A program made the position numbers and the translations under genes. Source: Heteronotia binoei (taxonomy: Eukaryota). Taken from it: DNA of 64,000 nucleotides. The notes beneath the pieces were generated by a model. That model had not been told where the DNA came from. It made no database searches and worked only from the letters and a program-made list of their open reading frames with translations. How positions within the stretch are numbered: position 1 is the stretch's first letter; each line of letters begins with the position of its first letter. The stretch lies in contig NC_083228.1 of assembly GCF_032191835.1 (NCBI RefSeq), positions 111,476,001 through 111,540,000 of the forward strand, written 5' to 3'. This document shows positions 1-64,000 of the stretch, piece after piece.

Positions 1-10
1 AAGGGGGATT

Positions 11-151
11 NNNNNNNNNNNNNNNNNNNNNNNNNNNNNNNNNNNNNNNNNNNNNNNNNNNNNNNNNNNNNNNNNNNNNNNNNNNNNNNNNNNNNNNNNN
101 NNNNNNNNNNNNNNNNNNNNNNNNNNNNNNNNNNNNNNNNNNNNNNNNNNN
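11..151. other. Assembly gap (N run)
   Basis: Run of N seen directly. Confidence 1.
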
Positions 152-467
152 TGACGGGCTTATTTGACCATTGACTGTTAGCCACAATAACAATGTGAAG
201 CTCCATGTGCCGAGGCAGAGTTCTCTATACCAGTGCTGAGAAAGAGCAACAGGGGAGATTTGGGCATCTGTTTCTTGCTTGTAGATCTTCTTGGGCATCT
301 GGTTGGCTGCTTTGTGAAACAGGATGCTGGTCTGATCCAGCTGGGCTGCTCTTTACTTTGTGTATTTTGGAGGGCAGCCATGTTGGTCTGATAGAACAGC
401 TAGATAGAATAGAGTTTTGGAGGATAGCCATGCTGCTCAGCTAGATAAAGTAGAGTTTTGGAGGGTA

Positions 468-614
468 GCTAGATTTGAGTCCAGTAGCACCTTGACCAAC
501 AAGATTTTTGGGGTATAAGCTTTGGAGAATCCGATGATGGAAGCTTTAACTTTCGAAAACTTATTTCCTGAAAATCATGTTGGTCTCTAAAGTGCTACTG
601 GACTCAATTCTAGC
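468..614. mobile_element. Penelope-like pLTR remnants in inverted arrangement, with a decayed hammerhead core
   Basis: Inverted arms gctagatttgagtccagtagcac...ccaaca / tgttggtctctaaagtgctactggactcaattctagc. The right arm carries ccgatga-stem-gaaa-actt (decayed CUGANGA...GAAA-GCUU), a motif typical of reptile Penelope pLTRs. Confidence 0.6.
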
Positions 615-651
615 CAGTGTTACTTGGTGGCACATGTGAATTTGGCCTGAA

Positions 652-836
652 CAGGGCTTTTTTGTAGCAGGAACTCCTTTGCATATTAAGCCACAGACCC
701 CTGATGTAGCCAATCCTCCTGGAGCTTACAGGAGGCTCTGTACTAAGGGCCCTGTAAGCTCTTGGAGGACTGGCTACATCAGGGGTGTGTGGCCAAATAT
801 GCAAAGGAGTTCCTGCTACAGAAAAAAAAAGCTCTG
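652..836. mobile_element. Foldback hAT-type MITE (cagggcttttt...gcaggaactcctttgcatat family)
   Basis: Near-perfect palindrome; 8-bp TSD ggcctgaa/ggcctgag; five copies in the window. Confidence 0.85.
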
Positions 837-1544
837 GGCCTGAGTGGGCAGAAGAGCTTCCGGTTGTCTAAATTATGTGATAAGTAATTTACTTTTTAAA
901 GGGGAAAAGAAACTGAACCGCTTGAAATGAAGCTCTCTGATGAAACGAAGACAGCAGAAGCCTATATATATTGGGAAGGGGGGATTGGAACAGAATTAGG
1001 CTCCCTAATGTATTAAAAAATTAGTAATAGGAGAAAATGGCTCTGTTGCATTGAAAGTTCTTGGGTTTATGAAGCCTGGTCAGCAAAACTGCTTTAGCAC
1101 AGCACTTAAGCAGCAATATAACACGATAGAGAGATATTTGTGACATACATTATGATGAGCTAAACTGAAAATGCTTGGCTGTGCTACAGGCATAATGAAT
1201 ACAACAAATCAAGTTGTTAAAAAGTATGAGGGTATTTTATTACTAAATTAATAAGATGATAAGCAAAAAAGAGCACTCCGTTAAAAGCATAGGGTGTTAA
1301 AGTAGGTTCCTATTAGAGTTGCTGATTTTGGGTTGACAAATTCCTGGAGATTTGGGGGGTGGAGCCTAGGAAGGGTGGGGTTGAGGAGAAGGATCTCAAT
1401 AGGTTATAATGCCATACAATCCATCCATCCCCCCCAAAATCCATTTCCTCCAGGGTGATATGGTGACTTGAGATGAGTTAAAATTCTCAAAGGTCTCTAG
1501 GCCCAAGCTGGGAGATGGTAACTCTACTTCCTATGAACTATCAG

Positions 1545-1723
1545 CAGGGCTTTTTTTGTACCAGGAACTCCTTTGCATACTAGGCCACACACCCCTGATG
1601 TTGCCAATCCTCCAAGAGCTTACAGGGCTCTTAGTACAGGGCCTATTATAAACTACAGGAGGATTGGCTACATCAGTGGGGTGTGGCCTCATATGCAAAG
1701 GAGTTCCTACAAAAAAAGCCCTG
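1545..1723. mobile_element. Foldback hAT-type MITE, same family
   Basis: cagggcttttt...aaaaagccctg palindrome; TSD not recognisable. Confidence 0.8.
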
Positions 1724-1939
1724 AGATTATAGGATTTCAGCATTAATAATGAACTGTGTCTTTAAAAAACTCATTTAGCTCAAGTATTGTCTCAAAACTG
1801 CTTGATAATCTGGTTTATTGAATCAGTGGCACATAATACTGTGCTTTAGTATGAGATGAGACAAAATGCAGCAAAGCACCTCAAGGAGCAAAGTGGCATG
1901 AAAAATACAGATCAGACTCTTGTCCCTGACCTGGCTAGC

Positions 1940-2070
1940 CCAGGCTAGCCTGATTTCATCAGATCTTGGAAGCTAAGCAGGGGCAGCCCTAATCAGTATT
2001 TGGATGGGAGACCACTAAGGAGAACCAGGGTGGCCATAAGTTGCCTGCAGCATGACAGCAAAAAAACAAT
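1940..2070 (+). mobile_element. 5S rRNA-derived SINE (5S-Sauria-like), internally deleted
   Basis: gatcttggaagctaagcagggg...tttggatgggagacc resembles the 5S rRNA internal promoter region; followed by gggtggccataagt, the SINE 3' part. Confidence 0.7.
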
Positions 2071-2264
2071 GTACATTTTGATGCTCCCTGCTAACATTGC
2101 TCTATGCAGTCATTCTAGACCTGTTCACTGCATGGTGGACATAGCAAAAGCAGAAGCAGAAGTATCAAATAGGGGAAGAACTGTGATAAAATAGGTAGAC
2201 AGTTCAGCCTGTCCATTAAGATCTGCCTGGCAAGCCCTGCTTTTTGTTTCCCTGCCCTTTAGAG

Positions 2265-2615
2265 TGTCACTATTATGTGTAAAGAGACAGCTTATAGCAC
2301 GTGCTGCAGAACTGAAAGTAGATCTAGAGGCTTAGATGATCTACATGACAGCAGGTGGCTGGCTGCCAGAAGAATTGCATCAGCCAGCAGAGTCAGCATG
2401 ACACAGCAAGTTGCTGATTGGCTGTCCCATGTATAAATGTACAGAGCAACTGTGGTGATTGTGGGTTAAAGGAGTTGGAGTGCAGCGGAGCATATTGTCA
2501 GTCAGGAGAGTGAGTTGGTGTAAATAAATGTATATAGTGGTTTTACAGCTACTGTGTACAGCCTTCATTCTTGCGTCACTAAGAATCACCCTCTTGGTCT
2601 CTAAGCGCATCGACA
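2265..2615 (+). repeat. 5' LTR (351 bp)
   Basis: tgtcac...cgaca; differs from the 3' LTR at 3 positions; TATA-like gtataaa and aataaa present. Confidence 0.97.
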
Positions 2616-2616
2616 G

Positions 2617-2630
2617 GGTTATGGGCCCAG
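2617..2630 (+). promoter_or_regulatory. Primer binding site, copia-type (internal tRNA-iMet fragment)
   Basis: ggttatgggcccag immediately after the 5' LTR, matching the classic copia PBS. Confidence 0.92.
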
Positions 2631-2745
2631 CACGCTTCCGCTGCGCCTAGAAGACCTGAGAGAGGTGGTAAAGAAAGGACGCTGACTTGCTCCAGAGGCT
2701 GCCTAGGAGGTGAGACCAGCAGTGGCTGAAAGGAGTCTGAGCAGG

Positions 2746-5213
2746 ATGGCTACAGCAGCTGCTACAGTGCTGGTGGAAAAGCTCACCACTACCAACTACA
2801 ACACCTGGTAGCTGAGGTTAGAGCATTTCCTGAAGAAAGAGGGGCTTTGGGACTGTGTGTCAGCTCCTCCAGCTAATCCCACGCCGGCAGAGGCCGTTCA
2901 GGATCAAAAAGTTCTAGCCACCATCATTCTAAGTGTTTCAGACGACCAGCTGGTGCATGTCCGTGGGCACCAGACAGCAAAGGAGGCTTGGGAAGCTCTC
3001 AAGGCTGTGTATGTACAGAAGTCAGCCGGTTCGCTGATATCCCTATGGAGGAGGCTCTACAGGAAACGAATGCTGGCTGGGGAGTCGATGAGGGACCACC
3101 TCGACGGTATGTCTAATTGTTTCTAAGAGCTAGAAGCAAGAGGGAAAGCTGTGGCTGACGATGATAAAGTGCACATAATATTGAGCTGTCTGGACGAGAG
3201 ATATGACATGCTGGTGATAGCATTTGAAGGGCAGGATGCCGACAAGCTAACTTTGCCTTATGTGACCGGCAAACTCCTGGCAGAAGAGCAGAGGCAGCTG
3301 GAAAGCAAGAGAGAGCAGACTTGACCCAAAGAAGAAGATAAGCCAAGGTCTGTTGGGGCTGGTTCCAGCTGGCAAGCCGAGGAAGAGGAGAAAGCCTTGC
3401 AGGTGCGGAGGAGGCGCTGTTATCTGTGTAATCAACTCGGACATGTGCAAAGATTTTGTCCTCAACAGCAGCAGAGAAAGAGCCGGCAGCAGTCTTCAAG
3501 GACACCCCAGGTGACTCTGGTAAGAACTGGTCCGGGACTGCAGAGTCTGCCCTGGGTTGTAGATTCTGGGGCTACTCAGATATTCTGCTGCCAGGAAAGG
3601 AGCTGCAAGACTCCAAGCCAGCTGAGCAGGAAACTGTGAGCTTAGCTGATGGGAGACAAGCTAGCGTGCTTTGCCAAGGCACGGTCTATTTTCCTGGACT
3701 TAATCACAGGCTTGAGAATGTATTATGTGTGCCAGAGTTAGCAACTAACTTGTTAAGTGTCTCCGTTCTGGCAAGAGCTGGGTTTACCGTAATATTTGAT
3801 AAGCAGGGCTGTGCAATTTTGAAGCAGGGTAAACAGCTGGCTAAAGGCACTCTAAGAGCTAATGTGTATGAGCTTATGCAAAATGTGGGGAAGGCTCATA
3901 CTGTGTGGAATAGACAGCCACACAGCAGGTGCATTCATAGGCTGCATAGAAGGCTGGGTCACGCCAGCTACAACACAATAAATAAAACTCTGGAGATATT
4001 AGAGGGAGTGAAGGTTGATAAATGCAATGCCTTCCTAGATTGCAATGTTTGTAAAGAAGCCAAATCAAGGGCAGTTCCATCGACCAAACGGAGTGAACGT
4101 GTGTCAGAGAGACTGCTCCAATTAATACATGCTGACCTGGTGGGGCCGTATGCACCCAGTGTTTCTAAAAACAGGTTTGGGTTGATTTTGGTCGATGACC
4201 ACAGCAGGTTTGCGGTGGTGTATGCTATTAAACACAAAAGTGATGTCTGTGCCACCTTCAAGTACTGGGCTAGAAGGGTACAAAAGCAGTTGAATGCCAA
4301 AATTGCCTCAATTCAGACTGACCAGGGAGGTGAATTTCTAAACAAAGAGTTTGCCAACTATTTGAGACAAGAGTGCATAGAGCATAGAGTTGCCAATGTT
4401 TCCTCCCCGTTGGAGAACAGGGTGGTACTCCAGGGTATCTGCCATGCTTTGTTAGAAGATAGCGGGCTAAGGCAGGCATACTGGGGTGAAGCCTTAAAAG
4501 CATCCTATTATATTTCCAATCATATGTGGACGGAGGCTATAAACGATATACCCTACAGGGTTCTGTATGGGAGAAAGCCATCCCTGGATCACCTAAGAAT
4601 ATTTGGTTCAAAGGCTTGGGTGAACATCCCTCTTGATAAGAGGAGAAAGGGAGGTCCCAAAGCCAGAAAGCTTGTGTTTGTAGGGTACCAAAATGGCATG
4701 AAGTCCTGGAGGTTTGTGGACAATAATGACTTGATTAGGCTGAGTAGGTCTGCCTCGTTCTGCGAGGATGAAAATTGGTCTAAGATTCATGCCAATGAAA
4801 TGCCTAAGGAAAATAAGCTGCAACTGTCTCTAGCAAGTGAGGAGGGACAAAAGCCAGAAAGCTCACTGAAGCAGGAGAAAGACAGTGTGAGCAGTTCAGC
4901 AGGCAGCAGTAAAGAGCAGGAGACTTCTGAGGCGGTAAAAAGGGAGCCGGTCAGAGTCTCTGCAAGAGAAAATAAGGGTGTGCCGCCCAAAAGATATGGT
5001 TTTGAGGCTGATGTTAACTATCTGGGCAAGGGAGATAGTTTGCCAGATGGAAAGCCAAGGGGCTGTGTAAGTGCACCAGAGGTACACGTGGATACTTCTT
5101 TCACTAGGGAAGAAGGAGGTTATACCTATGTATATGAGGACCATCCTAAAACATATCCCAGTGTGCTGGAGCTGTTGAATGAGATGTCTCTTGGAGAAGA
5201 AGGAGACACATGA
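2746..5213 (+). pseudogene. Copia gag-protease-integrase polyprotein, disrupted
   Basis: gag (NYNTW, TAKEAWEAL, CYLCNQLGHVQRFC knuckle), protease DSGAT, HRRLGH...CNVC, IHADLVGP, DQGGEF. Three in-frame stops in gag and a frameshift near 3590. Confidence 0.95.
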
Positions 5214-5805
5214 GCAAAGCCTGGAAGGAGAGGCTGTAAGCAATAACTGAATTAAAAAGGGTGCAATGTACAATGTAGAATGCTGGAATGTAAAAGCAAT
5301 GCTGTAAAATAAAACAAACTTACTGTTTGAAAATGTATGATAAGCTGTAACTAAACTATGTAACTAAACTATTGTAAAACTAAACTGAAGAAATGTGTAA
5401 CAATTTTCAAAACTGCAAATGTTAAGCTATGTGTAAGAAAAACCTGAGATCTGTAAGCAAATGTGAATTTGAAAAGTATGTGCACCTGTACACCACACTA
5501 CACGGTACTGTGTTATCAACAAGTCTGGGAAACAAGCCAGCAAAAAAAGATAAGGCAAGTGCTCAGTCTGGGCAGAGAGCCAACTGAGGAGATATGGTCA
5601 GTCTGGGCAGAGTGCCAACTGATAAGGGTATGCTTGCAAGTTAATTGGCAAGCAGAGAAAAATGTGTGTGAGTTCAGGAGAACAAAATACTGAACTGTAA
5701 CCAATGTATATATGGGAATGAATGTAACCAAATGTATTGATGGAGAAATGATCAATATGTATAGGCAATGTTGTAATGTATGTATGACAGCACTAGCTAT
5801 AACCT

Positions 5806-5814
5806 GAGGAGGGG
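5806..5814 (+). promoter_or_regulatory. Polypurine tract
   Basis: gaggagggg directly 5' of the 3' LTR. Confidence 0.9.
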
Positions 5815-6165
5815 TGTCACTATTATGTGTAAAGAGACAGCTTATAGCACGTGCTGCAGAACAGAAAGTAGATCTAGAGGCTTAGATGATCTACATGACA
5901 GTAGGTGGCTGGCTGCCAGAAGAATTGCATCAGCCAGCAGAGTCAGCATGACACAGCAAGTTGCTGATTGGCTGTCCCATGTATAAATGTACAGAGCAAC
6001 TGTGGTGATTGTGGGTTAAAGGAGTTGGAGTGCAGCGGAGCATATTGTCAGTCAGGAGAGTGAGTTGGTGTAAATAAATGTATATAGTGGTTTTACAGCT
6101 ACTGTGTACAGCCTTCATTCTTGCGTCGCTAAGAATCACCCTCTTGGTCTCTAAGCGCATCGACA
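5815..6165 (+). repeat. 3' LTR (351 bp)
   Basis: Direct repeat of 2265-2615. Confidence 0.97.
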
Positions 6166-6170
6166 TAGAG

Positions 6171-6510
6171 ACGGGGTGGTGGTGACCAGAGTGAGGGCTT
6201 TTCTGGGGTGGCACCTCACTTCTACAATGCCCTTCTCCTTGAGGCTTCCCTGCTACTGATCACACGGTCTCTTAGGCACCCAAACATTTATTTACCTAGG
6301 ATTTTAACTAATCATTTTTTTTTGTAGCTTTTAGTGTGTGGTGTTTTATAGATACTTTTTAGGGTGCTCAACATTTAATGCTGTTTTTAATGATGTGTAT
6401 TGTTTTATATTGATAATTTACTATGTTTTATGATACTGTTTTCTTCTGGAAAGCCACTTTGAACAGCACTCTGGAGAGGTAACATAAATGATCTAAATAG
6501 CAAATAAATA
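6171..6510 (+). mobile_element. Old L2 3' end fragment, interrupted by the Copia (continues from about 2210-2259)
   Basis: gagggcttttctggggtggcacc...tgccct...aaagccactttga...aaataaata resembles the L2 3' end seen at 27463-27800. Confidence 0.6.
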
Positions 6511-7397
6511 GGGGCATGTCTATAGTCCTTTTCACACACAACAATTCTGGAACTCCTATCTTTTATATTGGGACAGCATATTTGACATCATCCTCTCAGT
6601 AAATATACTTTCTGTTGTGTGTGAACAGGGTAACACACATATTTTCAGTTTTCTAGCAATCAGAAACTCAGATTTGTAAGGGTACACACACATATCAAAG
6701 CTGAAAATATATACATTGCCCTATTCATACATAACAGTAAGTGTGCATATCAAAAGAAATGTGTGTAGTGTGCTCTTCTGATAGGAGTGTGAAAATCATA
6801 AAAACTGAAATCAGCGTGTAAAGTATGATACACCTTCAACACTCACAACTTTGGAACTTCTGCCACTCATGATACACTTTCCTGATTATCCTTAGAGGTT
6901 TAGACTTGGATTTCAGAGAGCTACATTCAGTTTCCCTGCTCAACAGCGACATGGGTTCCACCAGAGCGTACTGTATTTGCCAGTCTGTGGGGTTGTCCTC
7001 TTGATCCCATAATCCCATCTCTGAATTGAGAGGGAAGATTGATAGAAGAGTTGGGAAGACACTGTAAATGTGTCATAATTCTAGTTAAACCTGCAATTAT
7101 TTGATATATATAAAACTAATCTGCAGACTCATTTTAAGAGGATTTTGAGGCAGCTTCCAAATTAAGCTTTAAAACAGTCATGAGTATAACGGCCAATAAC
7201 AATAAAAGCCTTGTTAATTAAAGCAAAACCTAACTGCTTAAAATGTCAAATATGGCAATCTGTAACAATAAAGCCAGCCTAATGGCAATATAAATAAATA
7301 AGGCTAGTAAAGTAATTTAAATATTACTTAAAACCAATCTATGGAGGAATAGAAGGGAAGAAAAAGTGGAAAGGTGGACAAGAAAAAAATGCATTAC

Positions 7398-7952
7398 CTG
7401 CCTTAGACAGATATATCTCTTGCACCTGGGAGGATGGGGGTAGGAGCAGGAGAACTTTGAGCAGTCCTCATTTTGGCTCTTCCTTGAAGGTCCTGCATTG
7501 CCTTCTGTAGCCCCTGTGATGAAATGCCTTTCACCCCAGAATTACTGTCTCTAAGGGGCTCTGATGGTGAGGCTCATGATGGCCACCTCTGGGGTAGACA
7601 TGACGACCACACTCCCAAGAGCCTGTTGAATAATGGGTTCTTCTGCTTCTTGCCTTATGCCTGGTTCTCTTTCCCTGTTTGTCCCCAAAGGGCCGATGGA
7701 AGTGTGTGTGTGGGGGGGGTGATTCTAGCAGTTAGGCTGCCAGCGATGCTCTGTATCTATGCTGATATTCTGTATCTATGCTGTGCCATGACCTGAGGAG
7801 TATGTGGTCAATGATGTCCTGATGACCTAATTTTCTTCATGCCAGTGTATCTGTGTTGTCCTCCTCCCCTTTCTGGCTGGTCTCCACTGCAGATGCAACA
7901 AATGGTTTCTCCTGGAACCCAAAACTATGCAAACTAGGAGCCAGGCAGACTT
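7398..7952 (-). pseudogene. Exon-like segment of unidentified minus-strand gene (4 stops)
   Basis: Acceptor tttcctacag, donor cag/gtaatg; 555 nt, phase 1-1; EVCLAPSLHSFGFQEKPF...SSQVQEIYLSKA. Confidence 0.35.
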
Positions 7953-8040
7953 CTGTAGGAAATAGTAACAAATAGGAAGAGACTGTCCATGATGGTTGAG
8001 AAAAATAGATCTTAAAATGTACTGGTATATATGAGAGCAG

Positions 8041-8340
8041 AAGAGCCCCGTGGCGCAGAGTGGTAAAGCTCCAGAACTGCAATCGGAGTCCTCTGCTCAC
8101 GACCTGAGTTCAATCCTGGCAAAAGCTGGGTTCAGGTAGCCGGCTCAAGGTTGACTCAGCCTTCCATCCTTCCAAGGTCGGTAAAATGAGTACCCAGCTT
8201 GCTAGGGGGGAAATGTAGATGACTGGGGAAGGCAATGGCAAACCACCCCGTAAAAAGTCTGCCGTGAAAATGTTGTGATGCGACGTCACTCCAGAGTCAG
8301 AAATGACTGGTGCTTGCACAGGGGACTACCTTTACCTTTT
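8041..8340 (+). mobile_element. Sauria SINE (tRNA head, BovB-type accttt tail)
   Basis: A-box gtggcgcagagtgg, B-box gagttcaatcc, tail ggggactacctttacc; 15-bp TSD tatatatgagagcag. Confidence 0.95.
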
Positions 8341-9162
8341 TATATATGAGAGCAGCTGACTTTTTCAACCTTTGATATCCTGTTCTTACTCCTTAGAACT
8401 ATATAGGTAATAACAAGAGCCATAAATTGTGCACAGAAATTATGAGATAGATATAAAAGCTGTTTGTTGTGCACTCTCTCTCTCTCTCTCTGTGTATTTG
8501 TTAAACTGGAAGACTATTATTCTTGTAGTTTATGTCAAACCCTTCTGCACAAGTTGAAGCTTCCAAACAACAATGCAAAGCACATTTCAGTAGCTCAAGC
8601 TAGATGTGATTACAGCATGGATAACTGGGGCCATAATGTTAAGTCCAAGTAGATAACATAGGACAGAAAAGGTTTAAATAAATAAATAAAATGAAGCAAG
8701 GCTGCAGAGCCTGGACTGAATATCGCACTCTACCCTAAGTCTGCCAACTTCCAGGTGGTGGCTGCAGATCACCTGGAATTATTACAACTGTTCTCCAAGC
8801 CAAAGCCACTTTTGATGGTGGAATCTATGGCATTATACCCCACTGAAGTCCCTCACCTTTCTTCCTCAGTTTCCACTCCCCAAATATTCCTGAACTTGGA
8901 GTTTGCAACCCTAATCTACCCCCAAACTGCAAACTTGCCCTCTTTAGAGATATTGCTTTCCCCTCAGAACATGCAGCATCTGAAATATCTGATTAGTTAT
9001 GTAGTCAACCAACAGAATATTTCATAGATTAAATTTCAGTTTGATGGTCCAACCATTTACCACCTAAATGAACAGGTTTAGGACTTCTATCAACTCATCT
9101 AACTCAAATGAAAAGAAGTTGAGTTAAATATTGGCATAATGTTAACATATTTCTTCAAATCC

Positions 9163-10174
9163 CTAATAACCTTTCATAGCAGATTCCTCCACTTTTGAGC
9201 AGACTTCAGAGGATGGTAGAAGACAGGAGGGCCTGGCGTGACTTTGTTCACGGGGTCTCAAAGAGTTGACTTCGACTGTGCGACTGGACAAGCAGATTCC
9301 TCTACTGATACTTGATTTCTTAGATAAGACCAAAGGAGGTTGCGGCTCAGTCACTGGCATCTCCCGTTAGAAAAGATCAGGTAGTGTGAAAGAGTCCCTG
9401 GACAGTCAGAGTAGACAACACTGATCTGATTCAGTAAAGACACTCATGTGTTCAGTGCGGAACAACAGGTTGAGCCCCTGATCCCCTGACTCAGTCTTCA
9501 GACCAGAAGATACCAAGGTGGATGATACTGAAAGCAGCCAAGCAGTTGAAGAATATCAAAAGGATCATCCTCCCACATTTCTCTCCCGTCAGTGATCATC
9601 CAAGCCTGACTCAAAGCAATGTGCTTTTCAACATTAGCCCGGAAAACGAATAGAAATGGGTCTAGACAACTAGTTCTGACCAAGAAAACTCAAAGTTGTA
9701 CAAAACTACTTTCCAGTTGCTGACATTTATATTGTTTGGGTCCAACGTGAACTACTTCAGGAGGGATGTTATGGGCTTTATCTTCTTCAATATCTGTCTA
9801 AGCTTTAACTTCCTAGGACACCATCAGGTAACTGCCTTTAGCTCAATGTTAAAAACCAAGATGGCCAAGAAGTGGTAGGCTGCATTCCTTTCAGCAAGTG
9901 CTGCATCCTTGGACTGCAATCATTGAAATGCATCCAAGCAACTGTGACTTGACGGTGAACTGATTATGCGCTGCACCTGACTTGCTGACACATCATTTTC
10001 CAAGTCATGATGGATATGAGTGATTTTATCTGGCAAATGCCTAGCAAACAAACCATGGCAAGCAGCTGCCTCATCTGCCGTTATAGATGCATGTGATAAC
10101 CCCCTAGTGTCTGTGTTGTCTTTCTCATAAGCAGAGAAACATCTAATGAAGTACTCACAGTCTCAATTCCCTAC
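9163..10174 (-). pseudogene. Long degraded coding-like segment (large exon?) of unidentified gene
   Basis: Acceptor atgatttcag at 10175; chained open stretches broken by stops and frameshifts (EKDNTDTRGLSHAS..., DIEEDKAHNIPPEVV..., MPVTEPQPPLVLSKK...); no repeat motifs seen. Confidence 0.3.
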
Positions 10175-10530
10175 CTGAAATCATAATTATTAAGTTATTT
10201 GATCTTGTATTCTAATAGTAATCTTATATTCTAATAATAAACTTAGGACATCTTTGAATATTTAATTCCAGTGACTAGAGCTGTAAACAGGCAAGACAGA
10301 TCTTTCTATAAACTTGAAATGGGCCCCCAAGTTGCAGAAAAATTGAAATACAAAAGAAGAAAATACACTGGGCAATTTAAAACATCTGAAAATGATAAAA
10401 AGAGCACCTGTAGCTTTAAGCAATGGATTCCCTCAGTGGCTGTTGCTAGGCAACTGTGAGCAAAAAGGTGGGGCAGAGTCCTTTCCATCCCTATTTTGGC
10501 CTTTGAGGGAGAACTCACAGGGGCACTGCC

Positions 10531-10756
10531 TAGGGTTGCCAGCTCCCGGGTCAGGAAATTCTGGGAGATTTTGGGCTAGAGTATGAGGAAGGCAGGGTTT
10601 GGGGATGGGAGAGGCCTCAGCTTGATATAATGCCATAGAGGCCATCTTCTAAAGAAACGATTTTCTACAGACTCCAGAGGGACAGATCTCTGTTGTCTGG
10701 AGTTCAATTGTAATTCTGGGATAGTTCAAGTTCCCACCTGGAGGTTGGCAGACCTT
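10531..10756. mobile_element. MITE with tagggttgcca termini (hAT Blackjack-like)
   Basis: Starts tagggttgccag; similar to 30569-30792. Confidence 0.65.
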
Positions 10757-10849
10757 GGCTTGGAAGCAGCCTCTGGGTGACTTGATACCACCCTGATTGC
10801 ATGACTGAACTAGGCCTGGCTATTTGCTGCTGTTCAACAGCAGCTACCC

Positions 10850-11050
10850 TATGAAAGCCAGTGTGGTGTAGTGGCTAGAGTGTTAGAGCAGGGTCTGGGA
10901 GACCAGGTTGGAATTCCCATCTCACTGTGGAAGCTCACTGGGTGATTTTAGGCCAATCACATACTTTCAGCTTAACTCACCTCACAGGATTGTTGTGTGG
11001 ATAAAAAGAAGATAATAATGTAATCTGCTTTGGAGAAAGTTGGGGTATAA
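10850..11050 (+). mobile_element. Degraded Squam3/MIR-like SINE
   Basis: gccagtgtggtgtagtggctagag...ctcacctcacaggattgttgtg. Confidence 0.65.
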
Positions 11051-11744
11051 ATGAAGCTGGGGTATAAATGAAGTAAAATGGGAGACAGATAAAAGGTTGG
11101 TTGGTGAATGGCTGAGAAGGAAAGAATGAGGCAAGGAGAAGATATGGGGATTGCCAAGAGAAGGTAAAGAGGAAATTAGTGTGGAAAGGAAGAAAGTGAG
11201 GTCTAACCCCACAAGTCCTTCAGGGTTCCCTATCATGCAAGCAAACCTTGCCTGCTGGCCACCACCACACAAGTGAGCCATAGTTTTCCTGATGCTGGGA
11301 GGGGGGGGGGGGTTGAAAGCTTAAGACAGATAAAGGCAGATTGACTGTTGTGTGTGTGTGGGGGGGCGAGAATAGGGTTGCCAACTCCAGATTAGAAAAT
11401 TCCTAGAAATTTGGGGAAGGTGGATCCTGGGGAGGGTGGGGTTTGAAGAGAAGAGGGACCTCAGTGGAGTGTAATCGCATAGACTCCACCCTTCAAAGCA
11501 ATCATTTCCATCAGAAGAACAAGGGTTACCAACCTACAGGTGGGGGATCACCCAGGACTGCAACTGCTCTCCATATGACAGAGATGGAGAAAATGAATGC
11601 CTTGGAGGGTGGACATTATGGCGTTAAATCCTAGTGAGGTTACTTCCCTCCCCAAACCTTGACCTCTCAAGGCGCCATCCTCAGATTTCCAGAGATTCCC
11701 CAACCTGGAGCTGAGAACCCTAAAGGGATCTCTGTAGTTGGGAG

Positions 11745-11914
11745 CAGGGGTGGCATTCTAGCAGGAGCTCCTTTGCATATTAGGCCACACCCCTCTGATG
11801 TAGCCAATCCTCCAAGAGCTTACAAAAAGGAGCCTTGTAAGCTCTTGGGGGATTGGCTTTATCAGGGGGTGTGACCTAATATGCAAAGGAGCTCCTGCTA
11901 GAATTCCACCCCTG
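11745..11914. mobile_element. Foldback hAT-type MITE nested in tagggttgcc-family sequence (11374-11970)
   Basis: caggggtggcattc...gaattccacccctg; perfect 8-bp TSD gttgggag. Confidence 0.9.
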
Positions 11915-12225
11915 GTTGGGAGATCTGTTGTGATTTAAAGAGTTCTCCACACCTCATCCAGAGTTTGACAGCCCTAGAAGGAGAGAAGGAAACAGAAAAA
12001 AGGGAGAGCCCATGGGGCTTTCAGGAAAGGGAAAGAATTGGGGAGGGGGAAGTCAGCAGCCTCCTGCAAGTCCTTGTGGGTTCCCACTTGCATATTGATA
12101 TTGTTTCACAAAAATTTTGTAAAAATTATTAATGGCAAAACATGGAGAAGAGTCCTATAGAAATCCCCCTCCCTGAGAGCTGGTGGCTGGCTAGAAGCAA
12201 AGAGATTTTTCTGAACTGAGCTTAC

Positions 12226-12384
12226 CTTTGTAAAAGCTGGCTTGTTTATTGTACCACCGAGTTTCATGAACAAGAGGGATTCATAGACGACAGCACAAAT
12301 CTCCTTGAATGCTCTTAGCTTTATTGTTTTTTTAAATCTAGTGTGACACATGCCATAACCTACATTTTTTTTATTATCACTCTC
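12226..12384 (-). CDS. Open candidate exon of unidentified minus-strand gene
   Basis: Acceptor ttatttattccag, donor aag/gtaagc; 159 nt, phase 0-0; ESDNKKNVGYGMCHTRFKKTIKLRAFKEICAVVYESLLFMKLGGTINKPAFTK. Confidence 0.55.
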
Positions 12385-12613
12385 CTGGAATAAATAAGCA
12401 GAATAGAAGCACCTTGGTTAAGGCTGAGAGTGCTGATTCACCAGCTATAAGAGACTTGACATTGTATGCCTTCACCATATGCCGCTAATGCATGTACTTT
12501 GGAGAGGCATTCAAGCTGTTGTCATTAACCCAGGATCTGCAGCAAGCTATGAGCTGTACAAGGATATCTAATTTATAGCTTGATTTTCATCTGCACTGCA
12601 GAAAGCTGCTACT

Positions 12614-12838
12614 NNNNNNNNNNNNNNNNNNNNNNNNNNNNNNNNNNNNNNNNNNNNNNNNNNNNNNNNNNNNNNNNNNNNNNNNNNNNNNNNNNNNNNN
12701 NNNNNNNNNNNNNNNNNNNNNNNNNNNNNNNNNNNNNNNNNNNNNNNNNNNNNNNNNNNNNNNNNNNNNNNNNNNNNNNNNNNNNNNNNNNNNNNNNNNN
12801 NNNNNNNNNNNNNNNNNNNNNNNNNNNNNNNNNNNNNN
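12614..12838. other. Assembly gap (N run)
   Basis: Run of N seen directly. Confidence 1.
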
Positions 12839-13689
12839 CAGTTTACAAGTGCAGGTGAAAGATCAGAATGTTCCACATTATTTTGCAATCAACAAATGTT
12901 ATTTAAATATAGCACTTCCCTTTTTTTGCACACATACTTCGACGTAAGTCCCACAAGTTCACTAAGGCAAAAGGTGTATGAGACTGCATTTCCCATTCTT
13001 GGTCTTGGTCTTTCCCTTTTACTTATGCTGTCTGTGTAGTGGAAGTGAAAAATGTGATATGGAACAATAAGCCTTTCAAATGCCAGTTTACTCTCATGGA
13101 AATAAAATGGCTGAAGTCTGAAACCTTATGACAATGAAAAAAGAAAAGAGTTTATGTGCTTCAGTTGCAGTCTCAAAGACCACCTCAACAGCAGCCTTCA
13201 GTACTCTTGTTCTGCCCTTCCTGCTTTGTATTTCTTGTAAAATTTGCTAACAGACACTACCACTCCCATAATATTTCCTAAGTTCAGATAACAGTAAGCC
13301 CCAATTCCCCCCACAATATGGCTGTCAGCCAGCACCTGGCAGGAGACTGGGGGAGCAGGGACAAGGGGGATGCATGCCACAGCTTCAACAGTTTGGCCAT
13401 AGGGTTTCTGGTATATCCTGGATCATTGTGTCTGTACAATGGCATTGCTTCTGGTTTTCTCCCAGAAGTGGCATCATGCCATCAGAGTGACAGTGATTTT
13501 TTTCACAACATTTCCCACACTTCTGCTGCCCTACTGAATGACGATGTTGGGTCAGACCTGGCAGCCCTACCCCAAAATGAAAAGGAAACATCACACATCT
13601 TAAAACAGCAGTATCAATTGTCCGTATAGATCCAGGTAAGCAGCCATATTGGTCTGAAGAAACTTTGTGTACTGAGTCTGTTTTGAAGT

Positions 13690-13860
13690 GCTGGTATTGA
13701 CCTTTAAAGCCCTGTATGGCCAAGGACCTGTCTATCTACAGGACCGCCTTTCCCCATATGTTCTCCAGAGAGCACTGTGTTCATCCCCGGACCAAGGGAG
13801 GCCAGACTAGGCTCTACACGGGCCAGGGCCTTCTCAGTGGCAGCAACCTCCATCAACTAC
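13690..13860 (+). mobile_element. L2 RT C-terminal fragment
   Basis: gtgctggtattgacctttaaagccctgtatggcc...ggaccgcct matches VLVMTFKALYGLGPAYLRD of the L2 at 27704. Confidence 0.75.
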
Positions 13861-14578
13861 AGCCTCAAGACCACAATCACAGCACTCTGCTGAGTTCACA
13901 TTAGAGATTATGTTACTAAATTCATAATCAGTATGGACTCAACAAACTATTGGGGTCTCTTTTTTTCCTTCCATATTATATGAATTTATAGCCTGCTGTG
14001 TTGGCTTTGAACAATCACAAACAGAGCTTCACTCAAGAAAAGGATCTCTTGTTACAGGACTAAAGAGGGTACTGGTTTGTTGCTTTTACAGGTGCATCTT
14101 CCAGTCCTGGCCAAGGGATCCTATCTGTGCATACATAGCCACATTGGGAGTGGGGTTGCCAGGCCCTAGGTGGGGCATGGGGGTGGAGTGGTCATCAGCA
14201 ATGGTGTAACATTTCCCATTGAAAATGATGTAAAATATAGGAATCACTATATTTTCCCTGGAAGTGACATCAGTCCTCTTTAGGTGATTCCTAGAGAAGC
14301 CTGACATCACTTCCAGGTTTTCCCTGGAAGTAAAAGCACACCATCAACTTGATAGTCGAGTTAAAAAAAACAACTCTGGCACTGCTTAGAGTAGTAGTGA
14401 GAAAACATAACTGGGGACACAGAGAGCTGGGGGTAAGAGACACACAGCAGGTTTGAATTGAACTAGTTTTGAGCTCTAGTGAACATGGATAAAAGAAAGG
14501 AAAATAAGGAAGGAAGAAGTGAAGGCTATGCAATAAAATACACCAAGATTTGGAACATACTACAAGACACATAAATCA

Positions 14579-14670
14579 TGTAGATTTGAGTTCAATAGCA
14601 CCTTGGAGACCAAGAAGATGACTGGGGTATAAGCTGTTGAAAGTCAATGGTCCCTTCGTCAGATGAATCA
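14579..14670 (-). mobile_element. Penelope-like pLTR remnant with decayed hammerhead
   Basis: Minus strand atctgacgaagggaccattgactttcaacagcttatac...aaggtgctattgaactcaaatcta; CUGACGA intact, GAAA changed to AACA. Confidence 0.6.
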
Positions 14671-15797
14671 TGGAATGCAAATCGCATACACCAGGGAAAT
14701 AAGAATTTAGCAAGCAATTAAAACAATTCCTAGTGGAAGAAATTTCTTCCCCTCCAGTCCTGAAAGTTTAAAAGCCAGCTGCCTTATGAATGGATAGAAG
14801 TACCCGAGGTGAGACTGTTACCATCTGGGGCAGGGCTTTTACCATCTGCTCTGCTACCTTACCCTTCCCTGTGGATTAGTTTGTTACCAACTGGTTGGCT
14901 TGTATTTAGGCTTGTATTTAGGCCCTGTTGCTTTCTGATATCATAAGCTGCTTTGATTGCACAGTCAGTGCAAAAAGTGGGGTAAAATAATATAAATAAA
15001 TAAGGGGAAAATGGACTTCCGGGGTTGGAAAATGGCGAACTGAGTTGCTTTCTCTAACGGGGGCAGGCTGACACTTCTGTTCAGGGTAGTAAAAGGCTAA
15101 TTAATGCCTTTTGCCTACATTTCTCAGTTAGAGAATTGTCCAAGATATGCACAGATACTTTGAGGAGACTTACCTTGGCTGAAAGGGAGTCCCGGGGGGG
15201 CTCCTTTGAGGCTTTGAGGGATCTCCAGAGAGAAGTTGCATATTCATCGTCTGCAGAAGTTTCCAGAGTCATCAATTTGGCATAAGCTCGACAGGATCCA
15301 AACCTTCTTTTTACAATTTTAAACATCTAATCTACAAAGGACAGGTGTTCATTTGGATAAACTACGGAAAAAAGGTACTGATTGCTATCTCTTCATTCCG
15401 GGACTAATTAAAGTTAAACAAAACAAAAGTAAAAGGTGGGAGTTGGAAATACTGAAAGGAGAAGAAGATAAGGGGCTAAATTTGAACTTTGTAAACTTAA
15501 AAGACAGTGTTAAAAGAAGAAAGGAATTTATTGTTTAGTCTATCTGTGGTTGAGGAGGCAGCCCCATCGTTACAGATCTGCAGCATTCACAGTCAACACA
15601 GGAAATATGTCAGATATCGTGAGATTTCTCTACCAGTGAAACGAGATTTGAAGGCAAGAAAAGCAGGAAGTATTGGAGGAAGAAGAAGGAAGTCAATGAA
15701 GTAAACAGCCTACTCTAGGATATTGAGGACTCAAAAAAGAATTATAAAAAGAAATAGAGAATCTCAGAAATGACACTGTGGTAATAAAGTACAAGAA

Positions 15798-16352
15798 GTG
15801 GAAGAGAGAGTGAAAACACATGACTCCACCTTGTTAAAATTACAAGAAAAAGTGACAATTCATGACTGCAAACTGATGGAAACTCAGATCCATCTGAGAG
15901 GTGTACCTGAAGATGAAGAATCAGACCTGAAAGAATATATAATAAAAATAATTGCAGAATTTTTGGAGGAAGATCCTGAAGGGAATAGAAACATGTATGA
16001 CTATATGTATAGAGTAAATTCACTCTATGCAAAAAAGAACAATCTGCCAAGAGATGTGGTCATAAGATTTATGACAAAAGCAATGGTGGGAAAGATCATG
16101 AATAAAAACTTTGAAAAGTCATTGATAGTGGGAAGCAGTAGAGTAAGAATTATGAAAGAACTGCCAAGACAAGTGCTAACTGATAGAAAGGCATATAAAA
16201 AATTGACAGAAAAATTACGTGACAATGGAATGAGGTACCGATGGATAATACCTGAAGGTTTGAGCTTTAAAAATCAAGGGAAAAGGATTACAATCACAAA
16301 TACACAGGAACTGCGTAGATTTTATGAAGAAAATAAAGAATTTGCACCATAA
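15798..16352 (+). CDS. L1 ORF1p C-terminal part (RRM and CTD)
   Basis: LRGVPED, YRVNS...PRDVVIRF, RIMKELP, YRWIIPEGLSF; upstream coiled-coil part is frameshifted. Confidence 0.88.
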   Translation: MEERVKTHDSTLLKLQEKVTIHDCKLMETQIHLRGVPEDEESDLKEYIIKIIAEFLEEDPEGNRNMYDYMYRVNSLYAKKNNLPRDVVIRFMTKAMVGKIMNKNFEKSLIVGSSRVRIMKELPRQVLTDRKAYKKLTEKLRDNGMRYRWIIPEGLSFKNQGKRITITNTQELRRFYEENKEFAP

Positions 16353-16688
16353 TGGATTACAAATTGATATCTTGGAATGTAAAAGGACTAAATTCACCAC
16401 AAAAAAGAAAGGCAACGTTTCATTGGATAAAAAAACAAAATTGTAATATAGTATGTTTACAAAAAGAGCATATTAGACAAAAGGATTATAAATTCCTGTG
16501 GAATAAACAATTGGGACTAGAATTTTTTACATTGGCTGAACAGAAGAAGAGAGGAGTAGTCTTTTATATTAAACAATAATTAGACCCAAAATTGGTATTT
16601 AAAGATAATGATGAAAGGTATATAGTAGTAGAAATTACTTTGAATGCCAAAAAAACATTGTTGTTGGGACTTTATGCTCCAAATGGTG
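16352..16688 (+). pseudogene. L1 ORF2 endonuclease N-terminus, truncated
   Basis: MDYKLISWNVKGLNSPQKRK...KKRGV...YAPNG with one internal TAA; homology stops abruptly near 16688. Confidence 0.9.
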
Positions 16689-17667
16689 AGGAAGGCAGAT
16701 GTTTTGGTGGGGATTAGACCATTTGTTTTCGGTGGAATGGAGTTGACATTTGTTGAATTTAGGCACCCTCATGGACTCAGTTTTGCTTTTTGAAAAGGAG
16801 GTGGATGTGGTGGCCAAAATCACTTTATATTAGCTGCATGAAGTTTACCGGCCCCTCCCAGCCGGCTGGTTTCGCCAGCGATAGGCTGGGGGGACACTGT
16901 TGCCTACCCAGATGGAGGGAAGGCTGAGCGACGACCTGGCCATCCGGGAATCTGTTGCTGGGCGGGGAGTCGGGGCAATAAAAGCCCCAGCCCCGCCCAG
17001 TGCTTTGCAGTTCTTTTCCGACTCTCAGCAGGAGAGCCACGTAGGAGGAGCGTTCCTGGTTGGGCTTGAGTGGAGGTGCTTGCGAGGGGCATAGTCCGGC
17101 GTTGCAGCTGGCCAGTTGCCCAGCATGAGCAGCAGCAGCCTGGTAGTGGCCGGGTTTAGCTGGCAGGAGCGACGAGACACAAGCGGCTGCGCTTGCAAGG
17201 GGCAAGTCCGACGTCGCAGCTTGGCCAGTCGCCCAGCGCGAGCGGTGGCAGTGTAGAGTGGCTGGGTTCGGCCGGTGGAAGAGCGATGAGACGGGTTTGA
17301 CCTCAAGTGGTTGGGGGCATTAGTGGAAGGACTGCAGGTGCAAGGGGTTTGGCCGGTAGCCCCCCCTTTTACCTCTACTGCGGAGTAGGCCTACGTGGGG
17401 CTGATTGGGAATTTTGTCCCCCCTCTTTTTTGCGCTCATAGCAGGGTTGGTGTACAGGGGAGGTTGATCGAAGGGGGTGGCTGCACAAACCCCCTCCCCA
17501 CCTTTTTTTCTTTTGGTTATCTCCTCTTGCTGGGCATAAGGAAAAGGGGGTAGCAAGGAAAGGGGCAGGCTGGGCAGCCCCTGCCCCCCCTTTTTGAAAT
17601 AGGGCATATATATTTATAAGTGAGTTGGGTGGCCAACCGGGGCAGAGTTAGCACAAGGGCCTGGATA

Positions 17668-19220
17668 ATGGCTCCTAAGAAGGGTCAAGGCCCCTCCAAG
17701 GGGAAGCAGCTGGCCAGGCCTGCAAGGAGGTGGGGCCAGCATCCTGGCTCCCCGGAGCAAGGGGGCCAGGAGGCCCAGATAAGGCAGGCCATTATAGGCC
17801 AATTGGACGCTTTGGAGCAGCAGAGGAGTGCTATGGGGGCGTCTATATGGGAGGGGCGCCGTAAGGCAACGGGTCGATCTGCCCGGTTGACTTTTGAAAA
17901 GGAGGTGCTGGCACGTCTTTCCGCATTACAGGGCGAAGCCGAAGGCATGGACGTGAGACGCGAATCGGACCATGAGGATAGTGATGACACAGGGGAGTTG
18001 CCCGGCAGGGAACCCCAGGCTCGTGGGGCAGTGGAAGAAGTTGGGCAGCTGGCCCCGGTGGTCATGGTGGCTGTTACCCCCTCGGGGGACGTGGTTAAAC
18101 CTTCTTTGCAACACCAACCTCAGGTGTGGCCTTGGGGCTCCTGGGGTTTACCACAGTCAACAGTGTCCCCAAGTATGGCGGGTGGGACAGCGGTAATGCC
18201 TGGAAATGTTGGGCCTTGGGTACCCCAGGATTTGGGTGGGCCGTCTTGGGCCTGGTGCACTCCTGTGGTACCGCCGCCAAGTCAGAGCGGTGCTGATGTG
18301 GCTACTCAGGCCTCTTCACAGGCGGTTGCCTCAGTGGCTCCACAGAGTACCCCCGCCCCACAGCCCGTATTGGGCGTGCTTCCGTGGGTTGGGAAGGACA
18401 GTTGCCAATGCAAGATGGCTGGCCAAGCTCCCTGTATGGCAGGTGGAGCTACCCCCCGAATCCATATGGGACCATAGCATTTCAGGTGCTTCCATATGGC
18501 AATACTGCATTGCCATTGGGGAATCACCTGTCTGTGGCTACAAGGGATAAGATTTTGAGGGGGAATAAGTTGATGTCTTTAGCCTCCTTTTTAGAGAACT
18601 GGAAAAAAAAGGATAAGGAGGAATTAGATGATAAGGAGAAGGAAAAGCTAAAGCGGAAAAAGGTGGATAGGATCTGGGCCAATTGGCTGCCAGGTTTCTT
18701 AATCTATGCAGGGGTTATAGCCAGGGTGCAGCCAGTTCACGGGGCTACACTTTTTCAGTATTGCAACATGTGTACCACACATACACTGATTTTGTTGGTG
18801 TGGCCTAGTTGCAATATGATGAGACCTTGCGGAATGCAGGCTTTAGTCAATCCTGGGCTGCCCTGGGATCAGATTAATCAGCAGCTTTGGCTGCAGTTAA
18901 TGTCACCGGCGAAACCTAACCCAGGGGAATGGGCTGATAGTGGACATCTAGTACATAAGCAACAGGTGAGTGGAGGTGCCCGCAGTACGGCGGGCCAGTC
19001 GGTTCAACCCCAGCTGTTATGTTGGGAATTCACATCCAAGGGCACGTGTTCTAGGAAGGCATGTAAGTTTAAGCACGAGTGCCCGCTGTGTGGTGGGTCA
19101 CATGCCTTTTCAGCCTGTAGCAAGTCCAAACCCAGGGCGGGTGCAAAACACCCCAGGGGAGGGGGTAGTCAGCAGCCACCTGGAAAAGGGACCCAGTCCC
19201 ATACAGCTGAAGGTACTTAG
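17668..19220 (+). pseudogene. Ngaro gag (frameshifted) with CCCH/CCHC zinc motifs
   Basis: MAPKKG...; ALPLGNHL; KEKLKRKKVDR.WANWL; CWEFTSKGTCSRKACKFKHECPLCGGSH. Confidence 0.88.
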
Positions 19221-20793
19221 GCGGTTGCTGGTTAATTACCCCCTGGTGGTGGATAGGGCCTATCTATTAGATGGCTTTTCTTTTGGATTCTGTATTCCAT
19301 ACCAGGGACCTAGAGTACCTTGTTTGGCCCCTAACCTTTGTTCCATGGTAGGAATGGAGCATGTGGTAAGAGCAAAAATAGCTAAGGAGTGTGCAGAGGG
19401 GAGGGTCCTAGGCCCCTTTGAATCTCCGTCAGTACCTACCTTACGGATATCTCCCCTGGGGGTGGTGCCTAAAAAGGCGCCTGGGGAATACCATTTGATA
19501 CACCACTTGTCTTACCCCAGGGGCGGATCAGTTAACGATTCCATTCCGGACGTTCTCTGTTCGGTCAAGTACACCTCGTTTGACCAAGCAGTCAAAGTGG
19601 TTCGGAGTTGTGGTGTGGGGTCTGAAATGGCAAAATGCGACATTAAGTCGGCCTTTCGCCTTTTGCCGGTGCATCCAGAAGACTTTGATTTGCTGGGCTT
19701 TAGTTTTGAAGGAAAATATTACATGGACAGGCCATTACCCACGGATTGCTCAGTGCCTTGTGCTGCTTTCGAGCGTTTTAGTTCCTTTATGCAATGGGCA
19801 CTCAGGGCCAGGTCTGGGCTAAGTGATACGGTTCACTATTTGGATGACTACATTTTCGTGGGCCCGGCGGGGTCCGGGCAATGTGCCAGGCTACTTCGGT
19901 CATTTGAAGAGCTGGCGCAGGAGCTTGGGGTGCTGTTGGCACATGAAAAGACAGAGGGCCCTAGTTCAATGCTTACATTTTTAGGTATTGAATTGGATAC
20001 CACGCAGCAAGCTTTATGGCTGCCTGCGGAAAAAGTGGAAGGTCTCAGAGAGTGATTGGCTTCTCTCAGGAAGCAGTGCAAAGTGTCGTTGCTTGAGCTC
20101 CAACAGATTGTGGGGCATCTCAGCTTTGCGTGCAAAGTTGTGGCACTGGGGAGGGCCTTTTTGCAGTGGCTATGTGACGCCATGGGGTCCTTGCGTCTCC
20201 CTCACCATAGAATCCGAGTAACTACAGGCATGGTCTGGGAGGTCTGGGAGGAATTTTTGGATTCCTTCGATGGAATTTCTTTTTGGCGGGAGGACTTAAA
20301 GATTGAAGGTGAGCTCCAAATATCTTCGGATTCTATGGGGGCCACTGGATTTGGAGTATATTTTCGAGGCCACTGGTGTGCGGAACATTGGCCTGCTGGG
20401 TGGTTGGCCAGTGGGCTCTGCCATGACCTCACTTTTTTGGAGTTCTTTCCTATTGTAGTAGCCGTTTGGCTTTGGGGTGAGCAACTGGCCAATCACACAG
20501 TCCATATCTGATGTGATAACATGGCTGTTGTACATGTTATCAACTCCTTGTCATCCAGGTCAGAATTGGTTATGAATTTGGTGCAGGCATTTAAATTGCG
20601 GTGCCTCCGGTTGAACATTTTATTTCTAGCATGGCATGTTCCGGGAGTGTGCAATGGGGTGGCGGATGCTCTATCTTGCCAACAGATCGAGTGCTTTCGC
20701 CAACTTGCTCCGGAGGTGGACCTGCAGCCTACGCGACTGCCCCAGGAACTTTGGCAGCTTGGGAAGCTGAAGCCAGTAGGGCGATTCAATTAG
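18970..20793 (+). pseudogene. Ngaro RT/RNase H (two premature TGA)
   Basis: SPLGVVPKK, KCDIKSAFRLLP, HYLDDY, HEKTEGP, SSDSMGATGFG, (W)CDNMAVV, HVPGVCNGVADALS. Confidence 0.95.
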
Positions 20794-21664
20794 CATTGGC
20801 TCCAAGCACCCAAAAAGCCTATGGAAGGGCTGACTTGCAGTTTCGGGCATTTAGGAGTGCTGCTGGGTTGCCAGACAGCTGGCCAGTCCCAGTGGCACAT
20901 ATCATGCAGTTTTGTATTCATCAGAAAGATAGAGGGTTAGGGCTGAAGCCAATTAGGGGCCAGTCAGCTGCACTTGCCTTTATCAGTAAAGTGCAAGGAC
21001 TTCCAGAAGGCACAGGTGATTTTAGAGTCAGGAAGATGCTGGAGGGCTGGGCCAGAGAGCGCGGCCCGCGGGCAGATGCCCGGCAGCCCATATCCCCTTC
21101 TGTCCTGCAGGGACTGCATAAGGTTTGGCCTAGTGTGTGTTTAACTTCCTTTGAGGCCACTCTGTTTCATGCGACCTCTTTGGTGGCCTTCTTTGGAACA
21201 CTTTGGATTAGTGAGTTGGTGGTGCAGTCAAAGAAGGACAATTCTGACCAGGCGCTATGTGCCAGTGATGTCAAATTTGAAGAGGGGCAGGTATGGTTGA
21301 CGGTTAGGAGATCCAAAACGGACCAGCATTGAAGGGGCACGATTATTACAATCGACCAGTGTGCAACTACTGAGTTGTGCCCAGTCAAGGTGCTGGAACA
21401 GTATTTTCCGATCAGGGGGGAGGGGGATGGCCCCTTGTTTCGCCACAGAGAAGGTTCCTCCCTGACAAAATACCAATTCTGGGCAGTGACAAGTAGGGCA
21501 TTGGTTAAGTTGGGTTTAGGGGACGTTAAATTTGAGACACATTCATTCCGAATTGGTGCTGCATCCACGGCAGCAGCAATGGGCTATTCGCCCTCTAATA
21601 TACAGCGCATTGGCCGTGGCGGTCAGCAGCTTTCAAATCCTATGTGCGCCCGTTGATCACTTAG
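20750..21664 (+). pseudogene. Ngaro tyrosine recombinase
   Basis: LAPSTQKAY, FFGTLWISE (catalytic R to W), RSKTDQ, HSFRIGAAS, GR(W)...SYVRP; one stop and one 1-nt frameshift. Confidence 0.93.
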
Positions 21665-21742
21665 GAATCCAAGGAGGGCTGGTTAGTATTTTGTGCCCAT
21701 TGGCAATTATTTTCCTGGTGGTGACTGTTTTCTGTTTTCCAG

Positions 21743-22343
21743 GTGCTGTGGCTCGTAGGGAGATGCGTCAGATCCTCAACTGCGGGCACAGTATGGTGTT
21801 CTGGGCTGCCCATCAGGCCAGGAGATCGCCGGTTGGCACCCAGTTGGGCCTCAGTGAGTGGGCAACAGTGGAGTGGCTGGGTTGCCATGGCCTGTGCTGG
21901 TCAGGGATCATGCCACTGTTGTTTTGTGTGAGGAGGGTGCCTCCTCCACACATCCTGGTCATCCACCTGGGGGGGAATGACCTGGGTTTGATGAAGGGGA
22001 AGGCCCTTTGGTGCAGGTGCAAGAGGATCTTCAGGCCATTAAGCAAAGATGGCCAGGAGTTATTTTAGTATGGTCAGCAATTTTGCCACACAGGATCTGG
22101 CAGTCTGCCTTATCCCCTGGGGGGATAGAGTGAGCCAGACGTAAGGCTAACCGGGCCTTACAGAAGGCCATGGAAGGGGGCTTAGGTATATTTCTTCCCC
22201 ATCCGGCCATATGAGTCGAGAATGCCGACTTGTATAGGCCGGATGGGGTTCATTTATCAGAATTGGGTAACCGGGCCTTTTTGGATGAAATAAGGCAGGG
22301 GTTGTGGTCAGCTCTGGGCTGTCCGGTGGGTGCGAATGCCTAA
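21743..22343 (+). pseudogene. Ngaro SGNH/GDSL hydrolase ORF
   Basis: GHSMVFW, HLGGNDLG, DGVHLS blocks; frameshift near 22005 and two stops. Confidence 0.88.
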
Positions 22344-22799
22344 GCAGAGGCTTTGCATTGGCGGTGGCGGTGGCAGGATGAGGTATGGGCCACAATGTTT
22401 TTGGGGAGCACCTATGGCTCAGCACCTGTTGGTGCAGGTGGTCTGTATGAACTGCAGATGGGCTTTACGGCTCAATGCTGGGAGTGCAGATCATGACAAA
22501 GCCTCACCGGGGAGGATCTTTCCAGTGGGATTGATGCCGGCCGAGGTGGAGTTTGGGCCTGGCTGCTCAGCTCCAGCCGGAATATATTGGGCTCATGCTG
22601 GGGGCAGGGTGGCTCGCTCATTCAGGACAAGGCGGGGTCATGGGGTTGACCCCAGGGCTTGTCTGGTTAGGCCCTACCCCTTGCCAGTTTAGTTCGTTCA
22701 AGTTTTTAAATAAAGCAGCCCTGTCTATCCAACATACTGTGTCAGCCTCTTCATTCCGACTGGGTGGGCAAACCAGCTCTCTCCTTTCATAGCCTCGGA

Positions 22800-22905
22800 C
22801 AAATTGGTCATGCTAATCCACATTTTTGTAATCTCATGTTTGGACTACTGTAGCGTATACTATGCAGAGCTGCCCTGGAACCCAGAAACTGCAACTGCAG
22901 GAGCC
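22800..22905 (+). mobile_element. Degraded L2 fragment
   Basis: Translates like IHIFVISCLDYCSVYYAELP...QKLQL. Confidence 0.55.
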
Positions 22906-22949
22906 CAATCAATGGACTTTTCTGCATTCTCATTTTACTAGTCCTTAAA

Positions 22950-23248
22950 TAGCACCCCCATGGCGCAGAGTGGTAAAGCTGCAGTACTGCGGTCTGAACT
23001 CTCTGCTCACGACCTGAGTTAGATTCCGGCGGAAGCTGGATTCAGGTAGCTGGCTCAAGATTGACTCAGCCTTCCATCCTTCTGAGGTTGGTAAAATGAG
23101 TACCCAGCTTGCTGGGGGGAAAGTGTAGATGACTGGGGAAGGCAATGGGAAACCACCCCGTAAAAAGTCTGCCATGAAAACGTCGTGATGCGACGTCACC
23201 CCAGAGTCAGAAACAACTGGTGCTTGCACAGGGGACCTTTCCTTTTTT
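22950..23248 (+). mobile_element. Sauria SINE
   Basis: Colinear and highly similar to 8041-8340. Confidence 0.93.
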
Positions 23249-23635
23249 CCTAAATCCTTCACACACCCTGTTCCTCAAATGTTTTCCTCCTTCTAGTGGC
23301 TGATCTGACATAAAATAGGTTTACTTCCATGGTATGTCCCTACAGATTTAAACTGCTTGAAATTGTAATCATTTTGAGCCAATGGTGAAAGGTGGAGTAC
23401 AAATATTTTAATAAATAAACATTAAGGGAGAAAAGGGATTTGAACTCATGCATCCCAGATTCAAAGCCAACTCTTCATCCAATAGACCACATCGAACCAG
23501 ATTAAGTTATTGTGCCATTTAATCTCCATCCAGCAATGTTTGCTTTTGTGGTCTGAAAGATACAGGACTGCTGCTAATACTCCAGGTATATCCCTGTATC
23601 AGGTTCTCTTCTCCCTTCATAAGATCTGCTTTTAC

Positions 23636-23887
23636 CTACACCATATGTGTCTCTTTTTAAATTGTGTATTATCTCAACCTGCCTATGGCCTTGGTTGGGG
23701 ATCATAGTACTAATGGAAAGGGGGGATTTTTGCTGCTTCCCCCTCCTACTTCAGACCTTCACCTCCTCTCTTATGTCACTCTTGGCTGTCCCTTGGCCCT
23801 TCCAGCAATCATTTTGGGTGGCAGTGAGAAGGGAGGAAGCAACAGAAATCTCCTGCATCAAGCAGAGATTTATCAATGGATCCAAGC
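23636..23887 (-). pseudogene. Candidate exon with one premature TGA
   Basis: Strong acceptor ttttctcttctcacag, donor tag/gtaaaa; 252 nt, phase 1-1; LDPLINLCLMQEIS...EEVKV*SRRGKQ...DTYGV. Confidence 0.45.
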
Positions 23888-24998
23888 CTGTGAGAAGAGA
23901 AAAAGGCATTTTATAAAATTGCATTATGGGGGCAAGTAAAATTATGCACCACAAATAGAAAAGAAAGAATAGAAAATTCAGGTACCACTTTTGGTGGCAG
24001 ACCTGTGTCTGCTATTCAGATCCTCTCTGAAGAAACTTTCTTCCAAGTGAGAGGGGAAGCAACACTTTGCATGACTTTAATGGGCAGTAATTCTTGACTA
24101 GCAGCTGCTCTTTTTCTAGCAGACACCGTTTTCATACAGACTGCTTCCACGCAAGCCACAGAGGAAAGCAATTAAACTTAATAAAGACTACTTATTGTTC
24201 TTGATCTTAAATCTTCTGAGAAAAGTAATTAGGTTTGATAGGATTAGTGGCTTCTGAACATTATGTTGTATATGTGTATCTGTGCTCAGCATTTTAAAGA
24301 TGACTTGCTAGGTTGCTTTTTGTTACGCAAGCGGCAAGGACATTCTTGCACTACAAGAATAACAGTATCTTCAATAATCACTAATTCAACATCCATAAGG
24401 ATTTAATTATGAAGGCTGACATTGAGAGGCAATGTGATGTAAGTGGTTAGAACAGAAATGCTTTCCCCTGCAAAGTTCACTGGTTAGCCATGGTCCAGTC
24501 ATTCTTTCTTATCTGTACTTAGCAGACAGGGTTGTTGTAAGGATCAAAGGGAGAAAGATAAGGACCGACTAGGAAATGTATTTGAGTTGGGCCAGAATTG
24601 CGTGCCTAGAAGGAACTAACGTTCCCAGACATGCTAGCACCCCAATTGGCTTGGGAACAAGATGCAGGGTAAGGAGGGGCTTCTGACAGTTTGACTCATG
24701 CCAAATATATTGTCTAGTTTGATCCCAAGTTCCATGGGCGGGGGTGGTATTAAAACATAATGGATTGGATTCACAGGTAATTTCCACTGACAGAAGGGAT
24801 TTCCACCAGCAAAATGGACTTCCTTGCCATTCTCTCCCACTTCAGCCCCAGAGGGGTGAAGTGACACCAGTGCTTCCCTGACACTCTAGAAAACCATCAA
24901 ATTTCTACAGTATTTTCCTGTCAAAATGACAGCTGTGATTTCTTTGCCCAGGCCCTTCCTCCAAACATCTTCCAGTGAATGGGGTCCTGGCATTCTTT

Positions 24999-25160
24999 AA
25001 AAAGGTAAAGGTAGTCCCCTGTACAAGCAACAGTCATTTCCATTTCTGGGGTGACATCACATTGCAACGTTTTTACGGCAGACTTTTTACAGGGTGGTTT
25101 GCCATTGCCTTCCCCAGTCATCTACACTTTCCCCCCAGCAAGCTGGGTACTCATTTTACC
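24999..25160 (-). mobile_element. 5'-truncated Sauria SINE
   Basis: Reverse complement of the 3' half of 8041-8340, including aaaggtaaaggtagtcccct. Confidence 0.9.
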
Positions 25161-25267
25161 AGGTTATGAGATTGGTGAGGGCCTTCACTCTGCACTATTT
25201 GCGGCTTAACATTTTGTTTTTAGCCAAGCATGTTCCTGGGGTGAGTAATGGGGTGGCTCTATCTCAC
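25161..25267 (+). mobile_element. Isolated Ngaro RNase H fragment
   Basis: VMRLVRAFTLHYLRLNILFLAKHVPGVSNGVA matches 20570-20670 and 41295-41390. Confidence 0.85.
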
Positions 25268-26463
25268 TTATTAGAATATTGAATAAAGTGGCCCAATTTT
25301 ATACCAATATTCTGTGTCTGACTCTTTATTCCGTCCTTGGGGAGCAAAGCTTTTGCTGCCTTGATCATTGCCAATCCACCACCAGGTAAATCTGAGCAAA
25401 GGAAAGGGAGTTCAGAGAATATGGAAGGGACTGCAGGAGCTGGGTGGAGGAGCACCATTGACACCTGCTTTTTTTTTTTTTTTACAACATTCTCTCCAAA
25501 CACTTATTAAAATTTGTTCTAAAGAAAACCTCACAAAGAAAGATTGAGAAAAAATGCAATTCAAAGAGATTTGCTCATATCGCAGATATCACGGAGATCT
25601 CAGCCAGTAGTTCAATTTACAAAAAGGAAAGCGTGAGACAACTGTCATTTAGTTGCAGCACTAATTTGAAAGCATCAAGTGCCTAAATACAAACTTGCCC
25701 ACTTTGAAGTCATTTTGGAGAAAAGACAGATCAAAATTGCCTGTTTTCAAATGGTCCAAAAACCCCTAACTGGAGAAAAAAAAATCAATTGTATTGCCAG
25801 GGCTGTTATCTGTAAGGAATTTCTTTATCATTTCATAGGATTTTTCTTATTATCTTCCTTTCTTTTCTTTTGTACATTTTTTTTTCTTTTGGATGCTCTG
25901 CAAAGGAAAAGGGGTCAGAAACCCAGGACATAGGATTCCATTACTTTGGCTGAAATGTTATTTTAATTTCATTTTACATACTCTTTTCCACTGGGTGATT
26001 TCTTTTCATGTGAGGAAAATCCCAGTTGAGAGAACGTTGTGTGGGAGACTGTTTTTGGAGGATGGTCCTCTGGGAACATACTTCTTCAAAAAAGAAAAGT
26101 CTAGCATAGATGTAACTGCAGGATGCAGAACCTTCCCAAAACAACAGTTTTTTTAAAAAATCCCCTTTAATGTGTTTATGAAGTTTTTGACGGTGGAAGC
26201 ACTTCTGCAGCAGAAACTCAGCTAATTAATTTTGATTGGCAGGAAAATGGCATATTAACTCTGCTGATGTGAAGGATGGCTGGGCTTCAGAGGGTGCGAA
26301 TGGAAGCAAAGAACTGAAGAATAAATTGATTTTTTTTCCCCTTCAAGAAAAAAATACTGCAGAAATAAAACCCATTAGTGTAATAGTTTAATTAAGGTTT
26401 AGTATAAAATCCATGTGCTATTGATGACAGCAAAAGCTTAATGGATTCCATATTAAGCCTTAT

Positions 26464-26604
26464 CTGAAAAAAATGTGCTCTCCAAGCTGAGGAGCCAGAG
26501 GTTCGGGGCAGAGCATGTGTTTTCCATGGAGAAAGGCCCATGTTCAGAGCGCAGGTGGAGGTGCAAAGGCACAGCAACAGGGCAGCAGATCCACCACCCC
26601 ATAG
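26464..26604 (-). pseudogene. Candidate exon with mutated donor (AT for GT)
   Basis: Very strong acceptor ctctctttttctctctttctctgaaatcag; 141-nt open frame LWGGGSAALLLCLCTSTCALNMG...RAHFFQ ending cag/ataagg. Confidence 0.35.
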
Positions 26605-26843
26605 CTGATTTCAGAGAAAGAGAGAAAAAGAGAGAGCCTGTTGTTTCAGCCCCCCCACCCCCACCAGCATTGGCTGTCCGCTCCTTTCCCTCTTCCAGCA
26701 TCTACACTGGGCCACAACCTTTTCCCAGCAATTAAAGCCCAATGAGGTAACCACACCCACTGAGACACATTATATTCTTGTTGTCATGTAGGACATATAT
26801 TGAGTCATAGACTTTGATCAGAAACCAAGCTGCAACTGGCAGC

Positions 26844-27003
26844 CAGGGCCGGCCCTAGACTGTCTGGCACCCTAGGCAAGGCTAACCTCTGGCACCCCCC
26901 CCCCCTGCACTGATAATATCACCAAGTCACATGGGGGGCACCCCCATGAAGTCCAGCACCCCCAGAAGTCCAGTGCCCTAGAAAATTGCCTGGTTTGCCT
27001 AGT
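26844..27003. mobile_element. Partial hAT MITE (cagggccggcc end)
   Basis: Left TIR and repeated gcaccc/gtgcccta subterminal motifs; right end absent. Confidence 0.65.
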
Positions 27004-27462
27004 AACCATTAACAGTGCTGGTTCTTGCAGTAAAACAGCCTTGATTCTTTAGCTGATTCTGGTGGTGGGATGAACACCAGGAGTTTGTAGTTGTCTTTGG
27101 GGTGAAGCTGCAGGAAAAGTGGAATTGCCTTTTCCAACCTGGGGAATTCCTAGAGATTTGGGGGTGAAGTTTTGGGAAGGGAGGGCTTGGGGAGGGAAGT
27201 GATCTCAGTTATATTAACATAGATTCCATCCTCCAAAGCAACCATTTTCTCCAGGGGAACTGATCTCGTAGTCTGAAGACCATTTGTAAATCTAGGAGAT
27301 CTCCACGCCCTGAGAAATGTCCAATTGATTCTAGCAGCTGCTGGACAAAAACAATGGTTTCTGAGGAAAGAAGCCAGTACTTGTATTGTCCAGCCTGCCT
27401 GATGAGATCCTCTTTTGAATCCTGCTTTGCCTGCAGAGGTAAGACAGGAGGTAACTAGGGAT

Positions 27463-28950
27463 TTTTATTATTTATTTATTTCGATTTATATCCCGCCTAC
27501 CCCACCGAAGCGGGCTCAGGGCGGCTTACAACATAAAACTCTAACAATAAATCAGTTTAAAATACATTAATAATTTATACAGTAAAATACATAAAAACAC
27601 ATTTATCAATATACCATGCTACATCTTCCCTAAATGTCGGTTCTTCAAGTATTCCAATGTTCAGATATGCTGATGTTCACGAATTTGAATATTCAGATAT
27701 CGGTCAGTTGTATGCCAACTGGAAGAGGGTTGTCTTACAGGCCCTGCGGAACTGTCCAAGTTTCCGCAGGGCCCTCACCTCCTCCGGGAGCTGGTTCCAC
27801 CAACAGGGGGCTGCAATCGAAAAGGCCCTGTCCCTAGTTGTTTTCAGATGGACCTCCTTTGGCCCAGGGATTGTAAGGAGGTTCTGAGACCCCGATCTCA
27901 GCACTCTCTGGGGAACATGTGGGAAGAGACAGTCCCTAAGGTAGGCAGGTCCTAGGCCATAAAGGGCTTTAAAGGTCATAACCAGCACCTTGTACCGAAC
28001 TCGGTATGCTATCAGCAGCCAATGCAGTCCCCGAAGCCCTGGCTGAATGTGCTCCCATCTAGGGAGCCCTAACAACAGCCGGGCGGTGGCATTCTGCACT
28101 AGCTGTAACTTCCGGGTTTGGCACAGGGGCAGCCCCATGTAGAGGGCATTGCAGTAGTCCAGCCTCGAGGTGACCGTTGCATGGATCACTGTTGCCAGAT
28201 CACCGTTCTCCAGGAAAGAAGCCAACTGCCTTACCCGCCTAAGGTGAAAAAATGCGGACTTGGCGGTGGCTGCTATCTCAGCCTCCATAGTTAAAGTAGG
28301 CTCCAATAGCACTCCCAGGCTCCTGACCCTGTGCGCTGTTGTCAGAGGCACACCGTTGAGGGCTGGTAAGGGAATCTCCCTCCCCGGACCACGGCGACCC
28401 AAGCAAAGGACCTCTGTCTTTGCTGGATATAGTTTCAATCCGCTCAGCCTGAGCCATCCAGCCACGGCTTGCAACGCCAGGTCCAGGTTTTCTGGGACAC
28501 AGGCCGTCCGTCCGTCCATGAGTAGATAGAGCTGGGTGTCATCAGTGTACTGATGCCAACCCAGCCTGTATCTCCGAGCAATCTGGGCAAGGGGGCGCAT
28601 GTAGATGTTGAACAACATCGGGGAGAGCACTGCCCCCTGAGGCACCCCGCAATCAAGCGGGTGCCTCCGGGACAGTTCGTTCTCAATCGCCACTCTTTGT
28701 CCCCGACCCTCAAGGAAAGAGGTCAGCCATTGTAAAGCCAACCCCTGAATCCCCACATCGGTGAGACGGCAGGTCAGCAACCGATGGTCAACCGTATCGA
28801 ACGCTGCCGATAGGTCTAACAACATCAGTACTGCCGAGCCACCTCGATCCAGATGCCGCTGAAGATCATCCACCAGGGCAACCAGCACTGTCTCTGTCCC
28901 ATGACCCGGGCGAAAGCCCGATTGGTGGGAGTCGATTGGTGGGAGTTTTT
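27463..28950 (-). mobile_element. 5'-truncated L2-clade LINE
   Basis: RT ORF, AT-rich 3' UTR, end tgtaagccgccctgagccc...gcgggatataaat plus (aata)n tail. Confidence 0.95.
27704..28935 (-). CDS. L2 reverse transcriptase (N-truncated, stop-free)
   Basis: QSGFRPGHGTET, LLDLSAAFDTVDH, GVPQGAVLSP, YTDD (YADD variant), SRLDYCN. Confidence 0.93.
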
Positions 28951-29317
28951 CAACAGTGGTGCCTTGCCTTTTGAATGCCATCCTCCTTGAGGCTTGACTG
29001 ATGCCTACCTTACTTTCCTTTAGGTGCCAGGCCTAAACATTCCATGTTCCCAGGCTTTTGACTAAGGGTGTTTAATCCTTTTAGCTGTTTCATGGCATCA
29101 TTTTAGACTTTCTATGTTTTGTGTTAAATGTGGAGGAGTTTATGACCTGGTTTGTTTTTAATGGGCTGTTTTACTGGCTGTTTTTAATGGTCGTGCTTTA
29201 ATGGTTTTGTGGTATTGTTTTAGTTGTAATTAGAGGTGCTGATGTGGGTGGGGTATCTCCTGCCTTCAGCTCCCAGAAAAACAACTTTAAAAAAAAGGCT
29301 ATTGGGCCTATGGCATA

Positions 29318-29588
29318 CAGGCTTGCCAAGTCTTCTGTGCTCTGCCTATTGTACCATAGAGTTTCCCTCCCAAATGGCTAGAGCATCTGGGAAAACCATA
29401 GAGTTTTCCCAGAAACACCTAGAGTGGCTGCCATGTGATGTCGCCGGCGTGATGACATCACTTCCAGGTGTTATCATCGCACCAACGACATAGGGCGAGG
29501 TTGCCCCCAATGGCCCAATGTGGGTCAGTGGGTTGGGAACCTCCTGTGTGGGGAAACCCCCACCCGGACCGGGGACTTGGCATCCCTA
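29318..29588. mobile_element. hAT MITE (caggcttgcca / tggcatcccta ends)
   Basis: Perfect 8-bp TSD atggcata; related decayed copies at about 13330-13570 and 14150-14340. Confidence 0.8.
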
Positions 29589-30568
29589 ATGGCATAACGT
29601 CACTTCTAGGGAAAACCCAAAAGTAGTCACACCTCTAGGGATTGTTGGGAACTCTGTGGTATAACCAATGCCCCTGGTATCCTACTAGCTGTCAGTTGTG
29701 ATCCCCCTTGAGCAGTTTTCTGGAGATGTGGCATTATAAATATTCCAAATCAATAACTGAAAAGTTGAATATTCCCCAAAGGTGTAGTTTTAAAAAGCAC
29801 ACACACAGCTGTGAGGAGCTGAGGAGAAAGCCTTGTGCTTTGGCCTTCTCATAAATAAACTTCCCCCAACACACACAAAAACTTCTTCTCAGTAAGTATC
29901 TTTTCCATGAGAAAAATTCTGGTTTCTAGCAGAATTAGGCAATATGGGTTATTTTCAGTCCCTAGTGCTTTCATTTCTAAGAGGCAAATCATATGGCATA
30001 TTTAGCTACAAAATATTCATAATACTAAATGGCTAAATATGTGGGTGGCACTGCCAACTCTGAATGGTGCATGATCAGGCTTCTGTGGAACAACCAAAAT
30101 GTCATTGAAAATCAAGCAGCAGCATATCCACAAGCCCATGTCAATGGCCACCTAAGGCAAAGCACTAGAGTTGTAACCTGATATTTTAAAGAGACTCACG
30201 AAGGAGCTAGCAAGACTTCTGGCTGGAGCTTCCAAGGTTGGTGGCACTGCAAAAAAGTGCCCTATGATCAAAAGAGGTAGTAGCTTTGATCACTTACAAA
30301 TTGTGTAAGTCTGAACTGTGTACACTACACACACTCTTCCTTACAGTCATGACACAAGCATCCATCTTTATCTGCATACTATGATGATGTTACTTAGATC
30401 AATGTGACTGCTCTTGTCATTTGGGGGCAGGGAGGGCCTCATCACCACATTGCAGATCCATCAGAACCTGCAGGTATACTCCTAATCTGCAACTTGAATG
30501 TAAATTTGATTGCCATGGCTTGCCCCAGGGTACCCTGAGCTTTGTAAACTGAGAGCATGTTGAAAAAT

Positions 30569-30792
30569 TAGGGTTGCCAGTCCCCAGGTGGGGCCTGGAG
30601 ATCTCCTGCTTTTACAACTGATCTCCAGCTGGCAGAGATCAACTCCCCTGGAGAAAATGGCTGCTTTGAAGAGTGGACTCTATGGCATTGTGCCATGCTG
30701 AGGTCCCTCCCCTCCCCTCCCCAAACCCTTCCCTTTCCCAGCTCTACTCCCAAAGTCCCCGGGTATTTTTCAACATAGACCTGGCAACCCTA
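30569..30792. mobile_element. MITE with perfect tagggttgccag TIRs
   Basis: tagggttgccag...ctggcaacccta; TSD not clear. Confidence 0.8.
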
Positions 30793-30884
30793 AAGATCCC
30801 TATCCCATCTCCTCACAGTTCTGTGGCTGTTTGTGGACTTGAGCAAGGTAACATCACAGCCAGGCATAAAATTATTAGTATAGG

Positions 30885-31062
30885 TTGGGCTTTTTTGTAG
30901 CAGGAACTCCTTTGCATATTAGGCTACACCCCTCTGATGTGGCCAATCCTCCAAGAACTTACAGGGTTCTTCTTACAGGGCCTACTGTAAGCTCTCAGAA
31001 GATTGGCTACATCAGGGAGCTGTAGCCTACTATGCAAAGAAGTCCCTGCTACAAAAGCCCTG
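30885..31062. mobile_element. Foldback hAT-type MITE
   Basis: Palindrome; perfect 8-bp TSD agtatagg. Confidence 0.9.
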
Positions 31063-32391
31063 AGTATAGGTAGTCAGACTCATGGGAACCATTCAGATTT
31101 GCAGAGCCAGCTTGCGATATCACCATTTGATGAACAATATATCAAAAGAGAACTTATCAGCATCAGTCAATGTCATCCAAACGTATCTAATGACTATGAG
31201 TAATGCTTATTTTTTGCCTGTCTGTACGTGTTGCTTCTATGCACCAAATTTGTACCCAGTAAGGGAGTATTCGCTTCCAATGTATCTGTTTAGGTCTTGG
31301 ATATATTTACTGCTTTGGCACTGGCTGACTCTAAAATTGGGAAAATCATTACTCTCAAAGAGAAAAGGATGAATGCCAAAGCATGAGCTCATTTTTAAAA
31401 AGACTTACGGCACATCCCTAGCACCAAAGAAGTGTCACACAAAGAACAAATAAGGAAGGTGGATGTAAATATTGAGTGCAGCATATATTAAATTGTCAGC
31501 CAAATAAATAAAGCCCCGTAAGCAGAAAAAAAGATCAAGACACTACGGTACAGATTGTTTTCTTCACCTAACCCAACCCAAATTAACACATTTATAGTAT
31601 ATCTGGTCAAAACAGTGGCATAAAACTTCTAGAGCTGGAGAAAGTAAAACCGTGAAGAACCACAGTATCCCTTTTCAGACAGTCTGAGGACTGGGGAATA
31701 ATGAATGTACAAAAAAGAGGTTGGAGAATTTCAAGCTCTGCCCTTAATCTATAGGAGTTCACTGGAATGCTTATTTAGATCAGTGGTTTGGATCCAAAGA
31801 TATGCAAGCGGAAACATAATGCGGCTTAGCAAAAGATCATGTGCAACACCTAGAACTTTCCTCCCCATATATTATAGTGCCCAGAAACTGGGTACCCAAA
31901 ATGTTGTGTAAGAGGAACCACTATTGGGAATACAAGACGTCTGACAATATGAGTGGCATCCAGTGCAATGGGGGTTTTTTTGCATTTCCTCTTGCACAAG
32001 AACACTAGCAGAAGAGGAAATTATTCATTGGATCCAATCCTATATCTGCATTTATGTTTATTTACTTTATAGTTTGCAGACCTCAGATTCAGCAGGAGCT
32101 TGCAGGAGCACAGCTCCTGAACCTTTCTGAGGGTTCCCCCTCTTTCTCCCCACCTACCTTGTCCATTGAATGGTAGGTGCAGCTGCATAACAATCCCTTG
32201 ATTAGGAAAGTGGGTTAGGAGAGAGAAAATAATTAAAAAAATTAAAAAGCATAATACACACCATACCATAAACAATGCAAAAGCAGATTATGAGAGTTGA
32301 AAACAATTCAGTAAAATTGATAATATGCACAAAACAGAATGCAATAAACTAAATTTGGGGGTTTGGACCTAGGAGACAGTGTGCTAAGCAG

Positions 32392-34619
32392 TAGGGATGT
32401 GCATTCGGTTCGGCCGAACCGTATTTCCAGCCGAATCAGCACTGATTCGGCTCCATACGGAATAGGCTGAAGCCGATTCCCATAGGCGCCCATTATACGG
32501 GAGCCGAATAAGGCTTCCCGCATACTTACGAATAGCTATTCGTAAGTATGCGGCTGTCAATTCTAAAGGCGGCAAATTAGCTTCTGCAGCTTCAAAGGAG
32601 CTGCTTGCCTAATTTCGCGCCTTTAGTGGCCTCTTCCCGCCTCTCCCTGGGATCAGGGAGGGGGGGGAGGGGGAAGAGGAGCCCCAGCAGCCAATCCAAA
32701 GCATGCATTTGCAAAATGCATTGCAAATGCATGCTTTGAAGGGCTTTTTAAGGAGTCTTCTTTCCTGGCTTCTGCTGCCTGCAGCTCTCTCACTCAGCCT
32801 TACCCCTGGACTAGAGAAGACAAGGTAAGACACTCTTGGGGTTCTTGTTTTTATTTATTGTTGGTAAAAGGACTTTTTTTAAGACTTAGAGACCCTTTAC
32901 TTATCCAGATTTGGGTGGTGGGGGGGTAGCTTATTTGGGGGTTTCTGCTTGGGGAGGGGGCCTGGGGTGGGGGGGTTTTTGCCAATTTGCCCATATCTTA
33001 ATTTAGTGAGAGGACTTTTAAAAGTGCAGTGTCCTTTTACTTCTCCTGATTTGGGTGGCTTGGATCTCTTGGGGTTAGGGTGAAGTGTTTCTTTGGGGAG
33101 GGGTTTGCAAAGTTCCTGTATTGTTAAAAGTTAATTTTTTACTGTTTTAAAAGTATTCAGTGTTTGATTTGTTGCTGCTGTCACTCTTTTCTTTGGGTTC
33201 TTGGGGGGGTGCTGTTTGGCCTAATTTCCATTGTTTAAAAGGCCACTTTTGTCCACCTTTTCCTGGTCTGGTTTTAAGGGGGGGGGGGTGTTGTTGACTT
33301 ATTTGGCCTGAGCTTTCTTGTTGGTGAAAAGGCCACTTTTTTAACACTTGGCCTTTTGTGATTCTGCTGGTTTTGTTTTGGTTTTTTTAAATTGCCTCTG
33401 GTTGGTGTGGGGGTTGTGAGGGTGTGTGTGGGCTGGGTCACTTTCTTGTTTTTATAGAGTAGATTGTGTGTTCTGTGGCAGGGAAGCTGGCACCTGGGTG
33501 AGAGACCCAGAACCAGCAGGTTTGTTGTGGTTGGCCAGGTCTCCCCGTGTTGTTTGGGGCAGGGCTGGAGAGCTGGCATCTGTAGATTGTGTGTTCTGTG
33601 GCAGGGAAGCTGGCACCTGGGTGAGAGACCCAGAACCAGCAGGTTTGTTGTGGTTGGCCAGGTCTCCCCGCGTTGTTTGGGGCAGGGCTGGAGAGCTAGC
33701 ATCTGGGTTTGCTGCAGCCAGGTCTGCAGAGCAGACCTTGAGCAGATTGTGTTTTGTGTGGCAGTGATATTGCAACTGGGTTTTATATTGCTTCCAGGCC
33801 TGCTCTGCAGGGTTCATAGAGTAGATAGAGGGATGTAGTGCATTTGGGTCCTATAGAGATTCTCTGATGTGGTTAGGTTTGGCTTTGGGTGCCCCAGGAA
33901 TTGGACCCCCTGGTCCAATTTTTTTTGGCCTTGTGGGTTTTGTGTGGGACAGTGCCCTGAAGCTGCACAGCAGTTTGGGGGGCTCTCCTCAAAACCCCCT
34001 GCTCCCCCAGAGCCACTTTTCCCACGACAATTACAGTGAGGAAGTGGCTAATTGGGCTTTCCCCATCATTGTTAGCAATGGGCCTTTTGGAGAGCCCAAA
34101 GACAGGGACCCCCTGGCCCAATCATTTTGGGACTTGGGGGGGTCGGAGGGGAGAGTCCCCTGCAGGTCCCCTGCAAATTTGGGGGCTCTCCCTCAAACTC
34201 CCTGCCCCCCAGTAGCCTCTAATTATGCCCTATGTTGCCATTGATTTCAATGGCCCATAGGGTATAATGATGGAATAGGGGCACCCTCTTTGGGTGCACC
34301 TGGAATGGGATCCCCTGGCCCAATCTTTTTGGGACTTAGGGGGCTTGGAGGGGAGAGTCCCCTGCAGGTCCCCTGCAAATTTGGGGGCTCTATCTCGAAC
34401 CCCCTCCCCTCCATGCGGCTTCAAATATACCCTATTTGCCATTGATTTCAATGGCCCATAGGGTATAATAGGGCCGTATATTCGGTAATAGCCGTGCATC
34501 TACCGTATATGCGGCTATTCCGAATGCGGTATTCAGGAGTATACGGGGATTCCGAATTTTTCTCCCCCGTATACTTCCGAATCCGTGTTAATCCAAATTT
34601 TTTTTTTTGCACATCCCTA
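32392..34619. mobile_element. Non-autonomous hAT element, 2.2 kb
   Basis: Perfect TIR tagggatgtgca; 8-bp TSD ctaagcag; dense ccgaat/attcgg subterminal motifs at both ends; no transposase. Confidence 0.95.
33460..33702. repeat. 123-bp tandem duplication inside the hAT element
   Basis: Units start at 33460 and 33583 (tagattgtgtgttctgtggcaggg...); nearly identical. Confidence 0.95.
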
Positions 34620-34899
34620 CTAAGCAGCTCTGTATTTGCATTATCACTACCTGTTCTACATGTTCCAAATGGCACTATGCTTTTACAACCACAGGCTACA
34701 TTTGCTCCTGCTCAATGACAATGAAATCCTAAACAAAGTTATACCCTTCTAAATCCATTGAGATCCATGGGCTTAGAAAGGTGCAGCTCTGTTTAAATAC
34801 TGTACTATCAGAGGACTATATTTTGTAGATCACCAGAGAAGGTAGCATATATGGTTGAGTCATGAAAATGACCTGAATATCAAGCACGGGATAACTTAC

Positions 34900-34981
34900 A
34901 GTTCATTTATGCAATGTATCCATCTGCACAAGCACAAGGAAGGCAGTCCTTTCTGTGTCTGTGCAGGCAGAGGTACAGTGG
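34900..34981 (-). pseudogene. Cys-rich candidate exon (TNFR-repeat-like?), frameshifted
   Basis: Good acceptor (...cctaatcgcctatag) and donor act/gtaagt; HCTSACTDTE then KDCLPCACADGYIA in another frame. Confidence 0.25.
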
Positions 34982-35086
34982 CTATAGGCGATTAGGAGGT
35001 GATAGAGAAAAACATAAAAGCCAATTAAAACATACAACAGCAGATTAACAGTGAGGAACCTATATGCATTGGAATATTCTCCTACC

Positions 35087-35258
35087 CAGGGGTGGAATTC
35101 TAGCAGGAGCTCCTTTGCATAGTAGGCCACACACCCCTGATGTAGCCAATTCTCCTGGAGCTTACAAGGCTCTTTTTTTGTAAGCTCTTGGAGGATTGGC
35201 TACATTAGGGGTATGTGGCCTAATATGCAAAGGAGCTCCTGCTAGAATTCCAGCCTTG
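35087..35258. mobile_element. Foldback hAT-type MITE
   Basis: Palindrome; perfect 8-bp TSD ctcctacc. Confidence 0.9.
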
Positions 35259-35432
35259 CTCCTACCTACATGTTAATATGATAAAGTCACCAGAGGAAGA
35301 CATGGGCAAAGACATAATAAGGATTATGATCCACTTATGAATAAATAACACAGTAACTTCAAAATACATTCCCTTGTTAATCACTCATCCATTACTATGG
35401 CACAGGTGTTGCTATTTAGCATAAGAGAGTAC

Positions 35433-35650
35433 CTTTCCAGATTGTAATGTAGGTTTTTTCAAGGTCTCTGAAAAATATTCATTTTATACTCTGTGCAATA
35501 TTTCTTTATCATTTTAATCAATTTAAAAGGCAGTATTTCTGATTCAGCTGACTTGGATTGTTTTTAAAACTAATTTTCTTTTCTTTTCTGCCTTCGTCAC
35601 TGCAAGAGCTGAAATGTGATCTGAATATACTTTCAAATCCCATCTACAAA
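35433..35650 (-). pseudogene. Degraded candidate exon
   Basis: Acceptor ttattttatcttcag, donor aag/gtactc; GFESIFRSHFSSCSDEG...EILPFKLIKMIKKY with stops. Confidence 0.35.
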
Positions 35651-35842
35651 CTGAAGATAAAATAATAGGATTCACTGAAAGATAGAAAGTGTCATGGCCA
35701 CCATACACCAAACGGGTACCTTCACAGTTGTGACTGGCTTAAGCCACTCTGTGGTTTTTCATGCCTTTTGAAGATACAGTATTAAAACATGCATCTTATT
35801 CATCAGTTTGCTAGTCATGTAGTAAAAAGGAATAAAATAAAA

Positions 35843-36123
35843 GAAGAAGATAGAAGATATTGGTTTTATATCTCGCCCTCCACTCCGAAGAGTCTCAGAG
35901 CGGCTCACAATCTCCTTTACCTTCCTCCCCCACAACAGACACCCTGTGAGGTGGGTGGGGCTGAGAGAGCTCTCACAGCAGCTGCCATTTCAAGGACAAC
36001 CTCTGCCAGGGCTATGGCTGACCCAAGGCCGTTCTAGCAGGTGCAAGTGGAGGAGTGGGGAATCAAACTCGGTTCTCCCAGATAAGAGTCCGCACACTTA
36101 ACCACTACACCAAACTGGCTCTC
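35843..36123 (-). mobile_element. Squam3-like (MIR-derived, L2-tail) SINE
   Basis: Head agccagtttggtgtagtggttaag, 3' end ggagggcgagatataaaa plus (ttc)n tail. Confidence 0.9.
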
Positions 36124-36923
36124 CTGAACTGGTATTGGTAGAACTGGTATTGGTAGATGCTACATTTCCCACAGTCAAGTCAAAGAAAACATTTCATGCA
36201 GTAGAGATGTAGTCAGTAGGAAAGCGATGGGTTTCACTAAGCCAGTCACTGAACCTTATGTAAATGCAAATGACTTGAATATGGGTGAATTGTTTTCTTT
36301 TCCCTTCCTTCATTTAGGAAATATTACTGGCTTAGTGGAACTCAGTAGTTGGTTAAGATCATCTCAGCATGTTGCAGTGAAAAAGGCAGATTCAATGAGA
36401 ATCACAAATGGAACCTTTGTTGCAGTTGCCAGATCCAATATCATACTAGGTTACCATAGGCGTCCTTTAATAATAATAATAATAATTTTTAATTTATATC
36501 CCACTCTCCAAGCCGAAGCAGGCTCAGAGCGGCTTACATAGCATAAAGATTCTACAGACCTTGAGATGTAAAATTTGTGGAAATTCTGAAGCCACAGAAA
36601 GAAATGGAAAAGGGGGGGGGGGGAGAGGAATGAAATATATGCAATACTTATTTTCCTATCAAACCAAAGCTTCTTTTACTGATTTAACAACATGAAATGC
36701 TATATTTATAGTTTAGTCTGTATATAAAATTCCAATATCTAGCATATTTATAGAATTTACCAGTATAAATATCTTAATTTCTATAAGAAAAATTGCAAGT
36801 ATACCCAATACTTGAGAAAGAGTAGCAAACTGCTGCACCCGATGCTCCTATAATACGTCTCTTTAATTTTTGCCATCTGAGAGGCAAGGAAAACAATCAA
36901 AGTTGAAGGGAGAAAACAAATTC

Positions 36924-37698
36924 TGCAATAAACAGAATGCGGCTCCCACCAACGGCAGGCTCAGCAGCCTTGCCTGAAGGGGCCATTTTGCCTCCTCGAA
37001 AGGAGGAAGAGGGGGCAAGGCTTCATGGGAAATGGGGGCGGAGCATACACGCCCTAACAGCTGGCTCCACTCTCGCTCCTCAGTTGGTGCCTCATGCTCC
37101 GAGAAACAATGCAAAAGAAAAATGGCAGCACAATTTATAAAATACAAAATTACAAAATATTGTGCACAAACAAACACTCTTGACTGGTGTATACAAAGTT
37201 CTATTATCATGAAATGAACAGCCTACAACAGTGGGCATACATTCATACAGTATAAATAGAAAACAAACAACAGTCTCAAAACAATATTCCAAGGAGGACC
37301 CCACACAGTCACTGAGTTTTCCAAACTGAGTACTAAGACTCAATAATAAAGTTCCACAGGAGTCCCTCCGTTGCTTGTTGACTTCTGAAGGACAAATTCT
37401 AGCCTTCACGCAAACCCCGGCTTTGATTGCGTTCCGCTGCTCCTGCAGCTTCCTCGTAAGTCAACTGAAACCTCCAGCCAAGTTCTTTTTCCAACGCCCA
37501 TTTTGGTATCTTAATTTGCAATAAACAGAATGCGGCTCCCACCGACGGCAGGCTCAGCAGTCTTGCCTGCAGGGGCCTTTTTGCCTCCTCGAAAGGAGGA
37601 AGAGGGGGCAAGGTTTCATGGGAAATGGGGGCGGAGCATACACGCCCTAACAGCTGGCTCCACTCTCGCTCCTCAGTTGGTGCCTCATGCTCTGAGAA
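36924..37698. repeat. 182-bp direct repeats (36924-37105, 37517-37698) around a 411-bp spacer
   Basis: 6 mismatches between copies; each starts tgcaataaacag and contains the GC box gggggcggagc. Confidence 0.95.
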
Positions 37699-38603
37699 GG
37701 CAGAGCTAACTTTTTAGCTCTTTCCCTGCACGAGGTTTTTGGGGTGTAGTCGTACGCCTGCAGTGGAGAAGACTCACTGTTGGCAGGTTCCTTGCTGCGC
37801 AAGGCTGCGGTGGTTTTCAAGGTTGCATCGAGCCAGAGGAGCGGGTTGTTGAGGCGGTTCTTGCCAGCTGATGGCGCACTCGCGCGGCCGGTGTTTGACA
37901 CCCACCCTCGCAGCAGTCTTCAACAGTGGCCGGCGGGGCCACATGGGTAAGAGCTTCATAGGAGTGCTGGAACACCGGCAGCCACGTCTTTTGATGCCAG
38001 GGTTTCGCACGGCCAGCATTTAACGCCCACACCACCCCCTTTTTCTTTTTGAGAGGGTAGCAGCCGGCCACAGCACTTTCACACGGCCATCGTTTAACAT
38101 CCGCGCCACTCCTTTTTTCTCCAGGGAGGTAGCTGCCGGCTGTGGTGCTTTCATGCGGCAGGCGTGCAACACCCACCCACCCCTCTCTCCTCCTGCTTTG
38201 GTATTCCGGGGTGGGTAGCTATCAGGTGTGGCATTCCTGGGCGGCCTGTGTGGGAACCCTCCTCTCCCCCCTCCCTGTTTTTTGGCTTCAAGGCTTCATC
38301 TTTTATTCAGGCTCCGACCTGTCTGGGATTTTTGACCCTCTGGGCATGTTTTCTGGGCACAATTTCCCATCCAGCTTCATCAGGAGGGTGGAGTTTTAGT
38401 CAGCCCTTGGACCCCATTATCCAAGCAGGGTAGCGGCCATCTTGGTGCTGATCACAGGTGGCCATTTTGTAGTCATTTGGGGGTGTTCTTCTTCCCCTGT
38501 TGCCAGGGGAGGTTCGCAACCATTTTGTGGTCATTATCTGAACAGCCATTTTGGGGAAGCCTTTGATGATTATTCTCCTTGTCCAGAGTAGGCAACAGTC
38601 ATC

Positions 38604-39936
38604 TTGCAGGGTAAATCTAAGGGCAAGAGCCCTGCACAAAAATCTAAGCGGCCTGCACCTAAGCGCCTGGGGCCTCAGCCTTCATCGACTGAGGATGAAG
38701 ATGACACTTTTGAGCAGTCCATTTTAGCCAAGCTAGCCACTTTAGAGGGTTTTGGCAATAGGCAGCCTGTTTTATTGGGGGGTGGGTAAAACGGGTGCGG
38801 CTTCCAAGGCAGACAAGCATACTGCTAAGAAGTGCTTCCAGGAAGAAATCCTTAACCGCTTGTCTTCCCTTGAAAGCAGGTCTTCCACGGATGAGATGGT
38901 TGTAGTGTTGCCTCTTCCAGTGGAGGTGCCCGATATGGATGTTTTGCAAGGCTTGAATTTGGGTAGGGGTGAGTTCGCACAGCACACTACCACAGCTTGG
39001 CCCTGGGAGCTGTGGGGGCAGTCAGCCGCTTTCAGGCCGGTTGCAAATAGTCAGCCTGCAGCTTTTAATAATTCCCAATCTTGGGTTTGGGGCCTTAACC
39101 TGGCTAGCCCTTTGGGAGGGCCTGCCTGGCCAGTTCCCGGGAGCGTCCTCGGCCCCGTATGGTGGCTGGGGTTTTTCTTATCCTTGGGGTCTGTCATACT
39201 CTGCTGTTTCAGCTAAAGCTTTGCCTTTTGGTGACCTGGCCCTACCCCTTGGGGATCACTTGTTGCCGGCCACCAAGGATAAAATACAGAAGGGGGATTT
39301 TGTGGACCTATTTTCTCTGTTCTACAGGGAGCTGAAGAAAAAGGATAAAGAGGACCTGGATGATAGGGAAAAGGAAAAAATCAAGCAGTGGAAGGTTGAT
39401 AGGACCTGGGCCATTTGGGTGCCTGGGTTCATTATTTATACTGGAATTATTTCCAGGTCGCAACCATGGAGGGCCACTTCTCTTTTCCAGTATTTAGACA
39501 TCATATACAAAAGCTACACCAGCTTTCCTGGCCCCGCCTGGCTTCAGTATGACAAGGAGTTCAGGATGAGGGCAGCTTTGAACCCTGCCCTTCAATGGGA
39601 TCAGATTCAGCCACAGCTGTGGCTGCAGGTTATGTCTCCAGCATGACCTAATCTGGGTGCTAGGACAGATAGTGGACATGTTGTGCAGTGCACAGCCACT
39701 GCTTCTGGTGCCCGCAGCAGTGCAAGGCAGGCGGTTCAACCCTGCCTGCTCTGCTGGGAGTTCGGGTCCCGTGGGTGTGTGGTAAAAAGAATTGCCCATA
39801 CAAACATGAGTGCCCTCTCTGCAGGGGGTCTCATTCCTTCACAAATTGTTCCAGGGATGAACCCAGGAGGGGACAGCGCAAACAGAGCCCGGATGGTGCA
39901 GATAAACCATTTGGAAAAGGGCTCCAGCCCAATTAG
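38604..39936 (+). pseudogene. Ngaro gag (frameshifted)
   Basis: ALPLGDHL, ELKKKDKEDLDDREKEK, DKEFRMRAA, CWEFGSRGCV.KKNCPYKHECPLCRGSH. Confidence 0.88.
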
Positions 39937-41500
39937 GGTGACAGTGCTTGAGGCATGGCTCCGTAATTATGCAAAGGATGAGGATAGGCTTTATTTGTTA
40001 AATGGTTTTAGGTTCGGTTTCAGAATTCCTTTCCAGGGCCCCCGAAAGCCATTTATGGCCAATAACCTGAAGTCAGTTATAGGGATGGAGCACATAGTTC
40101 GTCAAAAGATTGGGAAGGAATTAGCTGAAGGTAGGGTGATTGGTCCATTTCCCGCACCCCCCGTGAGTACTTTGAGGGTCTCTCCTTTGGGCATTATGCC
40201 TAAAAAGGCCCCGGGGGAGTTCAGATTGATCCATCATTTATCTTACCCTCATGGGGAATCGGTGAATGATGCCATACCAGAAAATTTATGTACCGTGCAG
40301 TACACATCTTTTGACCAAGCGGTGCAGATGGTAAGGCTGTGTGGTAGGTGCTGAGTTGGCAAAGTGCGACATAAAATCAGCCTTTTGCCTTCTCCCTATT
40401 CACCCTTTGGATTTTGAATTGCTGGGTTTCCAATTTGAAGGGCAGTTTTATATGGATAGGGCCCTGCCCATGGGGTGCTCCATTTCTTGTGCTGCTTTTG
40501 AGCGCTTTAGCTCTTTTTTAGAATGGGTGGTGTGCCTTAGGGCTCATTTGAGCAATGTGGTGCATTACCTTGATGACTTTCTATTTGCTGGCTCCTTAGG
40601 CTCTGGTCAGTGTGCCCACTTGATGGCAGCCTTTGCAGCGTAGTCTGAGGAGCTGGGCATTCCCTAGCTCATGAGAAGACTGAGGGCCCTACCCAGCAAT
40701 TGACATTCTTAGGAATTGAACTGGATTCCTTCCTTCACGCCTCCCAAGGGACAAAATTCTAGGTCTCCAGGAAATGGTTGCACAGTTTTTGCTGCGGCGA
40801 AAGGCAACCTTGAGGAAACTGCAACAGTTGGTGGGTCACCTAAACTTCATTTGTTAGGTGGTCGCTCCTGGTCATCCTTTCTTGAGGAGGCTGTGTGATG
40901 CAATGGCTGGACTACGCCAGCCTCATCACAGAATTAGGATTTCCAGAAGTATGCAGGAGGACCTTTTGCTATGGCAGGAATTTTTAACCTCCTTGAATGG
41001 TGTCTCCTTTTGGAGGGCTGATTTATTGCTGGAAGCCGAGCTTCAAATTACATCTGACACCATGGGGTCCCTAGGGTTTGGCGTCTACTTCTGCAGACAC
41101 TGGTGTGTGGAGGATTGGCCTCTGGAATGGATAGAGGCTGGGTGAAACAGAGATTTGACTTTCTTGGAGTTCTTTCCGATCTTGATGGCCATTTGGTTCT
41201 GAGGGGACGAGTTGGCAGATCACACAGTCCACTTTTGGTGTGACAACTTAGCTGTGGTACATGTCATCAATTCCTTCACGTCCAAATCCCCCAGGGTTAT
41301 GAGGCTTGTGCGGGCTTTCACTCTTCAGTGCCTGTGGCTGAACATTTTTTTTCACCAGGCATGTGCCTGGGGTGGCTGACGCTCTCTCTCGCAAACAGAT
41401 GCAGAGGTTTCGCCAGCTTGCCCCAGACACAGATCTTCTTCCAACAATGATGCCCCCCAAAATATGGAGGATTGGTGGGTCGAGGCCGGCAGAGCGATAA
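39683..41500 (+). pseudogene. Ngaro RT/RNase H (frameshifts, stops)
   Basis: SPLGIMPKK, KCDIKSAF, ALPMGCSISC, HYLDDF, TSDTMGSLGFG, WCDNLAVV. Confidence 0.94.
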
Positions 41501-42352
41501 GTCTCGCCATTGCTCCTAGCACCAGAAAAGCATATAACAGGGCAGTAAGCCAATTTGAAAGTTTCAGGACCAAAGTCAGTTACCATAGGGAATGGCCTCT
41601 TCTGGCGGAGCAATTACTCCACTATAGCGTTTCTTTAAGGTTCCAGGGCCTAGCAGTTCGATCCATTAGGGGCTGGCTGTTGGCTTTAGCCTTCACTAGT
41701 AAGGCCATGGGGTTCCAGGAGCATACTGGTGACTTCCACATTAAGAAAATGCTGAAAGGCTGGTCCAGAGAAGCAGGACCCAGACCGGATGCCAGGCATC
41801 CAATTTCCCCCAGAGTTCTTAGGCGTTTATGGTCAGTCTGGGGCCAAGTGTGTATGTCGGATTAGGAAACGCTGCTATTTCATGCAGTCTCCCTTGTGGC
41901 ATTTTTTGGGGCTCTCAGGGTGAGTGAGCTGGTGGCTTAGTCCAAAAGGGACGTTTTGGGTAGGATGACAGATCTGTACATATTACAGTTCATTGCTCCA
42001 AGACCGACCAATTGCAACAGGGGAACACTATTCATTTGGGCTCTTGTTCTGATGTGAAGCTCTGTCCCATAGCTGTTTAAATGCACTACCTTGCTGCCTG
42101 TGGTCCCGGTGCTGGCCTGTTGTTATGTCATGGGAACTGGAGTCCCCTGACGAAGCATCAATTTTGGTCAGTGACAGTCAAAGCCCTTGCTAGGCTAGGC
42201 CTGTCAGGGGTTAAGTTCGGCACTCTCTCTTTCTGCATAGGTGCAGCATCCACAGCTGCGGCCCTGGGTACTCCCCACTGGCCATTCAGAAGCTTGGTAG
42301 GTGGTGTTCTTTGGCCTATAAAGGCTATGTTCACCCTCTTGCGCTGCAGTAG
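41464..42352 (+). pseudogene. Ngaro tyrosine recombinase
   Basis: IAPSTRKAY, FFGALRVSE, SKTDQ, GTLSFCIGAA (HSFR decayed); internal deletion near 41965. Confidence 0.9.
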
Positions 42353-42403
42353 CTGACATCAGGTTATTGGGGAGATGTTATTTACTTGTTCTTCTTTTCT
42401 CAG

Positions 42404-42990
42404 GTGCTGTGGTCCGTGGAGAGAGACAACACGTCCTCATACGTGGACACAGCTTCGTGTTCTGGGCTGCCCATCAGGCCAGGAGGACTTCAGCCAGGTC
42501 ACAGCTGGGGCTCAGCCAGTGGGCCACCAGTGAATGGCATGGATGGCGGGGTCTCCATTGGTTGGGCCTGTTGCCCCTATTGTTTGAAAATGTTCATGTT
42601 TTGCCACCACATGTTGTCATGATACATTTAGGGGGGAACGATCTAGGATTGCTCAAGGAAAAAGCCCTTGTGCTGCAGGCTAAGGATGACTTTAGAGTCA
42701 TTAAGAGCCGTTGGCCTCAGGCTTTGATTTTGTGGTCTGCCATGATCCCGTGCCAGGTATGGCGTGGGGCATGGTACCCAAGGGTGATCGATAGAGCTCA
42801 CCGCAAAGCTAATTTGGAAATGAAAAAAGCCCTGGGGGGGGGGGGGTTGGGCCACTTTCTCTCATACCCTGGAATCCGTGCTGATTGCACGGATTTCTAC
42901 AGGCAAGATTGCGTCCATCTTTCCGATAAAGGGAATGACGCCTTTTTGGAAGATCTGAAAGAAGGGCTTAAGGCAGTACTGAGTGTTTAG
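42404..42990 (+). CDS. Ngaro SGNH/GDSL hydrolase, stop-free
   Basis: GHSFVFW, HLGGNDLG, DCVHLS; Ser-Asp-His positions kept; no in-frame ATG before the GHS block. Confidence 0.88.
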
Positions 42991-44375
42991 TGGGTCCATC
43001 TCTTCCTTCCGTCTGTGGGGGCAATAAACCTATATTTGGACAGAAACTTTTTCATAAAGCTACAATGACAGCATGTTTGGATATTTAGCTAAACTATAAA
43101 ATTGAAAACTCTAGACTCTTTAATAATCAGCATATTAATTGTTGCTCAAATTATTTACATCTAAAGAAAAAAAAATCTTGAAAATATATGTGTCTTCTAC
43201 ACCATAAGATTTTTTAAGTGTTCTTCTAGGCTTTCTGATTTTTCATGCTGTATATTTGGAATGAGTGTAATTCTTTGTGAGAAATGGCTTTTCTTATTGA
43301 AAAAGGGAGACTATTTCATAGGAGGTTGGTTTTTTTCAGTGCTTCTCCAAATTCCAGTTTTCTAATGGATTTGAAAGTTCACAATTTTTTTCATGCTATG
43401 CATTTTAAATGTGAAAAACACTTATTGTAAAAGAGAAAAATTATTATAGGAATTTCTTTCAGTGGTCCCCCAAATTTTCTATAGGAAAAATTGGAGGGGA
43501 GGCCTTGGAAAGAATGAAGGGAACACACACACGCATACACACAAATCTTCCCCTCACAAGCCCTCACATGTCTAGACCTAACTGACACAGCCCTCCAAGA
43601 GCTGGGCAGACATCTGGTATATTTTCATAGGACTGCTATAAGGAAAAAAGACAGAGAAGATGCATATACTTGCCCAGCCTGGGCATGCAGGTTTTTTTTT
43701 TTAATTTGCAGTTTTGTTCAATACATGCTAAGCCTTGTTCATTGCCCCCAGTCGTCCCCCACCGGTGGCCCGAGGGCATCTGGCCACCCTATTTGCATAT
43801 TTTTTGCAAGTTATACAAAAGACAGAATTGTTCACGTACCATATTCCAGAAAGCAGTCTGTTCTCTCACCTACCTACGTTAGAGGAGAATCTTCCACCCA
43901 CTCCTGACATCCTTTTGGATTAGTAAAGCTTTACTCATGTAGATTTCTTGTGACACCATCACATTTAGGGAACAAGTGGATAAGAACAGGGAATCCAATT
44001 AGATTTAGACAACTTTCTCTCACTTTGCTAGGAGAAATTCTTCTGTTAATAATAAAGCTCTCTCACTAAAAATAGAAACACTAATACGCACTTGCCACTT
44101 CCATCTGAATTAGTTTATTTTACCTGTTGGCAAACTGGTAGTTAAAGGAGCTGCAAGGCAAACTCTTCTGAAGTTTCTGATTTCTTAATCATACTAGCGA
44201 TAGCATGAGAAAAAAAAACTTACCACGCATCTCTTTTACATTACTAAATAGTTATCACACATAACCCAAATAATTGATGCTATGGAGATTATATTATGTT
44301 CTTAGCTTCCTTGAACTTTTATGAGGATGCAACGATTTGAGCACATTTAAAGAAATAGTAGGAATTAATGCTCGA

Positions 44376-44575
44376 CAGCCCAGGCTAGCTCAATCTTATC
44401 AGATCTTGGAAGATAAGCAGGGTCAGCCCTGGCTAGCATTTGGATGGGCAAACTCCAGGGAATGCCAGGGTCATGATGCAGAGGCAGGCAAACCACCTCT
44501 GAACATTTCTTGTCTTGAAAACCCTAGGGGGTCACTGGAAGTCACCTGTGACTTGACAGCACTTTCTACCACTGC
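44376..44575 (+). mobile_element. 5S-headed Sauria-type SINE
   Basis: 5S-like gatcttggaagataagcagggtcagccctgg...tggatggg fused to ggcaaaccacctctg...gtgacttgac body. Confidence 0.75.
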
Positions 44576-44802
44576 CATCAGTCCAACAACTGGTTAAACT
44601 TGGGGGAAATAATGTCTCTCAACCATGGCCTGATGCTGTGGTTTTAGCTGCACCTGCCTGGAAGAGGGTGTGATAGGCTATTTTACAAATGGGTTGAATC
44701 CAGTTTAAATTGGTAATTTTTGTTGCTCTCCCTACCTGCTACCCATTGTTCCCCTGGGTGTTCGTTTAAACATGCTGGCTGTTTGGCCTAATACTTAAGA
44801 GA

Positions 44803-44874
44803 AATTGCTAAAAGGATTATTGCAGCTTGAAGAAGCTCAATTGCTAAGAGGATTACTGCAGCTTGAAGAAGCTC
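44803..44874. repeat. 36-bp tandem duplication
   Basis: aattgctaa(a/g)aggatta(t/c)tgcagcttgaagaagctc x2. Confidence 0.95.
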
Positions 44875-45370
44875 ACACGAAACAAGGGTTCAGTACGACC
44901 TTGTCCTTGGAAACTTGGATTATTGGCTGCATTTTTTGACAAACATTAAACATCTGGAGTTCTACACCAGGATTTCATGGAATGAGATGGGAAGTTTTAC
45001 CACAGGATGAAAAGAAGGACTCTTGGTGCTGATGCTTCCTTTTGCATTAAGGACTAAAAGTTATGGTTGTTTTGTAATTTATGATGGTGGGATTTATATG
45101 AGTATGTTTATCTTTGTTGACTTTGTATAATTCAATAATAGAAGCTGGTTTTCACAGTGGGTTATGTACCTTTATTTTTCTGTCCCACCCGGGGGTTGGC
45201 AACCCTAGCAGAGCAAGTAATATCAGGAAAGCAGCAACATCCTCTCCCCACGGCCATAGCTGTGAGCCAGCTGGCCATCTCCAAAGTGCTACCAAGAAAT
45301 AAAAAGGTTAGGAAACATTCCTGTTTAAAATAACAAATGAAACCTGCTGCATGATCGTTTTATCACTTAC

Positions 45371-45459
45371 CTGACCACCTTGACACCATTGCAGATAACC
45401 TCCATGTCAACAGAGAAGTTGCCATTGGCGTAAGCTACCAAATTTAGAGAGAACTCTGC
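45371..45459 (-). CDS. Open candidate exon of unidentified gene
   Basis: Acceptor ctttttgtgtcttccag, donor cag/gtaagt (consensus); [29 protein letters not shown]; the other two frames have stops. Confidence 0.6.
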
Positions 45460-45621
45460 CTGGAAGACACAAAAAGCACCAATCCACATAAGATGAACAT
45501 TTGCAACCTCAACAGATACCTGCTGTCACTAGGCTACAAAGACCAATTTGAAGAGGATTGGGTCACAGAAAAGATGTCCAGAGTCAACTATCAGGTTTGC
45601 CCGGTACAGGGCAGTTCATAA

Positions 45622-45762
45622 TTAGGAAGCACAATGGTTTTCAAACTGCTTTTGAAGAAACATTGGGAGTTCCTTGAGGTTTAGTGGGGATTCCTCAATT
45701 AGAGGATCAGTGATAGCAGCATAGCTTCCCTGAAATACTTGCCCATCACTACCAATCTTTCC
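45622..45762 (-). pseudogene. Candidate exon segment
   Basis: Acceptor cctgtatgtttcag; GKIGSDGQVFQGSYAAITDPLIEESPLNLKELPMFLQKQFE then a stop; donor unclear. Confidence 0.3.
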
Positions 45763-48700
45763 CTGAAACATACAGGCCCAAGAGAGTGTTGGACATACTT
45801 TACTGTACATTATACCCATACAGGGCAACAGCAAAGCCCAATGGATCAGGCTAATGCACCATACAAACCACAACAAAGTACTTTTCAGGATGTCAGAGGG
45901 AATCGGAGCAAGTTAAAGAAAGTTTAGCCATTACTGTAACACCCTAAGCATCTTGGAAGAATTTCAGGATAAAGATGCATAACACCACTAAATATTTACA
46001 TAATGCTCATAAAAATAACAATGTGGATGAATGGAAGTCTCAAATTTCTTTGTTAGATTTCTGCAAACTGATGGGTTTATTATACGAAGTTCTGGTCAAT
46101 TGTATACACAAAGTCCATGCATATTCTGGAGTCTTGTTATCTCTTTTGTGCACAATTGACTAGGCTATTAGGATTTCAGATTAACTGGATTGTGAAGCAG
46201 GCTGGGATTATTATTATTTTTTGAGCGGGGGGAGATGGTATCTTTGTCCAAATCACATTGTGAAAGCAAAGTTCATTGTGTGGCATTTTCTCCCCTCCCT
46301 CTCCTGCTGTATCTCACTGAATGAATTCCCTAGAATTTTGTGCCCAGTGGTCAAGAAACCATCACTAATACCAGTGTGTATGGGGTGGGGGACAGGCTGG
46401 AGATCTGTGATGGGAGTGGAAGTCAGTAAAAATCATGTCCCCCATCCTTAGCCTATAGAAGTGATGTTCTACAGGCATAAGGGCCCCTACATGCTGTAAT
46501 GATATTGATGAATTCAACCCATGGTATGATAGAATCATGCATTACAATTTTACAATTGTTTACTAAAAGCTGTTCTACCATTGTTCACCCAGTAATTAGG
46601 TCACTATCATTATCCTTTACATATTATTGTTCTCTTCAGCAGAAGTAAGCTATATTTTTTTTTATTTGCTACCAATTTTGCACATTTTTAAACTTTTTTT
46701 TAAGAAGAAAGAGAGGCATTTACAAGACAGTTTTTGTAACTCAGGTGAGAACAGAACTATTGTGTAGGTGGCAAAACATATGTTAATGAGCCAGGAATTG
46801 CTAATTGGAATATAACCTTGAGCAAAATCATTTGGCTTCATAGTGCTGTATTCATAATTCTTGAGACACTAAAGCTGTTTCAGATTCATAATGAGGCTGC
46901 TAATGATCACAAGAACATGTGGTGGGTTTTACAAACAAAGTAAGCCCATGAAATAAACTTCTTCTGGTGTTTCACATATTCAAATGCATGCCTAAATTAT
47001 ACACAGTTTACACAACTGGTTACGCTGATCTCTTATCATTCTGTGACAATGGAAGTATATTGATCCCAATATAAAAAGAAATCTGAGCAAGATAAGATGA
47101 TGACTTGCATTCAATTGAGCTATTGTAGGGTCTGAACAATTTCTGCACAACTTTATGGCCTCCCCAATCCCAGAGCCCTAAATAGCCCCTGAAATCACAC
47201 CTCCCTGGGACAGCATTCCGTGGGGCATTCCATGGAGATGCAATGGGAAGAGAGAAGCAAGAAAGTCAGAGAGAAACTGATCTGGAACGTACCCCTATGA
47301 AAGTCATAGAAACATTGAGCTGGAAGGTACCTTACGGGTCATCAGTCTCCTGTACAATGTAAGAAATCCATATCACATCTGCCTCACCGCCACTCCCCCA
47401 GTGACCCCTGCTTTGTGCCTGGAGGGCACTCAGGTGGGTGTTCATGGGTGGAAATGGTTTCATCTTTAGAAATACTGCATTGGATCTGAGCCCATTATTT
47501 TAAAGGGCTTTCCAGTGATTTAAACAAAAATCTTATATCTCCATATCCCCGTCACTGGAAATCTTGCTCAACCTTCCTGTTCTTCTACCTTCAGATCCCA
47601 TTTCTTCATATCTTATCACTGGAAATCTTGTTGAACCTTCCTACCTTCAGATCACCCCCCTTCCCCCCGGACTGAGCACATCATCTCAACATAAGCATAC
47701 CTTTTTCAGTAAACAAAAATTACAATTTTGGTATGCCTGGTTATTTAGACAGGCAATTTTTTGCCCTTGCAACTGGATTAATACTTCCACATGCCATGAT
47801 ACACAACATCAGAACTAAATGTCCAGGTGTGATGTACTAAGTAAATAATTACTAAGCTTGAAGCAAATGCCCATTGCAGGTCAGGATCCTGAAGCCAACA
47901 TTCTGATTGGTCATTCTGCTAGAATCAGCCAATCAGGAAGTGAGGCATTTTGGAAGGAAATGCAAATGAAGGATTATAGAGGCCACAGTGGAATTGATGA
48001 GTGACTGCTTGAGGGGCCGTGGTTTTCTTTGTTCCAACTGTATATATTTGTTCACTGCCAGTTTGTAGTTGGGGACTGCTTCTCAATAAACATGTTCTTG
48101 CTTACAAAGAGCTGACTGAGCCCACTTTATAATACTACCATGCTAAGACAGCATCAGAAGATTGAATGCCCCCTCGGTGCCAGCAATATAAGCAAATGCT
48201 TGCATGCACAAGGGAGTCTCCATAATGCTGGGAGTAACAGTGCCAACCTAAGCAGAGTTATACCTTTCTAACTCAATTGAAGTCAATGTTTTTAGAAGGA
48301 TGTAACTGTGTTTAGGATGGCACTGTGTTTTCTAAAGCATAAATTGATAATACTTTAAAGCATGCACAGAAAATGCTTTGAGCAAATGCATGTGTATTGC
48401 TGGCAGCTGCAACCAGTACAACGCAAGAAAACTGAGCATTATGGAATGCTGCTGATATTAAAGATAATGGTCACTGTAAGTACTGTTGAGCTAATGAACT
48501 GATGGCTGTGTACTGGTGGAATGTTCATTGCATTATAAATTGATGATGTTTTGATTGGAAAACTGCACTCAAATGAGTTTTGATGGATAATCCACATTTT
48601 GATACCAGTAGACTTCGGTGACAGAATATAAAGTAATGAATTAATAAATACAAATGAGCTACTGAACTCCTAATTTTCATAGAGGTTAATAAAAACCTAG

Positions 48701-49342
48701 TATGTGATTTCATTACTGCATTATTGATGGTTAATGGACTGTAACTGTTGAGATGACTTTTTAAAAAAAATATATAGACCTGTTTATCTCAGCTGAAAAC
48801 AGCATTAATAATAATGATCAATAATACAATACTGAAAGTCATCTTCTCTTAATGATAGAATATTGAGAATGAAATTACTAATGTATGGTAAATAACACAA
48901 AAAATGAATCACTCATTATTTAGAAAGTATGTCATTCCACCAAGGGGTAAAGTCTGAAACAGAGAGGAAAGAACTACACAAATATTAACAATAAGACAAT
49001 TGTCTTTATTAACTAAGAAATAGTACATGATTCATACCTATATTCACTAAGGCCTCTGAAGATGGGATCAAAACAAAAAGGAAATGGGGACCAACTGTAT
49101 GTGAGGTCAAAGAGCCCAGATTAGATGATTTTGGGCCGCTTCAGAAGAAGAAATCTTGCATCTAGCAGAATTAATTTCAGCAGGTGATGAAAGATTAGTG
49201 TGCATTGAAGCTATAGCATCTAGCTATTTTAAGAACAAGAGTAAACATCAGCTTTCTATTTTCAATGATATTATAAGACAAATATATTAAACTACACATT
49301 TTACTCATTCCCAAATAGACTTTATTCCCCAGATGACTATTT

Positions 49343-49615
49343 GAAGAAGAAGACATTGGATTAATATTCCGCCCTCCACTCAGAGCCTCAGAGCGACTCA
49401 CAATCTCCTTTATCTCCTTCCCCCACAACAAACACCCTGTGAGGTGGGTGGGGCTGAGAGGGCTCTCACAGCAGCTGCCCTTTCAAGGAGAACCTCTGCC
49501 AGAGTGATGGCTGACCCAAAGCCATGCTAGCACATGCAAGTGGAGGAGTGGGAAATCAAACCCAGTTCTCCCAGATAAGAGTCCGCACACTTAACCACTA
49601 CACTAAACTGGCTCT
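49343..49615 (-). mobile_element. Squam3-like SINE
   Basis: Highly similar to 35843-36123. Confidence 0.9.
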
Positions 49616-49982
49616 CCCCTCCCTCTCCTGCTTTTGTGGTTATGCATTTTCATAGTTAAATAAAACCATAAATATTGCTATGTCTGCAACCATTTTCTCA
49701 ATAGTTTTGAGCCTCTGTATAAAATGATATCAGTAAAAAGCAATGCTGTTTAATTTTTTTTTCTCTAAGACAAAATAGTGCTGGAGAAGAAAGGGAGAAA
49801 TGAAAGCACTGAGCCAGGAGCTTCCTACATGCAAAGCATTCACTTTACCACTGAGCTATCTTCTTTATTCTTCTTCATTCATCTTCTTCATTCAGATGGC
49901 TGTTAATGCACTTTTCCTTTGTAGCACAGTTGCTGTCATGGCTTCAGAAAGAAGATTACTTTGGAAATGGAAGGATGTTCCA

Positions 49983-50232
49983 GAACTAGCAACGTGTAGT
50001 GGTTTAAGAAGGGCAAACTCTAATTTGGAGAACTGGGTTTGATTCCCCTCTCCTCTACATAAAGGTGACCCTGGGCCAGTCACAGTTCTCTCAGAACTCT
50101 TTCCACCTACCTTGTTATGGGGAGAGGAAGGGAAGATGATTATAAATTGCTTTGAGATTTCTTAAAGTGAAAAAAGCAAGGTATAAAACTTCTTCTTCTT
50201 CTTCTTCTCCTCCTCCTCCTCCTTCTTCTTCA
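49983..50232 (+). mobile_element. Degraded Squam3-like SINE with expanded (ctt)/(cct) tail
   Basis: gtgtagtggtttaag...gggtttgattcccctc...ggtataaaacttcttcttc. Confidence 0.7.
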
Positions 50233-51695
50233 GAAATTAAGGGCAAAATAGTTCTTTTTATGAAGTGTGATGGCCTGAGACAATCTTTTAAAATATTTCT
50301 AACCATGAAAATTGTGCCTCCTGATATCCTTGTGTCTACCAGTAATCAAAACTGAAGAAACATATTGTTTTATATTGCAGTTCTCAAAACACTTATTAAT
50401 TTAATCCAGTGGCATTGCTTTGGTGTAATGGCTGGAGAATGGCAGTTCCACTTACCTTATTTTAGCACAGTAATGATGGCTTCCTTCTTTAGATTAGATT
50501 AACCGAAACAATGCCAACATGGGAACTACAATGATCTAATCAGCCTGGTTCACTGACAGACTTAACAAGCTTTTAATTGCCAGTTGTCAAAGTACTTCCT
50601 TACTATATCACAAAAGTTTATCTGTTCTGCTAGAATTGCAGTCTTGTAGCTAGCGTCACAGCTGTAAAGGTTGGTTTATTTGGCCTGCATGGTCAGGGGC
50701 CAGCAGCATAACAGCAGCTGACTATGGTGGGTGTCTGGCTTTACATGCTGCTGTAAACCTTTTCAGCATGAAGTGCACTGCAGCCAACCAAGATCAAATC
50801 CTGCTCTTGGTGGACAAATCAAATGACACATTTGCATCAAGAAGGCAACTGGCAAGAGCAGTCATGAGCAATGCTACTCACCTACAAGGGCCTGAATTGG
50901 CCACAGCCACTCCCTCAAAACAGTCCTCCACATTTAATCTTGAAAAGTTTTATCTTGCAAAATGCCTTTAGCTGTATCACAGGCTAAAAATTAACCTTTT
51001 ACTGGCTGCATGGGTCCAGTACTGACAACACATGCAGTCTGCTCTAAGGAGACTTCCAGGGGATCAGAATCCAGTAAGAGGCTATAAGGCAGAGTAGTAG
51101 GCAGGACAGAGAAGCTGCAGACAGATAGGAAACAGAGGCCAGGAGACTATGAAGAGCCTGCAGGGATAAGCAGATAACCATCTAAACAGGCATGTTGCTC
51201 ATGTGGACTCACTGCTGAATGTGGGGCCTAGCTGAGGAATTGAAGGGAGAGAGAACAACAGCAGGTGGGAAACCAAGTAACACCTTGCCTTCAGAGAACA
51301 TGGGGAGGAAAGAAACCCAAAAGCTGACAGGTGCTGAAGGCATGATTTCCCAGGATTCCCCTGGTTGATATCCTGGATCACTCAGGTTAGTCAGCAACAT
51401 GGAGGAAAAAATGGATGAAATAAACTCCTTTCTTACAAATAGGCTGGTGGGGCTGAGGCAAGTGGTTCTAAAAATCTGTTCTAGGGCCCCAGGGTATCAA
51501 ATGTGCTATACTGGGGAAACCATCCTGAGGGCAGGATACAGCAGCCAATTTTCTCACATTGGCACAGAGATACAATGACATTTCTCTAGATTTTGCTGAA
51601 TCAGGGAAAATTTGAGGAGTAAATACAGAGAGAGACAGTGGTCAACTGGAATTGCACAAAATATTCTCTAGTTCTGATTCTCAGGTAGAAATTAC

Positions 51696-51785
51696 TTATT
51701 TTTCTGAGGAGAATTTTTTTCCAATTTGCAGTGTTTTATCACTCTGCCTGTGCTTATCCAGCCACCATGCAGAGGTAGGAGAAAA
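51696..51785 (-). CDS. Open candidate exon
   Basis: Acceptor ctttcatttcatttacag, donor taa/gtaatt; 90 nt, phase 2-2; FLLPLHGGWISTGRVIKHCKLEKNSPQKN. Confidence 0.4.
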   Translation of the reverse strand, partial: FSPTSAWWLDKHRQSDKTLQIGKKFSSEK

Positions 51786-52117
51786 CTGTAAATGAAATGA
51801 AAGAGCTGAAAGGTGTAAGAAACTGCACATCCATAGAGCTCTGTACAAAATTTGGGAATAAAATAAAATAACGCATCCGTGCCACATCATAAACAAGCTC
51901 AGGTATCTGAAATTCGGACAGGGAGAAATTTCAAAGCATCCCTTCCAGTGCCGGATTTATGTATAGGCTAAATAAACTGGAGCCTAGGGCCTCTAAATCT
52001 AGGGGGCCTCCACAGCCCTGCCCCCACCCCCTCAGCGGGCAGTGTCCTCTCTCCTAAAGTTGCAAACCCAAGACTTCATGCTAGGGAAGGCAACTCGGGC
52101 CCGGCAACTATGAGACT

Positions 52118-52323
52118 CAAGGCCAGCTAGTGGGGCCCAAATTGAAAAGCTGGGGCCCAACTGAAAATTTTTTTGTGAAGCCCCAGTTCACAGCCAAAGT
52201 CTGCAGAAACTTAGAGATATAAATAAGATCCATCTAGATTGCCTTTGTGCGAGGGGGGCCCTTAGGAGTGGCTCAGGGGGCCAGTTTGGCAAAATTGCTC
52301 CAATTGCCTTAAGGCCAGCCCTG
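52118..52323. mobile_element. hAT MITE nested in the hAT left arm
   Basis: Ends caaggccagc / ggccagccctg; perfect 8-bp TSD atgagact. Confidence 0.88.
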
Positions 52324-53117
52324 ATGAGACTGTGCAAGGGTTGGATTGACAAGCCCTGCCCCTTCTAGGTCCCTGGTGCCACTATTCAGAGTACAGACTC
52401 CAGGACTCAAGAGCCAGCAGTGCAGAGTCAACAGCCAGCTGCACAGCCTTCCCCAGCTCAAGAGTCAGGTCAGTAGTGGTACATGCTGTGAGGGGTGGGG
52501 AGAGTGTGCGAGTGGGGGGCCAATTGGGGCAGATAGACTAGGCAAGCAAGCTCTCCCAAGTCCCTTCCATTTCTTCCCTCCTCCTTGACTTGAACGGAGC
52601 AAGCACATGTGACTGGCATTGGCCTCACCCCTCCCAGGCAGGGAAGTCTATTTTTCATACTTCACAGAGCCCTGTCTGTGCCTGCAGCATGCACTTGCAA
52701 CCCTTTTCTCAGAACTTCTTGGATATTAAAAGAAATATTGATGGTGTCAATTGTCATGCCAATAAATCCTAACAATACTGCTTCATACATTAATAGCAGA
52801 TTAATTGTTCTAAAACCATTACAGAATCTAATGAAAGTTTTACATATTTATTTTATATAACATTTTTTGGCAGTTGGCTCTTTTAAATGGCTAGTATTGA
52901 TTGTTGGACGGGAGCCTGGTGTTTGCTGCTGCTACAATTATTAGGTGAGAAATTAGTTAATTATTAACCTATGTTTTTGCATCATTTTCAAGCCTCCTAA
53001 CTATATGTGTCTCTGAGAAAATTATTTTGAATCCTTTTGACTATTTTAGGAGTTTATAAATTTTTGAAAATGTTTAGATTGGAAAATGATATTGTGCTAT
53101 AGGGTTGGCTTGTTGGA

Positions 53118-53966
53118 TGTGACACAATAGACTCAATCTTGTGTTTGCTTTAGTTTAGGTTGTTTAGTTTAGTTAAAATGGCCACCCACCCTGGGAAGTA
53201 GGGCAAAACTCCAGGGTAGGCCTACAAATCCCAGATGCCTCTATGGCCAAAAAGTGCAGGAAAGTCAGGGAGCAGAGTCAGAAGATATAAATGCTCCAAC
53301 CAGCCTGGGAGGGGGAGTCATCCTGCCACCTCAGAGAAGCAGGAAGCTCTTGCTGCAGATTGGCCACAGGCAGAGAGAGGCCTTGAGGATCAGGGAAGGC
53401 AGCAGTGGGAAGGGATCCTCAGAGGGGTCCAGAACTACTTGTAGAAGTCAGGAGGCCAGGCTGCAGGTTGGTAACTGAACCTCATCCTGAGGGGGAAAAA
53501 GTACTGGGATAGTTCAGTGACAGAGGAACCACCTTTTGTCTTATTTTATTTATTTATTTTATTTCTGTGTTTGATTTAAAGTGCCCTTTTGTCCTTAAAA
53601 TCCTGTTGCATGTAGTCAATAAAATCTTTGTTCTTTGTCTAAAACCCCAGTCTGGTGCACTGACCATGGAGTCTCCCCCACTCTGCCCACTACCAGTGCC
53701 TTAAGAAGAGTCCTGGGAGCGGAAAAGCCCCCAAATGTGCCAACCCTCCAAGAGAAACCCAAAGTTAGGGGTTTGCATCTCCAAACTCCAGGAGTCAGCC
53801 AGAGGGGTCTCACTGCCCCTCAAGAAAGGCATAGAGAAGTCAGTGAGTGGTGGCCGCTGAAGAGTGGTAGAAGCCCACCAGGGAGGTGGGAAGGTGAAGC
53901 GGGGCTCACGAGCCACAAATCGACTACAGTCCCCCAGGGCTGAGGGTGGGTGCCTGTTTCGCCACA
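53118..53966 (+). mobile_element. Solo LTR (about 850 bp) nested in the hAT
   Basis: tgtgac...gccaca termini; gatataaa near 53284, aataaa near 53618; flanks ttgga/gtgga. Confidence 0.7.
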
Positions 53967-54103
53967 GTGGAAAACTGAATTCTGCAACCTTTCAGCAGCA
54001 ACCATCTATACCTTGTGCCAATAGCCACTGATGGACCTCTGATCCATGTGTTTATCCAGTTGAAGATTAATTTTACTTTTTATTGTTAGAGTCTAATCTG
54101 AGC

Positions 54104-55391
54104 ATGAGTAAAAGATTTGAAAGTGGTGCTAGCAAGTGCAAGAGACAGAGACATAAAACTGCTATGGTCATGAAATTAAGACCAATCACTACTTTTGTGC
54201 ATCAACCACTCATTGGAGCAACAAGAGCCAGCAGTGAAGCTATCCAGCCTGAGCCAACTACTAGCATGCAACCAGACAAAAAACTCCCTGAAAGAGAAAC
54301 AATGAAGCAGGATGTGGAACAGCAAGCTGATTATGAGGAAGTAGCCATGATGCTGGCTCAAACTGAAAATATAGAACTAATTCAAGAGTCACTTACTGGA
54401 CAGGGAGAGGCTAAAGAGCCACAAGAAAATAATGTAAATAGTCAGATTTTGCAGTTCACACCTGGTAAAATAGGCCAAGTCCAAGGTGCTCCAGATGCAG
54501 ATAAAGATAATGCCAAACATAGATCTACTCTAACAGATGTTGGTTTGTGGTCAGAATTATCACATGAAGAAGTATCCTATTGGGTAGAGAGGGGTCCCTC
54601 TCAAGTTTTGCCCCGTTGTGGACCATTTTCAAATTCCAAGCGAGTGTGCAAAAAACAGTCCAGGCTTTGCACAAAAGCTCTTTTTTATTCAACAAAAGCA
54701 AATGGGGAAACATATAGCCAAGAGTGGCTTGTATATTCTCAATCAAAAGGCTGGATTTATTGCTTTGTTTGTAAACTCTTTCCAAACCTTGCATCTTCTT
54801 CCACAGTTTTAGCTGCTGAAAGGTTTGATAACTGGCAAACCCCCACCTTATCCAAACTCATGAAAGGGAAGCATAGGAATGCCTAACAAGGAAGCAAGGG
54901 CAAACGTTAACTTCCAAACTAGAGGATCAAATAAAAGCAGAACACAATACTGGCAGCATGTCATGGAGAGAATTATTGCTGTAATATGCATTCTTGTAGA
55001 ATGAGGCTCACCATTCAGAGGAGACAATGAACACTTTGGATCTCCAAATAATGGCAATTATCTTGGTCTTTTAGAACTAGTGGCAAAATTTGATCCATTT
55101 TTACTTGCTCATATCAATTGGTATGGACATTCTGGATCAGGCAATCCCTCTTATCTGTCAAAAACAATATGTGAGGTGAGGAAATGATTCAACTCATGGC
55201 AAAAGGTTAAGGTTAGGTTAGCAGTCAAGTTAAAACAGATAAAAGAAAGTACTTCTTCACCCAAAGGGTGATTAACATGTGGAATTCACTGCCACAGGAG
55301 GTGGTGGCGGCTACAAGCATAGAAAGCTTCAAGAGGGGGTTAGATAAAAATATGGAGCAGATGTCCATCAGTGGCTATTAGCCACAGTGTG

Positions 55392-55424
<33 letters not shown>

Positions 55425-55427
55425 ATG

Positions 55428-55458
<31 letters not shown>

Positions 55459-57000
55459 TTTGGACACTGTGTGACACAGAGTGTTGGACTGGATAGGCCA
55501 TTGGCCTGATCCAACATGGCTTCTCTTATGTTCTTAAGGATGCAATTTTGGCTGATGTGAGAAAGTCTGGATATTTCAGCTTTTCAGTAGATTCCACTCC
55601 TGACATTTCACATTCTGATCAGTTGACTTTAATTATCAGATATGTATCACCTGAAGACGGTTTGCCAACTGAGAGATTTTTAACTTTCCGTGAGCTAAAA
55701 GACCACTCAGGAGAAAGCATGGCTAATTTAGTAACTATTTCACTACTGAGCTTGAAATTGACTTTAGAAAATGCTTTGGGCTGTCTTATGACAACACTGC
55801 CAACATGGCTGGTAAGTACAGCAGTATGCAGCAAAAAATCATTGAAAAAAACCAGTTTGCAAGATTTATTCCATGCGCAGGTCACTCTTTAAATCTGGTG
55901 GGCTGTTCAGCTGTAGATTGTTTCCTTGATGCAGTGAACTGTTTTGGCATTATCAAAGAATATCTTCTTTTCATCCTCCACAAAGAGATGGGGAGTTCTG
56001 CCCCCTCAGTCTAAAGTACCTAAATATTTGTCAGACACTAGGAGCGACACACACGTAAAAGCCACAGAAGCTGTTTTGGATTACAGTGCTATCACTGTTG
56101 GCCTCAGTCATTTGTACTCTGACGTTAATGGGAAGGGGGAGACCAGGCTTCAAGATAACAATCTTTTGTAAAAAATGGAAGAACTGGAATTTGTGTTTAC
56201 CCTGCATTTTTGGACTCATGTGCCAGGTCATTTTTCACAAGGTTAGCAAAGCCCTTCAGAAATCAGACCTGTTATTGAGTTCCTGTGCAAGTTTTTACAA
56301 TTCACTTCTGGATTTTTAAAGGAAAATTAGAGAAGATTTTGATGAGCTTGAGAAACAAGCAAAAGCCATCTTGCCAAATGTTAACTACAAAACAAGAAGA
56401 CAAAGAGTAAGGGAACGGCAAAGAAATGACAGAAGTGCACCTGATGCCTTAGAAGCACTTTCTTCAAGAGATACGTTTAGAATAAAATCTTTTATTCCTA
56501 TATTAGATGCACTTGAAGCCATTTTAAAAAGAAGTACTGTGCACAGTGATGTTGCACAGTTGTTTTCCATTCCATTCCATCCATCTGACAGCATCTAAGC
56601 AAGAAATTCAGCAAGGCAGCACACCCAGAAGATATTGACCTGAAACTTATTGATGAACTTTTGCACTTTCACCTGTATGTGAGACAAAGCCATAGGCTTT
56701 CAGAAGAGCACTCTCTGTCTCATAAAGACCTTTATCAAATTATATACAAGGAAAAAAATCAGATGGCCTTTCCTAATGTGGAAGTGATCTTGCGGCTATT
56801 TCTTAGCTTTATGGTCACTAATTGCCTGGGAGAGAGGAGTTTTTCAAGACTCAAAAAAAAGAATTAAGGGCCACAGTGTCTCAAGAGAGTTTGTCCACAC
56901 TGTGCATTCTGCACATTGAAAGTGACAAACTTAGACAAACAAATTTTGATGAAGTTTTGGATGATTTTGCTATGAGGAATGCTAGAAAAAAACATTTTTA
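54104..57000 (+). pseudogene. hAT transposase, multiply disrupted
   Basis: MSKRFESGASKCKR, EWLVYSQSK..YCFVCKLF (TTF zinc finger), RGDNE..GS.NNGNYLGLLE, SVDSTPDISH, PCAGHSLNL, C.GERSFSRLK. Confidence 0.93.
55213..55533 (+). mobile_element. CR1 3' end inserted in the transposase
   Basis: KYFFTQRVINMWNSLPQEVV, (ta)/(tg) microsatellite, tail ttctcttatgttc; TSD ttaagg. Short antisense CR1 piece also at about 53995-54060. Confidence 0.9.
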
Positions 57001-57296
57001 GTCTTTGATTTTGTATTTGATGGTTGTATTTTACTTCTTAATATGTATTTTAAATGGCAACATAAAGTAGATTCTGAAAGTTCCACACTGTCAGGTAATC
57101 ATGGTCATATTATTTACACTTCCCAGGCAATATAATTTGTAAACTCAATGGGTTTTTTTAAAAGAATAATATTACAACTTCATTTTTCTAAAAAATAATG
57201 TTTATTCCACAATAAGTTTACAAAGTTCAGTTACTGCAAAAGTTTTTCAGTGTTAAAGTTAACATGTATGCATTTTTTTCAATCACTATGGTATTT

Positions 57297-57569
57297 TTAG
57301 GGTTTGTAGAATCTTTCGGGCTCAAGTGCCGTGTTCTACTGGAGAAAGTTTTCCTTCCAGACGTTTCGTTCACAGCTGCGGAGAACATCCTCAGTGGCGT
57401 TGCCGCCGGAGCAGGCGCTCTGATCTTCTTGGCTGCTGTGCATTGAGTGGGGCCAGGGCTGCTGGAGAGCTGCTATTTCTAGGCTGGAGGGGGTGTGGTG
57501 AAAGGGCAATTGGTTTGTGGATATGCCCATTGTTTGGTGGGGCTTCCTGGAAGGGTAGTGATAAGGAAA
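57297..57569 (-). mobile_element. Penelope-like (pLTR) fragment nested in the hAT right arm
   Basis: Flanked by atggtattt direct repeats; contains gaaacgtctgg...tagaacacggc...gcccgaaaga typical of squamate Penelope ends. Confidence 0.8.
57357..57397 (-). ncRNA. Minimal type I hammerhead ribozyme
   Basis: Minus strand cca-CTGAGGA-t-gttc-tccgcagctgt-gaac-GAAA-cgtc-tgg: stem I cca/tgg, stem II gttc/gaac, palindromic ACGU stem III, GUC cleavage triplet. Confidence 0.8.
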
Positions 57570-58515
57570 ATGGTATTTATGGTATTTAACAATAACATCT
57601 TATGTCCTTTAGAGAAGAAATTGTGAATTACAGAATTTTAAATACCTGTCATCATCCTTGGCTTCACTCAATTTTGTTTATAACACTCTTCCATTTTCTT
57701 ATAATTGTGAGGGTGGGGGATTGGGAGGGGCTTCACAAGTGGAGTATCCTAGGGCCTCTCTTCATCTAAATCCAGCCCTGATCTCTTCATAGTTTCAGCT
57801 CAGATTTTAGCTATGTTCAGTCATTCAATATCAACCTACAGGTAGTCTCCAGACTACACAGATCTGTCCTCGTTGAGAAAATGGCAGCATTGGGACACAG
57901 ACTCTATGGCATCATCAGGGCTGGCACTAGAGAGTTGACCAGGTAGGCTGTGGTCTAGGGTGCCATCTGGCCACAGGGGTGGCAGGCACCCCTCCCTGCA
58001 CAGGCCTCCCTTCACCACCCCCTCCACTGCAGAAGCTGCCACCACATAGAGTCCCCCAGGATCCTGGCATGACTGGCCTGAGCCTGAGGGCACCAAGCTT
58101 GCCTGCCTGCCTGCCATGGGGCTGCTTGCTCAACAGTTATCTGTGGCCAGTGGCACAAAAGGACCCCTCCTTGGCTTCTCTGTTAGGGTGAAGAATCGCC
58201 TCCCTCTTTCCACCCCTTCCCCCAAAGTGGTCTTCATGCCTCCTCAGAGTGTGCTCCTCCCCCTCCCTTCTGGGTCCCAGGACTCCAGGGCAAAACCTGA
58301 ACATATCTGCAGGGTGCATGGAGGTAGGGTGGGCCAGGCCGGGCCGGGCCGGGCTTTCCTCTTGGCTGCTGTCCTGAGAGCCAGAGGCAAGATGAAGGGC
58401 TGAGTGTGGCATGGTGGCATCTCCCTGTGCAGCCCTCTCCAGAGCGAAGTGTGCCTCTTCACTATCCTGACCATCCTGTCCAACTTCCCTCCAGCAACCA
58501 CTCATAGAGGGCTCA

Positions 58516-58760
<245 letters not shown>

Positions 58761-59329
58761 TGAGTTGGGGGTCTCCATGCCCTGCCTGCCTTAGGTCGCA
58801 GTTATTGCAGACAAGCTGCCCGTGCCTCGTTTGGCCACCAAATACTCTAAATCAGGGTGGTCACAGAATTCAAGATTGAGAATCTGGGAGTGGCTAGCTG
58901 CAACCTCAAAATATGGCTTTGAAGTTTGAACTACCCCAAATTATGCATCCAAAATGAAGCAGGAGTTATGAATGACAGTACACCCCAGAAAAGAGTATTT
59001 TGATATATCACAAAACTGATAGAGATTAACCAAAAAATGGTAGGCACCATGGGAAAACACAATGCCATCAGATATTGCAAGCCCAACCCAAATGCACTGT
59101 GCATGCTGTTTAAAGAGCTAATTTGAAAATGGCTGTTTTTATAATATTTAGCATCGCTTCTGGAATATTATCCATCCTTGATCCCGTTTTTTGCAGATAT
59201 ATTTTTCTCATCTCTGGTTTTGCTGCTTTGATGTGTCTGAGGCATGTAGGGATTTTGAACAACTGAACAGAGCTGTTTTCTAAACAGGAACTACTATTTC
59301 CAAATGCCAAACAACATCCCATTTTTGTT

Positions 59330-59790
59330 TTTATTGTATTTATTTACTTTATTTGTAGTCTCACTGGGACTCAAGGTGGATTATACAGAGTGAGTCAATG
59401 CAACCAACAAGATGGAACGTTCAGTGAACAATGCAGTAGGATTAGGGTTGTAGAACCAATCAGAAGTCTAAAAACAGAATTGAAGCAAAGCATAAGTAAC
59501 AACATATTAAATGATTCAGAATTCCATAGCAGGATCCTAGTTTCAGCAAGCTATACACAGTAGTAAAGACCACAGTCCCTAATCATTTTTCCAAGTAACT
59601 TTGTGAGTTGTTTAGTACAGTGCAAGTCTATTACCTGTGTAGAAACACCAGAGAACTAGGTGAGTGGGAGCCCTCCTGACTTCCTCAGGCAGGTTGTTCC
59701 ACAGGGTATGGGCCACCATGGAGAAGGCATGTGTATGAGCAGTTGTTGATTTTTCCCAGTTGCAGTTGCCAAAGATTCTTCACTGATAAT
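59330..59790 (-). mobile_element. Old L2 3' fragment
   Basis: ttctccatggtggcccataccctgtggaacaacctgcctgaggaagtcagg and (aata)n tail on the minus strand. Confidence 0.65.
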
Positions 59791-60003
59791 AAGTCTGGAT
59801 AGCATGGTTGAAAAGCTCCTCCATCTTGGCAGGACAACATGACTCACACCTTAGCAGAAATGATGACCTTTTTAAAAAGTTGGCTGACATAGATGACAGA
59901 AACATTAAAATGACAAAACCATCCTGTTACATTAGCAACAAAACAGCGATTTTTTTAAATGATAGGGACAGCTTGTTAAGAATAGTGAAGGCTGGCCTCT
60001 TAC

Positions 60004-60351
60004 CTTTTTCCTTTTCATGTAGACAAGAGATCACACATCTGATGGAAACAGTAATGACCTTCATGCAGGACTTCTATGACCTAGCACTTGCTAATTCTGA
60101 ACAAGAATCCCATGAGTTCCCCAAGACTGCTTTTTCAGCCAATTGTGTCGATGTTAATTGACTTTAGATGGAGATGCCTTTTTTCTTGAGCATTCAGCTC
60201 CTCTGCCAATTTTACCTCCTGGTTTTTCTCCAGTGTTTGTTTGTGCATTACAGTTTTCATTTGTGTCAGCTCCCGAGTGAATCCTGCATTCCTTTTGATC
60301 ATGCTTCATATCTCCTGTTTTTATTATTTGCGTCATCTGTTTCATGTTTGT
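60004..60351 (-). pseudogene. Degraded candidate exon
   Basis: Acceptor ttctctgcaaccag, donor aag/gtaaga; coding-like frames broken by stops and frameshift (KECRIHSGADTNENCNAQ..., SQLTSTQLAEKAVLGNSWDSCSEL...). Confidence 0.35.
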
Positions 60352-60599
60352 CTGGTTGCAGAGAACTGAGTCGTCACATCTGTATTGTTGCAGAAATGTT
60401 TCATGATGTGTAAATCAATCATTAGAGGAGGAAAAATTAAACGATAGCTCTTGCTTGTGAGGCACTATTAGACCACAGTACAAGGCATTTTTCGCTAACT
60501 ACCTAATCAGTTTTCTATATCTAGAGAAGTGTTGTCAACATTATCCTGTTGTAAGGGAGAAAATGTTACTGACATGATTATGGAGATAATAGTGGAAAG

Positions 60600-61110
60600 G
60601 GAGGCCGAAGTCTCAAGGGACACTGTCCTTTCCATTTCTGATGGTGTTAGGGTTCTGATGGGGTCTAGCTGACACTTGCTAACTCAGGAGCCTAGGGGTT
60701 ATACTGGACCTAGCATTATTGCAAGAGAATCAAGTTAATGTCACTGCAAAAAAAGAAAAAAAGAAAGACATCCTTCCAGCTTCATTTAGCCAAGAAGAGA
60801 GGCTTCCTATCTTGACTCAGCTGGTCCTTCCTTGACATGGATCCATGCTATCTTTACCTTGAGGCTAGACTGTTGCAGTTTGCTCTGCACGGGCTTGTCC
60901 TTAGAGTCAACTTGGAAACCAGTTGGTACAGAATGCTACAACTTTAATAGGAGCTGGGCAGAACATGCCTATCACATCCACTCTATGGACACCACGCCAA
61001 CTACTGAAGTCCATTGAATTCCCCAAAATGTTGCTCCTGGGGATCAGCACTGGGGAACAGCATTGGGGCCAAGTCTTCAGTGAGAGGTCTTCATTTCCTC
61101 CTCTTCCAAA
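60600..61110 (+). mobile_element. Degraded L2 RT fragment
   Basis: TWIHAIFTLRLDCCSLLCTGLSL...VQNAT. Confidence 0.7.
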
Positions 61111-61137
61111 GATTTAAGCACTATTTGGAAGTGAGAA

Positions 61138-61428
61138 GAAGAAGAAGAAGATGATGATGATACTGGATTTATATCACACCCTTCACTCTGAAACTCAGAG
61201 TCTCAGAGGGGCTCACAATCTCCTTTATCTCCATCCCCCACAATAAACACCCTGTGAGGTAGGTGGGGCTGAGAGAACTCTTATAGTAGCTGCCCTTTTC
61301 AAGGACAAACTCTATAAAAGCCGTGACTGACTCAAGGCCATTCCAGCAGTTGCAAGTGGAGGAGTGGGGAATCAAACCCAGTTCTTCCCGATAAGAATCC
61401 GTGCACTTAACCACTACATCAAACTGCT
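61138..61428 (-). mobile_element. Squam3-like SINE
   Basis: Similar to 35843-36123. Confidence 0.88.
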
Positions 61429-61539
61429 TCACATTAAAGATAGTTAATGAGATTATATCACCTCTGCCCTGAAAGATCTACACCAACCCATTTGTTTCTG
61501 GTCACAATTAAAAAAACTGGTAGTTTGAAGTCAGGATAG

Positions 61540-62020
61540 CTGAAGCACCGCCTCCCACCAGTTAAGATCTGCTTTTCAAGCCCTGTTCTCTGTGGCTTTG
61601 CCTGCAGAGGTGAGGAGGTGGTGACTAGAGACAGCATTTTCTGTGATGGCACCTCATCTCTGAAAGGCCCTCCCCTTTGAGGTGCCTACTTTCCTTTCCT
61701 TTAGACACCAGGCCAAAGCACAACTTTTAACCCAGGATTTTAAGTAAGGATTTTATCTAGCCAGCTGTTTAAATGTTCAGCTTCTGTTTTATGTATAGTT
61801 TTTTATGCTGTTTATGCCCAATGATTCATTTTTAACAACTGGTTTCTGTATTGTTCACATTATAAGTTGCCTTGAGCAGGACTCTGTTTTAATTTGACTA
61901 CAACTGTTTTAATTTGACAACAATTGACTAATTTATGTATTTATTGAACTGTTGTTTACTGTCCTGGGCCCTTTGAGGGGAGGGCAGTCTATAAACCAGA
62001 TAGATAAATAAACAAATAAA
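61540..62020 (+). mobile_element. Old L2 3' end
   Basis: gcattttctgtgatggcacc...ccaggccaaagc...gagggcagtctataaa plus (aata)n tail. Confidence 0.6.
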
Positions 62021-62289
62021 TGTAGTTGCAACATCTGAAAAGCCCCAGTTCAAGAAGCCCTGGACAACTTCCAGCAGGATTAAGTTCAGTACAGGACCGG
62101 AATCCTTCTACTAGTTTTTATTTTTATAATAATTTACGACAGATATCTTGAAAAATACATTTTTTATCATTTACAATATCTCATAACTGTACATGCATTT
62201 GTCCATGTCTCTTTATTTCTCATAAACCAATCTGGTGGCATGGCATGCTGCTGTCCAGAATCTGAAAAATGCAATTCAAATGAGGGTAG

Positions 62290-63990
62290 TGATGCTTACC
62301 ATAAGAAGAATACAAAGTTTGTCTTCTTTAAGTTGAATTGGCTTTTGCTCATCAGTGCCAAAGTCCTTTAGTGACTGGTCTGGTCACAAAGTTCTCTATA
62401 TGCTTTAGTACATGCTATATATTCAGACTCTGTGGAAGACAAACTTGCTGTAGTTTGCTTTCTGCTGACCAAGGAGATTGGTCCACCACCATACAAGAAC
62501 AAGTACCCACTGGTGGATTTATCGTCTAAGCTGTCTTCTGCCCAGTCTGAATTCATGACTATATCCTGCAACCAACTAACTTTGGATTACTAGTGGATGG
62601 CAATTTTAGTATCAAATCTAAAGTTCCGTTTAGATATCTAGACCCTCTTTCTTTTTACTGCAATCCACTCTTTCTTGCTGGGTGTACTTGTCTACTATTC
62701 CAACACTGGTTGCAATATCAGGTCTACTAGTGGTGTTTAGGTATGGAAGTTTTCCCATGGCATTTCTGTACTGATGGTCTTTTGGTAAAGGCTTCTTTTG
62801 GTGTTTGTAAGAAAGTAAGTTTCCATAGGTGTTGCTACTATGTTGGCAACACCAATACCACCAAGAGTTCAATTATTTCCTGTTTCTGGTGTAGGAGAAA
62901 TGAAACAGCTTCCTCACTTTCAATTTGTATGCCCAGGTAGTAAGAAACATCTTCTAGCTCCTTAATTTCTACTTTCTGTTTAGGCTCCTTACTATACTGT
63001 TGCCCTCCATTTGCCCATCATAACTCAGAATCAAGTCTTTACAAATAATACATTTATTTCCAAAACGTATGCCAAATCCATTGTTGTCTTATACAGACAT
63101 TCAATAATTTACAGCTTGATTCAGGTACATACAGGACATCTCCAACTTCATTTAGGAATTTTTTGTGAGGTGTGCTGCAGCATAAAATACCATTACTTAT
63201 GCCTTGAATTTCTACACATTTTTATTACTCCTTTCTCACTTTCATTAAGTTCCTAAGAGAAATCTTTGCAGTGTGTGCTGTGACTAGACTCCCCATTGTC
63301 TATTAGCCACTTATTCTCCTTTGATTTTGATTCAACATCATCATAAATAAGGCTTTTCTGGTCAATAAGTAAAAAACTTTTTTCCCTTTGTATGCTGCAT
63401 TAGAAGAAGAAGAAGATATTGGATTTATATCCCGCCCTCCACTCCGAAGAGTCTCAGAGCGGCTCACAATCTCCTTTACCTTCCTCCCCCACAACAAACA
63501 CCCTGTGAGGTGGGTGGGGCTGGAGAGGGCTCTCCCAGCAGCTGCCCTTTCAAGGACAACCTCTGCCAGAGCTATGGCTGACCCAAGGCCATTCCAGCAG
63601 GTGCAAGTGGAGGAGTGGGGAATCAAACCTGGTTCTCCCAGATAAGAGTCCGCACACTTAACCACTACACCAAACTGGCTCTCCATTAGGACCATCATGC
63701 TTTTGATTTTTAAAATTGCCTGTTCGTTTATGGCTTGTGTGCTGTTCCTGTGTGTCTTAGAAAAAGTGCCATTAGCTGGTGGCTCTGTATAGTCCTTTGC
63801 AAAGTACCTTCTTTTGTTGCAGTTAAAGCAATGCAGCAATTGGTTTTTCTCCCTTTCTCTGGATGGGACTTGCTCTTTCAGATACTTTCTAGAAATATAA
63901 CTTAAGTCATTCAGTTATTCAAATTCAATAAGCTGCATTGGGCATTCCTCCTGCAATTCTAGTGCCAAAAGGGTTTGGGTTTTTTGGGTT
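62290..63990 (-). mobile_element. Second, old Copia: gag knuckle, protease region, RT C-terminus and RNase H, with internal deletion
   Basis: CFNCNKRRYFAKD, LGDVLYVPE, IKELEDVSYYLGIQI, LPYLNTTSRPDIATSV, NSDWAEDSLDDKSTSGY...SRKQ...SSTESEY. Confidence 0.88.
63403..63684 (-). mobile_element. Squam3-like SINE inserted in the old Copia
   Basis: Well-preserved copy; flanked by cattag direct repeat. Confidence 0.92.
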
Positions 63991-64000
63991 TTTTTTTTTT

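Follow-up and report, generated by a model that had tools for sequence, protein, structure and literature searches.

We propose that the RNA of Ngaro retrotransposons is spliced to yield a second protein, in which the N-terminal part of Gag (Gag-N) is fused to the SGNH hydrolase encoded by the fourth ORF of these elements. That the RNA is spliced at all appears highly likely to us, and the explanation as a whole very likely, judging from the sequences of many related elements. The first-pass annotation had suggested that this ORF is expressed from a spliced subgenomic RNA, as retroviral env is. Splicing as the route to this ORF is strongly supported by a conserved donor, a conserved acceptor and six intronless genomic copies. 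The analogy with env fails, since the donor lies within gag and the product would thus be a Gag(1-~140)-SGNH fusion, started at the gag ATG and lacking both a signal peptide and a transmembrane segment.

The stretch of DNA analyzed here (the window; 64,000 nt of Heteronotia binoei) holds two decayed Ngaro copies with the ORF order gag, RT/RH, YR and SGNH, whose nearest database proteins are gecko proteins. All features of both copies lie on the plus strand. Copy 1 opens with its 5'-terminal split direct repeat A1 (16847..17029), which is matched by both A1 and A2 of the relatives L082/L084. The coding part of its exon 1 (17668..18094; 427 nt, hence phase 1) extends from the gag ATG (MAPKKGQG...) to the donor (18092..18100; junction 18094|18095), inactivated by TT instead of GT. 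The ensuing intron of 3,648 nt (18095..21742) comprises the rest of gag, RT/RNase H (18931-20790) and YR (20655-21664), the latter two placed by tblastn with the ORFs of the intact copy L223. It closes with a polypyrimidine tract and CAG acceptor (21720..21742) ranking second of the 349 AG sites in the element. The phase-1 SGNH exon (21743..22343) is frameshifted near 22030-22051 and is followed by a B repeat with AATAAA (22372..22771), with no A2/B2 after it.

Copy 2 has lost its gag start and is frameshifted in the coding part of exon 1 (38607..38968), where the relative L066 aligns from 38607, and it retains an intact phase-1 donor, GGG|GTGAGT (38966..38974; junction 38968|38969). Its intron of 3,435 nt (38969..42403) contains the rest of gag, RT/RH (39767-41488) and YR (41368-42352), all decayed, and the polypyrimidine tract and CAG acceptor (42381..42403) tie for first rank among 317 AG sites. 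The SGNH exon (42404..42990) is open for 194 codons with GHS, HLGGND and DxxH, and matches PF13472 at E=1.9e-5, below the curated cut-off. Decay has thus struck the two copies differently, copy 1 having a dead donor and a frameshifted SGNH and copy 2 a broken gag start; copy 1 keeps A1 and one B repeat, copy 2 only a B remnant, and the complete array of split direct repeats, A1 ... B1-A2-B2, is present in their relatives. An RVT_1 match supports the RT, and the order gag, RT/RNase H, YR is that of Ngaro-like YR retrotransposons. We take the YR ORF to be such from its motifs HSFRIGAAS and GRWRS..Y; the decayed YR ORF in the window gave no Pfam match. Elsewhere in the window lie an apparently internally deleted, recently inserted Copia-type LTR element (2264-6113; 300-nt LTRs 99% identical; integrase ORF 3432-5213), what we take from its motifs to be a LINE RT fragment (27704-29032, minus strand), and presumably, again from motifs, hAT-like transposase fragments (54071-55892).

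The two acceptors read ...ttttctgttttccag|G in copy 1 (junction 21742|21743) and ...ttcttcttttctcag|G in copy 2 (junction 42403|42404), approximately 51-78 nt past the YR stop and in phase 1 relative to the SGNH frame, as originally described. Using a simple polypyrimidine-plus-YAG score of our own, not MaxEntScan, we found scores at least as high as those of the copy 1 and copy 2 acceptors at 48 and 9, respectively, of the window's 4,799 plus-strand AG sites; by the same simple score, the acceptor ranked only 9th, 20th and 27th of ~300 AG sites in three of ten elements. Because the two window copies are related and hence not independent, the pair of acceptors alone is suggestive rather than proof. 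The genome, however, holds thousands of candidate SGNH loci (10,807 in the first search). From 214 loci spanning the SGNH start, which were the top search matches and not a random sample, we discarded duplicates, the TSG101 exon and the six intronless copies, which gave 119 distinct unspliced loci. The acceptor proved to be conserved across Ngaro subfamilies, with AG at the homologous base in 112 of these 119; among the remaining seven, two still have the AG but displaced by an exonic deletion, two carry local deletions and three carry point changes. When the loci were grouped into 14 subfamilies by single linkage at 84% SGNH identity, with one representative each, YAG and a T at position -6 were found in all 14, while none of eight fourfold-degenerate SGNH sites was invariant. 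Synonymous divergence of the SGNH (dS) was above 1 or saturated in all 21 representative pairs tested, and the domain is, by this comparison, under purifying selection (dN/dS 0.08-0.19 in the eight measurable of the 21 pairs). A YTNAY-like motif, a candidate branch point, occurs in many but not all subfamilies. Judged at the level of the family, we regard the acceptor as real and the question as settled.

A matching donor, phase-1 G|GTRAG, is found within gag at codon ~123-143. At the copy 1 donor position G|GTAAG occurs in 15/15 aligned relatives, and at that of copy 2 the 15 relatives have GT in 12 cases and GC in three (20 relatives were fetched for the family of each window copy). The donor precedes the conserved gag WPW motif by 10-13 codons in all 15 new whole elements, and GTRAG was present in 14 of 16 elements examined, the other two being a GTAGG donor and a frameshifted copy. 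It requires that glycine be encoded by GGT, a codon used for 104 of 384 gag glycines. An alternative copy 1 donor at ~17993 was rejected, as relatives are without GT there. The three GC-bearing sequences (L064, L078, L080) form a branch of the copy-2 family in which a GC-AG intron is possible. With a G|GTRAG donor, a polypyrimidine-YAG acceptor and matching phase, the interval has the features of a U2-type GT-AG intron, and a spliceosomal origin of the junction is highly likely in our view.

The predicted fusion of ~335 aa consists of a basic, K/R-rich N-terminus, two helices, a disordered linker and the SGNH domain. The first 30 residues carry a net charge of +6 to +11 and the SGNH domain one of +9 to +19 with a pI of 10.2-11.9 in all nine proteins analyzed, none of which has a signal peptide or transmembrane segment (maximal Kyte-Doolittle 19-mer 0.93-1.68); N-glycosylation sequons number 0-1. 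The helices (residues 30-55 and 72-87) were modeled with pLDDT 51-74 (mean of the model, 64). Foldseek placed the model among SGNH/PAF-AH/GDSL structures (top matches, E~6e-7), with no fusion-protein fold among the matches listed, and the only sequence match in the PDB was the esterase of ZfL2-1 ORF1 (4C1B, E=1.9e-4). The full SGNH blocks GxS, G, N (HLGGND) and DxxH, which include invariant columns, are kept in 9 of 14 representatives, the others having HLGEND, DSVH or decay.

Public gene models from RefSeq/GenBank, possibly ab initio, likewise fuse Gag-N to SGNH in Eublepharis, Gekko kuhli and Anolis, and also in Elgaria, Rhineura, Hemicordylus and Pogona; their Gag N-termini read MPPKKG..KGKQP... 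In frogs, gene models join long low-complexity N-termini to SGNH at the protein level. The alignment search yielded at least 83 proteins among 8,000 scored candidates, and 1,746 relatives at E<=0.001 were found in the representative library. A YR-SGNH fusion, considered because of "open frames" of 555-585 aa, was rejected, a stop or another frame lying upstream in 10/10 loci fetched. Other SGNH fusions occur in gene models as well (P0095, P0094, P0088, P0089, P0149, P0167, P0174, P0186, P0109); fusions of this type include a snake VGLL4 isoform, a ZNF318-like protein and a gecko protein of 3,112 aa in which SGNH stretches occur six times, and in fish, gene models join cold-shock domains to this type of SGNH.

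A close known parallel is the ZfL2-1 ORF1p, in which, according to the available text of that study, an arginine-rich motif and a dimeric coiled coil accompany an esterase that binds acidic liposomes (PMC3905857). As far as that text goes, the CR1-type LINE ORF1p (4C1A/4C1B) and the predicted gecko fusion have in common a basic N-terminal peptide, a C-terminal basic SGNH domain and, going by the model of the fusion, a helical segment. They differ in that ZfL2-1 ORF1p is a single unspliced ORF1 of a LINE, whereas the gecko fusion would be built by splicing from the gag of a YR element, and in that the ZfL2-1 coiled coil is a demonstrated dimer, whereas the helices of the gecko fusion are predicted only. 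Moreover, esterase-type LINE ORF1p is the first ORF of an element with an APE-RT ORF2, whereas the gecko fusion is encoded by a YR element. Its likeness to ZfL2-1, together with the lack of a signal peptide and transmembrane segment, leads us to read the fusion as likely a cytoplasmic, membrane-binding companion of Gag and not an Env.

The steps we envisage are as follows. From part of the element RNA, the phase-1 GT-AG interval that begins at gag codon ~123-143 and ends shortly after the YR stop would be removed. This would cost the RNA its RT/RH, its YR and three quarters of gag, while the gag ATG would be retained. The unspliced RNA is both the genome and the template for Gag, RT/RH and YR, as established for this group. 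Translation of the spliced RNA, which we consider very likely, would give the ~335 aa fusion with a catalytically complete predicted SGNH fold. A cytoplasmic location is predicted for the fusion, as is binding to acidic membranes, which is suggested by the strongly basic nature of its SGNH domain and by the ZfL2-1 esterase and whose odds we put at about even. It may also co-assemble with full-length Gag, a step in which we have a little under even confidence.

The reading that survives best beside ours accepts splicing and differs in function only: the fusion would be a self-limiting regulator or an esterase acting on a host substrate rather than a membrane anchor. Truncated Gag can poison assembly, as Ty1 p22 does, and the fusion carries only the N-terminal helices of Gag; most of the subfamily representatives retain the catalytic motifs, and the SGNH appears dispensable in cis, all of which would suit such roles. 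On the other hand, the strongly basic SGNH (net +9 to +19) parallels the liposome-binding esterase of ZfL2-1, and we therefore consider this alternative possible but unlikely.

The apparent dispensability derives from young non-autonomous Ngaro lineages (L171-L178, L180, L190), which have lost RT/RH and most of YR through at least three separate deletions while keeping gag, donor and acceptor. L171-L177 have an intact gag of ~510 codons under constraint (dN/dS 0.1-0.2 in most pairs), and an SGNH dN/dS of ~0.6, from 7-11 nonsynonymous versus 4-6 synonymous changes and confounded by mosaic divergence; copies of the L180 type have an internal SGNH deletion. This deletion and the weaker constraint are compatible with a product that is made from an RNA of its own and acts in trans, though the counts are small, and the SGNH thus seems dispensable in cis. 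An extra partial B repeat of ~290 nt (96-97%) sits between A2 and B2 in L171-L173, L176-L178 and L181.

According to a second alternative, the SGNH is made mainly from unspliced RNA, by readthrough of the YR stop, reinitiation or an upstream ATG of its own, and splicing is a side reaction. In the L266-L273/L275 and L282 subfamilies, YR and SGNH share a frame interrupted by a single TGA, and there, given also upstream ATGs, readthrough or reinitiation could add other products. Copy 2 indeed has no in-frame ATG before GHS (ORF 42322-42990), as the first-pass annotation had pointed out, but this does not hold family-wide: 35 of 119 loci have a reachable one. The positions of these ATGs are, however, unconserved, in contrast to donor and acceptor, which every subfamily keeps. 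Furthermore, the YR stop lies 44-85 nt from the SGNH exon with all three frames represented among nine elements, and in several subfamilies the frame is closed by a stop 4-7 codons before the exon. In the main text of a study of the Xenopus Ngaro-like elements DIRS-53_XT/54_XT, all ORFs overlap, the SGNH being an extra overlapping ORF of unproven function (10.1101/2021.08.05.455354), which would favor expression from unspliced RNA; on balance we deem this route very improbable as the main one.

Evidence for splicing also comes from DNA in which the GT-AG interval has been precisely removed. A genome search with the fusion proteins returned six contiguous intronless copies, in four subfamilies, that join donor to acceptor; two further searches yielded only two of these once more. 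Over its whole length the first (L102/L181) matches L171-L174 at 98.6-99.7% identity, except that it is missing precisely the GTAAGC...TTTTTCAG interval of 1,323 nt, whose donor and acceptor are both present in 10/10 fetched relatives. It keeps A1 (99.5% to A2) and B1=B2 (100%), and ends in flank-AA|A1 and B2-CAA|flank, as do 9/10 other copies with a readable A1 start; it shows no poly(A) and no target duplication, and its two ends share a core, as those of its relatives do. The remaining five (L219, L218, L215, L216 and L217), from three more subfamilies, join at the aligned donor. For L101/L219 this donor is seen in 6/7 relatives with exon 1, and the full-length relatives carry a 3.6 kb intron. 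L201/L218, a member of the copy 2 family, is joined at the copy 2 donor, which had been predicted before L218 was found. L215-L217 make up the fourth subfamily and, being 83-86% alike, may stem from one event, so that the four subfamilies with junction copies represent at least four independent events. An origin of the intronless copies as LINE-mediated processed pseudogenes was rejected, as poly(A) follows AATAAA in 0/6.

Most likely, the spliced RNA has been copied back into DNA as these intronless copies. The spliced RNA keeps A1 and B1-A2-B2, so that RT and YR provided in trans can occasionally copy it back, and the RT of DIRS-1 acts in trans, according to the accessible part of a study of that element (PMC7192593), which offers a route for such copying. 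Alternatively, the intronless copies could be deletions at microhomology, arising at the DNA level or by RT template switching, with the polypyrimidine-AG serving some other role. Internal deletions are frequent in these Ngaro elements, and in three intronless subfamilies the 3 nt G|GT are common to donor and acceptor and could serve a template switch. In the fourth the two sites share only 1 nt, however, and at least four independent subfamilies used the same canonical donor/acceptor pair, the donor of which needs the synonymous GGT codon. Other deletions examined miss GT/AG: the RT-YR deletion of the non-autonomous L171-L178 lineage falls elsewhere, and the L180 deletion does not begin with GT. 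We thus grant such deletions an even smaller chance than expression from unspliced RNA. A second intron behind the non-autonomous deletions was likewise rejected, since their breakpoints are not GT-AG.

The view of the spliced product as a genuine Env counterpart that gives extracellular infectious particles can hardly be upheld: its ORF too would be a fourth, 3' one reached by splicing, and SGNH esterases bind membranes in ZfL2-1, but the signal peptide, the transmembrane segment and, among the listed matches, a fusion-protein fold are lacking, sequons number 0-1, the domain has the SGNH fold and the basic N-terminus is shared with Gag. Retroviral and errantiviral env is translated from a subgenomic mRNA in which the 3' ORF is reached by splicing out pol, and the Env protein is marked by three features, namely a signal peptide, a TM anchor and a fusion fold. 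The resemblance lies in a 3' ORF from a spliced RNA, here by fossil junctions only; the difference is that the fusion starts with ~140 Gag residues and that none of the three Env features was found in it. Further parallels are copia-type LTR elements, whose gag RNAs are spliced, and the spliced fusion accessory proteins Bet of foamy virus and Rec of HERV-K, where splicing of one RNA also gives a second protein with a common N-terminus; they differ in element order, and the domain added here is an enzyme. Since some YR elements of algae and fungi are known to contain introns, splicing by itself has precedent in this group.

The Xenopus DIRS-53_XT/54_XT elements, as presented in the main text, have the same gag, RT/RH, YR and SGNH ORFs and A1...B1-A2-B2 repeats. 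Here, by contrast, the SGNH would be a 3' exon fused to Gag-N and not a separate ORF, and that main text contains neither "splic" nor "intron" (10.1101/2021.08.05.455354). A paper on the newt, in the portion available, quotes Poulter and Butler as favoring frameshifting for YR (PMC13003380). The accessible parts of PMC4021074, PMC13343379, PMC12129022 and PMC7599744 held no relevant Ngaro content. Neither this Ngaro intron nor a TSG101-SGNH isoform was described in the papers that our literature searches reached.

An intact single-copy SGNH exon (L235/L250; G000:C21:152569810-152570391, minus strand) lies in intron 7 of TSG101, between exons 7 and 8, in phase 1 and with a tandem TAGCAG acceptor that would explain RefSeq TSG101 isoforms differing by one residue. 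The resulting UEV-SGNH isoform, which would be without the C-terminal exons of TSG101, is annotated in gene models of squamates, turtles, a crocodile, the echidna, marsupials, the manatee and a tenrec; no bird or boreoeutherian one was among the matches listed. These SGNH domains show 68-90% identity to the gecko query, and Leu stands in place of the catalytic His in 11/11 checked. In a tree of 41 rows (seven cold-shock-domain proteins skipped; no outgroup, hence unrooted), the TSG101 SGNH clade (100/100) falls between squamate and frog Ngaro SGNHs, which is consistent with, though not proof of, a Ngaro origin of the exon. Searching 6 kb upstream and 3 kb downstream of it by tblastx with nine elements gave only scattered short Ngaro matches. 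A processed retrocopy of canonical TSG101, 95-100% identical to its exons, was also seen (L255; G000:C21:191988000-191995000). Similarly, the last exon of a gecko DUSP12 isoform is a Ngaro-derived SGNH exon (L256/L278; G000:C4:17581305-17581901, minus strand) with a phase-1 acceptor and His replaced by Leu, which nests among gecko Ngaro SGNHs.

Speculatively, and with doubts outweighing our confidence, one may picture vertebrate Ngaro splicing its esterase exon onto Gag to make a membrane adaptor like LINE ORF1p, and this portable cassette of acceptor and SGNH being domesticated in the amniote ancestor as a catalytically dead, alternative last exon of TSG101, the UEV-SGNH protein tethering the cargo-binding domain of ESCRT-I to membranes or acting as a decoy for Gag. 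A transposon ORF kept as an alternative host coding exon is also what Lyosin and other L1 ORF1 fusion isoforms represent in the available text of a screen that dealt with LINE ORF1ps only, without mention of DIRS or SGNH (PMC12129022); those isoforms derive from LINE ORF1, whereas the source of TSG101-SGNH is likely the SGNH exon of Ngaro.

Taken together, our analysis offers a likely expression route and protein for the unexplained fourth ORF of Ngaro, and the annotation of these elements should change. LINEs and YR elements, two unrelated orders, would have converged on an architecture of basic peptide, helix and esterase, which strengthens the case for lipids in retrotransposition and provides a defined natural protein with which to test it. 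Finally, TSG101 across amniotes and DUSP12 in geckos have apparently each taken over an SGNH exon of this kind, a sign that transposon-derived isoforms of TSG101, an ESCRT gene central to virus budding, have been overlooked.
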